Assembly: GCF_004010195.1 (NCBI RefSeq)
Contig: NC_057749.1
Span: 10,018,728 to 10,082,727 of the forward strand
Origin: Chiloscyllium plagiosum
Taxonomy: Eukaryota
Length of the DNA: 64,000 nt
Direction of reading: 5' to 3'
Position numbers and translations under genes: made by a program. Shown here in pieces: positions 1-64,000 of this stretch; within the stretch, counting starts at the first letter, position 1, and the number at the start of each line of letters is the position of its first letter. A model generated the notes under the pieces. The model saw only the letters and a program-made list of their open reading frames with translations, ran no database searches and had not been told where the DNA came from.

Positions 1-694
1 AGGGAGAGAAGGAGCTGGGAAGTATGAGAGGAGGCTTGTGAGCAGCATAACCACTGAATTGTAGAATTTGGGATTGTTGGTCTTTTTCACTGCTGCAGCT
101 TCCGTATGATTCTGTGAAGAATGACACTTAGGAATCAGGAAACAAAGTTATTTCTCAATCCAAGAAGGATATTTCTCTAGAAATGTGGAGGCCAATGAGG
201 GTGGTGGGTGGGGGGAGCGACCTGTTAAAACTCGTGAATATAATCCAGTACGTGTAGGCAAAGGAACAGCCTTTTACAGTATCAATGCCACTGTAACTTC
301 AGATTGTGACAATGCTAGAGAGACACACCATTTAGCTTCACTTTCAAAATTGGAAGAAACAAAACTAATTTGTTGGTCGGGTCTGTACCTGGAGAGATAA
401 GCTCTTGTCTATGTTAATACCCACATGTGTGACTGGCTTGCTGCTCTAGCTCTCACTTTCATAATTTCTACATGACCCCAATTTTCATCGATTCCTTTAT
501 GAAGTTGGTTACATCTCACTCTCAACGCTTCTCCTCAACAGGTATCAAAAACTGAGGAAAAGTGGTAAAATAGCAAGGTCTCATATGGGTATATTTCCAC
601 TACTATTGTCTCTTTTTCAGCCTTGGAGTCTAATTCTATTTGCCTTTTGCAATAGCTGGAATTAGTCTAGATTTGAACATAAGCATAACCAATA

Positions 695-1085
695 AAACAC
701 AAACAAAAACAGACATTGCTGGAAAAGTTCAGCGCGTCTGGCAGCATCTGTGGAAAGAAATCATAGAGTTACAAAGTCATAGAGATGTACAGCATGGAAA
801 CAAACCCTTTGGTCCAACTCATCCATGCTGACCAGGTATCCTAAATTCATCTAGTCCCATTTGCTAGCATTTGGTCCATATCCCTTTAAACCCTTCTTAT
901 TCATATACCCAACCAGATCCTTTTAAATGTTGTAATTGCACCAGCCTCTACCACTTCTGAGGAAGGGTTATTCAACGTGAAACATTAACTCTGATTTCTC
1001 TCCACAGGTGCTGTCAGACCTGCTGAGCTTTCCCAGCAACTTCTGTTTTCATTTCTGATTTACAACATCAGCAGTTCTTTCAATT
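695..1085. mobile_element. Family 3 PLE-like inverted insert with a CR1 3' fragment (~770-957) between the arms
   Basis: aaaacagacattgctggaaaagttcagc ... gctgagctttcccagcaacttctgtttt inverted; degenerate core ctgaggaagggt...gaaacattaac. Confidence 0.6.
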
Positions 1086-1491
1086 TTCAATGAGACACAA
1101 ATTCCACACTAAACTGCAAACCCATAATGTTCATCTACCCTTCTTTAAAGTTTATAGACAATTGTGGAATGTGCAAGAACATAAGGGCAATGAGGATTAG
1201 ACCATTCAGCCCATCAAGTCTGCTTTGCTATTCAATATCAGCATGGCTGATATCCCCCTCCTGGAATACTACCTAATTCAAATCTGTCTCTTCTGTTGGA
1301 TTTACTGCTTTCATAAGAACTTTCCAGTTTACAGCCTGTGCAGGTTTTATCAGTACTGCAGAAATCTGAAACCCTCCCGTCCCATGCTTCCAGCCATTAT
1401 GCTGACAATCCCAATCCTGCTCCCCACATTACAGTCCAATGGTTGGCATCATCCAGGATGAATTGTTTTTAATATTCAATCACATGTATGG

Positions 1492-1792
1492 GGGGCACAG
1501 TGGCACAGTGGTTAGCACTGTTGCCTCACAGCGCCGGAGACCTGGGTTCAATTCCCGCCTCAGGCGACTGACTGTGTGGAGTTTGCACGTTTTCCCTGTG
1601 TCTGTGTGGGTTTCCTCTGGGTGCTCTGGTTTCCTCCCACAGTCCAAAGATGTGCAGGTCAGGTGAATTGACCATGCTAAATTGCCCATAGTGTTAGGTA
1701 AGGGGTAAATGTAGAGGTATGGGTGGGTTGTGCTTCGGCGGGTCGGTGTGGACTTGTTGGGCCTGTTTCCACACTGTAATGTAATCTAATCT
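1492..1792 (+). mobile_element. HE1-type tRNA-derived V-SINE
   Basis: tRNA-like A/B boxes (tggcacagtggttag, ggttcaattcc), V-domain gtggagtttgcac...gggtttcctc, (ctaat)n tail. Confidence 0.9.
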
Positions 1793-3319
1793 AGGTGTGG
1801 CTGAAAAGGACAACATATTTTGCTCATCCCAATTGTCCTCGATAAGGTGGCATTGAGCTGATGTCTTGAACTGCTTGCATTTCATCTGGTATGGGTACAC
1901 TCTCAGTATCGCAGAGGTGCATACTCCTTACTCTGGTACTTCTCAATCTCTTAAGAGCCTCAATCCTACTCATACCCTGGTCTATCTACTCTGGGTGTGC
2001 ACCATCCCATTTCAGAAGCTTTTGTATTCACTCTGTGATATCCTGAACCTTAGCACTCACAAAAAGAAACATTCCATTTGATCCAAACTCGTAGCAATTT
2101 TAATTTTATCTGGAGCTGTCCCACAAAGCAAGGAAGTCACTTTTCATAGCATGCAGCCTACAGTCAGTATTGCAGTGTGGAGAGGCTGTTGCTCCACACA
2201 GAATGAGAGAGACCAGGAGTCTCTCTCATTCTGAACATTGGTGCATTGGAAAGATTTGACTGCATTCTAAATGCAAATTCCAGGAGAGGGTTTCAAAAGG
2301 AGAGAACCCACAGCCTTCCCAGTGCAATACTTGTTAAGACTTTCAGAGTTGAAAAGGAAAACGAGAACAAAAAATACTCAACGATCACTTGGGCTGAGCT
2401 GTGAGAGAAAGAGCTAAAACATTTCAGCTCAACAACACTTCACATGTTCTGATGAATGGTAAATGACCTGAAACTTGAACTTCTGTTTGTTCCTCTCCAG
2501 ATGCTGCCTGATGTGCTGTGTACAATGATTTATTTCAGATTTCCAGCATCTGCAATACTTTGCTTTTGTCCTTGAATTGAAAGGATCAAGCGCAGTAGAC
2601 CATTTGGTTATTTGTTCAGTCTTTTGCGACTTTAGATGGTTTTGTACAATGATCAATGAATGATTTTCTTAAGTTGCAAAAAAAATGGCACGCAGGCATT
2701 GCTGGCAAAGTTAGCCATGTCCATTCCTAATTGCCCTTCTGAAAGTTGTTGTGAACCACTTTCTTGACACCCGAGTGGTTTGCTTTGCCATTTCAGTTAA
2801 GAGTCAACCAGAGTGCTGTAAGTCTGGGGCAGATGATGTAAGAACAGTAAATTTTCTTCCTTAAGATAAGGCCATTTGAGTCAACTGGAGTTTCTGATGG
2901 TTTCTTGTAATACTTTTCAATTTCCAATTTGACTTCTAACTGAGTTTAAGTTCTTGGAGGCCATGCACTGGTGCCTCTCAATGAAAATGTTACTACAGTT
3001 CTCAGGGCTTAAAGGGTTCAAGCATATGGGACAAAAGCAGGAACAAAATAATAACCTGGATGACCATATTGAAGCTTGGGCTGAATGGTCGTTTGATCCA
3101 AATTCATAGCAATTTTTATTTTATCAGTAGCAGTCCCGCAAATCAAGGGGAAGTCACTTTTCACAGACTGTAGTCTGTGGTCAGTATTGCAGCATGGAAA
3201 AGCTGTCACTCTGAAGTTACTACATGGTTCTAATCGACCAGGAGTCTCTCCTACTTTTGATACTCTCCGCCTCTTTCTAATCTCTATCAAACTCCCCCTG
3301 CTCCTCCAAGTGAAGCAGC

Positions 3320-3597
3320 AAGGTGGCTCCGTGGTTAGCACTGTTGTCTCACATCACCAGGGACCCAGGTTCGATTCCAGCCTCGGGGCAGACTATCTGT
3401 GTGGGATTTGCACATTCTCCCCGTGTCTGCGTAGGTTTCCTCCCACAGCCCAAAGATGGGCAGGGTTGGTGAATTGGCCATGCTAAATTGCCCATAATGT
3501 TAAGTGCTATTAGACAGAAGGTGGGCTCCTCTCCGGAGGGTCGGTGTGGATTGGTTGGGCTGTTTCCACACTGTCGGGAATCTAATCTAATCTAATC
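3320..3597 (+). mobile_element. HE1-type V-SINE
   Basis: Same head, V-domain and ctaat tail. Confidence 0.88.
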
Positions 3598-3935
3598 ATT
3601 TCACATTCACTGCTGCAGTTTCGACAGCCCTAAGCAATAGACACCCTCAACTAATAACGCGTCCTAGTTACTAATCGGGGCTGTGCTAATCTGCATTAAT
3701 TTATAATACGATATAAAGCTGAAATAGAGTGGGAAATGTTGGAACCAGCCATCAGCTCAGGTTCTTGTGGGGATGCACCTGCCTCTGAGCTAGGATCCCC
3801 TCGGGGGTTCAAGTCCCACCCCCTCTAGAGTTATGCCATAACATGTAAAAACCGACAGAACTGCGGACGCTGCAAATCAGAAACAAAACTATCATGTCCA
3901 TTCTGGTCAACAAAAGCTGCCTAGCCTGATCTCAC

Positions 3936-4043
3936 CCTCCTACACTCGGTCTCGCAGGTCACGTTTCTTCAGCTATTTGATGTTTTGTTAAAAAGGTGTT
4001 TTTCTTCCAGACACTGAATTCGAGATCCTCAATACACTTCTGG
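3936..4043 (-). other. Candidate non-coding/5' UTR exon of a leftward transcript
   Basis: Acceptor ccttttttttag|, donor AGG|gtgaga; stops in all frames and no ATG; upstream donor CAG|gtgagg at 4610 in a CpG-containing unique region. Confidence 0.3.
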
Positions 4044-4288
4044 CTAAAAAAAAGGTCAAAATCCTGTTTTCTTTCCCCTCCAATCCAGCTACTAACCTGC
4101 TTTGAAATTGACAGGTGCACTTTAGGTTTGGTACAATCAGTTGCAAGATCTATAGCTCTTGGATAAAAGTAACTTTTAGGTTTGTGAAATAGAATTCAGC
4201 AGGAAACACTGCCAATGAGAAAAAACAATGCACTGTTTTTATTGAAAACAACTAACGCTGGAGATCACAGGATTCAGAGACAGACAGC

Positions 4289-4329
4289 GAGCTAACGTTT
4301 CGAATCTAAATGACTCTTCATCAGAGCTC
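4289..4329 (-). ncRNA. Intact minimal type-I hammerhead ribozyme motif (PLE-type)
   Basis: Minus strand GAGCU-CUGAUGA-A-GAGUC-AUUUA-GAUUC-GAAACGUU-AGCUC: 5-bp stem I, 5-bp stem II, palindromic ACGU stem III, predicted GUU cleavage triplet; activity untested. Confidence 0.7.
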
Positions 4330-5099
4330 TGTTGTTTTTTAAAAAAAACTGGGTCAAATGCAAGCGTAATCTTTAGATTGTTATTCAAGTATATTGTTTA
4401 ACTTCCCCATTCTAATACCTGCAAACCATTTGTTCTGCTGATGTTTACAAAACCTTACTTTTTTTATAAAACAAAAACTTAGCAGCGACTGGGCGGAATA
4501 GTTTCTCACACTGGAGACAGTTTTAGATTTGTTGCTGCCAAGTCTGAAAATTACAGTCAGTCACCGCGTATAACACATTGAAAATTAAAATTAAATAGGA
4601 GCACCTCACCTGGACAAAGTAGATGAAAGTACAAAAGTTCCAACAACTCGACTTTTCGCTGGGAGCTGTCAGCAACTCACTGCAAAGAATCGACTTTGCG
4701 ATTGACTCGACTGGTTTTACATTTACCCTCTCAGTGCCTCGCCCAGTTGTGACAATTATGCAAATACTGTTTTCCTGGAATAATGTGAACAATGACATGA
4801 ATGCGGATGGTGCCAAAGAAAGCACAGTTTTCACAGATCATAACGCAGTCTTGCAGTGAATGGGTATATGGTTTAGTCTTTTCATCTTGACGGAAATGTG
4901 ATAATGGGTCCAATTATAGCCTTCGTGCTATTGAGACAGGCAAATGATAGGGGGAGAAGGTGCATTGTTGGAGGAAGTCATTGTGGTCTTTGAAGATTAA
5001 AGTCTAAACCTCACTGGAAGCGTGTATTATCCTCAAGAGTTTAGACGGTAAGATGGTTACGTGAATCAACAATAAGCATCGATCCAAAACGCCGATTAT

Positions 5100-5650
5100 A
5101 TAATATAGAACAGGATAGCACAGTACAGGCCCTTCGGCCCTCAATGTTGTGCCGACCTTTTACCCTACTCTAAGATCAGACTAACCTACATACCCTTCAT
5201 TGTACTATCTTCCATGTGCCTATCCAGGAGTCCCTTAAGTGCCCGTAATCTATTCCATTCTCTGAGTCAAGAGCCTACCTCTGACGTCTCCCCGAAACCT
5301 TTCTCCAATTACCCTAAAATTATGCTCCCTCATGATAGACATTTCCGTCCTGGGAAAAAAAATCTGGCTATCCACTCTATCTGTACCTCTCAACATCTTG
5401 TAGACCTCTATCAAGTCACCTCTCATCCTTCTTCGCTCCAATGAGAAAAGCCCTAGCTCCCTCAACCTTTCATCATAAGACATGCCCTCCAGTCCAGGCA
5501 GCATCCTGGTAAATCTCCTCTGCACCCTCTCTAAAGCTTCCACATCCTTCCTATAACGAAGTAACCAGAATTGAACGCAATATTCCAAGTGTGGCCTAAT
5601 CAGTGCTCTGTAGGGCTGCAGCATAACCTCATGGCTCATAAACTCAAATA
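5100..5650 (-). mobile_element. CR1/HER1 LINE 3' fragment
   Basis: YRALIRPHLEYCVQFW...LERVQRRFTRMLPG...LERRRMRGDLIEVYK. Confidence 0.9.
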
Positions 5651-6904
5651 TTATTAACTCAGTTATTATTGTATAATAAAATAAAAGACTACACATGCTG
5701 GAAATCTAAAATAGAAACAGAAAGTGCTGGAGAAACTCTGCAGGACTGAAGATCTGATGAAGGGTTACTAGGCACTCATCTTTTTTTTTTAACTCATTCA
5801 CAGGCTATGGACATCACTGGCTAGACCAGCAGTTATTGCCCATCCCTAATTGCCCAGAGGGTAGTTAAGTGTAAACCACATTGCTGTGGGTCTGGAGTCA
5901 CATATAGGCCAGACCAGTTAAGATTGTCATGGAGGTGCTGGTGTTGGTTTGGAATGGACAAAGCCAGAAGTCACATGACTCCAGGTTATAATCCAACAGG
6001 TTTATTTGAAACCACAAACTTTCATAGCACCGTTCCTTCGTCAGGTGTGAAGGTAAGGTTGGCAGATTTCCTTCCCAACGAGACATTAGTGAAGCAGATG
6101 TGTCTGTGGCGAGAGAAACAGAGTTCACACTTTGAGTCCAGTGCCCCTTCATCAGAACTTAAACTCCTGCTGAGTTTCTACAACATCTTCTACTTTAGTG
6201 ACTGATTAATATTTTACAATCAAATAATTTTACATTTATATAACAAAGGAGTTTGACACAGATTGGGCTAGGTGCCAAGGCTTCAGGGAGGGTGCAGTCG
6301 AGGTTTGACAGAATCGATGCTAGAACGAGGGATTAGATGGAGCTGGGGCAGGTTCCTGAGGAAACTTTGAGGAGATTCGAGACAGATGTTCAAAATCATG
6401 AGGGCGGGCCCAATGAGAGGCTTCCCATTATAGGAATATAAAGGTAGGTCATTCAGGCTGCTCGTTCCACCATTAACAGATGGGTTGTGAACAAGAGGAT
6501 TCAAACTTAAGGTGATTGGCAAAAGAATGTGAGGGAAATCTGTTGTGTTTTAGTGCAGTGAATGGTTATGGTATATTACATTCTGGAATATGATCCCTGA
6601 AAATGTGGTGCAAAAGCAATTGTGACTTACAAAAAGGAATTGGGAAATGCACAGTTGTAAGGAAACAGTTGTATAGACAAGTATAATGGTTCTTGCAGAG
6701 AACGAGTATGGATGTGAATAGTTAAAATGCCCCTTCCAAGTTCTAACTAATCTGTGATTTTATAAGTCAGTCAGCAATTTGGCATTGGTCTTGGTCAGTT
6801 AGCTCAGCTGGCTGGATGACAGGTTTACAATACAGAATGGTGCCCACAGCATGGGCTCACTTCCTGTCACTGGCTGAGGTTACCATGAAGGCTCAACCTG
6901 AGAG

Positions 6905-7665
6905 CTGTAGAGTCACAGAAATCGACAGCACAGAAACAGACCTGTCAATCCAACTTGTTGGTGCTGACCAGATATTCAACATTAATCTAGTCCCATTTGC
7001 CAGCACTTGGCCCATTTCCCTTCCTATTCATGTGCCCATCCAGATGCTTTTAAATGTTGTAACTGTACCAGTCTCCACCACTTCCTCTGGCAGCTCGTTC
7101 TACACATGCACCACCCTCTGTGTGAAGAAGTTGCCCCTCAGGTCCCTTTTAATACTTTCCCCTCTCACCTTAAACCCATGCCCTCTAGTTTTGGACTCCC
7201 CTACCCTAGGGAAAAGACCTTGACTATTCATCCTATCCATGCCCCTCATCATTTTATAAACCTCTATAAGGTCACCCCTCAGCCTCCGTAACTCCAGGGA
7301 AAGGAGCCCCAGTCTATTCAGCCTCTCCCTGTGACTCAAATCCTCTGACCCTGGCAACATGTTTGCAAATCTTTTCTGAATCATTTCAAGTTTCACAACA
7401 TCCTTCCTATAGCAGGGAGACCAGAACTGAACACAGTATTCCAAAAGTGGCCTAACCAACATCCTGTACAGCCACAAAATAATTTTCCAACTCTTGTACT
7501 CAATGCAATGACAAATAAAGGCAAGCATACAAATGCCTTCTTCACTACCCTGTCTACCTACGACTTCACTTTCAAGGAACTATGAACCTGCACTCCAAGG
7601 TCTCTTTGTTCAGCAACACTCCCCAGGACCTTACCATTAAGTGTATAGGTCCTGCCTTCATTTGC
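6905..7665 (-). mobile_element. CR1/HER1 LINE 3' fragment splitting an older tRNA-headed SINE (~6790-6900 / 7670-7760)
   Basis: LVRPLLEYCVQFWSP...RGDLIEVYK...NFFTQRVV. Confidence 0.9.
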
Positions 7666-9759
7666 CCTTTGCCCCTTGCTTGAGGTCTGCTGGCTTTCAG
7701 GCTAAATGCAACACCAGTCATCTCTCTCTAATGAGAGAGTAGGCCTGTGGCATTTGTACTTACTATTCTCTTCTATTGCTGTCACAGATTCTTTAGCCCC
7801 ATCCTTCCTCCATTTGAACAGCCCTTTCCTATGTCCCGTCACCTTTTTAATTCTCTCCCTATCATGCTTTGTCCATCTCCTTTTCCTACTGTTGCTGTGT
7901 AAGCATTTCCTTGAACTCCATAATGCATCCGAGATCATTAACCACGTTGAATGGGCTTTGTAAATGCAAGCTGCTATTGTAATGTGTTGTGTTCAAATCA
8001 CGCTTTAACCTCCTCCTAGACCGGGTACCGGTAAAGAGTTTTACTGTAAATCTAATCCTGCCTACAGTCACTATGACTGCCCTTGCAGTCTGGCACTTTC
8101 CGGGTATGTAATTGAATCTACCAGAAACATGACTCAAAAGAAAAGGAAGGTTTCCATAGTCCCAGAAGCTGCACCAAAACATTAAAAGGCCAGTGGAATG
8201 GCTGCCCTTTTCAGACTTTAAACTAACATGCCATCTCGCCTCTCCGATTAATGTAATATTGAAGAGGAACAGGGGTGTTCTGTCAGGGGTCCTGTTCAAT
8301 GTTTATCATGCAATTAATGTCACAAAAGCATGTAGAATAAAAGAAAGAGCTGTGTGAATGCTGGACATCTCAAACAGAAACAGAAAATGCTGGAGAAACT
8401 CAGCAGGTCTGGAAGCATTTGAGGAAAGGGAAATAGAGTTCACATTCCATGCTCAGTGACGAGTTCTGATGAGGGGGTCACTGGATCAAACAAAAATACT
8501 TGACCCAGTCATTATCAGACTGTTGTTTGGGGAAGGTTGCTGTATTCAAGATGGTGGCTAGATTTTCGACAGTACAATTGTGTCTATGACTCAAGAAATG
8601 TACTTCACGGCTGGAAAGTGCATCCTGAGATAATGGAAGGTGCTACATAAATGCAACTCATTCCTATCTCCTTTTACTTCAGTTGCTGTGATTGGATATA
8701 GCATACATTACAGATAACAGCACTGACATTCTGAGTCACTGTGAAAGATCCCATTATCTGAGGAAGGACATGGAGTTCTCCTTACCTCCACTTAAACATT
8801 CAGCCCTATGTGAAAGACTTATCAATTACTGCATGTCAACACAAAACAGATACAATGTCACACCTTATCATAAATATAAAGCACAGGCCAAAAATGCTGT
8901 TCCCATTAGTCAAGGGTAGAAGAAACAAGGAAGACAGATTTCCAGAGGATTGAGACAGCTAAATGAATGGGCTAGAACAAGGCAGGTAGGATATAATGTA
9001 AGTGTGAAATTATTCATTTTGATAGGAAAAGAAAGCAAAAAGGCAGTATTGTTGTTAAATGGGGAGAGGGTGAGAAGTGCAAATGTCCCAAGGGATGTGG
9101 GGATCCTTGTTTACCCATCACTACCTGTCAGCATGCAGCTCCAGTGAGTAAATGGTATGTTGGCCTTCATTGCAGGAGTTGAGCTGTCTTAATCAACGGT
9201 GGCTCAGTGGTTAGCGCTGCTGCCTCACAGTACCAGGGATTTGATTCCAACCTTGTGTCTGCGCGGGTTTCCTCCGGGTGGTTCAGTTTTTCCCATAGTC
9301 CAAAGATGTGCAGGTTAGGGGAATTGGGCATAGTTAATGCAGTGTTGTGGGGATCAAGTGGAATGCCCTTGGGAGAGTTGGTGCAGACTCAGTGGTCTGA
9401 ATAGCCTCTATCTGCACTATAGGAATTTTATGTCTTGCTTCAGTTGTATTGAACCTTGGTAAGACCATTCCCAGAGTATTGCATGCAGTTTTAGTCTCTT
9501 TGTCAAAAGAGGGACACATTGCGTTGAGTGTGTGCAGTGGAGGTTTACCAGATTAAACCCTGGAATGATGACATTGTATCATAGGGAGAGATTGACAAGA
9601 TCTGTAATTTATAGAGTTTCAGTGACCTGATTGGAACGTACAACATTTTTATAGGCAAGACAGATTGGATGTAACTGAGATAGACCCTGGCTGGTGAATC
9701 TAAACTCCCAAGGGATATAATACCTTTTGTGGAAAGTATTGGACTCAAGTGCATTTTTA

Positions 9760-11060
9760 AATTTATTCATGGATATTGCTGGCTGAGCCAGCATATATTA
9801 CCCGTCCCTAGTTGCCCCTTGAGAAGGTGGTGGTGAGCTGCCTTCTTTAATCGCTGCAATCCATATTATGTGGGTTGACCCACATTACCCTTAGAAATTC
9901 CAGGATTTTGACCAGCAACAGTGAAAGAACATATTTCCAAGTCAGAATGGTGAGTGACTTGGAGGGAACTTGCAGGTGTTAGTATTCCCATGTATCTGCT
10001 GCCCTTGTCCTTCTAGTTGGAAGTGGTTGTGAATTTGGAAGGTGCTATGTAAGGATCTTTAGTGAATGTTTACAGTGCATTTTGTAGATATTACACATTG
10101 CTGCTACTGAGTGTTGAAAAGTATGGCATTGGAAAAGCACAATAGATCAGGCAGCATCCAAGGAGCAGGAGAATCGATGTTTCGGGCATAAACCCTTCAT
10201 CGGGAATGAGTGTCGGTGGTGGAGGGATGTTCATGGATGTAATGCCAATCAAGTGGGCTGCTTTTCCTGGATGATGCCAAGCTTCTCAAGAGTTGTTGGA
10301 ACTTCACCCATCCAGGCAAGCAGTGAGTAATCTATCACATTCTTGACTTGTGCCTTTTAGATGGTGAAAATACTTTGAAGAGTCAGGAGATGAGTTATTC
10401 TTCACAGTATTTCAAGGCTCTGCCCTGTTCTTGTAGCCCTTGTATTTATGTGGTGAGTCCAGTTGAGTTTCTGATCAATGGTAACCTCAAAGATATTGAA
10501 AGTGGGGAATTCAGTGATGGTAACACTATTGAATGTCAAGGGGCAGTGTTTATCCGAGATGGTTATTTTCTGTCATTTTGTATGGCATGGATATTACTTG
10601 CCACTTATCAACTCAAGCCTGGATATTGTCCAGATCTTGTTGCATTTGAACATGGACTGCTTCAGAATCTGAGGAGACATGAATGGTCCTGAACATTGTG
10701 CAATCATCGACGTATATCCCCACTTCTGACTTTATGATGGAGGGAAGGGCATTGATGAAGCAATATTGGGCCGAGGACACTACCCTGAGGAACTCCTGCA
10801 GAGATATCTTAGAGCTGAGATGACTGACCTCTAATAACCACAGGCATCTTCCTAAATGCAAAATAACTCTAACCAGTGGAGGGTTTGCCCCGTGATACCC
10901 ATTGATTCTGTTATGGCACCTTGATGCTACACTCAGTTGATTACAGCATTGGTGCGAAGGGTTGTCACTCTCTCTGCACCTCTGGTATTCAGCGCTTTTG
11001 TCCATGTTGGAACCAAGGCTATAATGAGGTCAGGAGGTGAGTGGCTTCTGGTGGAACCTG
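9760..11060 (-). mobile_element. Old non-LTR LINE 3' fragment (CR1/L2 supergroup, distinct from HER1); related pieces at ~15460-16000, 16480-17680, 32880-33200, 39680-40040
   Basis: CFINALPSIIKSEVGIYVDDCTMF...QMQQDLDNIQA; related copies read LLTPQSLSTTYKA..SVMEYSPLVWM; exact clade uncertain. Confidence 0.7.
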
Positions 11061-11950
11061 AAATAACTCCACAAAGGTCGGTATCCTGTCACCAAGTCAC
11101 CCTTCATTTCCACGTGGAGATCCCTTCACACTGGTTCAGCTCCCTCAGAGTTAGCTCTCAGAGTGAACAGGATGTCTGATACTCCTGTTTATATCAGTCA
11201 GCCAGAGCCTCCTCATTTTGACCAGGTTAACAGCCCCAATCAGGGAGCTCATACTCTCTGAGGTCCACCTGGCTGACCTTGTTTCAATCACTACAGAACT
11301 CAAACTGAGTGTCACTGAGCAGGTTACTGCTGAGGAATCCACAGACCTATGGGATTGAGGGGTGCTAGACGGGAGGAGTGGACCTGACTAGATTGCTCTC
11401 CAGAGAGCTGGTACTGTCAATGACACTTTCCATCACTTAACAAATGAATGATCTCAGAATAAGGGTTCACACATTGAAGATAGAAATAAGGAGGAATTTC
11501 TTCTGTCAGTGGGTGGTGAATTCTTTGCCACAGAGAGCTGTTGAGGATAGGTCACTAAGTATATTCAAGGCTGAGACAAATTTTTAATCAGTAAACGCAT
11601 CATGGGTTAGGGAGAAAAGTCAGGAAAGTGGGGTTGGGTGCTTATAAGATCAGCCATGATCTCACTGAATGGCAGAGCACGCTCAATGGGTTGAATGGCC
11701 TACTTCTGTTCCTATCTCCTATGGTTTTATAATCTCTGAATAAGGGGTAGACCATTTAAATCCGAGGTAAGGAATTAGTGCAGAATGAATCCTTGAAATC
11801 TGTCCTCCAAAGGATCGCTGATCATGGTCAAAACAGAAATTGATAGATTTCTGGAGATTAATTGAATCAAGGGATGTGGTGGTAATGCGTGAGATAGATG
11901 ACCAACAATAATTGAATTAAATGGCAAAGCAGGCTCAATGAGCTGAATAG

Positions 11951-12101
11951 AGCTGAAAAATGTGTTGCTGGAAACATTTCTTCAGGGCTTCTTCTGCCTG
12001 AAACATCGATTCTCCTGCTCCTTGGATGCTGCCTGACCTGCTGCGCTTTTCCAGCAACACATTTTTCAGCTCTGATCTCCAGCATCTGCAGTCCTCACTT
12101 C
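11951..12101 (+). mobile_element. Penelope-like short insert with inverted end, family 1
   Basis: agctgaaaaatgtgttgctggaaa ... tttccagcaacacatttttcagct inverted; TSD CTCAATG(A/G)GCTGAATAG 11934-11950 / 12102-12118. Confidence 0.75.
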
Positions 12102-13088
12102 CTCAATGGGCTGAATAGCCTACTCTTGTTTCACTTTTTTAATCAAGATGTTTGACAAAAAATACAGGGGGATGTCAGGAAGTTCTGTCTTCTGACACAA
12201 GTGGCAATGATTTGAAATGTGCTGCCTGCAAAACTGGTATAAACAGGATCAATCAAAGATTCCCCTCAAAGAAAATTGGCATTGAGGGAAAGGAACTTCC
12301 AGACTTATGGACTAGAGGGGTGCTAGAGGGGAGGAATGAGACTGAATAGATTGCTCTCCAGAGAGCTAGCATGGGATTGATGGAACAAACAGTCTCCTCC
12401 TATGTCCTAATAACTTTATCATCCTAAAATATTGTGGGATGTTTGATTTTGTTTTGAATGCATGCACACCTCTGTATCTTAAATTCAACAAGTCCTGCCC
12501 TCCACGCCCACACACATTCCTTCAAATTCTTTTGAAACTTGGGCTTAAGATAAATTTTAATTGCGACATTCCAACTGCCCATTTCATTCCCACCCTCCAT
12601 CCTTCCACAACCTCCCCGAAACTGAACTGTGACAGAGGCAAGCATGAATTCAGACCAAACAAAATTAAAATGGGGTGAGCTAAGTGGTAAACATTTTGAG
12701 ACTTCTAGCCATGAATAGAATGACAACAGCTTTGTAAGGGAAACATGCCAGAGTCCAACATTTGTTCTCTAGATGTTCATCAGTAATAGGCATGTCTGGT
12801 TTGGAAAAGAAAGTTGTGAGAGGTGCCAGTGACTGCCAAGAAATAGATGGCTTAGAATGTGCTTGGTCAGTAATACCAAGTTTAAAACCCGCACTCAGTA
12901 CATAAATGTAAGTAAATGTGTAGATGTCATGTAACAGTCTGTAAATTGCCTGCAGTTGGTGGTATGAATCTCAATTGGTTGGTAGGCAATTTGCATAGTT
13001 CCACCATCAATGTTCAGAAAACAGGAACTCCCTCTCAAATTTCCCATTTTGAGGAATTGAGCTGTTAAGCTCAGCACAGAAGGATTGG

Positions 13089-13360
13089 TGTGGAGGAGCC
13101 GCTGTTGGATGAGGGTGGACAAAGTTAAAAATCACACAACATCAGATTATAGTCCAATAGGTTTATTCGGAAGCACTAGCTTTCAGAGCACTGCTCCTTC
13201 ACCAGGTGGTTGTGGAGCGGACCATAAGACACAGAATTTATAGCAAAATATTGTGTCTTATGGTTCTGCTCCACAGCTACCTGCTGAAGAAGCAGCGCTC
13301 TGAAAGCTTGTGCTTCCAAATAAACCTGTTGGAGTTTAACCTGATGTTGTGTGATTTTTA
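13089..13360. mobile_element. Palindromic Penelope-like short insert, family 2 (older copy)
   Basis: Near-complete ~235-bp inverted repeat centred ~13240; degenerate hammerhead cores; TSD ACAGAAG(G/C)ATTGG 13076-13088 / 13361-13373. Confidence 0.8.
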
Positions 13361-16142
13361 ACAGAAGCATTGGGTCAATATTCAATAGTTCAATTTAGCA
13401 ATTCCTGCAATGGCTGACCTCCCCAGAAAAAAAAACATGCCTCTTGAACGCAATTAATCAGAGCAAGTGAGTGGTGCATTGGTGAGGATACTGAGCTAAT
13501 AATGCACAAGGCCAGGCTAATCCCACCCTAACAGTGGGTAGAGTTTAAATGCAATTAATAAAATCTGGAATAGAAAATTATACTTAATAATGATGACTGT
13601 GCAGGGGAGAGGAAAAAAATCTATTTGTTTGATAGTGTTTTGAGGGAAGCAAATCTACTGGCTTAGATGTGGCTACATGTGACTCCAGACCCACAGCAAT
13701 GTGGTTAACTTTTAACTGCCCTTCAAAATGGCTTAGTAAGCCATTCAGTTCATCTGTAGATAGGTTAGGATAGGCAACCAACTCTGGTTTTGCCATAAAT
13801 GCCTACATCCTACATGAGATAATGAAAAGATATTCAAAAAAAATAAAAGTTTCAAACATTTGTGTTTTTTGTAATTGTTTTGTTTTTCTCTCTCTCTCTT
13901 TCTTTCTCTGAATCCAGTCTTTCCTTCCTCCATTTGTTTTTCTCAACCTAATTTGACTCTGTCACTCAAGAGGTCTGGCAGCATCTGTGGAGAGAAATCA
14001 GAGTTAACTGTTCCTTTTCTAGAACATCACTCGACCCAAAAGGTTAACTCTGATTTCTCTCCACAGATGCTGCTGAACTTTTCCAGCAATTTCTGTTTTT
14101 GACGTAATCTTTGGAATATTTCTGATCTACAGCATCTGTAATTCTTTCAGTTTTTATTGACTCTGTCACTGTTCTACTTTTTCCAGAATTTCTCTGTTTG
14201 TGTTATTTCCCATTTGTCATGGAGATAGACTATTGTTTGTATCATGCAGTAAGGACCAAGATGCCCTGTTGTTTTGATGTGTTTTTGTTGATTTGCATTT
14301 CCTGCAATTTGTAATGCATAAGATTTTTAAACTGACTGTATTAGAAAGCAATCTAACTGGCTGTGTCACGTGCGAGATTGGAGAATAAGGAAAAAGAGTA
14401 TACCATTAAGCCTTTCAGATCTCTTAGAGTCATAGATATGTACAGCATAGAACAGACCCTTCAGTCCAACTCATCCATGCTGACCAGATATTCAACATTG
14501 ATCTAGTCCTATTTGCCAGCACTTGGCCCATTTCCCTTCCTAATCATGTACTCATCCAGACGCTTTTGGATGTTGTAACTGTACCAGCCTCCACCACTTC
14601 CTCTGGCAGCTCACTCCATGCACGCACCACCCTCTGTGTGAAAATGTTACCTCTCCCTATACTCAATCCCTCCAACCCAGCAACTTCCTTATAAAACTTT
14701 TCTGAACCCCTTCAATCTTCTATCACGCTCTTGGAGATGATGGCTAATCTGTATCTGAACACCATCCATCCACCTTGATGTCACATCCTTCTGTATCATT
14801 GTGTAACAAAAATCTACAGATCTCAGAATTAAATCTGAACGCCAACTGTTTTTCTGTGGTTGCAGAGTTCCTAACTCTACCAACCTTTGAAAGGGCATTT
14901 CTGAACTTCCCTCTTGTGTGGTCTGGCTCTGACTTTGAGGTTATATCCCTTTGTCTTAGACTCTTTAACTGGACAAAGCTTGTTCTCTCTATCCACCCTA
15001 TCAATTCCTTTCAAGATCCTTAAAAAAAGACTCAACTGAATCAATCTTCACTTTCTTCTTTCCAAGTAATTTATATAATCTTGCTTGATAGAATATTCCT
15101 TGAATCTTTGATGCATTCTGAATAATCTACACAGCATTCCTTCTGAGGCCAAACAAATCCTTTCTAAGGTGTGGTGTGCAGAACTTTACACAAGACACCT
15201 GATATGGTTTGGGAAGGGCTTCAATAGCTAGAGAAATATCTCCTTTTTATTATTGAGCTCTTTTGTCTTGAAGGGTATGTTTCCACTGGCTTTTTTTCAT
15301 TATTCACAGAAGATTACTTTGATTCTGTGCACTCTGTATGTGAACCCCGAAGAACCATTGCTATTTCCAGCTTTCAACAATTAAAAATACTCAGTTTTAT
15401 CCTTTTCAGAATAAAAATAGATGACCTCACACTTACTCCCTTACAAATAAAGGGGCTACAAAAGCAGGTCAGAAGCTGCGAATCTCACACTGACTAACTC
15501 ATCTTCCGTCTCCCCATCCACATGACACAAGTCAGGAGTGTGATGGAATACTCATCAATTGCCTGGATGGGCACAGGTCCAACAAGACTCAAGCAGCTTG
15601 ACACCCATCCAGGACAAAGCACTTTATCCACAAACCTTCACTTGCTCCACCATTGCTGCTCAGTAGCAGCGGTGTGTACCATTTGCAAGATGCCTTGCAG
15701 AAGTTCACCAAGGCTGCTTAGGCAGCATCTTTCAAACCAATGACGACTTCCGGACAAGGGCAGCACATTTCACCTCCAAGTTCCCCTTCAAGCCACTCAC
15801 CATCCTGACTTGGAAATATATCACCGTTCCTTCAGTGGGTCAAAAGCCTGAAATTCCCTCTCTAAGGGCATTGTGGGTCTGCCCACAGCACATGCCTACA
15901 GTGATTCAAGAAAGCTGTTCATCACCACCTTCTCAAGGGCAACTAGGGATGGCAATAAATGTTGGTCCAGCCAGTGATCCTCTCACATCTCATGAATTAA
16001 TTTTTAAAAGATCCATCTGGAAGAAGTTGTGCCCACTGCTTTAATCTGCTTTTTGCAATGTTATGCCCTTAGCTAAAAGCAAAGTAAGACATTGAGAAGG
16101 TGGTGGTTAGTCACCCTTGTTGCACTGCTGCAGTCTATTTGG

Positions 16143-16463
16143 GATGGCATGGTGGCTCAGTGGTCAGCCCTGCTGCTTCACAGTACCAGGGTGCCGGGTT
16201 CAATCCCAGCCTTTGGCAACTGAATGCTTGGAGTTTGCACATTCTCCCTGTGTCTATGTGAGTTTTCTCAGGGTGCTCCGGTTTCCTCCCACAATCTAAA
16301 GATGTGCAAGTTAGGTGCATTGGCCATGCTAAATTGCCCATAGTCTCCAGGGATGTGGGTTAGTCATGGCAAATACAGGGATTGGGTGAGGGGGATGCTA
16401 CTCAGAGTGTCGATGTGGAATCAATGGGCTGAATGGCCTGCTTCCACACTATCGGGATTCTAT
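16143..16463 (+). mobile_element. HE1-type V-SINE
   Basis: Same consensus motifs. Confidence 0.88.
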
Positions 16464-19099
16464 GTGATGTAATACACCCACAGTACAGGTGGGAAGGAAT
16501 TTACAGGATTTTGACTCAGTAACAATAATGGAATATTGATGTAGTTCCAAGTCATGATGGTGTCTGGGTTTTGGGACTCAACGTTTGGAAGGTTCTGTCA
16601 AAAGAACCTTGGTGATTTCTTGCTGTATAGCATGTAGACCATGCACATCTCTACAATTGTGCATCAGTTCTGAAGAAAGTGATGTCAACAGTAGTTGATA
16701 AAGGGCCAATCAAGTGGGCTGCTTTGTCCTGGATGGTGTCAGGCAGCTTGAGTGTTGTTGGAGCTGCTTGACACCATCCAGGCAAGTGGGGAGTATTCCA
16801 TCACACTCCTGACTCATGCCTTATAGATGGAAAAAGCACAGCAGGTCAGGCAGCATCTGAGGAGCAGGATAGTTGACACTTTGATAGATTCAGCGATGGT
16901 AAAAGCATTGAGTGTCATGGGGCAGTGATTAGATTGTCTCTTACTGGAAGTGGTCATTGTCTGGCAATTGTGCAACATGAATGTTACTTTCTACTTGTCA
17001 GCCCATGCCTGGATGTTGTCTAGTTCTTGTTGTATTTGAACATGGACTGCTTCAAACTGCAAATGGTGCTGAGCATTGTGCAACCATTGGCAAACACCCC
17101 CACTTCTGACTTTATGCTGGAGGGAATGTCATTGATGTAGCAAGTGAAGATGGTTAGGCCTAGGACACTATCCTGAGGAACTCCTGCAGAGATGTCTTGA
17201 AGCTATGATGACTAATCTCCAACAATTACAACCATCTTCCACTCAGCTAAGCAAGTGGGAAGTATTTCATCACATTCCTGACTTGTGCCTTGTAGGTAGT
17301 GGTTTGGAGAGGCAGCAGTTGAGTTACTCATTGTCAGATTCCCAGCCTCTGACCTGCTCCTGTAACCATTGTATTTATACAGTTAGTCCAGTTACATCTT
17401 TGATGAATGGTAACCCCTAACGTTAATGATGGGGAATTCAGTGATGGTAATGCCAATGAATTTCAAATGGAGGTGGATATGCTCCTTCTTGTTGGTGATG
17501 GTCACTATCTGGCACTTGTGTTGGGAAAATGTCACTTTCCACTAACCAGCCAACATTTGAATGTTGTCCAGATCTTGCTGCATATGTGCATGGACTATTC
17601 CAGCATCTGAGGAATTGTCAATAATACTGAACATTACACAATCATTAGCGAACATCACCAATTCTGCCATTACACCAGGAGGAAAGATATTTTGTTGGCT
17701 TCACCTGTTCAGCCACCTTCTCTGCTCAGGCAAGAGGAGTGAGGAATGAGAAGTGAGAATAACTGATCTTGATCCACTTGCCCAAATAGCAACACACCTC
17801 AGCAATGCAAGTATAAATCAAGAACATAGGAATTCAATAGTTAAGTCATTGCCAGCATTTTAACTACCTCCCAACACAGCTCTCACTGGACAAGTATGTG
17901 TTAAAAGGTCAAGTTGAAATTAATGGTGCAAAGATGACTTGCAACCAGGTTGAGTATTTTGTTCCCCACTGCCTTATTGGTGACGTTGCATTTTCCACAG
18001 TCACGTAGTTCTGGTTCTGATTAAATGATTGCGCCACAAACAATTGTTGAACGTGCTGACAGGGAACGGGTGTAAAGCAGGTTAATGCATAAAATTCCAA
18101 CTAGTGTAAATGTGAAGCAGGCAACTAACTTGGAAACTATGGTGCAATAGAGATTACGTTGCTCACGTTTGTTCTGAACTGGTTCTTCTGGTGTGTTCAG
18201 TATGTAACAATTAGTAATTGTTGGCTACAGGAAAGGTATTCTGACTTGAAATGATTATTTCCTTAAACTCACCTTTGACTGTGACTGTGGAAAGGTTTTG
18301 GTTGATCAATTGGTAAAATGTTAGATGAATAAACATAACTGAAAAGGCCAATGTTAATTGGAATCAGTGCTTAAGAACACTTGCAAAAGTTTCTTTTTTA
18401 CCCCAAAGTATATGATAGACTGACTCACTTTATTTTGTAGATAAGTAGTTTCTCTGCATTGCTGTCATTGACAATGAACCAAATAAACATGCAAACATAA
18501 ATTTATATGTGAACATTTGAATTAGGAATAGGACTAAGGCATTTAACTCCTCCAGTCTCATTCACCATTCATGACTGATCTGATGACTCTACATTCCTTC
18601 CTAATAACCTTTCACCTTCTTGTTTACAAGAATCTACCCATCTTTGCTCTAAAAATTATTCAAAAGATCTGCTTGTGCCACCTTTTCAGGAAGAGTCTTC
18701 CAAAAACACATGATCCTCTTTAAGAAAATACATTCAATCTTTAATAAGTGAGCACTTATTTTTAAACAGTGACCCCTTGATATAGATTCTCTCACAAGAG
18801 AACATGCTTTCCTCATTTGCCCTGTCAAGACCTCTCAGAATCTTATGCATTTTGATTAAGTCGCCTATTTATTCATCTAAACTCTAAATGCGAAGGTTTA
18901 TGGCATATTGAGGTTGATTTTCAGAGAGTGAGAGAGAGAGAATCTAATTAACTTACTTTCCTTCAATACTATAATGTTGCAGACACAAAGCCTGGAATCT
19001 TGTCATAATTATCGACAGGCCCCAATCAAGTCAATGGATACAGCCATGACTCTGGGGTATCCTGCTAAGTAAGTCAAGGAAAAGCTCCAATACTATCCA

Positions 19100-19850
19100 T
19101 TGTTATTGTCATGGCCAGGATCCTATCCCTAAAAGGAGGGAGGAGCCAACAGACATGCAGCACACCACTGTCTTGACTCTTTCTGTCCTACTGTGAGGAG
19201 TTTGCCTCTGGGAATGAGACAGAGGTGAGTGTAATGGGAGATGAAAGTGAGTGGCACAGTGATCACTGTTGGTACAGGGGGTGAGATGTCCTCAGTGGGT
19301 GAGGAGGCAGCAGTGAGGGCATGCAGGGCCAGTGTTTAGGGTGGGTAACTGAGTCACGGAAGATGTTGCGGGCATACCATTGAGTGTCATGGCATGAGCT
19401 TTGGTGGTAGGTGGGTAAAGCAGGAATAGTAGAGTGAGTGTGAGGTACTGAAGTAAAGATGGTGGCATTCACGTTGGCTGAGTGGAGGTGGTCATTGACC
19501 TTCTTCCTATGTTGCTGGGCATCCCCACAGATGACTGGTATGGTCCAGTGTCGAGGCCTCCACTGCTGGTCCAGTGTTAGCACTATCCCATCCAGCAGAA
19601 CCCCTGAGATCCTGTCCGCAACAGGACATCCCCCTTTTCTCCCCCATCCAGGGCAAGTGTCAGCATCCCCTGCTGGACAAACTCTGGACTGACGGAGCTT
19701 GTTCCATGTCCACAATGGGCGCAAGGGATCTGGTTCTTTCAATGGCTATCTGCTAAATGGTGAATTATTCCAGGTCTGCCAAGTGGACTGATGGGGTGGA
19801 ATTGGATGTGAGAGACACCAGAGTGGTGCAGCGGGTTTGGTAAAATATGG
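19100..19850 (-). mobile_element. Possible degenerate PIF/Harbinger Myb/SANT-like ORF remnant
   Basis: VLLDG...RPRH.T.P...QQHRKKVND.L.SA resembles the QCRKK.NDL Myb/SANT motif; no TIRs identified. Confidence 0.35.
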
Positions 19851-20299
19851 TGAGAGAATTCATTGGATCTCAGGGTGACATGCCCTCCAGAAAATAAACT
19901 GGTTGCAATTCGGACTTGGCCAAATTGATTATGTTCCGATTGCTTCATAGTGATGATGTTATTAGAGCAGTGGTTCAGGGATTAGTTTGCTTAGATGGCT
20001 TGTTTACAAGACAGAGAGACACCACAAGTGCAGGTTCAATTCCTGCACTGGTTGAGGTTACTGTGATGGTCTTGCCCTCTCAACTTCACCCCTTGCCTGA
20101 GACATAGTGACCCTCAGATTAAACCACTGTCAATTGTCTCTGATGAGAGAGTGGGACAATGGCGACTTTGTAATCTGGAGAGATAGTTTTAAATTGATTT
20201 GATAGCCATGGTATTTAATCAAGCTTATTGTGTCTGGAATTAAAAAAAACATAATAAGAAAATGTTGAATTATCATTATATAACTGGTTAATGAACTAC

Positions 20300-21540
20300 T
20301 CGTTATACATTAATGATCTGGGCAAACGAACAAAGGGCTTTGTTACTAAATTTGCAGATGACACAAAGATAGATGGAGGGGCAAGTAGTATTGAGGAAGC
20401 AGTGATGCTGTAGAAGAACTTGGACAGGCTAGGAGTGTGAGCAAAAAATTGGCAGGTGGAATACAATGTGGGAAAGTGTGACGTTTTGCATTTTAGTTGG
20501 AAGAATAGAGGTGTAGACTATTTTGTAAATAAGGAAAGGCTTCAGAAATCTGAAGCACAAAGGGACTTGTGAATTCTAGTTCAGGATTCTCTTATGGATA
20601 ACATGCAACTTCACTTGGCAGTTAGGAAGGCAAATGCAAAGTTAGCATTCAGTTTGCGAGGGCAAGAATACCAAAGTAGAGATTTTAGATTAGATTAAAT
20701 TACATTACAGTGTGGAAACAGGCCCTTCGGCCCAACAGGTCCACACCGACCCGCCGAAGTGCAACCCACCCATGCCCCTACATTTACCCCTATACCCAAC
20801 ACTACGGGCAATTTAGCATGGCCAATTCACCTAGCCTGCACATTTTTGGACTGTGGGAGGAAACCGGAGCACCCAGAGGAAACCCACGCAGACACGGGGA
20901 GAATGTGCAAACTCCACACAGTCAGTCGCCTGAGGCGGGAATTGAACCCGGGTCTCTGGCGCTGTGAGGCAACAGTGCTAACCGTGCCGACCAGATGTAC
21001 TGGTGAGGCTAGATAAGGATCTGGTCAGACCACATTTGGAATATCATGAGCAGCTTTGGGCCTCACATCTGAGGAATGATGTGCTGGAATTAGAGGGAGT
21101 CCAAAGGAGGTTTATAAGAATGATCCCGGGAATGAAGAGCCTGTCATATGAGGAGTGGTTGAGGACTGTGGGTCTGTACTCGATGGAATTCAGAAAGATG
21201 AGGGGGAATCCTATTGAAACTTACATATACTGAGAGGTCTGAATACAGTGGAGGTGGAGATGTTTCTATTAGGAGGGTAGACTCGGACCCAAGGGCACAG
21301 CCTTAGAGTGAAGGGACAACACTCTAGAACTAGATGAGAAGGAATTTTGACAGCCAGAGGGTGGTGAATCTACAATGAATCATTGCAGCAGAGAGCTGTG
21401 GAGACAGGTAGGTTCTTGATTTGTAAGGGAATCAAGGGTTACGGGGAGAAGGCAAGGGAATGGGGTTGAGAAACATATCAGCAATGATCGAAAGGTGGAG
21501 CAGACGCATAGGCTGAATGCCCTAATTCTGCTCCTACCAG
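20300..21540 (+). mobile_element. CR1 LINE RT/3' fragment interrupted by HE1 SINE
   Basis: INDL...TKFADDTK, LVRPHLEY, EGVQRRFIRMIPG. Confidence 0.85.
20686..20990 (-). mobile_element. HE1-type V-SINE, young, inserted in a CR1 fragment
   Basis: Reverse complement of consensus with many CpGs retained. Confidence 0.9.
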
Positions 21541-21994
21541 TTTTTGGCGGAGTCAATATACTGTCCCTACCAATCTGACCCCTGTATGACCCCAGAGCCA
21601 TATTGATACAGTTTGCTTTTAATGGAGACCCTTCTTCAAACAGTACCATGAGATCTTTTGCATTTGCCTGAGTTTGGATGGATAACATGGACATTTCCAC
21701 AATGTAAACCAAATACGAAAGAGGAGGTCTACTATGCTGGATACTGGGTTCAAAAATAATTCTTAAAGCTTTCAAGTACACTTTGTATTCATGAAAATGT
21801 GTGTTGACCTTTTGTTGTGCCCACTAGCAGATGGTTAAGTCATGGTTCAAGGAGGAATTGAGAAAGAGTGATTAAGAATTGAACACTGCTCGGCCATCCA
21901 GCGCTATTGATAATATCTGATTAGCAAGCACCACAGACAAAGTGAGTGGTCAATTTAGGATGAATGTTGAAACAAAATAACAAAAACATAGCTG

Positions 21995-22880
21995 GAACAA
22001 AGAACAAAGAACACTACAGCACAGGAACAAGCCCTTCGGCCCTCCAAACCTGTGCTGACACATTTTGCCCTTTCATATTAAAACTGTCTTCAATTACAGG
22101 ATCCATATCCCTCTACTCCCTTCCTGTTCATTATTCATCCAGGTGTTTCTTGAATGCTGCTGTTGTGTCTGCTTCCAATACCACCTCTGGCAGCACGTTC
22201 CAGCCACTGACCATTCTTCATGTCAAAAACTCACCTCACACATCTCTTTTAAACATCTGCCCCCCCCTCGCACAATTTGCACCTGTGTCCTCTAGTAATT
22301 GATCCCTCTACTTTGTGAAGAAAAGCCTCATACTTTGCACTCTATCCATGCCATTCACAATCTTATAAACTTCTATCAGGTCGCCCCTCAACCTCCTGCG
22401 TTCCAATGAAAACAAACTCAATCTATCCAACCCGTTTTCATAGCTAAAATTGTCCATACCAGGCAACATCTTGGTAAACTTTCTCTGTACCCTCTCCAAA
22501 GCATTCACATCCTTCTGGTGGTGTGGTGACCAGAACTGTTTGCAATATTCCAAGCATGGCTGAACTAAAAGTTTTATAAAGCTGCAGCATAACTTGCCTA
22601 TCCTTTTACTCAAAGCCCCTTCCAATGAAGGCAAGTATGCCATAAGCCTTTTTTACGACCTGATCTACCTGTGCTGCCACCTACAGTGATCTGTGGACCT
22701 GCACACCCAGATCCCTCTGCACATCAATACTCCTAAGAGTTCGGCCAATCACTGTGTAACTTCCAGTAGTACTTGACTTTCCAAGATGCCTCACCTCACA
22801 TCTGCCGAATTAAATACCATCAACCATTTCTCTTCCCATGCCTCCAACTAGTCTATATCCTGCTGTATCTTCCGACAGTA
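21995..22880 (-). mobile_element. CR1 LINE 3' fragment
   Basis: LVQPCLEYCKQFWSP...RRRLRGDLIEVYK. Confidence 0.88.
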
Positions 22881-23399
22881 AGCCCTTCTATATTATTGAC
22901 TTTCTGCTCTTTGGTTGTGATGTGCAGGAATTGTTCAGGTTCCGATGAGACTTTGTTGTTGTCTTATACGTGGAAGAAAGCCAGGCCAAGTGGAAGGACA
23001 CCCAAACACACAAATTAGGAGCAGGAGTGGCCTGCTCTGCCATTCAATAAGATCATAGCTGATATGTTTGTATTTTGAATTCCACAATTCTATCAACTCC
23101 CAAAAACGTTTGCTTCTCTTGCCTACCCAGAATCTATCTACCTCTGCCTTAACAATATTCACTTACCCAACCTCCATCACCTTCTGAGGCAGAGTTCCAA
23201 AGACTGGGAGGAAGAAAAATTGTCTTAATTTCAGCTGTAAGGGAGCAGGTGCTAATTTTAATACAGTGGCCCCCTAGTTCAGGAGCTATTCATAGGAGGG
23301 AACATTATTTGCATATCCACCTTGTCAGATGTTTCAGGATCTTACACAATTCAATCAACTCGCCCCTCACTCCAGAATTCTGAACTCCAATAAAAACAA

Positions 23400-23525
23400 T
23401 ATTCCTGATGAAGGGCTTCTGCCCGAAACATCAACTCTCCTGCTCCTCGGATGCTGCCTGACCTGCTGTGCTTTTCACATTCTTGACTCTAATCTCCAGC
23501 ATCTGCAGTCCTCACTTCAGCCTAG
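23400..23525 (+). mobile_element. Family 1 hammerhead insert
   Basis: attcctgatgaagggcttctgcccgaaacatc...ccagcatctgcagtcctcactt; flanked by tccaata(a/g)aaacaa. Confidence 0.7.
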
Positions 23526-23829
23526 TCCAATAGAAACAAGCCCAGTCTGTCCAACCTTTCCTCACAAGACAACCCATCTATACCACGTATCGTTGTTTAA
23601 GCCTTGAGGAGGCTGATGGTTTAGCGAGGGGTAGTTTATCCAAAATAGGCCAGAAACACTTAATGTTCTACTTTTCTGTCAAATTCAAAACTGGAATGTG
23701 TGTGGCAATTATCAACATTTAATTCTTGGGTGAGTTCAAAATGAAACGTAGTGTACCAACATACTTTTCCTCCTCAGTTTTGAGGGGATGAAGATAGAGG
23801 CAGCAAGGCCCTGTCCAATTCTTGATAGT

Positions 23830-24167
23830 GTGGCATAGTGGCTCAGTGGTTACCATTGCTGCCTCACTGTGCCAGAGACCCGGTTTCTATTCCAGCCTCA
23901 GGCGATTATTTATGTGGAGTGTGTGCATTTTTCCCGTGTCATCATGGGTTTCCACCGGGTGCTCTAGTTTCCTCCCACAGTCCAAAGATGTGCAGGTCAG
24001 GTGGGTTGGCTGTGCCAAATTGTGTCCAGGGATGTGCAAGCTTGGAAGATTAGCCACGGTAAATGTAAGGTTATGGGGACGGGATGGGTCTGGATGAGAT
24101 GCTCTTTGGTGGGGCAGTGTGGACACAATGGGCCGAATGGCCTCTTTCTGCACTACAGGGCTTCTAT
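23830..24167 (+). mobile_element. HE1-type V-SINE
   Basis: Same consensus motifs. Confidence 0.88.
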
Positions 24168-27100
24168 GCTGCATGTAAGAATGAGCAATTTCACAATTGA
24201 AGTGGCCTTGATGTCAATGGGGTAATCACTGCACCATGTATGAGAATGAACGATGCAAAGTCTACCTGATGCAGTAACCTTGCTACCAACGAGGATTTTA
24301 ATTCAACTTTTTAAATATCTGTTTATGTAGTTAACTTTGAATTGAGGGTTGAACAAATGCTTTCTGTTTCTGGTACTTCGAAAATGTTACAGGATAAAAG
24401 TGAGGCTAATAATGTTTGAACCAGTATTTTTCTCCACATGAGTCACTTAATCTAATCTGTGCAATAATCAATCTGCCCACGCACCTGTTTGATCTGTGTG
24501 TAGCATTGTTCAAGCGACCAGCCTCCAAATGAGACATTAAACAGAGATTTTGATTTCCCTTTACAATCAGGCTGGCATTAAGAATCTCATACTTTTCAAG
24601 GAAACAGGGAATTCTCGAAGGAACCTGACAAATACTCCTCCTCAATTTTTTTTCCCATTTTCTAGGATGGGTATACTGCATGGCTATGCCAGCAATTAAT
24701 GCCTCTCCCTAATTGCCTTTGAGCAGATGGTGGTAAACCACCTTCTGGAACTGCTGTGGTTCATGTGGTTGTAGTTAAATCGACAGTGCTGATACACAGG
24801 GTGTTCCAGAAACGTAGAAACATACATCAGGTGGCCATTCAGCCCTGCTAGCCTGCTCTGCCAGTCTGGGTCATTGCTGATTATCCAGCTTAATGACATA
24901 TTCTCACACAGCCCCCATATCCCTTGATATTCTTAGTAATTAGACATATATCGATCTCTGTTTTAAGCACACTCAATGACTGTCTCTACAGTCCTTGAGG
25001 CAGCACATTCTAAAGATTCATAGCCCTCCAAATGAAGAAGGTCCCCCTCACCTCAGTACTCAATGTGCTGTCATTTATTCTGAGTCTGTGTTGCCTAGTT
25101 CTACACCCCCACAGCCAACGGGACTGTCCTGAAAGGGAGATGGTGGCCTAGTGCTATTATTACTAGACTATTAATCTAGAGACCTTAGGTAATGTTCTGG
25201 GAACAGGGATCAAATCCCACCAATGGCAGATGGTGGAATTTGAATTCAATGGAAATCTGGCAGAAAGAGCCTAATAATGATCATGGATCATTTGCCAATT
25301 GTTAGGGCAAAATCCATCTGGTCCACTCATGTCCCTTTAAGGGGGGATATCTGCAATTCTTATCTGGTCTAGCCTATATGTGACTCCAGACCCATGGAAA
25401 TGTGGTTGACTCTCAACAGCCCTCTGGGCAATAAATACTGGCCTGTCCACATCATATGAATAAATTAGTTTTTTAAAAAGAAAAATCCTTTCTTCATCTA
25501 ACATGTCTAGCTTCCTCGAATTTGTTAAGCTCCCATATGATCATCTCCTATTCTTCTAAACCTTAGTGAGTGCAGGCCCAGTCTCCTCAAGCTCCTGTCA
25601 TAGACAGTACCACCATCCCTGGAATCAGTCTGGTGAATCTCCAGTGCACGACCCTCTGTCTTTCCTTAAACAAGGGACTAGAACTGCACAAAATACTACA
25701 GGTGGATTCTCACCAGTGTCACATAGAATTGAAGCAAGACTTCTTTGTCCCTGTAATCAAGTCCACTTGAAGAAAGGCTAACATATCAAATACCAATATG
25801 CTCACTTTCAGCAATTTCTGAACACATTCACCTAGCTCCCTTTGGATGTCAGCACTTTCCAATCACTCACTTTTCAAGACGTTGTCACTTGCTCATTCTT
25901 TCTGACAACCTTTCACTTAACCACATCATATTCCACATGCCATAAACTTGCTCAACCTGTCAAAACCCCCCCGAGGCCTTTTTGCATTCTCCTACAGATG
26001 ACATTCCCATGAAGTTTTATGTTGTCTGCAATCTTGGAAATATTTCAGTCGGTCCCCAAATCCATTAATACAGGTTATGGAAGCAAGGGCCCAAAATCTG
26101 ATCACTGCCAAACTGGGAATGGCCCACTGTTCTCACTCTCTGCTTTCTGCCTGTAAACCAATTTTTTGTCTATGCTGATTACCAACGCCTTTCTCAATTC
26201 CACAGAGTTTAACTTTTTTTACTAAACTCCTGTGTAGGATTTTACCAAAAGCTTCCAAAAATCCAAATACATCACGTCCGTTTTTTGAAGTCCATTTCTT
26301 GTGTCCTAGTTCTGATCAGCGCAAGACAAAAGGCTTTGAATTCTTTTAGCAGAGTTTACATTCTGCACCACAGAGCAATTATTTGATATATTTTCCGAGT
26401 GAGACACCTTAAATAAAATTACTTAACATTCCAATTTGCTTTTGGTTTCGCCTGAAGAGACAGATCTACAATTTTGTATTGTCAGTCTCCTCCTTCTTGT
26501 TCACAAATTGTTCATTACTGCAGGTTGGGTAAGGAGTTGTTTCTGTGTGAAGGCTTTGATTGAATCTGCAGTTGTTTTTGGGCGTGTCCTTGTGGTTTAG
26601 TGGATAATTCAGGAGTTAGGTGTGGCTACGTAAGACCAGTCCCCAGACTGGTTGCTCTGTAGTGGAGCAATTTCCCTAGACAGAGAGAGCAGTGGGGCAG
26701 CGTAAACTGATGAATCTCACTTTACATAAATGGTACATTTTCCTCTGGCAAGAGCCTTTCTCTTTGCTGAGAAACACTACAATCTCAAAGAAGTCAAATT
26801 TGTATTGAGAAATCTTTGGGAGACTTGGAAGGAGCAGAAGAGGGAAAAACATTAACCGAAACGTAATGCCATTACAGAGTTGAGAAATGTGCATGATTAA
26901 TTGCTTTCATCTGTTACTTTTAGACACTGAAATATAACGTATCAAATTATGCTATTGTCCAGGATTTATTTTGCAACTCTCTTATTCATTACAATTTAAC
27001 TTGAATGATCTTGATCTCTTGTTGACATCCTTAAGCCAATTTTTCTTCATCCTTTCATGGGGCATCACTTAGCAAGGTCAGATTGGCTGCCCATTCCTAA

Positions 27101-28439
27101 TTTCCCTCAAACTGAATGTCTTGCAAGACTTTTTCAGAGTTTTACCACCCCAGATTTATGAATTGAATTTAGATGCCATCACCTGCCACAGTCAGATCTG
27201 AACCCGCTCTAGGGTCATGTTATTATGGAGTGTTACACTATGGGGAGAATGCGGGTAAGTGGAGTTGAAATGCCCATCAGCCATGATTGAATGGCAGAGT
27301 GGACTCAATGGGCCGAATGGCCTTACTTCAGCTCCTATGTCTTATGGTCTTATGGTCTTATCTGCTTGCGTTACTGCTGCACCTCCAGTTACTGTGGAAA
27401 GTTACGCAGTGTTTCAGCCAAGCAGCATTTGTATGTGTGGAAACCCCAGCTGTTACTGTTAAACAACTTTAATTGCAGTGGCTGAGCCTGATATTGCTGA
27501 GCCACAAGATACATATGTGTGGTTTCACCCAGACCTTACTGGATGCTGATCAGGACTGTGAAGCCTGGGCAGCATGTAGTTTTTTTTTTTTAGTCTGTTT
27601 TTACTTTTATTTCCCCTCTATTCCCAAAGCCTGGGACAAAAAGATTAATTTTATTCCAGTAACTGCAGTCTTGGCCGACACAGCTGATTGTGAACAGAAG
27701 TTAGACTTTGTTGAACAGAAGTAGACAGGAACTACTTTGCTGCAACACCATGCTTATGGGCTGTTGCAGACCTGGGACACTTTAGAAATAAATTTGCTCA
27801 TGGGATATTGAAGAAACTCATAAAAGAGAGGACATTGCGACTTCTCTCTCCTTGGAGAGGGGTAACTGGTGATGGGTGTAACCGAAGGGTCACCATGTCT
27901 CAGTGGTTGAGAAGGTTGGGGGCATCAGGGTGACCTAGATCTTGCTGTTAAAGCAAGCATCCTTTACCTACCCCAAAACAAGAGTCTGTTGAAGAAACTC
28001 AGCTGATTAGGCAGAATCTGCAAAGAGAGAAGTCGAATTAGCATTTGAAGTCCACTATGAATGTTATGCAGTCCTGGAGAAGAGTTGAAAAGTGTGGCGC
28101 TGCAAAAGCACAGCAGGTCACTTAGCATCCAAGGAGCAGGAAAGTTGACGAGTCAACCGACATTGACACTGTTTCTCTCTCCACTGATGCTGCCAGATCT
28201 GCTGGGTTTCTCCAGCACTTTTTGTGCTTGTTTCAGATTTTCAGCATCCACAGTATTTTGCTTCTATCTACTACCTATATCTAAACAGAATGGTCTCAAG
28301 GGTGTGCTGTGTAAGGAGAAAGAATGATATGGACTACAATTCAGTGACATTAAATAATTTTGTAACATTGATCTAATGTGCATGATGTATTGCTTTGATT
28401 TGGCATTTTTACATACCTGAGGACTTATTTGCGCAAATG

Positions 28440-28752
28440 ATTAGATTACTTACAGTGTGGAAACAGGCCCTTCGGCCCAACAAGTCCACACCAACCCTCC
28501 GAAGAGTAATCCACCCAGATCCATTTCTCTCTGACTAACGCATCTCACACTATGGGCAATTTAGCACAGACAATCTATCTGACTTGCACATGTTTTGGAC
28601 TGTGGAAGGAAACCGGAGCACCCGGAGGAAACCCACGCAGACACGGGGAGAATGTGCAAACTCCACATAGACATCGCCCCAGGCATGGAATCAAACCTGG
28701 GATCCTGGTGCTGTGAGGCAGCAGTGCTAACCACTGAGCCATTGTGCCGCCC
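28440..28752 (-). mobile_element. HE1-type V-SINE
   Basis: Reverse complement of consensus. Confidence 0.88.
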
Positions 28753-28759
28753 CAACTAT

Positions 28760-30710
28760 GGAGCAAGAAATGGCAGGTTGATGAGCCTTACATCAGTGGC
28801 AGGGAAATTTTGGAGAAGATTCTGAGGGACAGGATTTAACTGCATTTGGAAAGGAATGGACTTACTAAGGATAGTCAGCATGACTATCTTGTCTCACAAA
28901 TTTTACTGAGTTTTTTGAGGAAGTGATGAAGGTGATTGATGACAGTCGGCAAGGAGTGTTACCTGCATGGACTTTACTAAAGCATTTGGCAAGGTCCCTC
29001 ATGGTAGGCTGGTCCAGAGATTAAATCATATATTCATGGTGAGTTGGTAAGTTCGATATAAAATTGACTTGGTCGTCGAAGACAGAGGGTAGTTAGAGTC
29101 ATAAAGTCATAGAGATGTACAGCATGGAAACAGATGCAAAACAGCATCTGTCCATACCAACCAGATATCCCAACCCAATCTAGTCCCATTTGCCAGCACT
29201 TGGCCCATATCCCTCCGAACCCTTCTCATTCCTATACCCATGCAGATTTATTTTAATTGTTGTAATTGTACCATCCTCCACCACTTCCTCTGGAGGCTCA
29301 TTACATCCACGCTCCATCCTCTGTGTGAAAAGGTTGCCCCTTAGGTCCCTCTTACATTGTTTTCCCTCTCATCCTAAACTTATGCCTCTAGTTCTGGACT
29401 CCCCCACCCGAGGGAAAAGACCTTGGCTATTTACCCTAACCATGCCCCTCATGATTTTATAAAATCCAGACTGGTTACCCTGCAGTGGAAACCAATTGCT
29501 GGAGGTGCAGTGAGGCAGCATGTACTGATAAAATTGCACCTTACATAACAGTCACTGACTTCTTTTCCAGGCAGGAGCCCTTCCCTTTAGTGGGAAACAT
29601 TGCAGTCTTAGAGTTACACATGTTGATTTAAGTCCTTTGCTTGAGTGAGGAGCCTGGACCTGGTGGTGGTGGTGGGGGTGGGGCGGTGGCAGAAGAAGGA
29701 TCAACAGGGGCCAAGGTCACCCCTCAGCCCCAGCCCATTTGGCCTCTAACCTTGGCAACATCCTTGTAGATCTTTTCTGAACCCTTTCAAGTTTAGATTC
29801 GATTCCCTAGAGTGTGGAAACAGGCCCTTCGGCCCAACAAGTCCACACCGACCCTCCAAAGAGTAACCCACCCAGACCTATTCCCCTCTGACTAATGCAT
29901 CTAACACTACGGACAATTTAGCATGGCCAATTCACCTGGCCTGCACATCTTTGGACTATGGGAGGAAACCAGCGCACCCAGAGGAAGCCCATGCAGACAC
30001 GGGGAAAATGTGCAAACTCCACACAGACAGTCGCCCAAGGCTAGAATTGAACCTGGGTTATAGAGTCATACAGCATGGGTCCCTGGTACTATGAGGCAGC
30101 AGTGCTAACCACTGAGCCACCATACCACCCCAACAACATCCTTCCTATAGGAGGAAGACCAGAATTGCACACAATATTCCAAAATTGGCCTAACCGATGT
30201 TGGGATACTTTTCTGACTGGAGGTCTGTGACCAGTGGAGTTCCACAAGGATCAGTGCTGGTTTGGTGTTTGTAATAATATCAATGATTTGGATGAAAACA
30301 TAGATAGTCTGATTTGTAAGTTAGCACATGCGGCAAAAATGGGTGGAGTTGTTGACAGTGAGGAAAATTGTCAAACGATACAGTAGGATGTAGATCAGTT
30401 GGAAAGTTGGCAGAAAAATGGCAGTTGGAATTTATTCTAAACAAGTGTGATGCAATGCATTTTGGGAGGTCAAATGCAGGATGAAAATATACAGTCAATG
30501 GCAGGACCATTAGGAGTATTGATACACAGAGGGATCTTGGGGTGCAAGACCATAGCTCCCTGAAAATGGCAACACAAATGGGTAAAGAAGGCATATGACA
30601 TGCTTGCCTTCATTGGTCAGGGCATTAAGTATAAAAGTTCATGTTGCAACTGTATCAAACTTTAGTTTGGCCAAACTTGGAGTATTGCGTGCTGTTCTGG
30701 TCACCACAGA
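28760..30710. mobile_element. Nested CR1 cluster: + strand RT fragment interrupted by - strand CR1 3' end (~29095-30200), itself interrupted by a SINE and a copied local segment
   Basis: DFTKAFGKVPHGRL before and VTSGVPQGSVL...INDLD after the nested insert. Confidence 0.8.
29795..30130 (-). mobile_element. HE1-type V-SINE nested in CR1
   Basis: Reverse complement of consensus. Confidence 0.88.
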
Positions 30711-31289
30711 ACCAGATTAACAGCTGGTTGCTTTCATTGCTGAGTCAGGGTGGGGATACTGTTACAGTGGAACGTCTGCTCAGTACTCACATTTCTCAAC
30801 ACTATGTATTGTACAGTCAGCAAAATGACACAACACTACATTTTTCTCTCTCATCGTTCAGTTATAGATAAAATGTATTCTTCAAGAAAAAGCTCTTCTG
30901 TTTGAAAACATCTTCAGACAGAAATTGAGGAATTCCTCATAAACATCCTTTCCTTCTCGCTGACGAATTGTACATTGCTGCAGGTCAAATCAGATGTTTT
31001 TTGTGGTGTAGGGTTTGGAAGAATCTGCAGATGCTATTGGGTGTGTCCGTGTGTATTAGTAGATAGTTCTGGAGTTGGGTATGATAGCTTCCGACATCTG
31101 CCCAGACTGGTTACCCTGCAGTGGGAACCATTTACAGTGAGGCAGCATGTACTGATAAAATTGCACCTTACATAACAGTCATTGACTTCTTTTCCAGGCA
31201 GGAGCCCTTCCCTTTAGTGGAAAACATTACAGTCTTAGAGTTACACATGTTGATTTAAGTCCTTTTCTTGAGGGAGGAGCGGGGCGGGG

Positions 31290-31383
31290 GGAGGTTTGGA
31301 ACTTTGAAAAAAAAAGTCAAAACAACAGTAGTTTTAAAAAGGATAAGAACAGATAAAGGAAGCACATGGTGAGGACAGTGCAG

Positions 31384-31414
<31 letters not shown>

Positions 31415-32007
31415 CCTGCACAGTTACTGCCTTAATGTCTGAATTTATGTATTGCTGGACATCAGAGTGCATCTGGGAAAATTATTAAATAGTGAATTTC
31501 ACAACTGATCTTGGAGGAACTGTTAGGTGAAGTCACAGCACAGACTCAGATAAGTTAGTCATTGTTTTAAGTGTGGCCTACAGAGAATCTGCAGTAGGGA
31601 GTAGAGTAGATTCTTTCTTGATTATGTGTTTTTGGAGATATGTCTCCTGATTAAACTTAAAATATAAGCCATAACTATTAATTTAACCTGGGGCAGTGTT
31701 TGTAGAGGAATAAGACGGTGTTATTTTCTAGGTCTGTAGATTGTGAAGGAGCAAAAATGGCCTTTGCAGTGATATGTACTTCTTGTCAGATGTGGGAGTT
31801 TAAAGAGAGTTTAAGGGTTACTTCCGATTATATCTGCCATAAATACTGCTGGCTGTGAATCTTATCAGATCGAATGGATCAGTTGGAAAGACAGTTAGAA
31901 GCACTGAGGAATTTGCAACAGCAACAGTATGTGATGGATGGCAGTTACAGGAAGGGGGAAAGTCTCAGATACAGTCACATAGATGGATTAACTCCAGGGA
32001 GGGTGAG
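31290..32007 (+). mobile_element. Second CR1 5' UTR + ORF1 N-terminus, running into assembly gap
   Basis: Colinear similarity to 46810-47500; ATG 31757 MAFAVICTSCQMWEF...MDQLERQLEALRNLQ. Confidence 0.85.
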
Positions 32008-32507
32008 NNNNNNNNNNNNNNNNNNNNNNNNNNNNNNNNNNNNNNNNNNNNNNNNNNNNNNNNNNNNNNNNNNNNNNNNNNNNNNNNNNNNNNNNNNNNN
32101 NNNNNNNNNNNNNNNNNNNNNNNNNNNNNNNNNNNNNNNNNNNNNNNNNNNNNNNNNNNNNNNNNNNNNNNNNNNNNNNNNNNNNNNNNNNNNNNNNNNN
32201 NNNNNNNNNNNNNNNNNNNNNNNNNNNNNNNNNNNNNNNNNNNNNNNNNNNNNNNNNNNNNNNNNNNNNNNNNNNNNNNNNNNNNNNNNNNNNNNNNNNN
32301 NNNNNNNNNNNNNNNNNNNNNNNNNNNNNNNNNNNNNNNNNNNNNNNNNNNNNNNNNNNNNNNNNNNNNNNNNNNNNNNNNNNNNNNNNNNNNNNNNNNN
32401 NNNNNNNNNNNNNNNNNNNNNNNNNNNNNNNNNNNNNNNNNNNNNNNNNNNNNNNNNNNNNNNNNNNNNNNNNNNNNNNNNNNNNNNNNNNNNNNNNNNN
32501 NNNNNNN
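32008..32507. other. Assembly gap (500 N)
   Basis: Run of N. Confidence 1.
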
Positions 32508-33969
32508 TCACAAGCCTGGACGAACAAACTTGAATTTCCCAGTAAAAGTCGTGGGAGGTGTTTGAACAGCCACCTGATTGCCTCATATGCAATTGTTGCT
32601 AAATTACAGGCATTATCTCTATCGTGTCATTTTGATACTGATGTGAGGTTGTAAATGTCAGAAAAAGGTTATTTGAAAAGCAAAGTTTTGATTAGGAACA
32701 AAATTGAGACATAAAAGTAAGCTCCTTCACTGAATGCCAAAAAACAATTGGGCTGGTGCCAATTGCGTTACCAATGGCCCCTCAATAGTTGGAGATACCT
32801 TTGTTTAGAAAAAGAGACTGAAGGAAAATGAAATGAAATAACTCATGTAGTGTAGAGATCTGGTTTAGAAGGGGGAACCTACAAAATGCACTGCAATAAC
32901 TCACCAAGACTCTTCCTTAGCATCTTCCAAACCCATGACCACTTCCATCGAGAAGGACATGGGCAGCAGATACAGGGAACACCACCACCCGCAAGTTCCC
33001 CTCCAAGCCACTCACCATCCTGACTTGGAAACATATTGGCCGTTCCTTCACTATCATTGGATCAAAACCTTAGAATTTCCTCCCCATTGTCAGTGTTGCT
33101 TCACTGACACCCCAAAGACAGGCTCCTCATCACCTTCTCAAGAACAACAAGAGACAGGCAATAGATGCTGGTTCAACCAGTGACACCCAAATCCCACAAA
33201 TGAACAAAGAACAGGCGCCCCGGCATATTCTTATTTCAGATTTTCAACACCTGCACTATTTTGTTTCTGTGTCTAATTCGCAGTCACTTCCCTTTCAGGA
33301 ATGTGAAACGTTGAAGAAGCTTGGCTCTTCTCTCTGGCACAGCTTGTGTTTGCCCGCTCTCCGCCTTGCTTACCTTCATCGGTTCAATTTCTTGGTATGT
33401 GTCTGACTAGAAGTCTGGCCATGTTTTGGGCTGGATGCAGCAAAGCTCGTGGGCCTCATGAAGGAGGATTCCCTGCCAACCCGACCCCACCCTGTGCATC
33501 TACCCTTTCAATGAGCAGCCCTCAAAGTTAAACCAGCCTGGCTATGTGATTGGTGCTGGCCTCCCCACTACCCATTAAAGCAGGATGGAACCCATTACAG
33601 TAATGCAGGTATTAGTTGGCAACTCAAAGACCTGAATTGGACCATGGGTGGGCCACCCACAGATGTCTTGCCCACTGCCTGTGAAATCATGCCAAAGATG
33701 GATAAGATGGCTAGTGACAGACTGTCCTAAGTTAGGGGTCCACCCACATGGTTCTGGCCTGTAAAACCCAGCCCATTAACTCAGTTTCAGAAGGGCATGC
33801 ACAAGACCATCAGAAAATGAGCAAGGGTAGGCCGTCTGGCCCCTCCAGCTTGCTCCATTATTCAATAAGATCATGACTGAACTTTTCATGGACTCAGCTC
33901 CATTTAACCACCCGCTCACCATAACTCTTAACATCTTTAATGTTCAAAACTCTATCAATCTTTGCCTTT

Positions 33970-35681
33970 TTTTTATTTCAAGGATATACTTTATTCATAA
34001 AATATTTTGATGATCTGTACAATTGGTGGTGCCATACATACGTAAACATTCCATTTTTTTACATACCGAGATCGGAATTAACCATTCGTATATACAGGTC
34101 TGTACGTTTACCATCCCAATATTTAGCTGAGGCATCAGCAGAGCCCAAATAACTAGGTGAGCCCCCTATTCTTCTTTGACAGGCAGATGTTACATGGTGG
34201 TCTTTCCCCACCGCGCCTTGGTGGCAGCTGCCCCAAGCTTCAGCGCTTCCCTCAACACGTAGTCCTGGACTTGGAATGTGCCAGTCCGCAACACAGTTGG
34301 GGTCAGCTCCTTCAGCTGGAAGATCAACAGGTTTCGGACAGACCAAAGAGCGTCTTTCACCGAATTGATGATCCTCCAGGCACAATTGATGTTCGTCTCG
34401 GTGTGCGTCCCGGGGAACAGACCGTAGAGCACGGAGTCCCGCGTCACGGCGCTGCTCGGGATGAACCTCGACAAACACCACTGCATTCCTCTCCAGACTT
34501 CCTTTGCGTAGGCACATTCCAGAAGGAGGTGTGTGACAGTCTCGTCCCCTCCACAGCCACTTCGGGAGCAGGGCGCGGTGTGGCAGAGAGTCCGGGCATG
34601 CATAAAGGATTTCACAGGCAGAGCCCTTCTCTCCACCAGCCAAGCCATGTCTTGGTGCTTGTTGGAAAGTTCTGGCGATGAGGCATTCTGCCAACTGACT
34701 TTGACAGTCTGCCCAGGGAACTGCTCAAGAGGATCCGCCCTCTCCTTTTCCCAGAGAGTCTCAAGGACACTACGTGCTGACCACTTCCTGATGGACTTGT
34801 GGTCAAAGGTGTTTTTCTTCATAAATTTCTCCATGAAGGACAGGTGATACGGAACGGTCCAACTACTTGGAGTGTCCCGCAGCAGCGAGGCCAGGCCCAT
34901 CCTTCGCAACACCGTGGACAGGTAGAACCTCAGTACGTAGTGACACTTGGTGTTTGCGTACCAGGGATCCACGCACAGCTTGATGCAGCCACACACAATG
35001 GTGACCATCAGGGTGAGGGTGGCACTGGGTGTGTTTTTTCCCCCGTTGCCCAGATCTTTACACATCAAGTCCCTTCGGACCCAGTCCATCTTTGATCTCC
35101 ATATAAAATGGAAGATGGCCCGGGTGACTGCGATGGCATAGATTCTGGGAATAGGCCAGACCTGTGCCACATATAACAACACTGACAATGCCTCACACCT
35201 AATGACCAGGTTTTACTCACGATGGAGTGTGACTGTAGCTTCCATCTGCCCAGTTTCTGCCTCACTTTCCCGATACGCTCCTCCCAAGACATGGCGCACG
35301 CCCCAGTCCCTCTGAACCAAATACCCAGCACCTTCAGGTGGTCAATGCTGACGGTGAAGGGGATGGGGGATTGGTCGGCCCAGTTCCCGAAGAGCATGGC
35401 CTCGCTCTTGCCTCGGTTTACCTTAGCCCCCGAGGCCCGTTCGAACTGGTCACATTTGCACATGAGTCTGTGCACGGACAGCGGATCTGAGCAGAAAACA
35501 TCGAAGTCATCCATGTACAGGGAGGCCTTAACCTGCAGACCCCCGCTGCCAGGAATAGTCACCCTTATCAGGCTCGCATCCTTCCTGATGGACTCGGCAA
35601 ATGGCTCTATGCAGCACACAAACAAGGCAGGAGAGAGAGGGCAGTCCTGCCTGACTCCAGATCTGACTAAGAAGCTATCTG
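33970..35681 (-). mobile_element. 5'-truncated L1/Tx1-clade non-LTR retrotransposon (RT C-terminal part + zf-RVT), frameshifted
   Basis: GVRQDCPLSP, LYMDD, CSRSGCGGDETVTHLLLEC motifs; AATAAA and A-tail at 3' end; TSD ATCAATCTTTGCCTTT at 33954-33969 and 35682-35697. Confidence 0.92.
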
Positions 35682-36789
35682 ATCAATCTTTGCCTTTAGG
35701 TCAGTCATCAAGGGTAGCGTCAACTGCTTCACTAGGCAGGGAATTCCACAGATTCACAACCCTTTGGGTGAAGAAGTTCCTTCTCAATTCAGTCCTAAAT
35801 CTGCTCTTCCTTATTTTGAGGCTATGCCCCCAAGTTCTACCTGCCAAAAGAAACAACCTCTCTGCTTCTATCTTATCTATTCCCATCATAATTTTGCATG
35901 TTTCTATAGGATCCCCCTCATTCCTCTAAATTCCAATGAGTACAGTCACAGTTTACTCAGTCTCTGCTCATAAGCCAACCCTCCCAACTTCGGAATCAAC
36001 CGAGTGAACCTCCTCCTGCAGTGCGCCGGTACATCTCTCTCTCTCTGTCTCTTTCTCTCTTTCTCTCTCTCTCTCTTCCCCCCCACCCTCCCCACCATCT
36101 CTCTCAGTCTCCACGTATTCTGTCTGAAACTTTGAATCTTCTTTTCCAGCATTTTTTTGATTTTGTTATGTATTTACTGTGTTGCCTATTGCAGCACCAG
36201 GAAGCCTCGCAGTGGGAGACTGTGCCAGTTGTGAGGTTTCACCTATTCTGGTAAGTTCCCCAACCTTACCTCTGACCCTGTTGGCAACAGATGGAGAAGA
36301 AAAAGAGAGGGTACGTTTGCGTCCACCTGTTGTGTAATCATTCTTGCCATGCAGAAAAGATTTGGCAATGAAAAGCACATCAACCTGGATAGATGTTTTC
36401 AACTTGTTTGACATTTTACCTTCGAGAGCTCTCGTTGTTTGTTTGTGTAAAATTAATGAATTTGCAGTACGTTTTTACACACTGTAAAGAGAGGGCACAA
36501 ACTAAAATGTGGTGAATTGCTTGTTCTGCTTCCTTATTAAGATAAAACTGAAATCTTATGTTTATGTTTAATATTCTCCAGCAGAAAAAGAGACTAGATT
36601 TTATTTATTCTAATTTTTTACTGTATCGACATGCACATCACAGGCAAGGCCATTTATTGCCCATCCCTACATGCCCTGGAGAAGGTGGGGACTGAACCGT
36701 TGCAGTCTTTGGGTTGTATGTGCTCCCATAGGTCTGTCTGCTGGAGAAATCCAGGATTTTGACAATGAGGGAATGGCAACACAGTTCCA

Positions 36790-37050
36790 AGGGTGGTAAA
36801 GTGGCTCAGTGTTTAGTACTATTGATTCATATGCCAGAGATCTCGGTTCGATTCCCACCTTGGATGACTGTCTGCGTGGGTTTCCTCCCACAATCCAAAG
36901 ATGTGTGGGTTAGGTGAATTGGCCATGCTAAATTGCTTGTAGCATCAGGTGCATTAGTCAGAGGGAAATGGGTCTGGGTGGGTTATTCTTCAGAGGGTCG
37001 GTGTGGATTTGTTGGGCCAAATGATTGTTTCCACACGGTAGAGAATCTTA
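36790..37050 (+). mobile_element. HE1-type V-SINE, internally deleted
   Basis: Head and 3' part present, V-domain shortened. Confidence 0.8.
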
Positions 37051-38699
37051 AAAAACCAGTCAAGGTGGGACATGATTTGGAGGAGAACTTGCAGGTTGTG
37101 GTGTTTCCCACACTCTTGGTTCTCCTTCACTTTTAAGAAGGTGCGCTGGGAATCCTGGGAGTCTTGTCAAGTGCTTAAAGTGTGCCTTGTAGATTGCATC
37201 CTGTGTCCCTGTGGGGGTTGGTGGTGGGGGTGATGGGTGCGACTGTTTAGGCAATGGCCTACTGGTATTCTTATGAGACTTAGTCCAGAAACCCAGATAA
37301 TACTCTGGGGACCTGAGTTCAAATCCTGCCATGGCAGATGGTGAAATTTGAACTAAAACTGAATTGAGTTAATTGGGCTTGAATCTCATGATGACCTTGA
37401 TACTGCTGTCATTCCGAAGAAGGCTCACTGGGCCTGAAACATTGAACCTACTTCGCTCTCTGCAGATGCTGCCAGATTTACTGAGTTTCTCCAGCACTTT
37501 CTGTTTGTGTTATACATGCTGCAGTGTTGTGTAGAGGGAACTGTTGTATTAGCTATTGGTTCTGAGGGTTAATGTTAATGTTACATTAGCTGCACCCCTT
37601 ATACTTATGTGTTACGGTCAGTGGATAGAAAAAAGGAGTTCTACTCTAGTTTAGGGAAGGCAATCATCTAGTGGTATTATCACTGAACTGTTAATCCAGG
37701 GATCCAGGTAATGTTCTGGGGACCTGGATTCAAATCCAGACATGGGAGATGGAATTTGAATGGAAGAAGCATCTGGAACGATGACCATAAATCCATTGTT
37801 GATTGTTGGAAAATCTCATCTGGTTCAGTAACATCCTTGAGGAAAGGAAACTGTCATCCTCACCTGGTCTGGCCTATATGTGACACCAGACCCACAGCAG
37901 TGTGGTTAACTATCAACTGCCCTTTGGGCGATAAATGATGGACTGGCCGGCGATGCCCACATCCTGTAAGTGAACCCAAGTAAAGGTGGTGGATGGGATG
38001 CCAATCGTGCAGCTTTTTGAGCATTATGGGAGCTGCACTCATCTTGTCAAGTAGAGGGTGTTCTGTCTTGTCAGTAGAGGACAGGCTTTGGGAAGTCAGG
38101 AGATGAGTTACTCACTGCTGAGTTCCCAACATCTGAACTGTTTCTTGTAGAAACAGTACTGATGTGGTTAACCCAGTTAAACATCTGGCCAATGTGACCC
38201 CTGGGATGTTGACATCATTGGCAACCCGCCATCTGCTTAAAGTGATGGATGCCATAGTAGAGCAGCCTTGTATGGCCCATTTCTGTTGATGGCTGAAGAG
38301 AGTAATCCATGAGAGGCATGTTCTGGTGAAGTATGAAGTGGTTGTCAGGTGTCATTATACCATACTGTTTTCAGTGGACTTTTAATTCATTCATGGGATA
38401 AGTTACAAGCTAGTCACCATCCTGATTTGGAAATATATCACTGTTCCTTCACTGTTGCTGGGTAAAAATCCTGGAATTCCCTCCCTAAGGGAATTGTAGA
38501 TCTACCTATAGCACATGGACTGTAACAGTTTAAGAAGGCAGCTCACCACCACCATCTTAAAGATAACTTGGGACAGGCAATAAATGCTGGTCCAGAGAAT
38601 ACATAAAACTGGATGTTATCACCTTCCCTGTCCTGCCTTAATGCTTTGCATTGTCAAGACAGGAAGACGCCATATCATGACTGGAGATTTTGTAGGTTA

Positions 38700-39390
38700 A
38701 TTCCACAGTGTAAGTCCCAACATCACGAAGCTCATGGTGTTACAGAGCTGTGGTGGTTCCCACCCTCCTGTATGGCTCTGAGATGTAGATTGCCTACAGC
38801 AGATACCTCAAGGTGCTGGCGCAGTCTCACCAACGCTGCCTGTACAAGATCCTGCCAATCCACTGGGAAGACAGACGCACCAACTCCAGTGTCTTCGAAC
38901 AGGTCAACATCCCCAGCATCAAGGCACTGACCCCCACCTCAATCAGCTGCAATGGGCTGGGTGCATCGTCCCCATGACCGACACGGGGCTCCATGAGCAG
39001 GTGCTCTACTCCCAGCTCCGAAACAGCAGGCCAGCCCCAGGTGGGAGAGAGGAAGTGCCTCAGGGATACCCTCAAGGTCTCACTGAGGAAGTGCAGCATT
39101 CCCACAGACACCTGGGAATCACTGGCCCCAGACCATCCCAAGGTGGGGGAGGAGCATCTGGGAAGATGTCGAGGTCCTCGAGACTTGCCGTCAGGAAAAA
39201 GCAAAAGCCGGGAGGGGGAAAGCAGCGTAAGGAGTGCGCTGCCACACCAACGCCCCATCCACCCCCTTCCTGTGACCACCACCTGCCTGAAGTGTAACAG
39301 AGCCTATGGTAGCTGCATCAGTCTGTACAGCCACCTACAGACTCACCCTGAGAGTGGAAGAGAGTCTGTGAGGGAACCCCAATGATGATA
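38700..39390 (+). mobile_element. RTE-clade LINE 3' fragment, degenerate
   Basis: Frameshifted pieces LLYGSE, HQRCLYKIL.IHW.DRRTN, QLQWAG.IV.M, EQVLYSQL, DTLKVSLRKCSI..DTWESLA.D and terminal CLKC...GSCISLYSHLQTH. Confidence 0.8.
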
Positions 39391-41302
39391 GTCCTACAAT
39401 CAAATAGGAATTGGGACAGTTTGGTATCTAGTGAAGCTGTAGGTTGTGTCTTGAAGACTGCCTTCAAAGTTTGGACTGTTCTTTCTGCCAGACCATTGGA
39501 TGATGGATGCTATGGAGCTGTCTTTATATGACAAATACCATTCAACTTTATGAAATACTTAAATTCCCCGCTGGTAAACAATGGCCTGTTATCTGTGACT
39601 GACACTTCCAGGGGTCTGTGTATTGCAAAAGAGGCACGCAGATTGTCTACCCGTTTTCTTGTCCCTGTGTTTGATGAATGGTGGCGTTCCTATGTATCTG
39701 CTGCCCTTGTCCTTCCAGATGGAAGTGGTCATGTGTTTGGAACGTCCTGTCTGGAGATCTTTGGTGAATTTCTGCGGTGCTTCTTGTAGCTAGTACATAG
39801 CTGCTACTGAGCTTTGGTGGTGGAGGGAGTGGGTGCTTGCGCAAGTGGACTGCTTCATCCTTGATGGTGTCAAGCTTCTCTGAATGTTGTTGGAGCTCCA
39901 CCCATCCAGACAAGTGGGGAGTATTCCATCACACTCGTGGCTCGTGCCTTGTAGGTTGTGGACAGGCTTTGGGGAGTCAGGAGGTGAGTTACTCGCTGGA
40001 GAATTCTGAGCCTCTGTCCTACTCTTGCAGCCTCACCTTTTAGTTTCAGGGACTTCAACTAGACTCAAGTAGCACTCATTCAAAATGCCAGTGAGGGTGC
40101 AACCCCTTTAGTCCAGTCAGGGGAAAACCCTTCCAACTTTTTCAATATGATTTGCACATCAATGCTTCTCAAACTTTTTCCCCACCATGACCTCGCCAAT
40201 TTTGAAGTCTTAAAATTGTCACAACCCCAAAGAAAGGGCTGTGAGTGGGGTGGAATGGGATTGGTGGGGTGATGGTTGAGAAATATATCAGAGCAGAGAT
40301 TGGGGACCTGTGAGACTGAGGAGTGGGGTCAGAGCTGTGTAGCGAGCGTGTGACCCCCCAAAAATATCAGTCGTCATCCCCATGGGGTCCTGAACTCCAT
40401 GCTGGAAAGCCCTGCTCCATTCCACAGACTGCATGGAAGGTACAAAATAGAGAAGGGAAAAGCACTACATTTCCAGAATAAGCTAAGCTGATCTGAGATA
40501 AGGTACTGAGTTCCAAACAAGCAGAACAGGAATAAAGTGTAATTTAAATGTAAATACAATCTTATAGGAAGACAGCTGGCCAAACCACACCTGAAATGAA
40601 ACTATTGCAGCAGGATTTTTAGTATCTGAATATGCAATAGCAATAATTTGTGATTATATAGCACCCCTAATGTGATAGTATTTTACAAGACATTTGGCAG
40701 GAGGGTTAGCGAACAGAACTTGACAGTGAGCCACTGAAAGGAACTCTGAAAGCAGGCGATCAAAACCATTGTCAAAGAGACAATGGAGCAGCTTAAAGAT
40801 GGAGAGGTGTTCTACAGAGGGCAGAGAGGTTTATGGTGGATTTCCAGAGCTTGGAGCCCAGGCACTGAAGCCATGAAGTGATTAGAAACGGTGATGTGTA
40901 AGATGCCAATATTGGATAAGCACAGGCTGGAGGAGGGCCATGCCCTGTGATTGAAAGCCAAGTAAACAAGGATATACTTCACTGGAGCATTACAATCCTG
41001 GCCAAGGGTGTATTATAGTAACTTATAAAAAATGTAGCAAATGAACTGCAGCATTAAGTTGATCTGGAAAGGTAATTAAGAATAAACAAACACGTTGAAG
41101 ATCAAAAAGGGAATGGTTGACATGCGACTGGATTACTTGTGTGGCTATGCACTAGACTTAGTTTTAAGCTTTAAGCAGGATGTTTGCTGCAGTTATACAG
41201 GATGTTGGTGATTCTGCATCTGGAGGACTGTGTACAGTACTGGTCACTATTTATGGAAGGATGTTAATGCATTGAAGACAATTCAGAGACATTGGGCACA
41301 GC

Positions 41303-41652
41303 TTGGTGGCTCAATGGTTAGCACAGCTGCCTCAGGGTGCCAGATACCTGGGTTTGATTCCAGCCTCAGGTTACTCTGCATGTAGAGTTTGCACATTCTC
41401 CCTGTGTTCTGCGTGGGTTTCCTCTGAATGCTCCAGTTTCCTCCCACAGTCCAAAGACATGCAAGTTAGAGTGGATTAGCCGTGCTAAATTGCCCATAGT
41501 GTCCAGGAGTGTGCAGGCTAAGTGGATTAGCCATGGGAAATGCAGGGTTATAGGTATAGGGTTGTGGATGTGTCTGGACAGGATGCTGTTCAGAGGATCT
41601 GTGTGGACGTCTCTGTGGCTGTTCAACCTACTTCCACTGTCGGGATTCTATG
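41303..41652 (+). mobile_element. HE1-type V-SINE
   Basis: Same consensus motifs. Confidence 0.88.
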
Positions 41653-41714
41653 AGTTTATCCGGCTAATATCTGGAATGAATGGATTGCCTCATGGGGAAA
41701 GGCTAGATAGTCTT

Positions 41715-42030
41715 AGATTAGATTAGATTCCCTACTGTATGGAAACAGGCCCTTCGGCCCAACAAGTCCATACCAACCCTCCGAAGAGTAACCCACCCAG
41801 ACCCATTCCCATATTCACCCCTGACTATAAGCAATTTAGCATGACCAATTCACCTGACCTGCACATCTTTGGACTGTGGGAGGAAACCAGAGCACCCGGA
41901 GGAAACCCACACAGACACGGGGAGAAGGTGCAAACTCCACACAGACAGTCAGTCACCCAAGGCAGGAATTGAACCTGGGTCCCTGGTGCTGTGAGGCAGC
42001 AGTGCTAGCTACTGAGCCATTGTGCCACCC
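41715..42030 (-). mobile_element. HE1-type V-SINE
   Basis: Reverse complement of consensus. Confidence 0.88.
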
Positions 42031-43049
42031 CAAACTAAACTCCAGAAGATTCTTGGCCTGTATCTTCTGGAGTTTAGAAGAATCAGAGATCATTTCATTG
42101 ATCATTTCAAGACCCTGAGAGGACTTGACGAGGAGGATGTGGAAAGGATGTTTCCTCATGTGGGAGAATCTACAATGAGGATTACTGTTTAAAAATAAGA
42201 AGTCACCCATTTAAACCAGCAATGATGATCTGTATTATGCCTATTCCCAAAAACCAATCAGAAGTGCCTGGCTATTTCTGTATTTATTTTGTTTTCTCAG
42301 ACCCATTCATTTAAGTCTCCCTTTGCAGAGGTGGCCTTCAGCTGAACTTATGCATAGTCATTTAGAAAAATGTTAATTACTGTCTGAAACCTATGGTTAT
42401 TTGTAGGTGTAAATGATGGAACCTGGCAGCTTCGATATCACGTCACAAGCTGTGAAAAGTTGCAGTTATTTATTGCAACCTCTGACATATGCCACAAAAC
42501 AGGATTGAGAAAAAACGCCTCTGTAAAGAAAGGGACAGTTCATCGTGTAAGAGAACATTGTCAGACCATTAACATCTGAGTTGAATATAAAAGCTAGGGC
42601 TGGGCATCAGTGACTGTACATGAAGCAGATCTGAGCATTGCTGTCCCTGTACACAGGCAAATCACTCCACCAAAAATAATCTCCTGTAATTCTCTTCAAT
42701 GTGGTTTTTCGGAAGTAAGCACGCAATAATTAGCGTTGCAACTTGAGTTTGTACCTAATAATTACTCTCGTTATACAATTGGAAAAGACTGAATCAAAGA
42801 CTGAATGGGGCTAGGTCTTCTTTGTAGTTGCAAATCACTGGCAACTGACACTCGGCTCCTACTTCCCTGCACCATGTCTTTGCCCCTTTACCTCTGGCTG
42901 GGTCTTCCAATCCTGGCTTCCTCAGAAATGCAGAGCATTCCTTCAACTGGAGAGCTTTCGTGTAGCAACAGCAACACAGAACACTAAGAGCTATTTACAG
43001 CTCTCGTCCAGGTTGCACGAGTGAATGGGTGAGTGGCTGAATGAACAAA

Positions 43050-43870
43050 TGGAAAGGGTGGTGAGGGTGGCGGGGGGTGAAGTTGCTGGTGGTTAGAGTG
43101 GCAGATAGTTAGGGTGGCAGGTGGGTGAGGTTGCAGGTGGGTGAGGTTGCAGGTGGTTACGTGGCAGATGGGTGAGATTGCTGGTGGTTAGGTGGCAGAT
43201 GGTTAAAGTGGCAGGTGCGTGAGGTTGCAAGTGGTTAGGTGGCAGATGGTTAGGATGGCAGGTGGGTGAGGTTGCAGGTGGTTACGTGGCAGATGGGTGA
43301 GATTGCTGGTGGTTAGGTGGCAGATGGTTAAAGTGGCAGGTGCGTGAGGTTGCAAGTGGTTAGGTGGCAGATGGTTAGGATGGCAGGTGGGTGAGGTTGC
43401 AGGTGGTTACGTGGCAGATGGGTGAGATTGCTGGTGGTTAGGTGGCAGATGGTTAAAGTGGCAGGTGCGTGAGGTTGCAAGTGGTTAGGTGGCAGATGGT
43501 TAGGATGGCAGGTGGGTGAGGTTGCAGGTGGTTAGGTGGCAGATGGTTAGGATGGCAGGTGGGTGAGGTTGCAGGTGGTTAGGTNNNNNNNNNNNNNNNN
43601 NNNNNNNNNNNNNNNNNNNNNNNNNNNNNNNNNNNNNNNNNNNNNNNNNNNNNNNNNNNNNNNNNNNNNNNNNNNNNNNNNNNNNNNNNNNNNNNNNNNN
43701 NNNNNNNNNNNNNNNNNNNNNNNNNNNNNNNNNNNNGCAGGTGGGTGAGATTGCAGGTGGTGAGGGTGGCAGGTGGGTGAGGTTTCAGATGGTTAGGTGG
43801 CAGATGGTTAGGTTCAGGTGGTCAGAGTGGCAGGTGGGTGAGGTTGCAGGTGGTGAGGGTGGCAGGTGAA
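43050..43870 (+). repeat. G-rich minisatellite, 15-16-bp monomers in a 125-bp higher-order repeat
   Basis: Monomers GGTGGCAGATGGTTA / GGTTGCAGGTGGGTGA; identical blocks start at 43141, 43266, 43391; gap inside. Confidence 0.92.
43585..43736. other. Assembly gap within minisatellite
   Basis: Run of N. Confidence 1.
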
Positions 43871-44209
43871 AATGCAGTGGGTCAGGTCAGGAGGGGTTGC
43901 CAGGCTGAGTGAGTCAGTCCCGGACAGTGGGGAGGGTGGAGAGTGGAGTTGATTTGAGTGTACTGGATGGCAGGAATTCATCAAACTGGGTCAGGGGAAG
44001 GAACCACTGAATGAGTGTGGTTGGGTAGGTAAAGGCAATTGCATTAAGTCTGATATCAGGGGGATAGTCGGGGATTAGTCAAGTCAGGTGGAAGGGTGAT
44101 AATCAGGTGATGGAGTTAGTTAGGTCTAACTACCAAGAAAACCTGAGACATTTTAAATTCAGTGGCTAGCTTATTGCTTTGACAACATCTCTATAAAACT
44201 TGCTATACA

Positions 44210-45170
44210 TACAGAACATAGAACATGTAGGACAATACAGCGCAGAACAGGCCCTTCAGCCCTTGATGTTGCACCGATCTGTGAACCAATGTAAGCCCAA
44301 TCTCCCTACACTTTCCCATCATCATCCAAATGCTTAATCAAGGACTGTTTAAATGCCCCTAATGTGTCTGAGTTAACTACTTTGGCTGGCAGCGCATTCC
44401 ACGCCCTTACCATTCTCTGAGTAAAGAACCTGCCTCTGACATCTGTCTTAAATCTATCACCCCTCAATTTGCAGCTATGCCCCTTCGTACAAGCCAACAT
44501 CATCATCCAAGGAAAAAGACTCTCACTGTCCACCCTATCTAAACCTCTGAACATCTTGCATGTCTCTATTAAATCCCCTCTTAGCCTTCATCTCTCCAAT
44601 GAGAACAGACTCAAGTCCCTCAGCCTTTTCTCATAGAGAAAAGGCTCCAAACTCAATCTCTCTACCAATAACACCTAACACAACATATGCCTTCTTAACA
44701 GCACTATCAACCTGGTGGCAACTTTCAGGGATCTATGTACGTGGACACCAAGATCCCTCTGCACATCTACACTAGCAAGAATCTTTCCATTGACCCAGTA
44801 CTCTGCCTTCCTGTTATTCTTCCCAAAGTGAATCACCTCACATTTATCTGCATTGAACTCTATTTGCCACCTCTCAGCCCAATTCTGCAGTTTATCCAAG
44901 TCCCCCTGTAAGCTGCAACATTCCTCCACACTGTCGACCACTCCACCGACTTTAGTGTCATCTGCAAACTTACTAACCAATCCACCTATGCCTGCATTTA
45001 AGTCATTTATAAAAATGACAAACAGCAGTGATCTCAAACAGATCCTTGTGGCACACCACTAGTAACTGGACTCCAGGCTGAATATTTTCCATCAACTTGC
45101 TGTCTTCTTACAGAAAGCCAGTTTCTAATCCAAACTGCTATAACACCCTTAAACCCATGCCTCCCATGAC
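44210..45170 (-). mobile_element. CR1 LINE RT/3' fragment
   Basis: VTSGVPQGSV, FINDL...SKFADDTK, FNADKCEVIHFG, FFTQRMVRAWNALP. Confidence 0.9.
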
Positions 45171-45887
45171 TAAAGAGTGTTCCACACTTATTAGGAATCA
45201 GTGCTTTGTGGCACATAACTGCCTCAGAGGTTACAGATCCTCATGACCCTTACCTGGACTATCACTAATGCACATTTCAAAATCAGCAATATGGTTTGTT
45301 TATAAAATCTATCCTTGAAGATTGGTTAGGCTGTCTAATCTATAAAGCTTTTACACCTTAAATCTAAAAGAGCAGAATGGGATTGATCGTGAGAAATACT
45401 GTCATTTCTGAAGTATGGCTCAGAAATACAACTTGTGAAAACTAGAATTGCATTTTAGTTACCAAATCGATGTGCAAAGGCTGAACTGGAATTCACACAG
45501 CACACATCAGCCTTGGCTAAAATTGAATGGAACAGAATGTATCGACTATACTGGTGGTCATGCATTTCAGGACATCCAGAGATTTTGAAAGATGCTATAT
45601 AAATGCAAGCTTCTCCCTTTAACATAAACTGTCATGGGAGAAATAGCACATGGCCATGTGAGAGAAAATGTTTTGCAGATGGAATGTAATCCTTTCCCCT
45701 TTCACAAGGTGGTGCTGTAAGCAACGTTTCAGTGAAAGTAATGAAGGTGTGTGGGGTAGATATTAAAAGATAGGGAAATGTTGGGGGCATGATGGTGGTC
45801 AGCAACTTTAAGAGAGTTTGATGCTGACACAATACAGAGAAATTGGGAAATATTAAAATATTTTGTTGGCCACATTTTGTTATTTTG

Positions 45888-46215
45888 GGTGGCACATGGC
45901 TCAGTGATCAGCACTGCTGCCTCACAGCGTCAGGTACCCAAGTTCAATTCCATCCTCGGGTGACTGTCTGTGTGGAGTTTGCACATTCTCCCCGTGTCTG
46001 TGTGGGTTTCCTCCGGGTGCTCCGGTTTCCTCCCACAGTGCAAAGGGTTGGTGGATTGCCATGCTAAATTGCCCAGGGATGTGCAGGCTGGGTGGGTTAG
46101 TCATGGGGAATGCAGGGTTACAGGGATGAGGTGGGTCTGGGTGGAGTGCACTTCAGAGGTTTGGTGCGGGCTGGATGGGCCAAATGGCCTGCTTCCACAC
46201 TGTAGGGACTCTATG
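45888..46215 (+). mobile_element. HE1-type V-SINE
   Basis: Same consensus motifs. Confidence 0.88.
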
Positions 46216-46689
46216 AGTCTAATGTTCACCAGCTCCCGCATGGTTTTGAGTCCCTTGAGTCTGCTCCATCATTCAACCAGCCCATGACTGGTCTTCTACC
46301 TGAACAACATTTAATCACAGTATCTCCATATCCCTTGATGTCTTTTATACCTAGAAATCTATCAAGCTCGGTCTTGAATAAACTCAATGACTGAGCCTCT
46401 ACAGCTTTTGGGATTGGGATTTCCAAAAAAATAAGGAATAATTCATGTCTGATATTTTGGAAACCGCAAGTTGCTTGCATGATGTTCCAATTGATTTCAC
46501 AAATAACTTTATTTCCAAAAGACATGTAATGGAATATATCTATCAAATATCTAAGCACTCGTTGCATTTTTCCAATGCTGTGTTGGTTTTATCCTGTCCA
46601 AAGATACATATATTTTCAACAGCAGACCACCAGAGAAAACTTCTGGGTTATCCAAGATGGAGGATGGGAAAAATATCTGGCTGTAACAT

Positions 46690-49030
46690 GCTGCTCCTTT
46701 TTTGTAGTATTTTAGGTGTTGGGGGAGATTTCCTCGAATTTCAGGAGCAGCAATTACTGTTTTCTATGCTGTTGCATTGCTTTGGAACTTTGGAGATAAG
46801 AAAATCAAAACAATGGCACTTTTAAAAGGGAGAGGAAGAGACAAAGGCAGCACATGATCTGTGCAGGAGAGAGAGAGAGAGAAAGAAACCCACACTGCTA
46901 ACTGACAGAACAGTGAACCTATGCAGTTTCTGCCTTTGCTGTTTGAATTCATGTATCACTGGACATCGGAGTGCATCAAGGGAAATTATCAAACGGTGAA
47001 ACCTGTTTGGGAGAGGTCACAGCACAGAAACAGAAAAGTGGATATTTTTAAGTGTGTCCTTACAATAAGTTTGCAACAGTGAATAGAGTGGGTTCTTTCT
47101 TGATTATATGTTTTATTGAGCTATGTCTCTTGATTAAACTTTAAAATATAAGCCATAAGTATTAAGTTAGCCTGGAGCAGTATTTTGTAGAGGAATAAGA
47201 CAGTGCTATTTTCTGGGTCTGTACATTGAAAGAAGCAAAAATGGCCTTTAGTCGAATGATATGCTCTTCTTGTCGGATGTGGGAGTTTAGGGAGAGTTTA
47301 CGTGTTACTGAGGATTATATCTGCAATAAATACTGTTGGTTGTGAATCCTATCAGATTGAATGGATTGTTTGGAGAGACAGTTAGAGGCAATGAGGAATT
47401 TACAATAGGAAGGGGATGTGATGGATATCAATTATAGGAAGGGAGAGAAGTTGCAGATACAGTCACATAGATGGCTTAACCTCAGGAAAGGTAAGAGGTA
47501 GGCAGTTAGTGAGGGAGGCTTCTGTGGCTATCCTCATTTCAAACAAGTACCCTGTTTTGGAAAATGTAGGGATTATGGATTTTCAGGGGAATGTAGCACA
47601 AACAGCCATGTTTCTGGTATTGAGACTGGCTCCAATGCAGTGAGAGGTTCATTGGGTTCCATGAGATCAATTGTGTTAGGGGACTCTCTATTCTGAGGCA
47701 CAGACAGACGTTTCTGTGGCCAGCAGTGAAAAATCAGATTGGTGAGTTGCCTCCCTGGTGCCAGGATCAAGGATATCTCAGAGAGGGTGCAGAATGTTCT
47801 CAAAGTGGAGAGGAACCAGCAGGAGGTCATTGTACACATTGGAACCAATGACATAGGAAGGGAAAAGGATGAGATTCTGAAGGGAGAACATAGAGAGTTA
47901 GGTAGGAACTTTAAAAGGAGGTTCTTGAGAGTAGTAATATCTGGATTATTCCTGGTGCTGCGAGCTAGTGAGGGCAGGAATAGGAGGATAGAGCAGATGA
48001 ATGCATTTTTGAGGAGCTGGTGTATGGGAGAAGGATTTGCATTTTTGGATCATTGGAAACTCTTCTGGGGTAGAAGTGACCTGTACAAGAAGGACAGATT
48101 GCACCTGAATTGGAAGAGGATTGATATACTGGCAGGGAAATTTGCTAGAGCTGCTCAGGAGGTGGGGGGGTGGGACCAAGAGAGATAATGAGGAAAGAGG
48201 TCAATTTGAAACTGTACAGTTGATAAAAGAAGTGAGTCAAACAGTCAGGCAGGCAGGGACATAGCAGAGAACAAGGTAGGACTGATAAATTAAACTGCAG
48301 TTATTTCAATGCAAGAGGCCTAACAGGGAAGGCAGATGAAATCAGGACATTGTTGGGAATATGGGACTGGGATATCATAGCAATTACAGAAACATGGCTC
48401 AGGGATGGACAGGACTGGCAGCTTAATGTTCCAGGATACAAATGTTACAGGTAGACAGAAAGGGAGGCAAGAGAAGAGGGGGAGTGGTTTTCGATAAGGG
48501 ATAGCATTACAGCTGTGCTGAGGGAGGACATTCCCAGAAATACAGGGAAGTTATTTGGGTGGAACTGAGAAATAAGAAAGGGATGATCACCTTATTGAGA
48601 TTGTATTATAGACTCCCTAATAGAGGGAAATTGAGAAACAAATTTGTGAGGAGATCTCAGTTATCTGCAAGAATAATAGGGTGGTTATGGGAGGGAATTT
48701 TAACTTTCCAAACATACACTGGGACTGCCGTACGGTTAAGGGTTTAGATGGATAGGTTTAAGGTGAGGGGGGAAAGACATAAAAGGGACCTAAAGGGTAA
48801 CTTTTTCACACAGAGGGTGGTGCATGTATGGAATGAGCTGCCAGAGGATGTGGTGGAGGCTAGTACAATTGCAACATTTAAAAGGCATCTGGATGGGTAT
48901 ATGAATAGGAAGGGTTTGGAGAAATATGGGGCAGGTGCTGGCAAGTGGAGCTAGATTGGGTTGGGATATCTGGTTGGCATGGACGAGTTGGACCGAAGGG
49001 TCTGTTTCCATGCTGTACATCTCTATGACT
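46690..49030 (+). mobile_element. CR1-type LINE: 5' UTR, ORF1 (CxxC finger, coiled coil, SGNH esterase), start of ORF2 APE, fused to 3' tail (internal deletion)
   Basis: ATG 47241 MAFSRMICSSCRMWEF; IVLGDS, CLPGARIKDI, VHIGTNDIG, DRLHLN; YFNARGL...IAITETWL; then FKVRGER...NFFTQRVVHVWNELP and tail ...ctctatgact. Confidence 0.9.
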
Positions 49031-50434
49031 CGAAAAGAAACAGCAGCAGCACAAGTAGGCCATTTGGCCTACTTGGGCCTGATGCTCCATTCAACAAAAT
49101 CCTGGAGCCTTCATTGCTCACTGACCAAGAGAATTCTAAAGGTAAATGATTGAGACAGGGAGTTCTTCTTCATCTCTCTATTAAGCCCCTTCAATTTCTT
49201 ACAATAAGATCACCTCTCAATCCTATAAGCTTGAATGAATATTGACCCAGGTCTATTCAGTGTCTTGGCATCCAGTTGTTTGAAAATAAGGGATCTCCTA
49301 TTTAAGACAGCGATGAGATTTTTTTTTCTCTGAGGACAATGAGTTTGTGGATTTCTCTGCCTCAGAGAGAGGCGGAGACAGGGGCTATGAGTATTTTACA
49401 GCTCAGTTAGTCAGATTCTTGACCTACAGGGAATATGCAGGATAAAAGACATATTTACCTTAGTAGGAGTGCAGCGAAGGTTGCAATGCTGAAACATGAG
49501 ATGGCAAGACTGTCCTATGAGGAGAAATTGGTTTGACTGAGCCTGTAATCACTAGGTTTTAAGATGAATAAGAGAGGATCTGGTAGAAATGGATAAGATT
49601 CAAAATGGGCTGGACAGACCCAAAGCAGGTAGGATATGTTTTACTGGTCTAGAACCAGGCAATATAGTTTTAGGAGACTGGGTACACCATTTAGGACAGA
49701 GATGAGGAAACTTTTCTTCACTCACTTGGTAGAGAACATGTAGAATTCTGATCATAGAACTTTGTGGAGGCCAAGAAACTGAATATATTCAAGAAAGAAA
49801 AATACAAACCTTTTGGGAATTTAAAGGTGTCAAGGGATAGGGAGAGAAAATGGGAATATAGCTATGCTGTAAGACTCTATGGCATTGATGGAGGATCAGC
49901 CGTGGTTTTATTGAGTGATGGAGCAGGCTCTAATGGCCTATTCCTGCTTTTGGTTTCTGTGGTAATAGAGTTGAGGCCACAGACAAATCAGCCATGACCT
50001 TACTGAATGGTGGTGCACTGTGGATGATTTGAATGGCTTCCTGTTCCTGACTGGTCTGCTTCTTCAGTATCTGTAGGTAACAACTTGTTCCTGACACAAA
50101 GCTGATGGTGATCCACTGATGATCACTGGACAGACTGATGAGACTTGGAAAACAATAGAGCTGGAATCTGTGAGAATTTCATGATGACATTGGAAATGTT
50201 ATGGTTTGAATCTGCCATGGCCTTTGAAACATTTGGCACATTCACGACCATGCTCCCTTGCAAACCCTGACAAGGAAAGGGCTCAAACTAAGTTGCAAAT
50301 GTGTGCAATAAACTGATGGATGGAAGAATGAATAAATGAGCTTTACTGTCACACGTACTCATATGTGTACAGCGGAAAATTTACAATCCCTGCATTACAG
50401 CGCCATCTTAGATGCACGAGGTACCTTTTGGTTT

Positions 50435-50760
50435 GGCACGGTGGCTCAGTGGTTAGCACTGCTGCCTCACAGCGTCAGGGACACGGGTTCAATCCCAACC
50501 TCGGGTGACTGTACGGAGTTTGCACATTCTCCCCATGTATGTGTGGGTTTCCTCCAGGTGCTCCGGTTTCCTCCCACAGTCCAAAGACATACGGGTTAGG
50601 TAAATTGGCCATGCTAAATTGCCCACAGTGTCCGGGAATGTGCAGGCCAGGTGGGTTAGCCATAAGAGATACAGGGTTAGGCCTGGGTGCAATGCTCTTC
50701 TGAGGGTCGGTGGACACTTGATGGGCTGAATGGCCTGCTTCCACAATGTAGAAATTCTAT
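50435..50760 (+). mobile_element. HE1-type V-SINE upstream of SORD promoter
   Basis: Same consensus motifs. Confidence 0.88.
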
Positions 50761-50959
50761 CCTCTGTGGATTCTGGGTACAGATGCTTAAGACCAAAGTC
50801 TTGGGAAACAAAACATATGAGAATAATAAAGCACTTCGGTGTAATTTGCAGGCGCTTGGACCTGCCTCTGTAACTTTGGGCACAGCTCTGCATGACTGAA
50901 AGGGGGGTGGGGGCAGTTTTCAGTATCCACCCCCTCTCTTGGGGTAAATAATGACGGGG

Positions 50960-51275
50960 GATGGATGTCACAGGCAGCTACATCCCACGCCTGAAAGGTT
51001 ACCTTGATCGTTTTTGTGACGCAAGATGTGTTAAAAACGCCCAGGAGCCGTGCCGAGGAAACACTGTAGTGAGAGTGTGTACGTCTGTGTGCATGTGTGT
51101 GTCCAACCAACTTGGGCGGAAGAGACCAGCCGAGATACACCAACAAAAAGGCCGAATAGACCAATGATAGCTTCATCTCAATAAGACAGAGCGCCCTTCG
51201 CTGAACGTTCAGCCCCCCAATTATCTTCGAGCCTTTTTTTTCGAACTCACCAGTCACAGGGAGAACAGACTGAGG
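50960..51275 (+). promoter_or_regulatory. SORD proximal promoter / 5' UTR
   Basis: Locally CpG-rich in a CpG-poor window; GC box GGGCGG 51114-51119, CCAAT at 51161 and 51217, 14-bp palindrome GCTGAACGTTCAGC 51200-51213, immediately upstream of SORD ATG. Confidence 0.7.
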
Positions 51276-51326
51276 ATGTCGGAGAATCTATCTCTGGTGG
51301 TCCACGGACCAGGCGATATAAAACTG
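51276..51326 (+). CDS. SORD: Sorbitol dehydrogenase coding exon 1 (MSENLSLVVHGPGDIKL)
   Basis: ATG at 51276; peptide matches vertebrate SORD N-terminus (NLSLVVHGPGDLRL); donor CTG|gtaacc, phase 0. Confidence 0.96.
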
Positions 51327-51985
51327 GTAACCCGTCTGCCTGGACAGTCTTGTCTGTCTTGCACTTGCATTGAGATCTTGCTGTGTTCCAGACGGTTTCC
51401 TGGCATTGGGTCTAGGGGTCAAGTACATGTGAAGAAAGCTGGAGTTTATTCTGTCTTAGCAGAACAACGTGGTCGACTCTGAATCGCCCTTTGGGACAAT
51501 TAGGGATAGACAATAAATGCTCACCTAGCCAGTGATACCCTCATCCTCTGAATGAATTAAGAAAAATCTAAGAGAATGTTTGACAGAAGTGTTTGAAATG
51601 ATCACAACTGGATAAAAGAATGCATTTTGTTTAAAAATGCAATCCCCCGCCCCCTTCCCCCCCCCCCCCCCAAATACTGTAATCTACAGGAGGACTGAGT
51701 ATCATGTGATGTTTTAGGCAACTGTTTTACAGAAAGAGAATATATAGTGATAATGGAAGGAAAATAATTTAACATGAATGGAATGATTCAGGAGATGGTG
51801 ATAAAGTCACTGGGACTGCTAGTCCAGTGGCTCCAGGCTAAAGGGTTTGGGACATAGGTTCAAATCTTACTATAGCCACCAATGGAATTTAAATTTAAGG
51901 AATAAATCTGGTGCTTAACAACTAGTCTCAGTAATGGTAACCATGACAATTTTTGTCAATACCCATATGGTTCACTAATGTGCTT

Positions 51986-52265
51986 TAGATTAGATTCACT
52001 ACAGTATGGAAACAGGCTATTTGGCCCAATAAGTCCACACTAATCCTCCTAAGAGTAACCCACCCAGACCCATTTCCCTTTGACTAATGCACCTAACACT
52101 GTGGGCAATTTAGCATGGCCAATTCACCCCACATCTTTGGACTGTGGGAGGAAACCGGCACAGACACAGGGATAATGTGCAAACTCCACACAGTCAGTCA
52201 CGCAAGGCTGGAATCAAACCCAGGTCCCTGGTGCTGAGGTAGTGGTGCTACCCGCTGTGCCACCC
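51986..52265 (-). mobile_element. HE1-type V-SINE (SORD intron 1)
   Basis: Reverse complement of consensus. Confidence 0.85.
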
Positions 52266-52659
52266 AGTTTTAATGAAGGAAGTCTACCATCTTGCCCTGA
52301 TCTGACTTAAGTACAACTCTGGACTCACAGTGACGTGATTGACTCTGACACTGACTAAGTAAATTATGTTAGACAAGCAGGAGGCTGGAAGAATACAGCA
52401 AGCCAGGCAGCATCAGGAGGTGGAGATGTCAACATTTTGGGTGTAACCTTTCTGCTTTGTCTATCTTGGATTCCAGCATCTGCCGTATTTTTGTCTCTGA
52501 GTAAACCATGTAGCTGAAGGATAATAAGGGACTGGCAACAAATGCTGGCTTTTGCCCAGTAATGTCCCCATCCACCATGGACAAGTAACATTTATTGACC
52601 AACTTGGAATATAATGATTCTGGATGACTATTTTATTGCTGAAGCTTCCATAATGATTT

Positions 52660-53460
52660 CATCCAAGGTTTCCAAGGGATGGTTTACTTAATTGCATGTT
52701 TTTGAAAGGAAAGGTAGTCTTTGGAAGAAATAACACGACAAGGAAGCACTCAGTGAATGGCAGGACACTAGGAAGCTCAGAGGAACCGAAGAGTCTCAGG
52801 GTGCTTATCCACAGATCCCTGAAGGAGGCAGGACAGTTTAACAGGGTAGTTAAGAAGGCACAGGGGACACTTGCTTTTATCAGTCGAAGCATAGATTACA
52901 AGAACAGGGAGAATATGTTAAAACTGTACAGGTCTCTGGTAGGGCCACAGCTGGAGTACTGTGTGCAGTTCTGGTCACCCAACTCTAGGAAGGATGAGAT
53001 TTTACAGGAAGGGGTACAGAGAAGAATCTTCCGGATGTTGCCTTGGATGGAGTATTTTAAAAAGGCAGGATTAGAATTATGCTGGAAAAGCACAGCAGGT
53101 CAGGCAGCATCCGAGGAGCACGAAAATCGACGTTTCGGGCAAAAGCCCTTCATCAGGAAGCAGGATAAGCTTGGGTTATTTTCTTTGAAACAAAGAAGGC
53201 TGAAAGGGGACCTGGATTGTGACGATAAAATTATGAGGGGCATAGAGAGGGGCATAGAGAAGGTAAAAATAATTGTTCCCTTTTGTTGAAGGCCCAATAG
53301 CAAGGAGATGTAATTTTAAAGTGAAAGGTATAAGGTTTACAGTGGATTTGAAGGAACATTTTGTTGAGGGAATCGGGGAATGCACTGACAGGGAGCATAG
53401 TTGAGGTGGGAATCCTCACAACCATTAAAAAGTATTTAATAAGCAATTGAAATGGTTGAC
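52660..53460 (+). mobile_element. CR1 LINE 3' fragment in SORD intron 1, carrying a hammerhead insert
   Basis: LYRSLVGPQLEYCVQFWSP, LFSLKQRRLKGDL. Confidence 0.85.
53126..53159 (-). ncRNA. Minimal hammerhead motif, family 1, intact core
   Basis: Minus strand UUC-CUGAUGA-A-GGGC-UUUU-GCCC-GAAACGUC-GAU; GUC triplet, palindromic ACGU; stem I only ~2 bp; antisense within SORD intron 1. Confidence 0.6.
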
Positions 53461-53548
53461 TCTTGATCAGCACTGGAATCAAGGGTTATTGGGAAAATAT
53501 AGGAAAATGAATATGAGGAATGATGGATCAGCCGTAATCCTATTGAAG

Positions 53549-53761
53549 TCTAGATTAGAGTGGTGCTGGAAAAGGACAGCAGGTTAGACTGCATCCGAGG
53601 AGCAGGAAAATCAATGGGTTTCAGACAAAAGCCCTTCATCAGGAGTGAACGATGAAAAATCGATTTTCCTGCTTCTCAGATGCTGCCTGCCCTGCTGTGC
53701 TTTTCCAGCACCACTCTAATCTAGAGTCTGCTTTCCAGCATCTGCAGTCCTCACTTTTGCA
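53549..53761. mobile_element. Palindromic Penelope-like short insert, family 1
   Basis: tctagattagagtggtgctggaaaag ... cttttccagcaccactctaatctaga inverted arms; imperfect TSD 53535-53548 / 53762-53775. Confidence 0.75.
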
Positions 53762-54146
53762 TAATCATACTGAAGCAGACTTGGGCTGAATGGTCTACTC
53801 TGGTTCCTATTTTGTATGGCCTTTGAAATGGCATGACATTCATGGTTATGGGTCAAGTTCTGAAAGTGGGACCAGAGTAGATTTAGAGTAGTTTTTTGTC
53901 AATGCAGACTTGATGGGCTGAAGGGTCTAGTTATATGATCATATGGTGACTCCTGTCATTGTGATCCTATTGTACTTTGTCCAGGAGGTTATGCTGCAGT
54001 GATGATTGAGAGGCAAGAGGTCTTTCCCCCCTCTGCCCTCACCGTTCACCATTCAGGTTATCTGGGAACCATACAATCTGCTACGTTTTTGGTCATAAAA
54101 TCTCAATGTCCATTTCTATCACATAGTGTATTTCTTCTCTTTGCAG

Positions 54147-54180
54147 GAGAAGCGCCCAATTCCAGAACCAGGGCCTGGTG
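54147..54180 (+). CDS. SORD: SORD exon 2 (EKRPIPEPGPG, 34 nt)
   Basis: Acceptor cttctctttgcag|, donor GTG|gtaagt; matches E.YPIPEPGPN of SORD; phase 0 to 1. Confidence 0.95.
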
Positions 54181-54794
54181 GTAAGTATGTTCTCCATAAG
54201 GTTTCTTGAGTGCAGCTTTTAAGTGGCCTACTTTCTCTCTTGGTAACCCATTTTACAAGCACCCCACCCTAACCAGTAAGGCAGGTTCCAGCTTTAACAC
54301 AATCATATCACAGTTTGCAGGCTTTTTATACCCTTTATTGTCAGTTCACTTCTTCTCCAATATCAAAAAAGATACCTTTGACAAAAGGCCATTAACAGTT
54401 GGAGTGTATAAGTGCTTTACTAAGACTGGGCACTAGATGTTTGTGATAAGGCTTGCTAATAGTTCTTAAAAAATGGTATACTGAATTTTAGCTCTTTTGT
54501 TTCCCATTTAAAAATAACATCTACATGCATGTACAGCAGTAAGGAATTTGACATACCCAACTGTTCGCTCTCAATATTAGAATAGGGTTTCATGCAAGCT
54601 TTATGCAGGGGGTTGACTTTGAGAAATGAACCTTAAAGAAGCAATCTCCCTAAATCCAGTCCTTAGTTGTTTCACTGTCAGTGACATTCATTGGCAACAC
54701 CATTGAAAGAATCCCATCATTCTCTCAATGAGGGAAATAGCCAACAATGCATAATTTATTATAGTTACTTTAATCCACCTGTTCAGATGCTATT

Positions 54795-55305
54795 GGAAGA
54801 CATTGCTAAACTTGAAAGGGTTCAGAAAAGATTTGCAAGGATGTTGCCAAGGTTGGAGGCGGTTTGAGTTATAGTGAGAGGCTGAATAGGCTGAGGCTGT
54901 TTTCCTTGGAACATTGGAAGCCAAGGGGAGATCTTATAGAGGTTTATAACATTGTGAGGGGCAAGGATAGAGTGAATAGTCAAGGTCTTTTTCCCAGGGT
55001 GGGAGAGTCCAAAACTAGTGGGAATAGGTTTAGGGTGAGAGGGGAAAGATTTAAAAGGGACCTAAGGACCAACTTTTTCACACAGAGGGTGGTACGTGTA
55101 TGGAATGAGCAGCCAGAGGAAGTGGTGGAAGCTGGTACAATTACAACATTTAAAAGGTATCTGGATAGGTACATGAATAGGAAGCGTTTCGTGGGATATG
55201 GGCCAAATGCTGGAAAATGGACTAGATTAAGTTAGGATATTTGGTTGGCATTGACGAGTTGGACAAAAGGGTCTGTGTCTGTGCTGTACATCTCAATAAC
55301 TGTAT
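54795..55305 (+). mobile_element. CR1/HER1 LINE 3' fragment
   Basis: SYSERLNRL.LFSLE...RGDLIEVY...NFFTQRVVRVWNE. Confidence 0.9.
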
Positions 55306-55729
55306 GTGCAATGACACCCATCCAAGCTGGTAGGATTTGATCCCAGACCCTTCTAAGTCAATGATAAAGACACTACCACGGTGGGCCAGGGCAGTGTCCT
55401 CTTAATATGAAGCCTCTCAACAACTAATCTTTACATCGTGCCCATTACTTCACAGCAATTTTTTATATTCATTTAGTTTAGTTTCTTCCTTCAATGCCAC
55501 ACACTGTCATGACTTGGAATTGTATCACCGTTCCTTCACTGTCGCTAAATTAAAATCCCAAGTGCTCTCCTTAGTACCTCTATACCACGTACCCCACAGT
55601 GATCCGAGAAAGGAGCTCACTACCATCTGATTTGAAACACATTCAAGGCTATGGGCCATGTGATGGAAAGTGTGGACTTTGAGTGGTGTTGACAGTGCAG
55701 ACTCAATGGCTGAAGGAGCCTCTCCACAT

Positions 55730-56030
55730 AGAATCTCTCCAGTGTGGGAGCAGGCCATTTGGTCCACACTAACCCTCCGCAGAGTGTCCCATCCAAGACC
55801 CAACCCCCTACTTTACTTTTCTCATGGCTCACCTACCTAGCCTGCACATGATTTATGTAACCTGCACATCTTTGGACATTGGGATGAAACTGGAGCACCC
55901 AGAGGAAACACACGCAGACATGGGGAGTACATGTAAACTGCACACAAATAGTCATCCAGAGGTTGGCATTGAACCTGAGTCCTTGGTACTATGAGACAGC
56001 AGTGCTAACCACTGAGCCACTATGCCACCC
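55730..56030 (-). mobile_element. HE1-type V-SINE (SORD intron 2)
   Basis: Reverse complement of consensus. Confidence 0.85.
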
Positions 56031-57128
56031 TGTACCCTGTGCTATCCTGTTCTTCTGAACAGTATAATTCTATGATTCTCTAGGGAAACTAGGGATGGCT
56101 AGGACCATCCACATTCTACGAACAAATAAACAAACGTCAACTATAAGCTTGAAACAGAAGAATACATCCTTGCACCCCAGTACCAACAGTCCAAAGGGCA
56201 GTTCTGGTTTTGGTGAGGTCAGGGTAGGGAATCTGTTTGAGGTATACGATATTATAAGAGGAATAGAAAGGGTTGATTGTGAGAATCATTTCCCCATGGC
56301 AGACATGGCTAAGACCAAAGAGCATAAGCTTAAGATGAGGAGTCAGTCGTTTATAGGGAATCCATGGAAAGATATTCTCCCCCCAGGTGAGTGGTGTAAA
56401 TATGGAACACACTGCCTGAGAAGGGTCATAGAGATGTACAGCACGGAAACAGACCCTTCGGTCCAATGCGCCCATGCTGACCAGATATCTGAAACCAGTC
56501 TAGTCCCATTTGCCAGCATTTGGCCCATATCCCTCTAAACCCTTCCTATTCATGTACCCATCCTGATGTCTTTTAAATGCTATATTTGTACCACCCTCCA
56601 CTACTTCTTCCGGCAGCTCATTCCATACATGCACCACCCTTTGCATGTAAAAGTTCCCCTTAGGTCCCTTTTAAATCTTTCCCTGCTCATCTGAGACCTA
56701 TGCCCTCTTGTTCTGGACTCCCTCACCCCAGGGAAAAATCCTTGTGATTAACAATCAGCCAGTTTGCACTTTCAATTAGGAGGGTGAACTTAGTGAACTT
56801 AGCTTATTTGTGAGCTTAGATGTTTTAATAGTTAATATTGGAAGGAGCCCAGTTGATCTATGAACTCTCTCTGGATATGTTTTTGTCAGTGCACATGCTA
56901 TTAAACATAATCCTGAGTGAAAATAATGCATTACACCAGTTCTCTTCAAATAAACCAAATCTTAATAATTTAGGGTAGTAATTTAATTGGGCTATTTCAA
57001 TGACATCTTAAATTTACTTTTATTCTAAAACATAGCTTTAGCTCACAAAAGCCATGATACCTTTCTGCTCAGGGCTGTTAATGGTTTGAAATCAACGTTA
57101 TACATTTCTTGCTGTGCTGTGCTTTCAG

Positions 57129-57293
57129 AGGTGCTGTTGAAGATACATTCAGTCGGGATCTGTGGCTCCGATGTGCATTACTGGCAGCATGGAAAGATCG
57201 GTGATTTTGTTGTCAAAAAGCCAATGGTTTTGGGGCACGAAGCCTCAGGGACTGTGCACAAGCTGGGGCCTGAAGTACAACACCTGAAAGTAG
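57129..57293 (+). CDS. SORD: SORD exon 3 ([56 protein letters not shown], 165 nt)
   Basis: Acceptor gctttcag|, donor TAG|gtcagt; contains catalytic zinc motifs GICGSD and GHE of medium-chain dehydrogenases. Confidence 0.98.
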
Positions 57294-58221
57294 GTCAGTT
57301 CACAAAATACACATTCACAAAACTAAAAGAGAAAGAAGGAAATTGCTAGATATTGCAATTTCAGGATGTCCCAAAACACATTTGCAACCGACTTAAATGC
57401 TTCTGAAGCGTAATCACTGTGATAAGGCTGCGGTTGCCAGTTGTACACAACGAGTTCCCTTAAAGATCAATGAGGTAACAAGATCATCTGTTTAATGATG
57501 TTGATTGAGAGATAAACATTAACCAGACACTGGAGAATGTTCTTCTCCTGCTGATTAGTAATGCCATTGAACTCTTTACCTGTGAGGGGCAAGACAGTGG
57601 AGCAGTCACTCAGTGTGTCAGCCTGGATTATGTGCGCAAGGACCTGAACCCACAATCATCTGACTCTATGATGAGACTGCTACAAAGTGAACCATGAAAC
57701 TTCCACTTGCAAGAGCAAACATACCTGCCTTTAGGACATCTTTAGGAGTCCAATTTTCTCACTGAACTTCAAGGGCAGAAATTAATCATATACTATTTTA
57801 ATAATCTATATTTGAATGTGCACCATTTATTTAGTTTTCCCAAATTTAATTAAATATTGTTGCTAGTTCTTAAGTCCGAAGGATTAGAATTCAATTTAAT
57901 TAATTCCAAAAGTAAAATCCAGATTAATATAAAAGGCTCATGACCTGCTTGATTCCCACTTAGTTGTAGTTTTTTGAGCATCTTGCCTGACAAGAGAAAT
58001 AAATTGACAAAATGATCTTACTTTTTGCATTGGGTAAAGTTTAAACTGAGGCCACGTGTGAGATCATAAAACCTTGGACCATCACAACACACTAACGGTA
58101 TCCTTTGATCCATTATTTCTTGTGCCTGCTGTTAAAAGAGCGGTGCAATTATCCCGATCCCACCATTTCGATCTTGCCCCGTGGCCCTTCAATTTTATCA
58201 CAAATGTTTCCTCTGCTGTAG

Positions 58222-58381
58222 GTGACAGAGTATCTATTGAGCCAGGTGTCCCAAGAGAAAACTGTGAATTTTGCAAAATTGGACGCTACAATCTCTCTCC
58301 AACGATTTTCTTCAGTGCTACACCTCCTGATGATGGGACTCTTTGTCGATACTATGTCCACAATGCCAACTACTGTTTCAA
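58222..58381 (+). CDS. SORD: SORD exon 4 ([54 protein letters not shown], 160 nt)
   Basis: Acceptor ctctgctgtag|, donor CAA|gtgagt; GDRV.IEPG and ATPPDDG.LCR motifs; phase 1 to 2. Confidence 0.98.
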
Positions 58382-58502
58382 GTGAGTTCCTCATGCTTGG
58401 TCAGAGGCTACTAGATTTGACATCTGCATCCCTGAGTTTGGGAATGGGAACGTTGGCCATGGACTGCTGTATGCACGGGTATTAGATAACATTTGTGAGA
58501 TC

Positions 58503-58735
58503 GTGATTTGGGGATGCCAGTGTTGGACTTGGGTGTACAAAGTTAAAAATCACACAACACCAGGTTATAGTCCAACAGGTTTAACTGGAAGCACTAGCTT
58601 TTGGAGTGATGCTCCTTCATCAGGTGGTAGTGCTGATTGTACACCGCAACCACCTGATGAAGGAGCGTCGCTCCGAAAGCTAGTGCTTCCAATTAAACCT
58701 GTTGGACTATAACCTGGTGTTGTGTGATTTTTAAA
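58503..58735. mobile_element. Palindromic Penelope-like short insert, family 2
   Basis: ~85-bp inverted arms (58543-58734), ~40-nt asymmetric tail, hammerhead core in each arm, TSD ATYTGTGAGATC 58491-58502 / 58736-58747. Confidence 0.8.
58651..58685 (+). ncRNA. Minimal hammerhead motif, family 2, intact core
   Basis: CAC-CUGAUGA-A-GGAGC-GUC-GCUCC-GAAAGCUA-GUG; stem I CAC/GUG, palindromic AGCU, CUA triplet; sense in SORD intron 4. Confidence 0.6.
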
Positions 58736-58849
58736 ATCTGTGAGATCAAGATGGTTAATTAGGCTGTTATGAATAGAGTTGTGTTCTTGAGATTATTATA
58801 CAATTTCATCCATACTACTACATGTTTTTTAAACTGTAAGTTAACACAC

Positions 58850-59130
58850 TTGCATGGTGGCCTTGTGGTTAGCATTACTGCCTTGCAGTGCCAGGAAGCC
58901 AGGTCTGAGTCCTGCATTGGCTGACTGTCTGTGTGGAATTTGCATATCCTCCCTGTGTCTGTGCAGGTTTTCTCCAGGTGCTCCAGTTTTCTCCCAGAGT
59001 CCAAAGATCTGTAGGTTAAGTAGATTGGCCATGGGGAATGCAGGGTTACAGGGATGGGGTTAGTCTGGGTAGGATGCTATTCGGAAGGTTGGTGTGGATT
59101 TGATGGGCTGAATGGCCTGCTTCCACATTG
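58850..59130 (+). mobile_element. HE1-type V-SINE (SORD intron 4)
   Basis: Same consensus motifs. Confidence 0.85.
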
Positions 59131-60779
59131 TTGGGGTTGAATGATTCTTAATTAAGATAGTGGAATTATTAAAAATAACATTATGTAAAGTAGCTAAAAG
59201 CAAATGCTGATTGAGACTGTTGAAAGTGATTGCATCAAAGAATAGCAATGTATATTGGTTGTGGTGGCTGCTTTGCTATGTAGAGAGTATCAATGGTGTG
59301 AGTTCAGTTCTAACAGTGCTGTGTTGACCTCCCCCGAGGCATGATGCCCCTCAGGTAAAACTTCACCACGAGTTGGCACTCTCTAGTGAGAAAGTGTCCC
59401 TCTGGGAATTTGGTTGTTGCTATTACGACGACCACCGGGTCATCTTGCAATATTTGCTGTAAATGTAAACAGAATTCACTTCCTGCAGTGAATTTGTGCG
59501 CAGTCTTGTTCTTGGCAAATACATTCTATTTGAATTGTAAAACTATCGATGCAGTGCTGAGTTAGCTTCTTGCCACTCCACTCCATCCTCTACTCACATG
59601 TCAGTATTTTAAACTGAGATGAGTTGCAGGACTGGTTACGTTTCTAAACCTGTCCTTTCTATTCCCACTCTAAAACTATCCAGTATTAGAATACAAACTG
59701 CACTTTCTCAGTATTCTTTGGTTTGCAGCAAATCAGCCTTTCTGCTTTCAATCCGCAAACATGTCACCATGGGCAGCAGCTTGGGGAAATCGAAAATGGT
59801 AACATCACTTCCAGTTTTACCTCAAAATGCCAGAAAAGCTGGGAATCACTGGCAAACTATAATGGCTTTTGAAAAATATTTTAAGACTCATGGTGATTGT
59901 TTAGTTGTAGTCCAGTGGGCTGACACTAGACCCCATCCGTGATTTTTCCCTGAAAGTCCTGAAAACATTTCCTTTTCATTAATCATTTCTCTACAGATTG
60001 TCACATATAGATAAAATGACAAAATATAAATGTATCAAGGCCCAGTTCCCAATACATTATTGCACGTGTATTCGCAAAGAGCTGTACTTAGACACTGAGA
60101 CAACAAAGGTGTGTCCGGCTTATCAATATCAACCTGAGGTACACAATAAATGCAATAAAATTAAACTGAATTCACTTCCTTCTGTGAATTCATGGCATAG
60201 TCTTATTCTTGCAGATACATTCTGTCTGAACTGTACAATTATAGATACAGTGCTGAGTTAGCTTCCTGTCACTGCACTGCACCCCCTACTCTGTCAGTCA
60301 GTATTTTCAACTGCTATGAGCTGTGGGACTGGTTAGATCTCTAAAACTAACCTTTCTATTCCCATTTCAAAATGGCTAGCATTCAAATGCAAACTGCATT
60401 ACGATCTGTTTTATGTCCTCAAATTGATATGTGAATGGACTTTCAAAACCACATTCATTTGATGTGCTTTGTCCATCTTAAATAATGATTTTGTGTCAAC
60501 ATTGTAAAGTTGGTTCTGTTTTTTATTGTGTGGTACAATATTCCATCCCATTAATTAGGTCATGATTTGTATACATTAATAACTGGTAGGGTTATGCATT
60601 GATTGTGGATAAGTGGAGACAGCCAGGAATGATAGACACCCTCAATGTACCTTTTCAGGTTGTGTACGTTCTGTTTCAGTGGATTGCCATCTGGTACTGC
60701 CCGGCCAAAGATAAGAAATGACGCGAAAAGCTGTCAAGGTGACAAAAGGGTCTAACATTTGCAGCATCTCTTGTTTCAG

Positions 60780-60898
60780 GCTTCCTGAATGTGTGAGCTT
60801 TGAGGAAGGTGCAATGATCGAACCACTTTCTGTTGGGATTCATGCCTGTCGTAGAGGTGGAGTGCACATGGGACAAAGAGTCCTCATTCTTGGGGCAG
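60780..60898 (+). CDS. SORD: SORD exon 5 ([39 protein letters not shown], 119 nt)
   Basis: Acceptor cttgtttcag|, donor CAG|gtaggg; [18 protein letters not shown] is typical of SORD. Confidence 0.98.
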
Positions 60899-62089
60899 GT
60901 AGGGCAGTGGCCCATGTAGATTACTTACTACTGACGTCAGTAACAAAATGGATTGGTGAGAAATTGATGCCAATTTCCATGCTGTTTTAAAATGAGTTCA
61001 AGCTGGAACACACTGTTGAATTGTAGGGATCTCTCAAGTCAATTGAAAAATAATTTGGATTGAGCCATTAACAATCATATAAACCACTTTCAGAAACTGC
61101 TGAATAGCAGTTAGCATAAGTATGGTGAGAGGTGTAGTCAAGGGGAAGTCTAAAACAATGATTCACTATACAGACTAAATATGTCTTGTGTTCTTAAATG
61201 GATTTGTTGTTCTCTATTATTTGGAGAGAAATGCTGTTATTTCCGATAGGTCACAATATCGCTTGTTCAGTTAGTTCAATGTAGATGTTAAGTTCATAAG
61301 ACCATAAGACAGAGGAACAGAAATTAGGCCATTCAGCCTATTGAGTCTACTCCACCATTCAATCATGGCTGATAAGTTTCTCAATACCATTTTCCCGTTT
61401 TCTCCCCGTAACCCTTGATCCCCTTAACAATCAAGAACCAATCTATCTCCGTTTTACATATACTCAATGACCTGACCTCCACAGTCTTTTGTGGCAGTGA
61501 ATTCCATAGATATTCATTTTGCCAGCCCAAAGTCTGGCAACTTATCTGAAGTTAGTCACATTATCGGCCTTGCTGTCTCCCAAGTTCTGAAATTGGTACT
61601 AATTGTGTGAATTTACAGATCACTGTGATCTTCTGGTTACAGCACTGAGACTCAAAGAAAAGCAGGACATGTTCAGCTTGCGGTGAATGCACTATTGAGT
61701 GTGTTTATATTGCAATCCTGAAAGGGAACCTGCTCCATTGACCAGGGCGGTAAGCGGATGGAATCCAAAATAAAATCCAAGTGTCAACATGAGCCACCAT
61801 CTGATATTTTTAGGCAACATTAATAGATATGAAAATCACCCAGAATCAAAGCAAAGAGCTCATATTTTTCACGCAGTTACACTTCTTTCAGTTTTGTAGA
61901 AAGACATTGTTCCCAGTGAAGGAAATCTCTGCTCATGTTAGCCATGTACCTCCATACAGAATGGAGTCATAGACTCATTGAAGTCTACAGCACAGAAGAG
62001 GGCCCTTCGGCCCATCGAGTCTGTGCTGGTCAAACACAAGAAACTATTCTAAACCCATTTTCTCGCATTTGGTTCATATATTTGTACAG

Positions 62090-62292
62090 GAGAAACTGAG
62101 AACCGCAGATGATAGACATTAGATTTGAGAGTGTGGTGCTGGAAAAGCACAGCAGGTCAGACAGCATCCAAGAAGCAGGAGAGTTAACGTTTTGTGTATA
62201 ATTCTGATGATGGGCTTATGCCCGAAATGTCCATTCTACTGCTCCTCCAATACTGCCTGACCTGCTGTGCTTTTCCAGCACCACACTCTCGA
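62090..62292. mobile_element. Palindromic Penelope-like short insert, family 1
   Basis: gagagtgtggtgctggaaaagcacagcaggtcag ... ctgacctgctgtgcttttccagcaccacactctc; central ctgatgatgggcttatgcccgaaatgtc. Confidence 0.75.
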
Positions 62293-62606
62293 TGCATATA
62301 TTTATATGCCTTGATATCGCAAATGCACATCAAAATGCATCTTCAATGTGATGAGGATTCCTGCCTCTACCATAGTTACAGGCAGTGAGTTCCCAATTCT
62401 CACCACCCTCTGGGTGAAAATGTATTTCCTCACATACCTGGCTTTTGGGATGCTGCACACTGTGGGGCTGTAAGAAAAGACAAAGAAGAAAGAAATTGTG
62501 TTGGTTAAAAGGCAAAATAAGCTGATGAGTTAGAAATCTCAATTTGCCTAAAATAACGCATTTTTGCTCCAGTACCTTGCATGTTATCTGTCAACCTTTC
62601 ATTTAG

Positions 62607-62672
62607 GGACAATTGGTCTGATGAACCTGCTAGTCGCTAAATCTATGGGAGCGGATCCAATTGTAGTTGTAG
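62607..62672 (+). CDS. SORD: SORD exon 6 (GTIGLMNLLVAKSMGADPIVVV, 66 nt); gene continues beyond window
   Basis: Acceptor ctttcatttag|, donor TAG|gtaagg; completes Rossmann GxGxxG (GAGTIG) and AK.MGA motif; phases join exons 1-6 into one open frame. Confidence 0.95.
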
Positions 62673-63545
62673 GTAAGGTTACGTTTCTGTGAATTTAACA
62701 TCATTTCTTTAAAAAACAAATGCCTGAATGTTATGCTTTTGGTGACTACTGGGGGGACCATAGGGCTGGTACATGGATAATGGCTGTTCAAAACTACTTC
62801 AGTTAGAACATTTAACATTTTTGGGTGACACACTTGAGTGGGAATAAGAGTTTGGAGGAGGATGCAAAAAGGCTTCAAATCGATTTACACAGACTGAGTG
62901 AGTGAACAAGAACATGGCAGGTGGAATATAAATGTGATGAGGTTTGAAAAGTGTTGAAGGCTGAAGGAACATAAGTGTTCCTTACTTATAAGTCACTGAA
63001 TATCTACAGCAGCTCAAGATATCCAAGGGTTGGGGTCTGTTGGAGCCCTACAGGACATGCTTCACAATCCTTTCCATGGATTGACACCTTGTTACAGTGG
63101 AGAAGCTTCGGAGTTCATTGATCCCAAGAGCAAAGCTGTGAGGAATTCTCAAATCCAGACCTAGTCAGCCATGATGGGAAGGTTGGAGGGGAGGAACCAG
63201 ACAAAGTAGAATCCGAAACAAGTTCCGGTAGTGATCCAGGCTGATGATACATTTGAAAGACATTTGGACAGGTTTGAATAGGAAAAGTTTAGAGGGAAAT
63301 GGGCCATGCACAGGCAAGTGGAATTAGTTTAGTTTGGGAAACTGTCAGTATGGATGAGTTGGACCAAAGAGTTTTTGTTTCTGTGCTATATGACTCTATG
63401 AAAGCTAACATGGAGCAAGTAATTTGGAAGGCAAACAGTATGTTGGAATTTGTTGCAAAAGGACTGAACACAGGGAGAAGAATATCTTGCTTCAACTGTG
63501 CAGAAAGCACTGGTGAAACCACACCTGGAGTAATAAAGGGTGCAG

Positions 63546-63632
63546 GATTAGTGGTACTGGAAGAGCACAGCAGTTCAGGCAGCATCCGAGGAGCAGTAAA
63601 ATCGACATTTCGGGCAAAAGCCCTTCATCAGG
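63546..63632 (-). mobile_element. 87-bp family 1 hammerhead insert with perfect TSD
   Basis: TSD AATAAAGGGTGCAG 63532-63545 / 63633-63646; minus strand starts cctgatgaagggcttttgcccgaaatgtcgat. Confidence 0.8.
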
Positions 63633-64000
63633 AATAAAGGGTGCAGCACAGTTTAACCAATCTGATTCCTGGGATGGTGGAGAGATTGAGGAGACAGTCT
63701 CTGTATTCTCCAGGGTGAAGTTGCTGCTGGCCCTCTGCTTGCTGGTGCATCTGTCCCTCTTCCTTTTTTTGTGCCTTTGTTGTATCATGGCAACAAAGAC
63801 AGGTAACACCCTTGCTGTCAGCTGCTACAGGGATGCCACTGGCAATATTTACTGTGATGTCGCATTCAATCAGACTGTAACGAGAACTGAGTGAGAATAT
63901 TGACTGGATGAAGAAACAATCATCCTGAGTGTGTTCCTGACTGGACTTGGATTGCTTGTTGTGGTTGGTATCCATCAACTTCTGGAATCTAGAAAAAGAA

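What the first reader, a model, noticed from the sequence alone, without database searches (positions are those of the whole stretch)
58503..58735. TSD-flanked palindromic mini-retroposon with a hammerhead core on each strand
Seen: a 233-bp insert between ~12-bp direct repeats with ~85-bp inverted arms and a ~40-nt one-sided tail. The right arm has an intact CAC-CUGAUGA-A-GGAGC-GUC-GCUCC-GAAAGCUA-GUG core; the left arm has the same core on the minus strand, with GAAA decayed to AAAA. Known: Penelope-like elements carry minimal type-I hammerheads with palindromic stem III that cleave as dimers, and they make inverted pseudo-LTR insertions with short tails. Inference: these are non-autonomous PLE/retrozyme-like units mobilised whole, whose ambisense ribozyme and rod-like fold resemble viroid-like RNAs. 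This copy sits ~120 nt downstream of SORD exon 4, so the intact core is transcribed in SORD pre-mRNA.
Basis: partly seen in the sequence, partly recalled or inferred. Interest (0 to 1): 0.75.

Follow-up and report, generated by a model that had tools for sequence, protein, structure and literature searches.

The report
Dead-on-arrival Penelope hammerhead mini-palindrome
A 233-base hairpin-shaped insert in a shark sorbitol dehydrogenase intron is a stunted double copy of the tail end of a Penelope-like jumping gene, carrying that group's usual small hammerhead ribozyme motif: it is real and very common in this genome, but of a known kind.

Summary
The insert has 93-nt inverted arms (92% complementary), a one-sided 40-nt tail, an 11/12 target-site duplication, an intact minimal hammerhead (min-HHR) on the + strand, and a decayed copy on the - strand. 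It sits 121 nt downstream of a SORD exon.

It belongs to a huge family. The 32-nt core with at most 1 mismatch occurs 16,106 times in the 3.56-Gb genome. The motif has every published hallmark of Penelope-like-element (PLE) min-HHRs.

The arms are the last ~90 or ~130 nt of a 3.3-kb element. That element carries a PLE-type reverse transcriptase remnant; relatives have RT plus a C-terminal GIY-YIG domain.

The claim "mobilised whole, viroid-like" is not supported:
- Junctions differ from copy to copy.
- The two arms often carry different family variants.
- 17 of 18 inverted pairs have exactly one tail.
- Lengths grade continuously up to 3.3 kb.

Each mini is therefore a fresh double, 5'-truncated insertion primed from both target strands. 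At this locus the RNA would fold into a -167 kcal/mol hairpin that buries the ribozyme.

Two additions of mine:
- Arms start about 8 nt before the CUGAUGA box, about 30 nt after a conserved TATAAA. I infer a promoter there.
- Poly(A) tails seen in RNA reads point to a polyadenylation cassette in the arm.

The scan has already reported this class in 8 other windows of this genome. It is a new member of a known kind.

The parts
58491..58502 (.). Left target-site duplication, ATTTGTGAGATC
   Evidence: Matches 58736-58747 at 11/12. 19 of 20 independent family copies have their own TSD of 11-18 bp.
58503..58542 (-). 40-nt 'tail': a 3' extension of the left (inverted) arm only
   Evidence: Present in all 30 best genome matches, query positions 2-232. 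Exactly one tail in 17 of 18 inverted pairs of the unbiased sample. It corresponds to the published PLE tail, the sequence between two RT start sites (PMC11167929 passages).
58543..58632 (-). Left arm: the 3'-terminal ~90 nt of the element, inverted. It reaches position -9 relative to the CUGAUGA box. Its hammerhead is decayed (58592-58623) and its poly(A) signal is mutated.
   Evidence: three CpG G>A changes (one is G12 of GAAA) and A>G in ATTAAA.
58633..58646 (.). 14-nt junction filler between the two arms
   Evidence: Read. Not part of either arm by comparison with the long form. Fillers differ between copies.
58647..58735 (+). Right arm: the 3'-terminal ~89 nt of the element, sense to SORD, no tail
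58651..58685 (+). Intact minimal type-I hammerhead motif: CAC / CUGAUGA / A / GGAGC-GUC-GCUCC / GAAA / GCUA / GUG. Predicted cut after A58682.
   Evidence: Exact core. Features match the min-HHR description in PMC4209133. Cleavage is inferred, not shown.
58692..58697 (+). ATTAAA poly(A) signal of the right arm, followed by a GU/U-rich stretch (58706-58732)
   Evidence: On the long-form copy L062, 258 + 345 RNA reads of run X19 carry non-templated poly(A) 12-15 nt after the homologous ATTAAA. Use at this locus was not tested.
58736..58747 (.). Right target-site duplication, ATCTGTGAGATC
58222..58381 (+). SORD exon upstream of the insert (acceptor AG 58220-58221, donor GT 58382-58383)
   Evidence: Translation of 58224-58382 matches sorbitol dehydrogenase residues 88-140, E 3.8e-26. 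Splice sites read.

Best explanation
The 233-bp insert is one retrotransposition product of a Penelope-like element (PLE), not a gene and not a self-propagating unit.

Shown:
- It consists of two inverted, severely 5'-truncated copies of the last ~90 nt of a 3.3-kb PLE-derived element.
- The two copies are joined head to head by a 14-nt filler.
- One arm runs 40 nt further at its outer end (the 'tail').
- The whole is flanked by a 12-bp target-site duplication.
- Each arm carries the family's minimal hammerhead motif because that motif lies ~30-65 nt from the 5' end of the piece that gets copied.

Inferred mechanism:
1. A PLE RT/GIY-YIG protein supplied in trans makes a staggered break and primes cDNA on both target strands, as reported for the Anolis element PAc in vitro.
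2. The two cDNAs start at the two alternative internal RT start sites. This explains why there is exactly one tail.
3. The two cDNAs often use two different RNA molecules.
4. Both run to the 5' end of a short RNA that begins about 8 nt before the CUGAUGA box, and are then joined with a few extra bases.
5. I propose that this RNA end is a Pol II start site: a TATAAA box sits 30-32 nt upstream and an initiator-like CCA(+1)C lies at the arm start. On this reading the terminal module is promoter, start site, hammerhead, poly(A) cassette.

Consequences:
- Minis such as this one lack the promoter and are dead on arrival.
- In SORD pre-mRNA the two arms would pair into a 93-bp hairpin that hides the ribozyme. 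Self-cleavage here is unlikely. Any effect would be that of an intronic dsRNA hairpin or of a sense-oriented poly(A) signal.
For: Family and structure:
- All 40 scored genome matches, out of 3539 first-look candidates, cover query positions ~2-232.
- The alignment of 30 loci shows tail + arm + variable centre + arm, each with its own flanks.
- A TSD is present in 19 of 20 independent copies.

Unbiased sample (first 30 exact-core hits along contig 1 = 26 sites):
- 12 tight inverted minis, 6 longer inverted pairs, 8 single arms.
- 17 of 18 pairs have exactly one tail and none has two.

Long form:
- 10 of 30 arms continue upstream into a common sequence.
- A 951-nt upstream query is repeated at 98-99% identity with staggered 5' ends and adjacent inverted pieces.
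- The longest unit is L062:2225-5516 (3292 nt). Three more copies at ~100% identity share the same 5' end.

PLE identity:
- The L062 ORF pieces include LPKIHK...RPTVS and YIDD.
- tblastn places protein P0015 residues 78-694 on L062 3247-5067.
- P0015 has RVT_1 at 291-479 and GIY-YIG at 708-751, 25 bits against a cut-off of 22.6.
- 72 homologues were found; the best are two Chiloscyllium punctatum proteins at 76% and 71% identity.

Hammerhead:
- A min-HHR descriptor gives 76 hits in 209 kb against 1 in the reversed control.
- Other families keep the layout with different helix II sequences: GGGC/GCCC, GGGU/ACCC, GAGUC/GAUUC, GUUACCA/UGGUGAC. All have the bulged base.

Independent formation of each mini:
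- 1705 tight palindromes genome-wide. The 50 listed show about 38 distinct centres.
- 10 of 25 informative pairs have discordant arms (hand count).

RNA 5' end and promoter:
- 30 of 43 arms end between -13 and +16, and 0 of 43 end at the predicted cleavage site +29.
- 21 of 50 centres are 9-13 nt long, as expected if both arms stop near -8.
- 9766 of 35,432 arms carry GCTATAAATTCTGTG at fixed spacing. Several subfamilies have very different spacers but keep CTCCACWAYCAC.
- A second family repeats the pattern: 10,873 tight palindromes whose arms start at (C)ATTC, positions -4/-5, and a TTTATCTCT box at fixed spacing in 12,909 arms.

Poly(A).

Hairpin: -167.4 kcal/mol for the whole insert, against -8.8 for the hammerhead-competent fold of the 54-nt segment.

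Literature.
Against: - I found no intact autonomous partner. The RT frames in L062 and in the 76%-identical relative L063 carry in-frame stops.
- The endonuclease part is not detectable in the young family.
- A Pfam GIY-YIG search of the genome gave 1 weak hit among 150 scored of 14,403 candidates.
- Pfam RVT_1 hits on the element itself are below the curated cut-off.
- Rfam hammerhead models do not match.
- Self-cleavage is untested. Helix I is only 3 bp in this copy.
- The start-site reading has no direct RNA 5'-end support. One search flagged no place where many molecules begin. BLAST-estimated arm ends are spread over about 30 nt.
- The TATA block was forced by my search pattern, so its own conservation was not measured independently.
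- 15 of 25 informative palindromes have concordant arms, so a single template is also common.
- The poly(A) site lies 22 nt upstream of the arm's 3' end. Polyadenylated RNAs therefore cannot be the templates.
- Run X19 carries a coded species label that I cannot equate with the window's organism.
Confidence: 0.85

Rival explanations
1. One reading: the palindrome is a non-autonomous, retrozyme-like or viroid-like unit that is transcribed and retrotransposed as a whole, with a working ribozyme on each strand.
For: - The family is very abundant, and full-length matches include the tail.
- Some centres recur. ATTGACAAT occurs 4 times among the 50 listed junctions, and three copies share the same plain junction.
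- At insertion both strands did carry an intact motif.
Against: - About 38 distinct centres among 50 listed junctions, and 10 of 25 informative pairs with discordant arm variants (hand count).
- The recurrent centres are simple abutments of two arms that each end at -7 or -8, which is what independent events would also give.
- Lengths grade continuously up to 3.3 kb.
- Minis lack the TATA block that lies at -38.
- A transcript holds one sense hammerhead locked in a -167 kcal/mol hairpin.
- No tandem copies were seen in the loci.
Confidence: 0.05
2. Same PLE origin, but the sharp inner boundary of the arms comes from the reverse transcriptase stalling or switching template just after copying the structured hammerhead region of long RNAs. 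On this reading there is no transcription start site there.
For: - Arm ends are spread from +16 to -13.
- Fillers often repeat nearby hammerhead sequence, a sign of template switching.
- Helix II and AGCU are palindromic and could let two cDNAs anneal.
- No RNA 5'-end pile was seen.
Against: - The boundary lies beyond the structured part, at -7 to -10, in most tight junctions: 21 of 50 centres are 9-13 nt.
- A TATAAA at -38 and an initiator-like CCAC at the boundary keep their spacing across subfamilies whose spacers differ.
- The same box-30-nt-boundary geometry recurs in a second family with a different sequence.
Confidence: 0.3
3. Snap-back origin: a single cDNA folds back on itself and copies itself, giving the palindrome without priming from the second target strand.
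For: 15 of 25 informative palindromes have identical arm variants (hand count). Hairpin-prone sequence lies at the junction.
Against: - Snap-back would copy the same outer end onto both arms, giving two tails or none. Yet 17 of 18 inverted pairs have exactly one.
- 10 of 25 pairs have arms with different family variants. The window copy is one of them.
- In vitro, PAc extends both strands (PMC11167929 passages).
Confidence: 0.1
4. A miniature inverted-repeat (foldback) DNA transposon whose terminal repeats happen to contain a hammerhead-like string.
For: 93-nt terminal inverted repeats and flanking direct repeats.
Against: - TSD length varies from 11 to 18 bp.
- The tail is asymmetric.
- Centres are variable.
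- The arms are the 3' end of an RT-bearing 3.3-kb element with staggered 5' truncations.
Confidence: 0.02

Closest known systems
Minimal hammerhead ribozymes (min-HHR) in the pseudo-LTRs of metazoan Penelope-like elements (Cervera & De la Pena 2014, PMC4209133; main text parts 1-2 read)
   Same: - Type-I layout and CUGAUGA and GAAA boxes.
- One unpaired base between A9 and G10.1, and a G10.1-C11.1 pair.
- No stem III hairpin; instead a palindromic 15.2-16.2 (AGCU), which implies dimers.
- Short helix I.
- Thousands of dispersed copies, mostly outside full elements.
- That paper already notes pairs of motifs 100-700 bp apart on opposite strands.
   Different: - Helix II is 5 bp, against 7-8 bp in the Schistosoma families described there.
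- Helix I is only 3 bp in this copy.
- The pair is ~30 nt apart here.
- Activity is untested here; it was low even for dimers in that paper.
- I found no paper on shark PLE hammerheads. The search returned one paper, which mentions sharks only for the shape of the ribozyme.
Canonical EN+ PLE insertion units: 5' truncation, adjacent inverted 5'-truncated copy, one-sided 30-40-bp tail (Craig et al. 2021, PMC8557442 passages; Frangieh et al. 2024, PMC11167929 passages)
   Same: - Inverted 5'-truncated copies, a 40-nt tail at one end only, and a variable TSD.
- Hammerhead close to the RT start sites.
- In PAc both target strands are cut and extended, and the tail is the stretch between two RT start sites.
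- PAc HHR mutants still insert in vitro, and no RNA-seq reads ended at the HHR site. This matches my finding that 0 of 43 arm ends fall at the cleavage site.
   Different: - Here both copies are cut down to ~90 nt, so nothing but the terminal module remains.
- The young long form has a stop-ridden ORF and no detectable endonuclease part, so the family must be moved in trans.
- I did not see a partial-tandem pseudo-LTR arrangement in the loci examined.
Animal non-LTR retrozymes (Cervera & De la Pena 2020, PMC7229834, search listing only; Li et al. 2026 bioRxiv 10.64898/2026.07.22.740005, abstract and passages)
   Same: Short, non-autonomous, hammerhead-bearing, PLE-related sequences found in non-mammalian vertebrates, including one cartilaginous fish.
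   Different: Retrozymes are head-to-tail tandem repeats thought to give circular RNAs. This insert is a head-to-head inverted pair with one sense ribozyme per transcript. I saw no tandem copies.
D. virilis Penelope regulatory region (Schostak et al. 2008, PMC2377424 passages)
   Same: The terminal repeat contains the element's own Pol II promoter upstream of the hammerhead.
   Different: Penelope's promoter is described as TATA-less and internal, with a 75-bp intron 46 bp after the start site. Here I infer a TATA box with a start 8 nt before the ribozyme box and no intron.

Membership tests
PLE minimal hammerhead (min-HHR) | Conserved core: C3-U4-G5-A6-N7-G8-A9, G12-A13-A14, A15.1/U16.1, H17 | tested here: met
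   Right arm 58654-58685 is exact, with H17 = A58682. The left arm fails: G12>A plus two more changes.
PLE minimal hammerhead (min-HHR) | One unpaired nucleotide between A9 and G10.1, and a G10.1-C11.1 pair closing helix II | tested here: met
   A58661 is followed by GGAGC-GUC-GCUCC. All 76 descriptor hits in 209 kb have the bulge. The feature is listed in PMC4209133.
PLE minimal hammerhead (min-HHR) | No stem III hairpin; palindromic 15.2-16.2, so that two copies can pair | tested here: met
   A-GC-U at 58678-58681. The second family has A-CG-U.
PLE minimal hammerhead (min-HHR) | Families within a genome differ by compensatory changes in the helices | tested here: met
   Helix II variants GGAGC/GCUCC, GGGC/GCCC, GGGU/ACCC, GAGUC/GAUUC, GUUACCA/UGGUGAC, GGAAC/GUUCC. 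Control: 1 hit against 76.
PLE minimal hammerhead (min-HHR) | Self-cleavage, as dimers | not testable with these tools
   No assay was possible. RNA reads showed no pile of ends at the site, but the poly(A) single-cell library is unsuited to show one.
Rfam hammerhead families | Match to a curated hammerhead covariance model | tested here: not met
   No hit at gathering score or at E<=10. This is expected for a motif without stem III and loop 1, and so does not weigh against min-HHR membership.
Penelope-like element (EN+) insertion | RT of the PLE type joined to a C-terminal GIY-YIG endonuclease | tested here: inconclusive
   The long form carries an RT remnant aligning to P0015 residues 78-694. 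P0015 has RVT_1 + GIY-YIG. The element's own frame has stops, and its endonuclease part is not detectable. Ancestry is met; autonomy is not.
Penelope-like element (EN+) insertion | 5'-truncated copies, often with an adjacent inverted 5'-truncated copy | tested here: met
   18 of 26 unbiased sites are inverted pairs. Staggered 5' ends with adjacent inverted pieces.
Penelope-like element (EN+) insertion | [quoted passage not shown] | tested here: met
   40 nt at 58503-58542. Exactly one tail in 17 of 18 pairs.
Penelope-like element (EN+) insertion | Partial tandem copies forming direct pseudo-LTRs | tested here: inconclusive
   Not seen in L062. Its only direct repeat, 135 nt, belongs partly to another repeat. 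No systematic search was made.
Non-LTR retrozyme | Head-to-tail tandem repeats, each with a hammerhead, yielding circular RNA | tested here: not met
   This copy, and all 18 pairs in the unbiased sample, are head-to-head. Circular RNA was not testable.
MITE / foldback DNA transposon | Terminal inverted repeats with a fixed-length TSD and no RNA-copy signatures | tested here: not met
   TSD of 11-18 bp, one-sided tail, and arms that are the 3' end of an RT-bearing element with 5' truncations.

The most novel reading that the evidence does not exclude
The terminal ~130 nt of these shark PLEs may be a self-contained, LTR-like Pol II mini-unit:
- a TATA box,
- a start site 4-8 nt before the hammerhead box,
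- the hammerhead within the first ~45 nt of the RNA,
- then ATTAAA plus a GU-rich poly(A) cassette,
- then two RT start sites.

On this reading the more than ten thousand mini-palindromes are run-off cDNAs of its short capped read-through transcripts, primed from both target strands. The ribozyme would then sit where cleavage removes the cap. That gives a concrete, testable role for PLE hammerheads: switching an RNA between capped message and uncapped template. As a side effect, thousands of intronic 90-bp hairpins could feed small-RNA or editing pathways against the family.
Probability: 0.35. Interest if true: 0.55.

Novelty: new member of a known kind. Interest (0 to 1): 0.27.

Why it matters
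As a catch it is ordinary. PLE hammerheads, inverted truncated PLE copies and the one-sided tail are all in print, and the scan has met this class repeatedly in this genome.

Its value is as natural evidence on how PLEs insert, which is still poorly understood:
- Tens of thousands of young copies record one tail per pair.
- Arms often derive from different templates.
- Junctions cluster just upstream of the ribozyme.
- No arm ends at the ribozyme cut site.

These observations fit two-strand priming on uncleaved RNA. They also point to a promoter and poly(A) layout that can be tested directly.

For SORD, the insert adds a long intronic hairpin and a sense poly(A) signal. I have no evidence that either has any effect.

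Tried and rejected
- Rfam at gathering score and at E<=10: no hammerhead, only weak miRNA-hairpin matches that reflect the palindrome.
- Pfam GIY-YIG search of the whole genome for an autonomous partner: 1 weak hit among 150 scored of 14,403 candidates, not useful.
- Window ORFs: the only RT (34.2-35.7 kb, RVT_1 + zf-RVT) is a LINE, not a PLE.
- Pfam on the element's own ORF pieces: only sub-threshold RVT_1 and no GIY-YIG, even at E<=10.
- N-termini of the homologous proteins do not show whether the ORF starts in the ribozyme box as in PAc.
- The look-up of sequencing runs: no RNA holder listed. Run X20 laid 0 reads, so it is no test. Runs X1 and X3 are contigs of unknown kind and say nothing on expression.
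- ViennaRNA cofold of two 54-nt segments pairs the palindromic helix II between molecules rather than AGCU, so it does not model the proposed dimer.
- Arm/tail stem GUUGGACU/AGUCCAAC: folding z-score -1.4, not significant.
- Lookup of earlier findings by sequence and by six words gave nothing.
Only two further regions were fetched. The census of long forms therefore rests on hit tables, not on sequences.
- Supplementary figures of PMC4209133, which hold the family alignments, were not opened.
Full report
1. Observation

The sequence is as described.
- The repeat finder gives inverted arms 58543-58635 and 58642-58734: 93 nt, 92% complementary, 6 nt apart.
- The flanks repeat ATTTGTGAGATC / ATCTGTGAGATC at 11 of 12 positions.
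- A 40-nt stretch, 58503-58542, lies between the left repeat and the left arm, with no counterpart on the right.
- The string CTGATGA-A-GGAGC-GTC-GCTCC-GAAA-GCTA-GTG is exact at 58654-58685 on the + strand. It recurs with three mismatches at 58592-58623 on the - strand. No shuffle out of 100 produced a match.
- The three changes are all G>A at CpG sites, and one of them turns GAAA into AAAA.
- The exon at 58222-58381 encodes residues 88-140 of sorbitol dehydrogenase, E 3.8e-26 against 3qe3. The insert therefore starts 121 nt into the next intron, with the intact motif in the sense orientation. I did not verify the exon number.
- Rfam's hammerhead models do not match, either at gathering score or at E<=10.

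2. A very large, young family

The window's genome is 3.56 Gb.
- The whole 233 nt finds 3539 first-look candidates. All 40 that were scored cover positions ~2-232, tail included.
- The 32-nt core with at most one mismatch occurs 8158 + 7948 times, against 0 + 0 for the reversed control.
- CACCTGATGAAGGAGC occurs 17,859 + 17,573 times.
- Thirty aligned loci show the same plan each time: own flank, tail, arm, variable centre, arm, own flank.
- A TSD of 11-18 bp is present in 19 of 20 independent copies.
- Ten of those 30 loci (L019-L028) share their flanks. I counted them as one, because that mini rides inside a larger repeat.

3. The arms are the 3' end of a Penelope-like element

The first 30 exact-core hits along contig 1 form a sample not chosen for resemblance to the window copy. 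They represent 26 sites:
- 12 tight inverted minis like this one,
- 6 inverted pairs with longer arms,
- 8 single arms.

Ten of the 30 arms run on upstream into one common sequence. A 951-nt piece of that sequence is repeated at 98-99% identity, with staggered 5' ends and frequent adjacent inverted pieces.

The longest unit is 3292 nt (L062:2225-5516). Three other copies at about 100% identity share the same 5' end.

It holds reverse-transcriptase pieces with LPKIHK...RPTVS and YIDD.
- 72 database proteins match a relative's RT. The best are two Chiloscyllium punctatum proteins at 76% and 71% identity.
- One homologue, P0015, has RVT_1 plus a C-terminal GIY-YIG domain above the Pfam cut-off. 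This is the domain order of endonuclease-positive PLEs.
- P0015 residues 78-694 align to L062 3247-5067, but with in-frame stops.
- The endonuclease part is not found in this young family, though it is found in the 76% relative L063.

The family is therefore PLE-derived but not autonomous. I did not find its helper.

4. The hammerhead motif

Cervera and De la Pena (PMC4209133; main text parts 1-2 read) list what marks PLE minimal hammerheads:
- the catalytic boxes,
- an unpaired base between positions 9 and 10.1,
- the G10.1-C11.1 pair,
- no stem III, but a palindromic 15.2-16.2 so that two copies pair,
- a short helix I,
- families full of compensatory changes.

The right arm has all of these.

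A simple descriptor found 76 such motifs in the 209 kb I held, against 1 in reversed sequence. This DNA was partly chosen for holding the main family. About 20 of the hits belong to other families with the same plan but other helix II pairs: GGGC/GCCC, GGGU/ACCC, GAGUC/GAUUC, GUUACCA/UGGUGAC.

This is the covariation expected of a real RNA motif. Cleavage itself is untested. That paper reports no activity for single motifs and low activity for dimers.

5. Why it is not 'mobilised whole'

- Among the 1705 tight palindromes in the genome, the 50 listed have about 38 different centres. The recurrent ones are plain abutments of two arms (hand count).
- The family is polymorphic at positions -6 (A/T) and -4 (T/C) before the box. 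Of 25 listed palindromes in which both arms reach these positions, 10 have arms of different type (hand count). The window copy also differs at -6. Two templates were therefore often used.
- 17 of 18 inverted pairs have exactly one tail and none has two. This also argues against a snap-back copy of a single cDNA.
- Arm lengths run without a break from about 80 nt to 3.3 kb.

This agrees with the published picture:
- PLE insertions are 5'-truncated, often with an adjacent inverted truncated copy and a 30-40-bp tail at one end (PMC8557442 passages).
- The Anolis element PAc cuts and extends both target strands and starts reverse transcription at two internal sites that bracket the tail (PMC11167929 passages).

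6. What sets the inner end of the arms (inference)

Of 43 arms in the unbiased sample:
- 30 end between -13 and +16 relative to the C of CUGAUGA,
- 13 are longer,
- none ends at the predicted ribozyme cut (+29) (BLAST ends are approximate).

The templates were therefore uncleaved. This matches the PAc report that hammerhead mutants still insert in vitro and that no reads end at the cut site.

In 21 of the 50 listed junctions the centre is 9-13 nt long, as expected if both arms stop 7-10 nt before the box.

In the long form a TATAAA lies 30-32 nt upstream of that point, and the point itself reads CCA-C-W.
- 9766 of 35,432 arms keep GCTATAAATTCTGTG at a fixed distance.
- Subfamilies with quite different spacers keep CTCCACWAYCAC.

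A second, even commoner hammerhead family repeats the geometry with other sequence:
- 10,873 tight palindromes whose arms begin at (C)ATTC, positions -4/-5,
- a TTTATCTCT box about 32 nt further up in 12,909 arms.

From recalled knowledge of TATA-to-start spacing and of the initiator consensus, I read this as a Pol II start site just before the ribozyme. Nothing here shows an RNA 5' end directly. In D. virilis the Penelope promoter is described as TATA-less, with an intron between the start and the ribozyme (PMC2377424 passages). If I am right, this is a different layout.

7. RNA reads

One raw-read RNA run (X19: poly(A) single-cell library, coded species label) gave 1854 reads on L062:5100-5600.
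- The reads are strongly biased to the pairing that indicates RNA of the ribozyme's sense: up to 897 against 154 per bin.
- 258 + 345 reads carry non-templated poly(A) right after positions 5491 and 5494. That is 12-15 nt past an ATTAAA and just before a GU/U-rich run.
- 162 + 52 reads continue into the tail sequence.
- No place with many starts or ends was flagged.

The arm therefore seems to hold a working poly(A) cassette. Templates for insertion must be read-through RNAs, because the arm's 3' end lies 22 nt beyond the poly(A) site. Reads from other subfamilies or internal priming could contribute. X20 gave no reads.

8. This locus

As RNA, the 233 nt fold into an almost perfect 93-bp hairpin of -167.4 kcal/mol. 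The hammerhead-competent fold of the 54-nt segment is worth -8.8 kcal/mol.

A SORD pre-mRNA holds one sense motif, paired to its own complement, with no second sense copy nearby. Self-cleavage here is unlikely.

The right arm's ATTAAA (58692-58697) is intact and in the sense orientation. The left arm's is mutated. I have no data on any effect on SORD.

9. Verdict

The 'whole-unit, viroid-like' mechanism is not supported.

The class is known. The scan has already filed it in eight other windows of this genome. I reached the same classification from my own tests.

What is modestly new is the evidence for two-template, two-strand formation and the inferred promoter-ribozyme-poly(A) layout.

Noticed in passing
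L062:5474-5516 (homologous to window 58692-58735): The arm ends in a classical poly(A) cassette: ATTAAA, a cleavage zone, then a GU/U-rich run. 603 of the 1854 laid RNA reads of run X19 carry poly(A) 12-15 nt after the hexamer.
   Followed up: partly
window 957, 4324(-), 23405, 53156(-), 53642(-), 62204, 63631(-); genome-wide: A second minimal-hammerhead family: CTGAWGA-A-GGGC-loop-GCCC-GAAA-CGTC. It forms 10,873 tight palindromes in the genome, and its arms start at (C)ATTC. A TTTATCTCT box lies about 32 nt upstream in 12,909 arms.
   Followed up: partly
window 13090-13362: An older palindromic copy of the same family. Its arms reach further upstream and include the TATAAA block, and its core is decayed (CTGCTGA).
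   Followed up: no
window 5930-6050: A divergent subfamily copy: tail plus a single arm on the minus strand, with CTGACGA and a decayed helix II. Its arm/tail complementarity shows one compensatory change (C-G to U-A) relative to the main family.
   Followed up: no
L019-L028 (ten contigs): Ten copies of one mini share identical 60-nt flanks on both sides. That mini has therefore been spread passively inside a larger repeat or duplication.
   Followed up: no
window 58633-58646: The 14-nt junction filler contains TTGTACACC, a 9-nt match to the tail sequence in sense orientation. This hints at a template switch to the tail region during joining.
   Followed up: no
L062:2225-3300 and 2870-3213(-): The 5' third of the young 3.3-kb unit is a patchwork. 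It holds a LINE-like RT fragment (RVT_1 121-193, E 5.7e-4) and, on the opposite strand, the C-terminal end of another PLE's endonuclease region (...LEEEHLIFRLGTLQ...).
   Followed up: no
window 34059-35682 (-): LINE-type reverse transcriptase remnant (RVT_1 E 1.6e-11, zf-RVT E 1e-8), unrelated to the finding.
   Followed up: no
L062:5150-5520: Contigs from runs under four coded organism labels hold half or more of the sampled 31-mers of the young element's 3' region. Near-identical copies therefore exist under several species labels.
   Followed up: no
window 58850-59000: A SINE-like repeat just downstream of the insert. I recognised it only by eye as a common fish/shark repeat and did not test it.
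   Followed up: no
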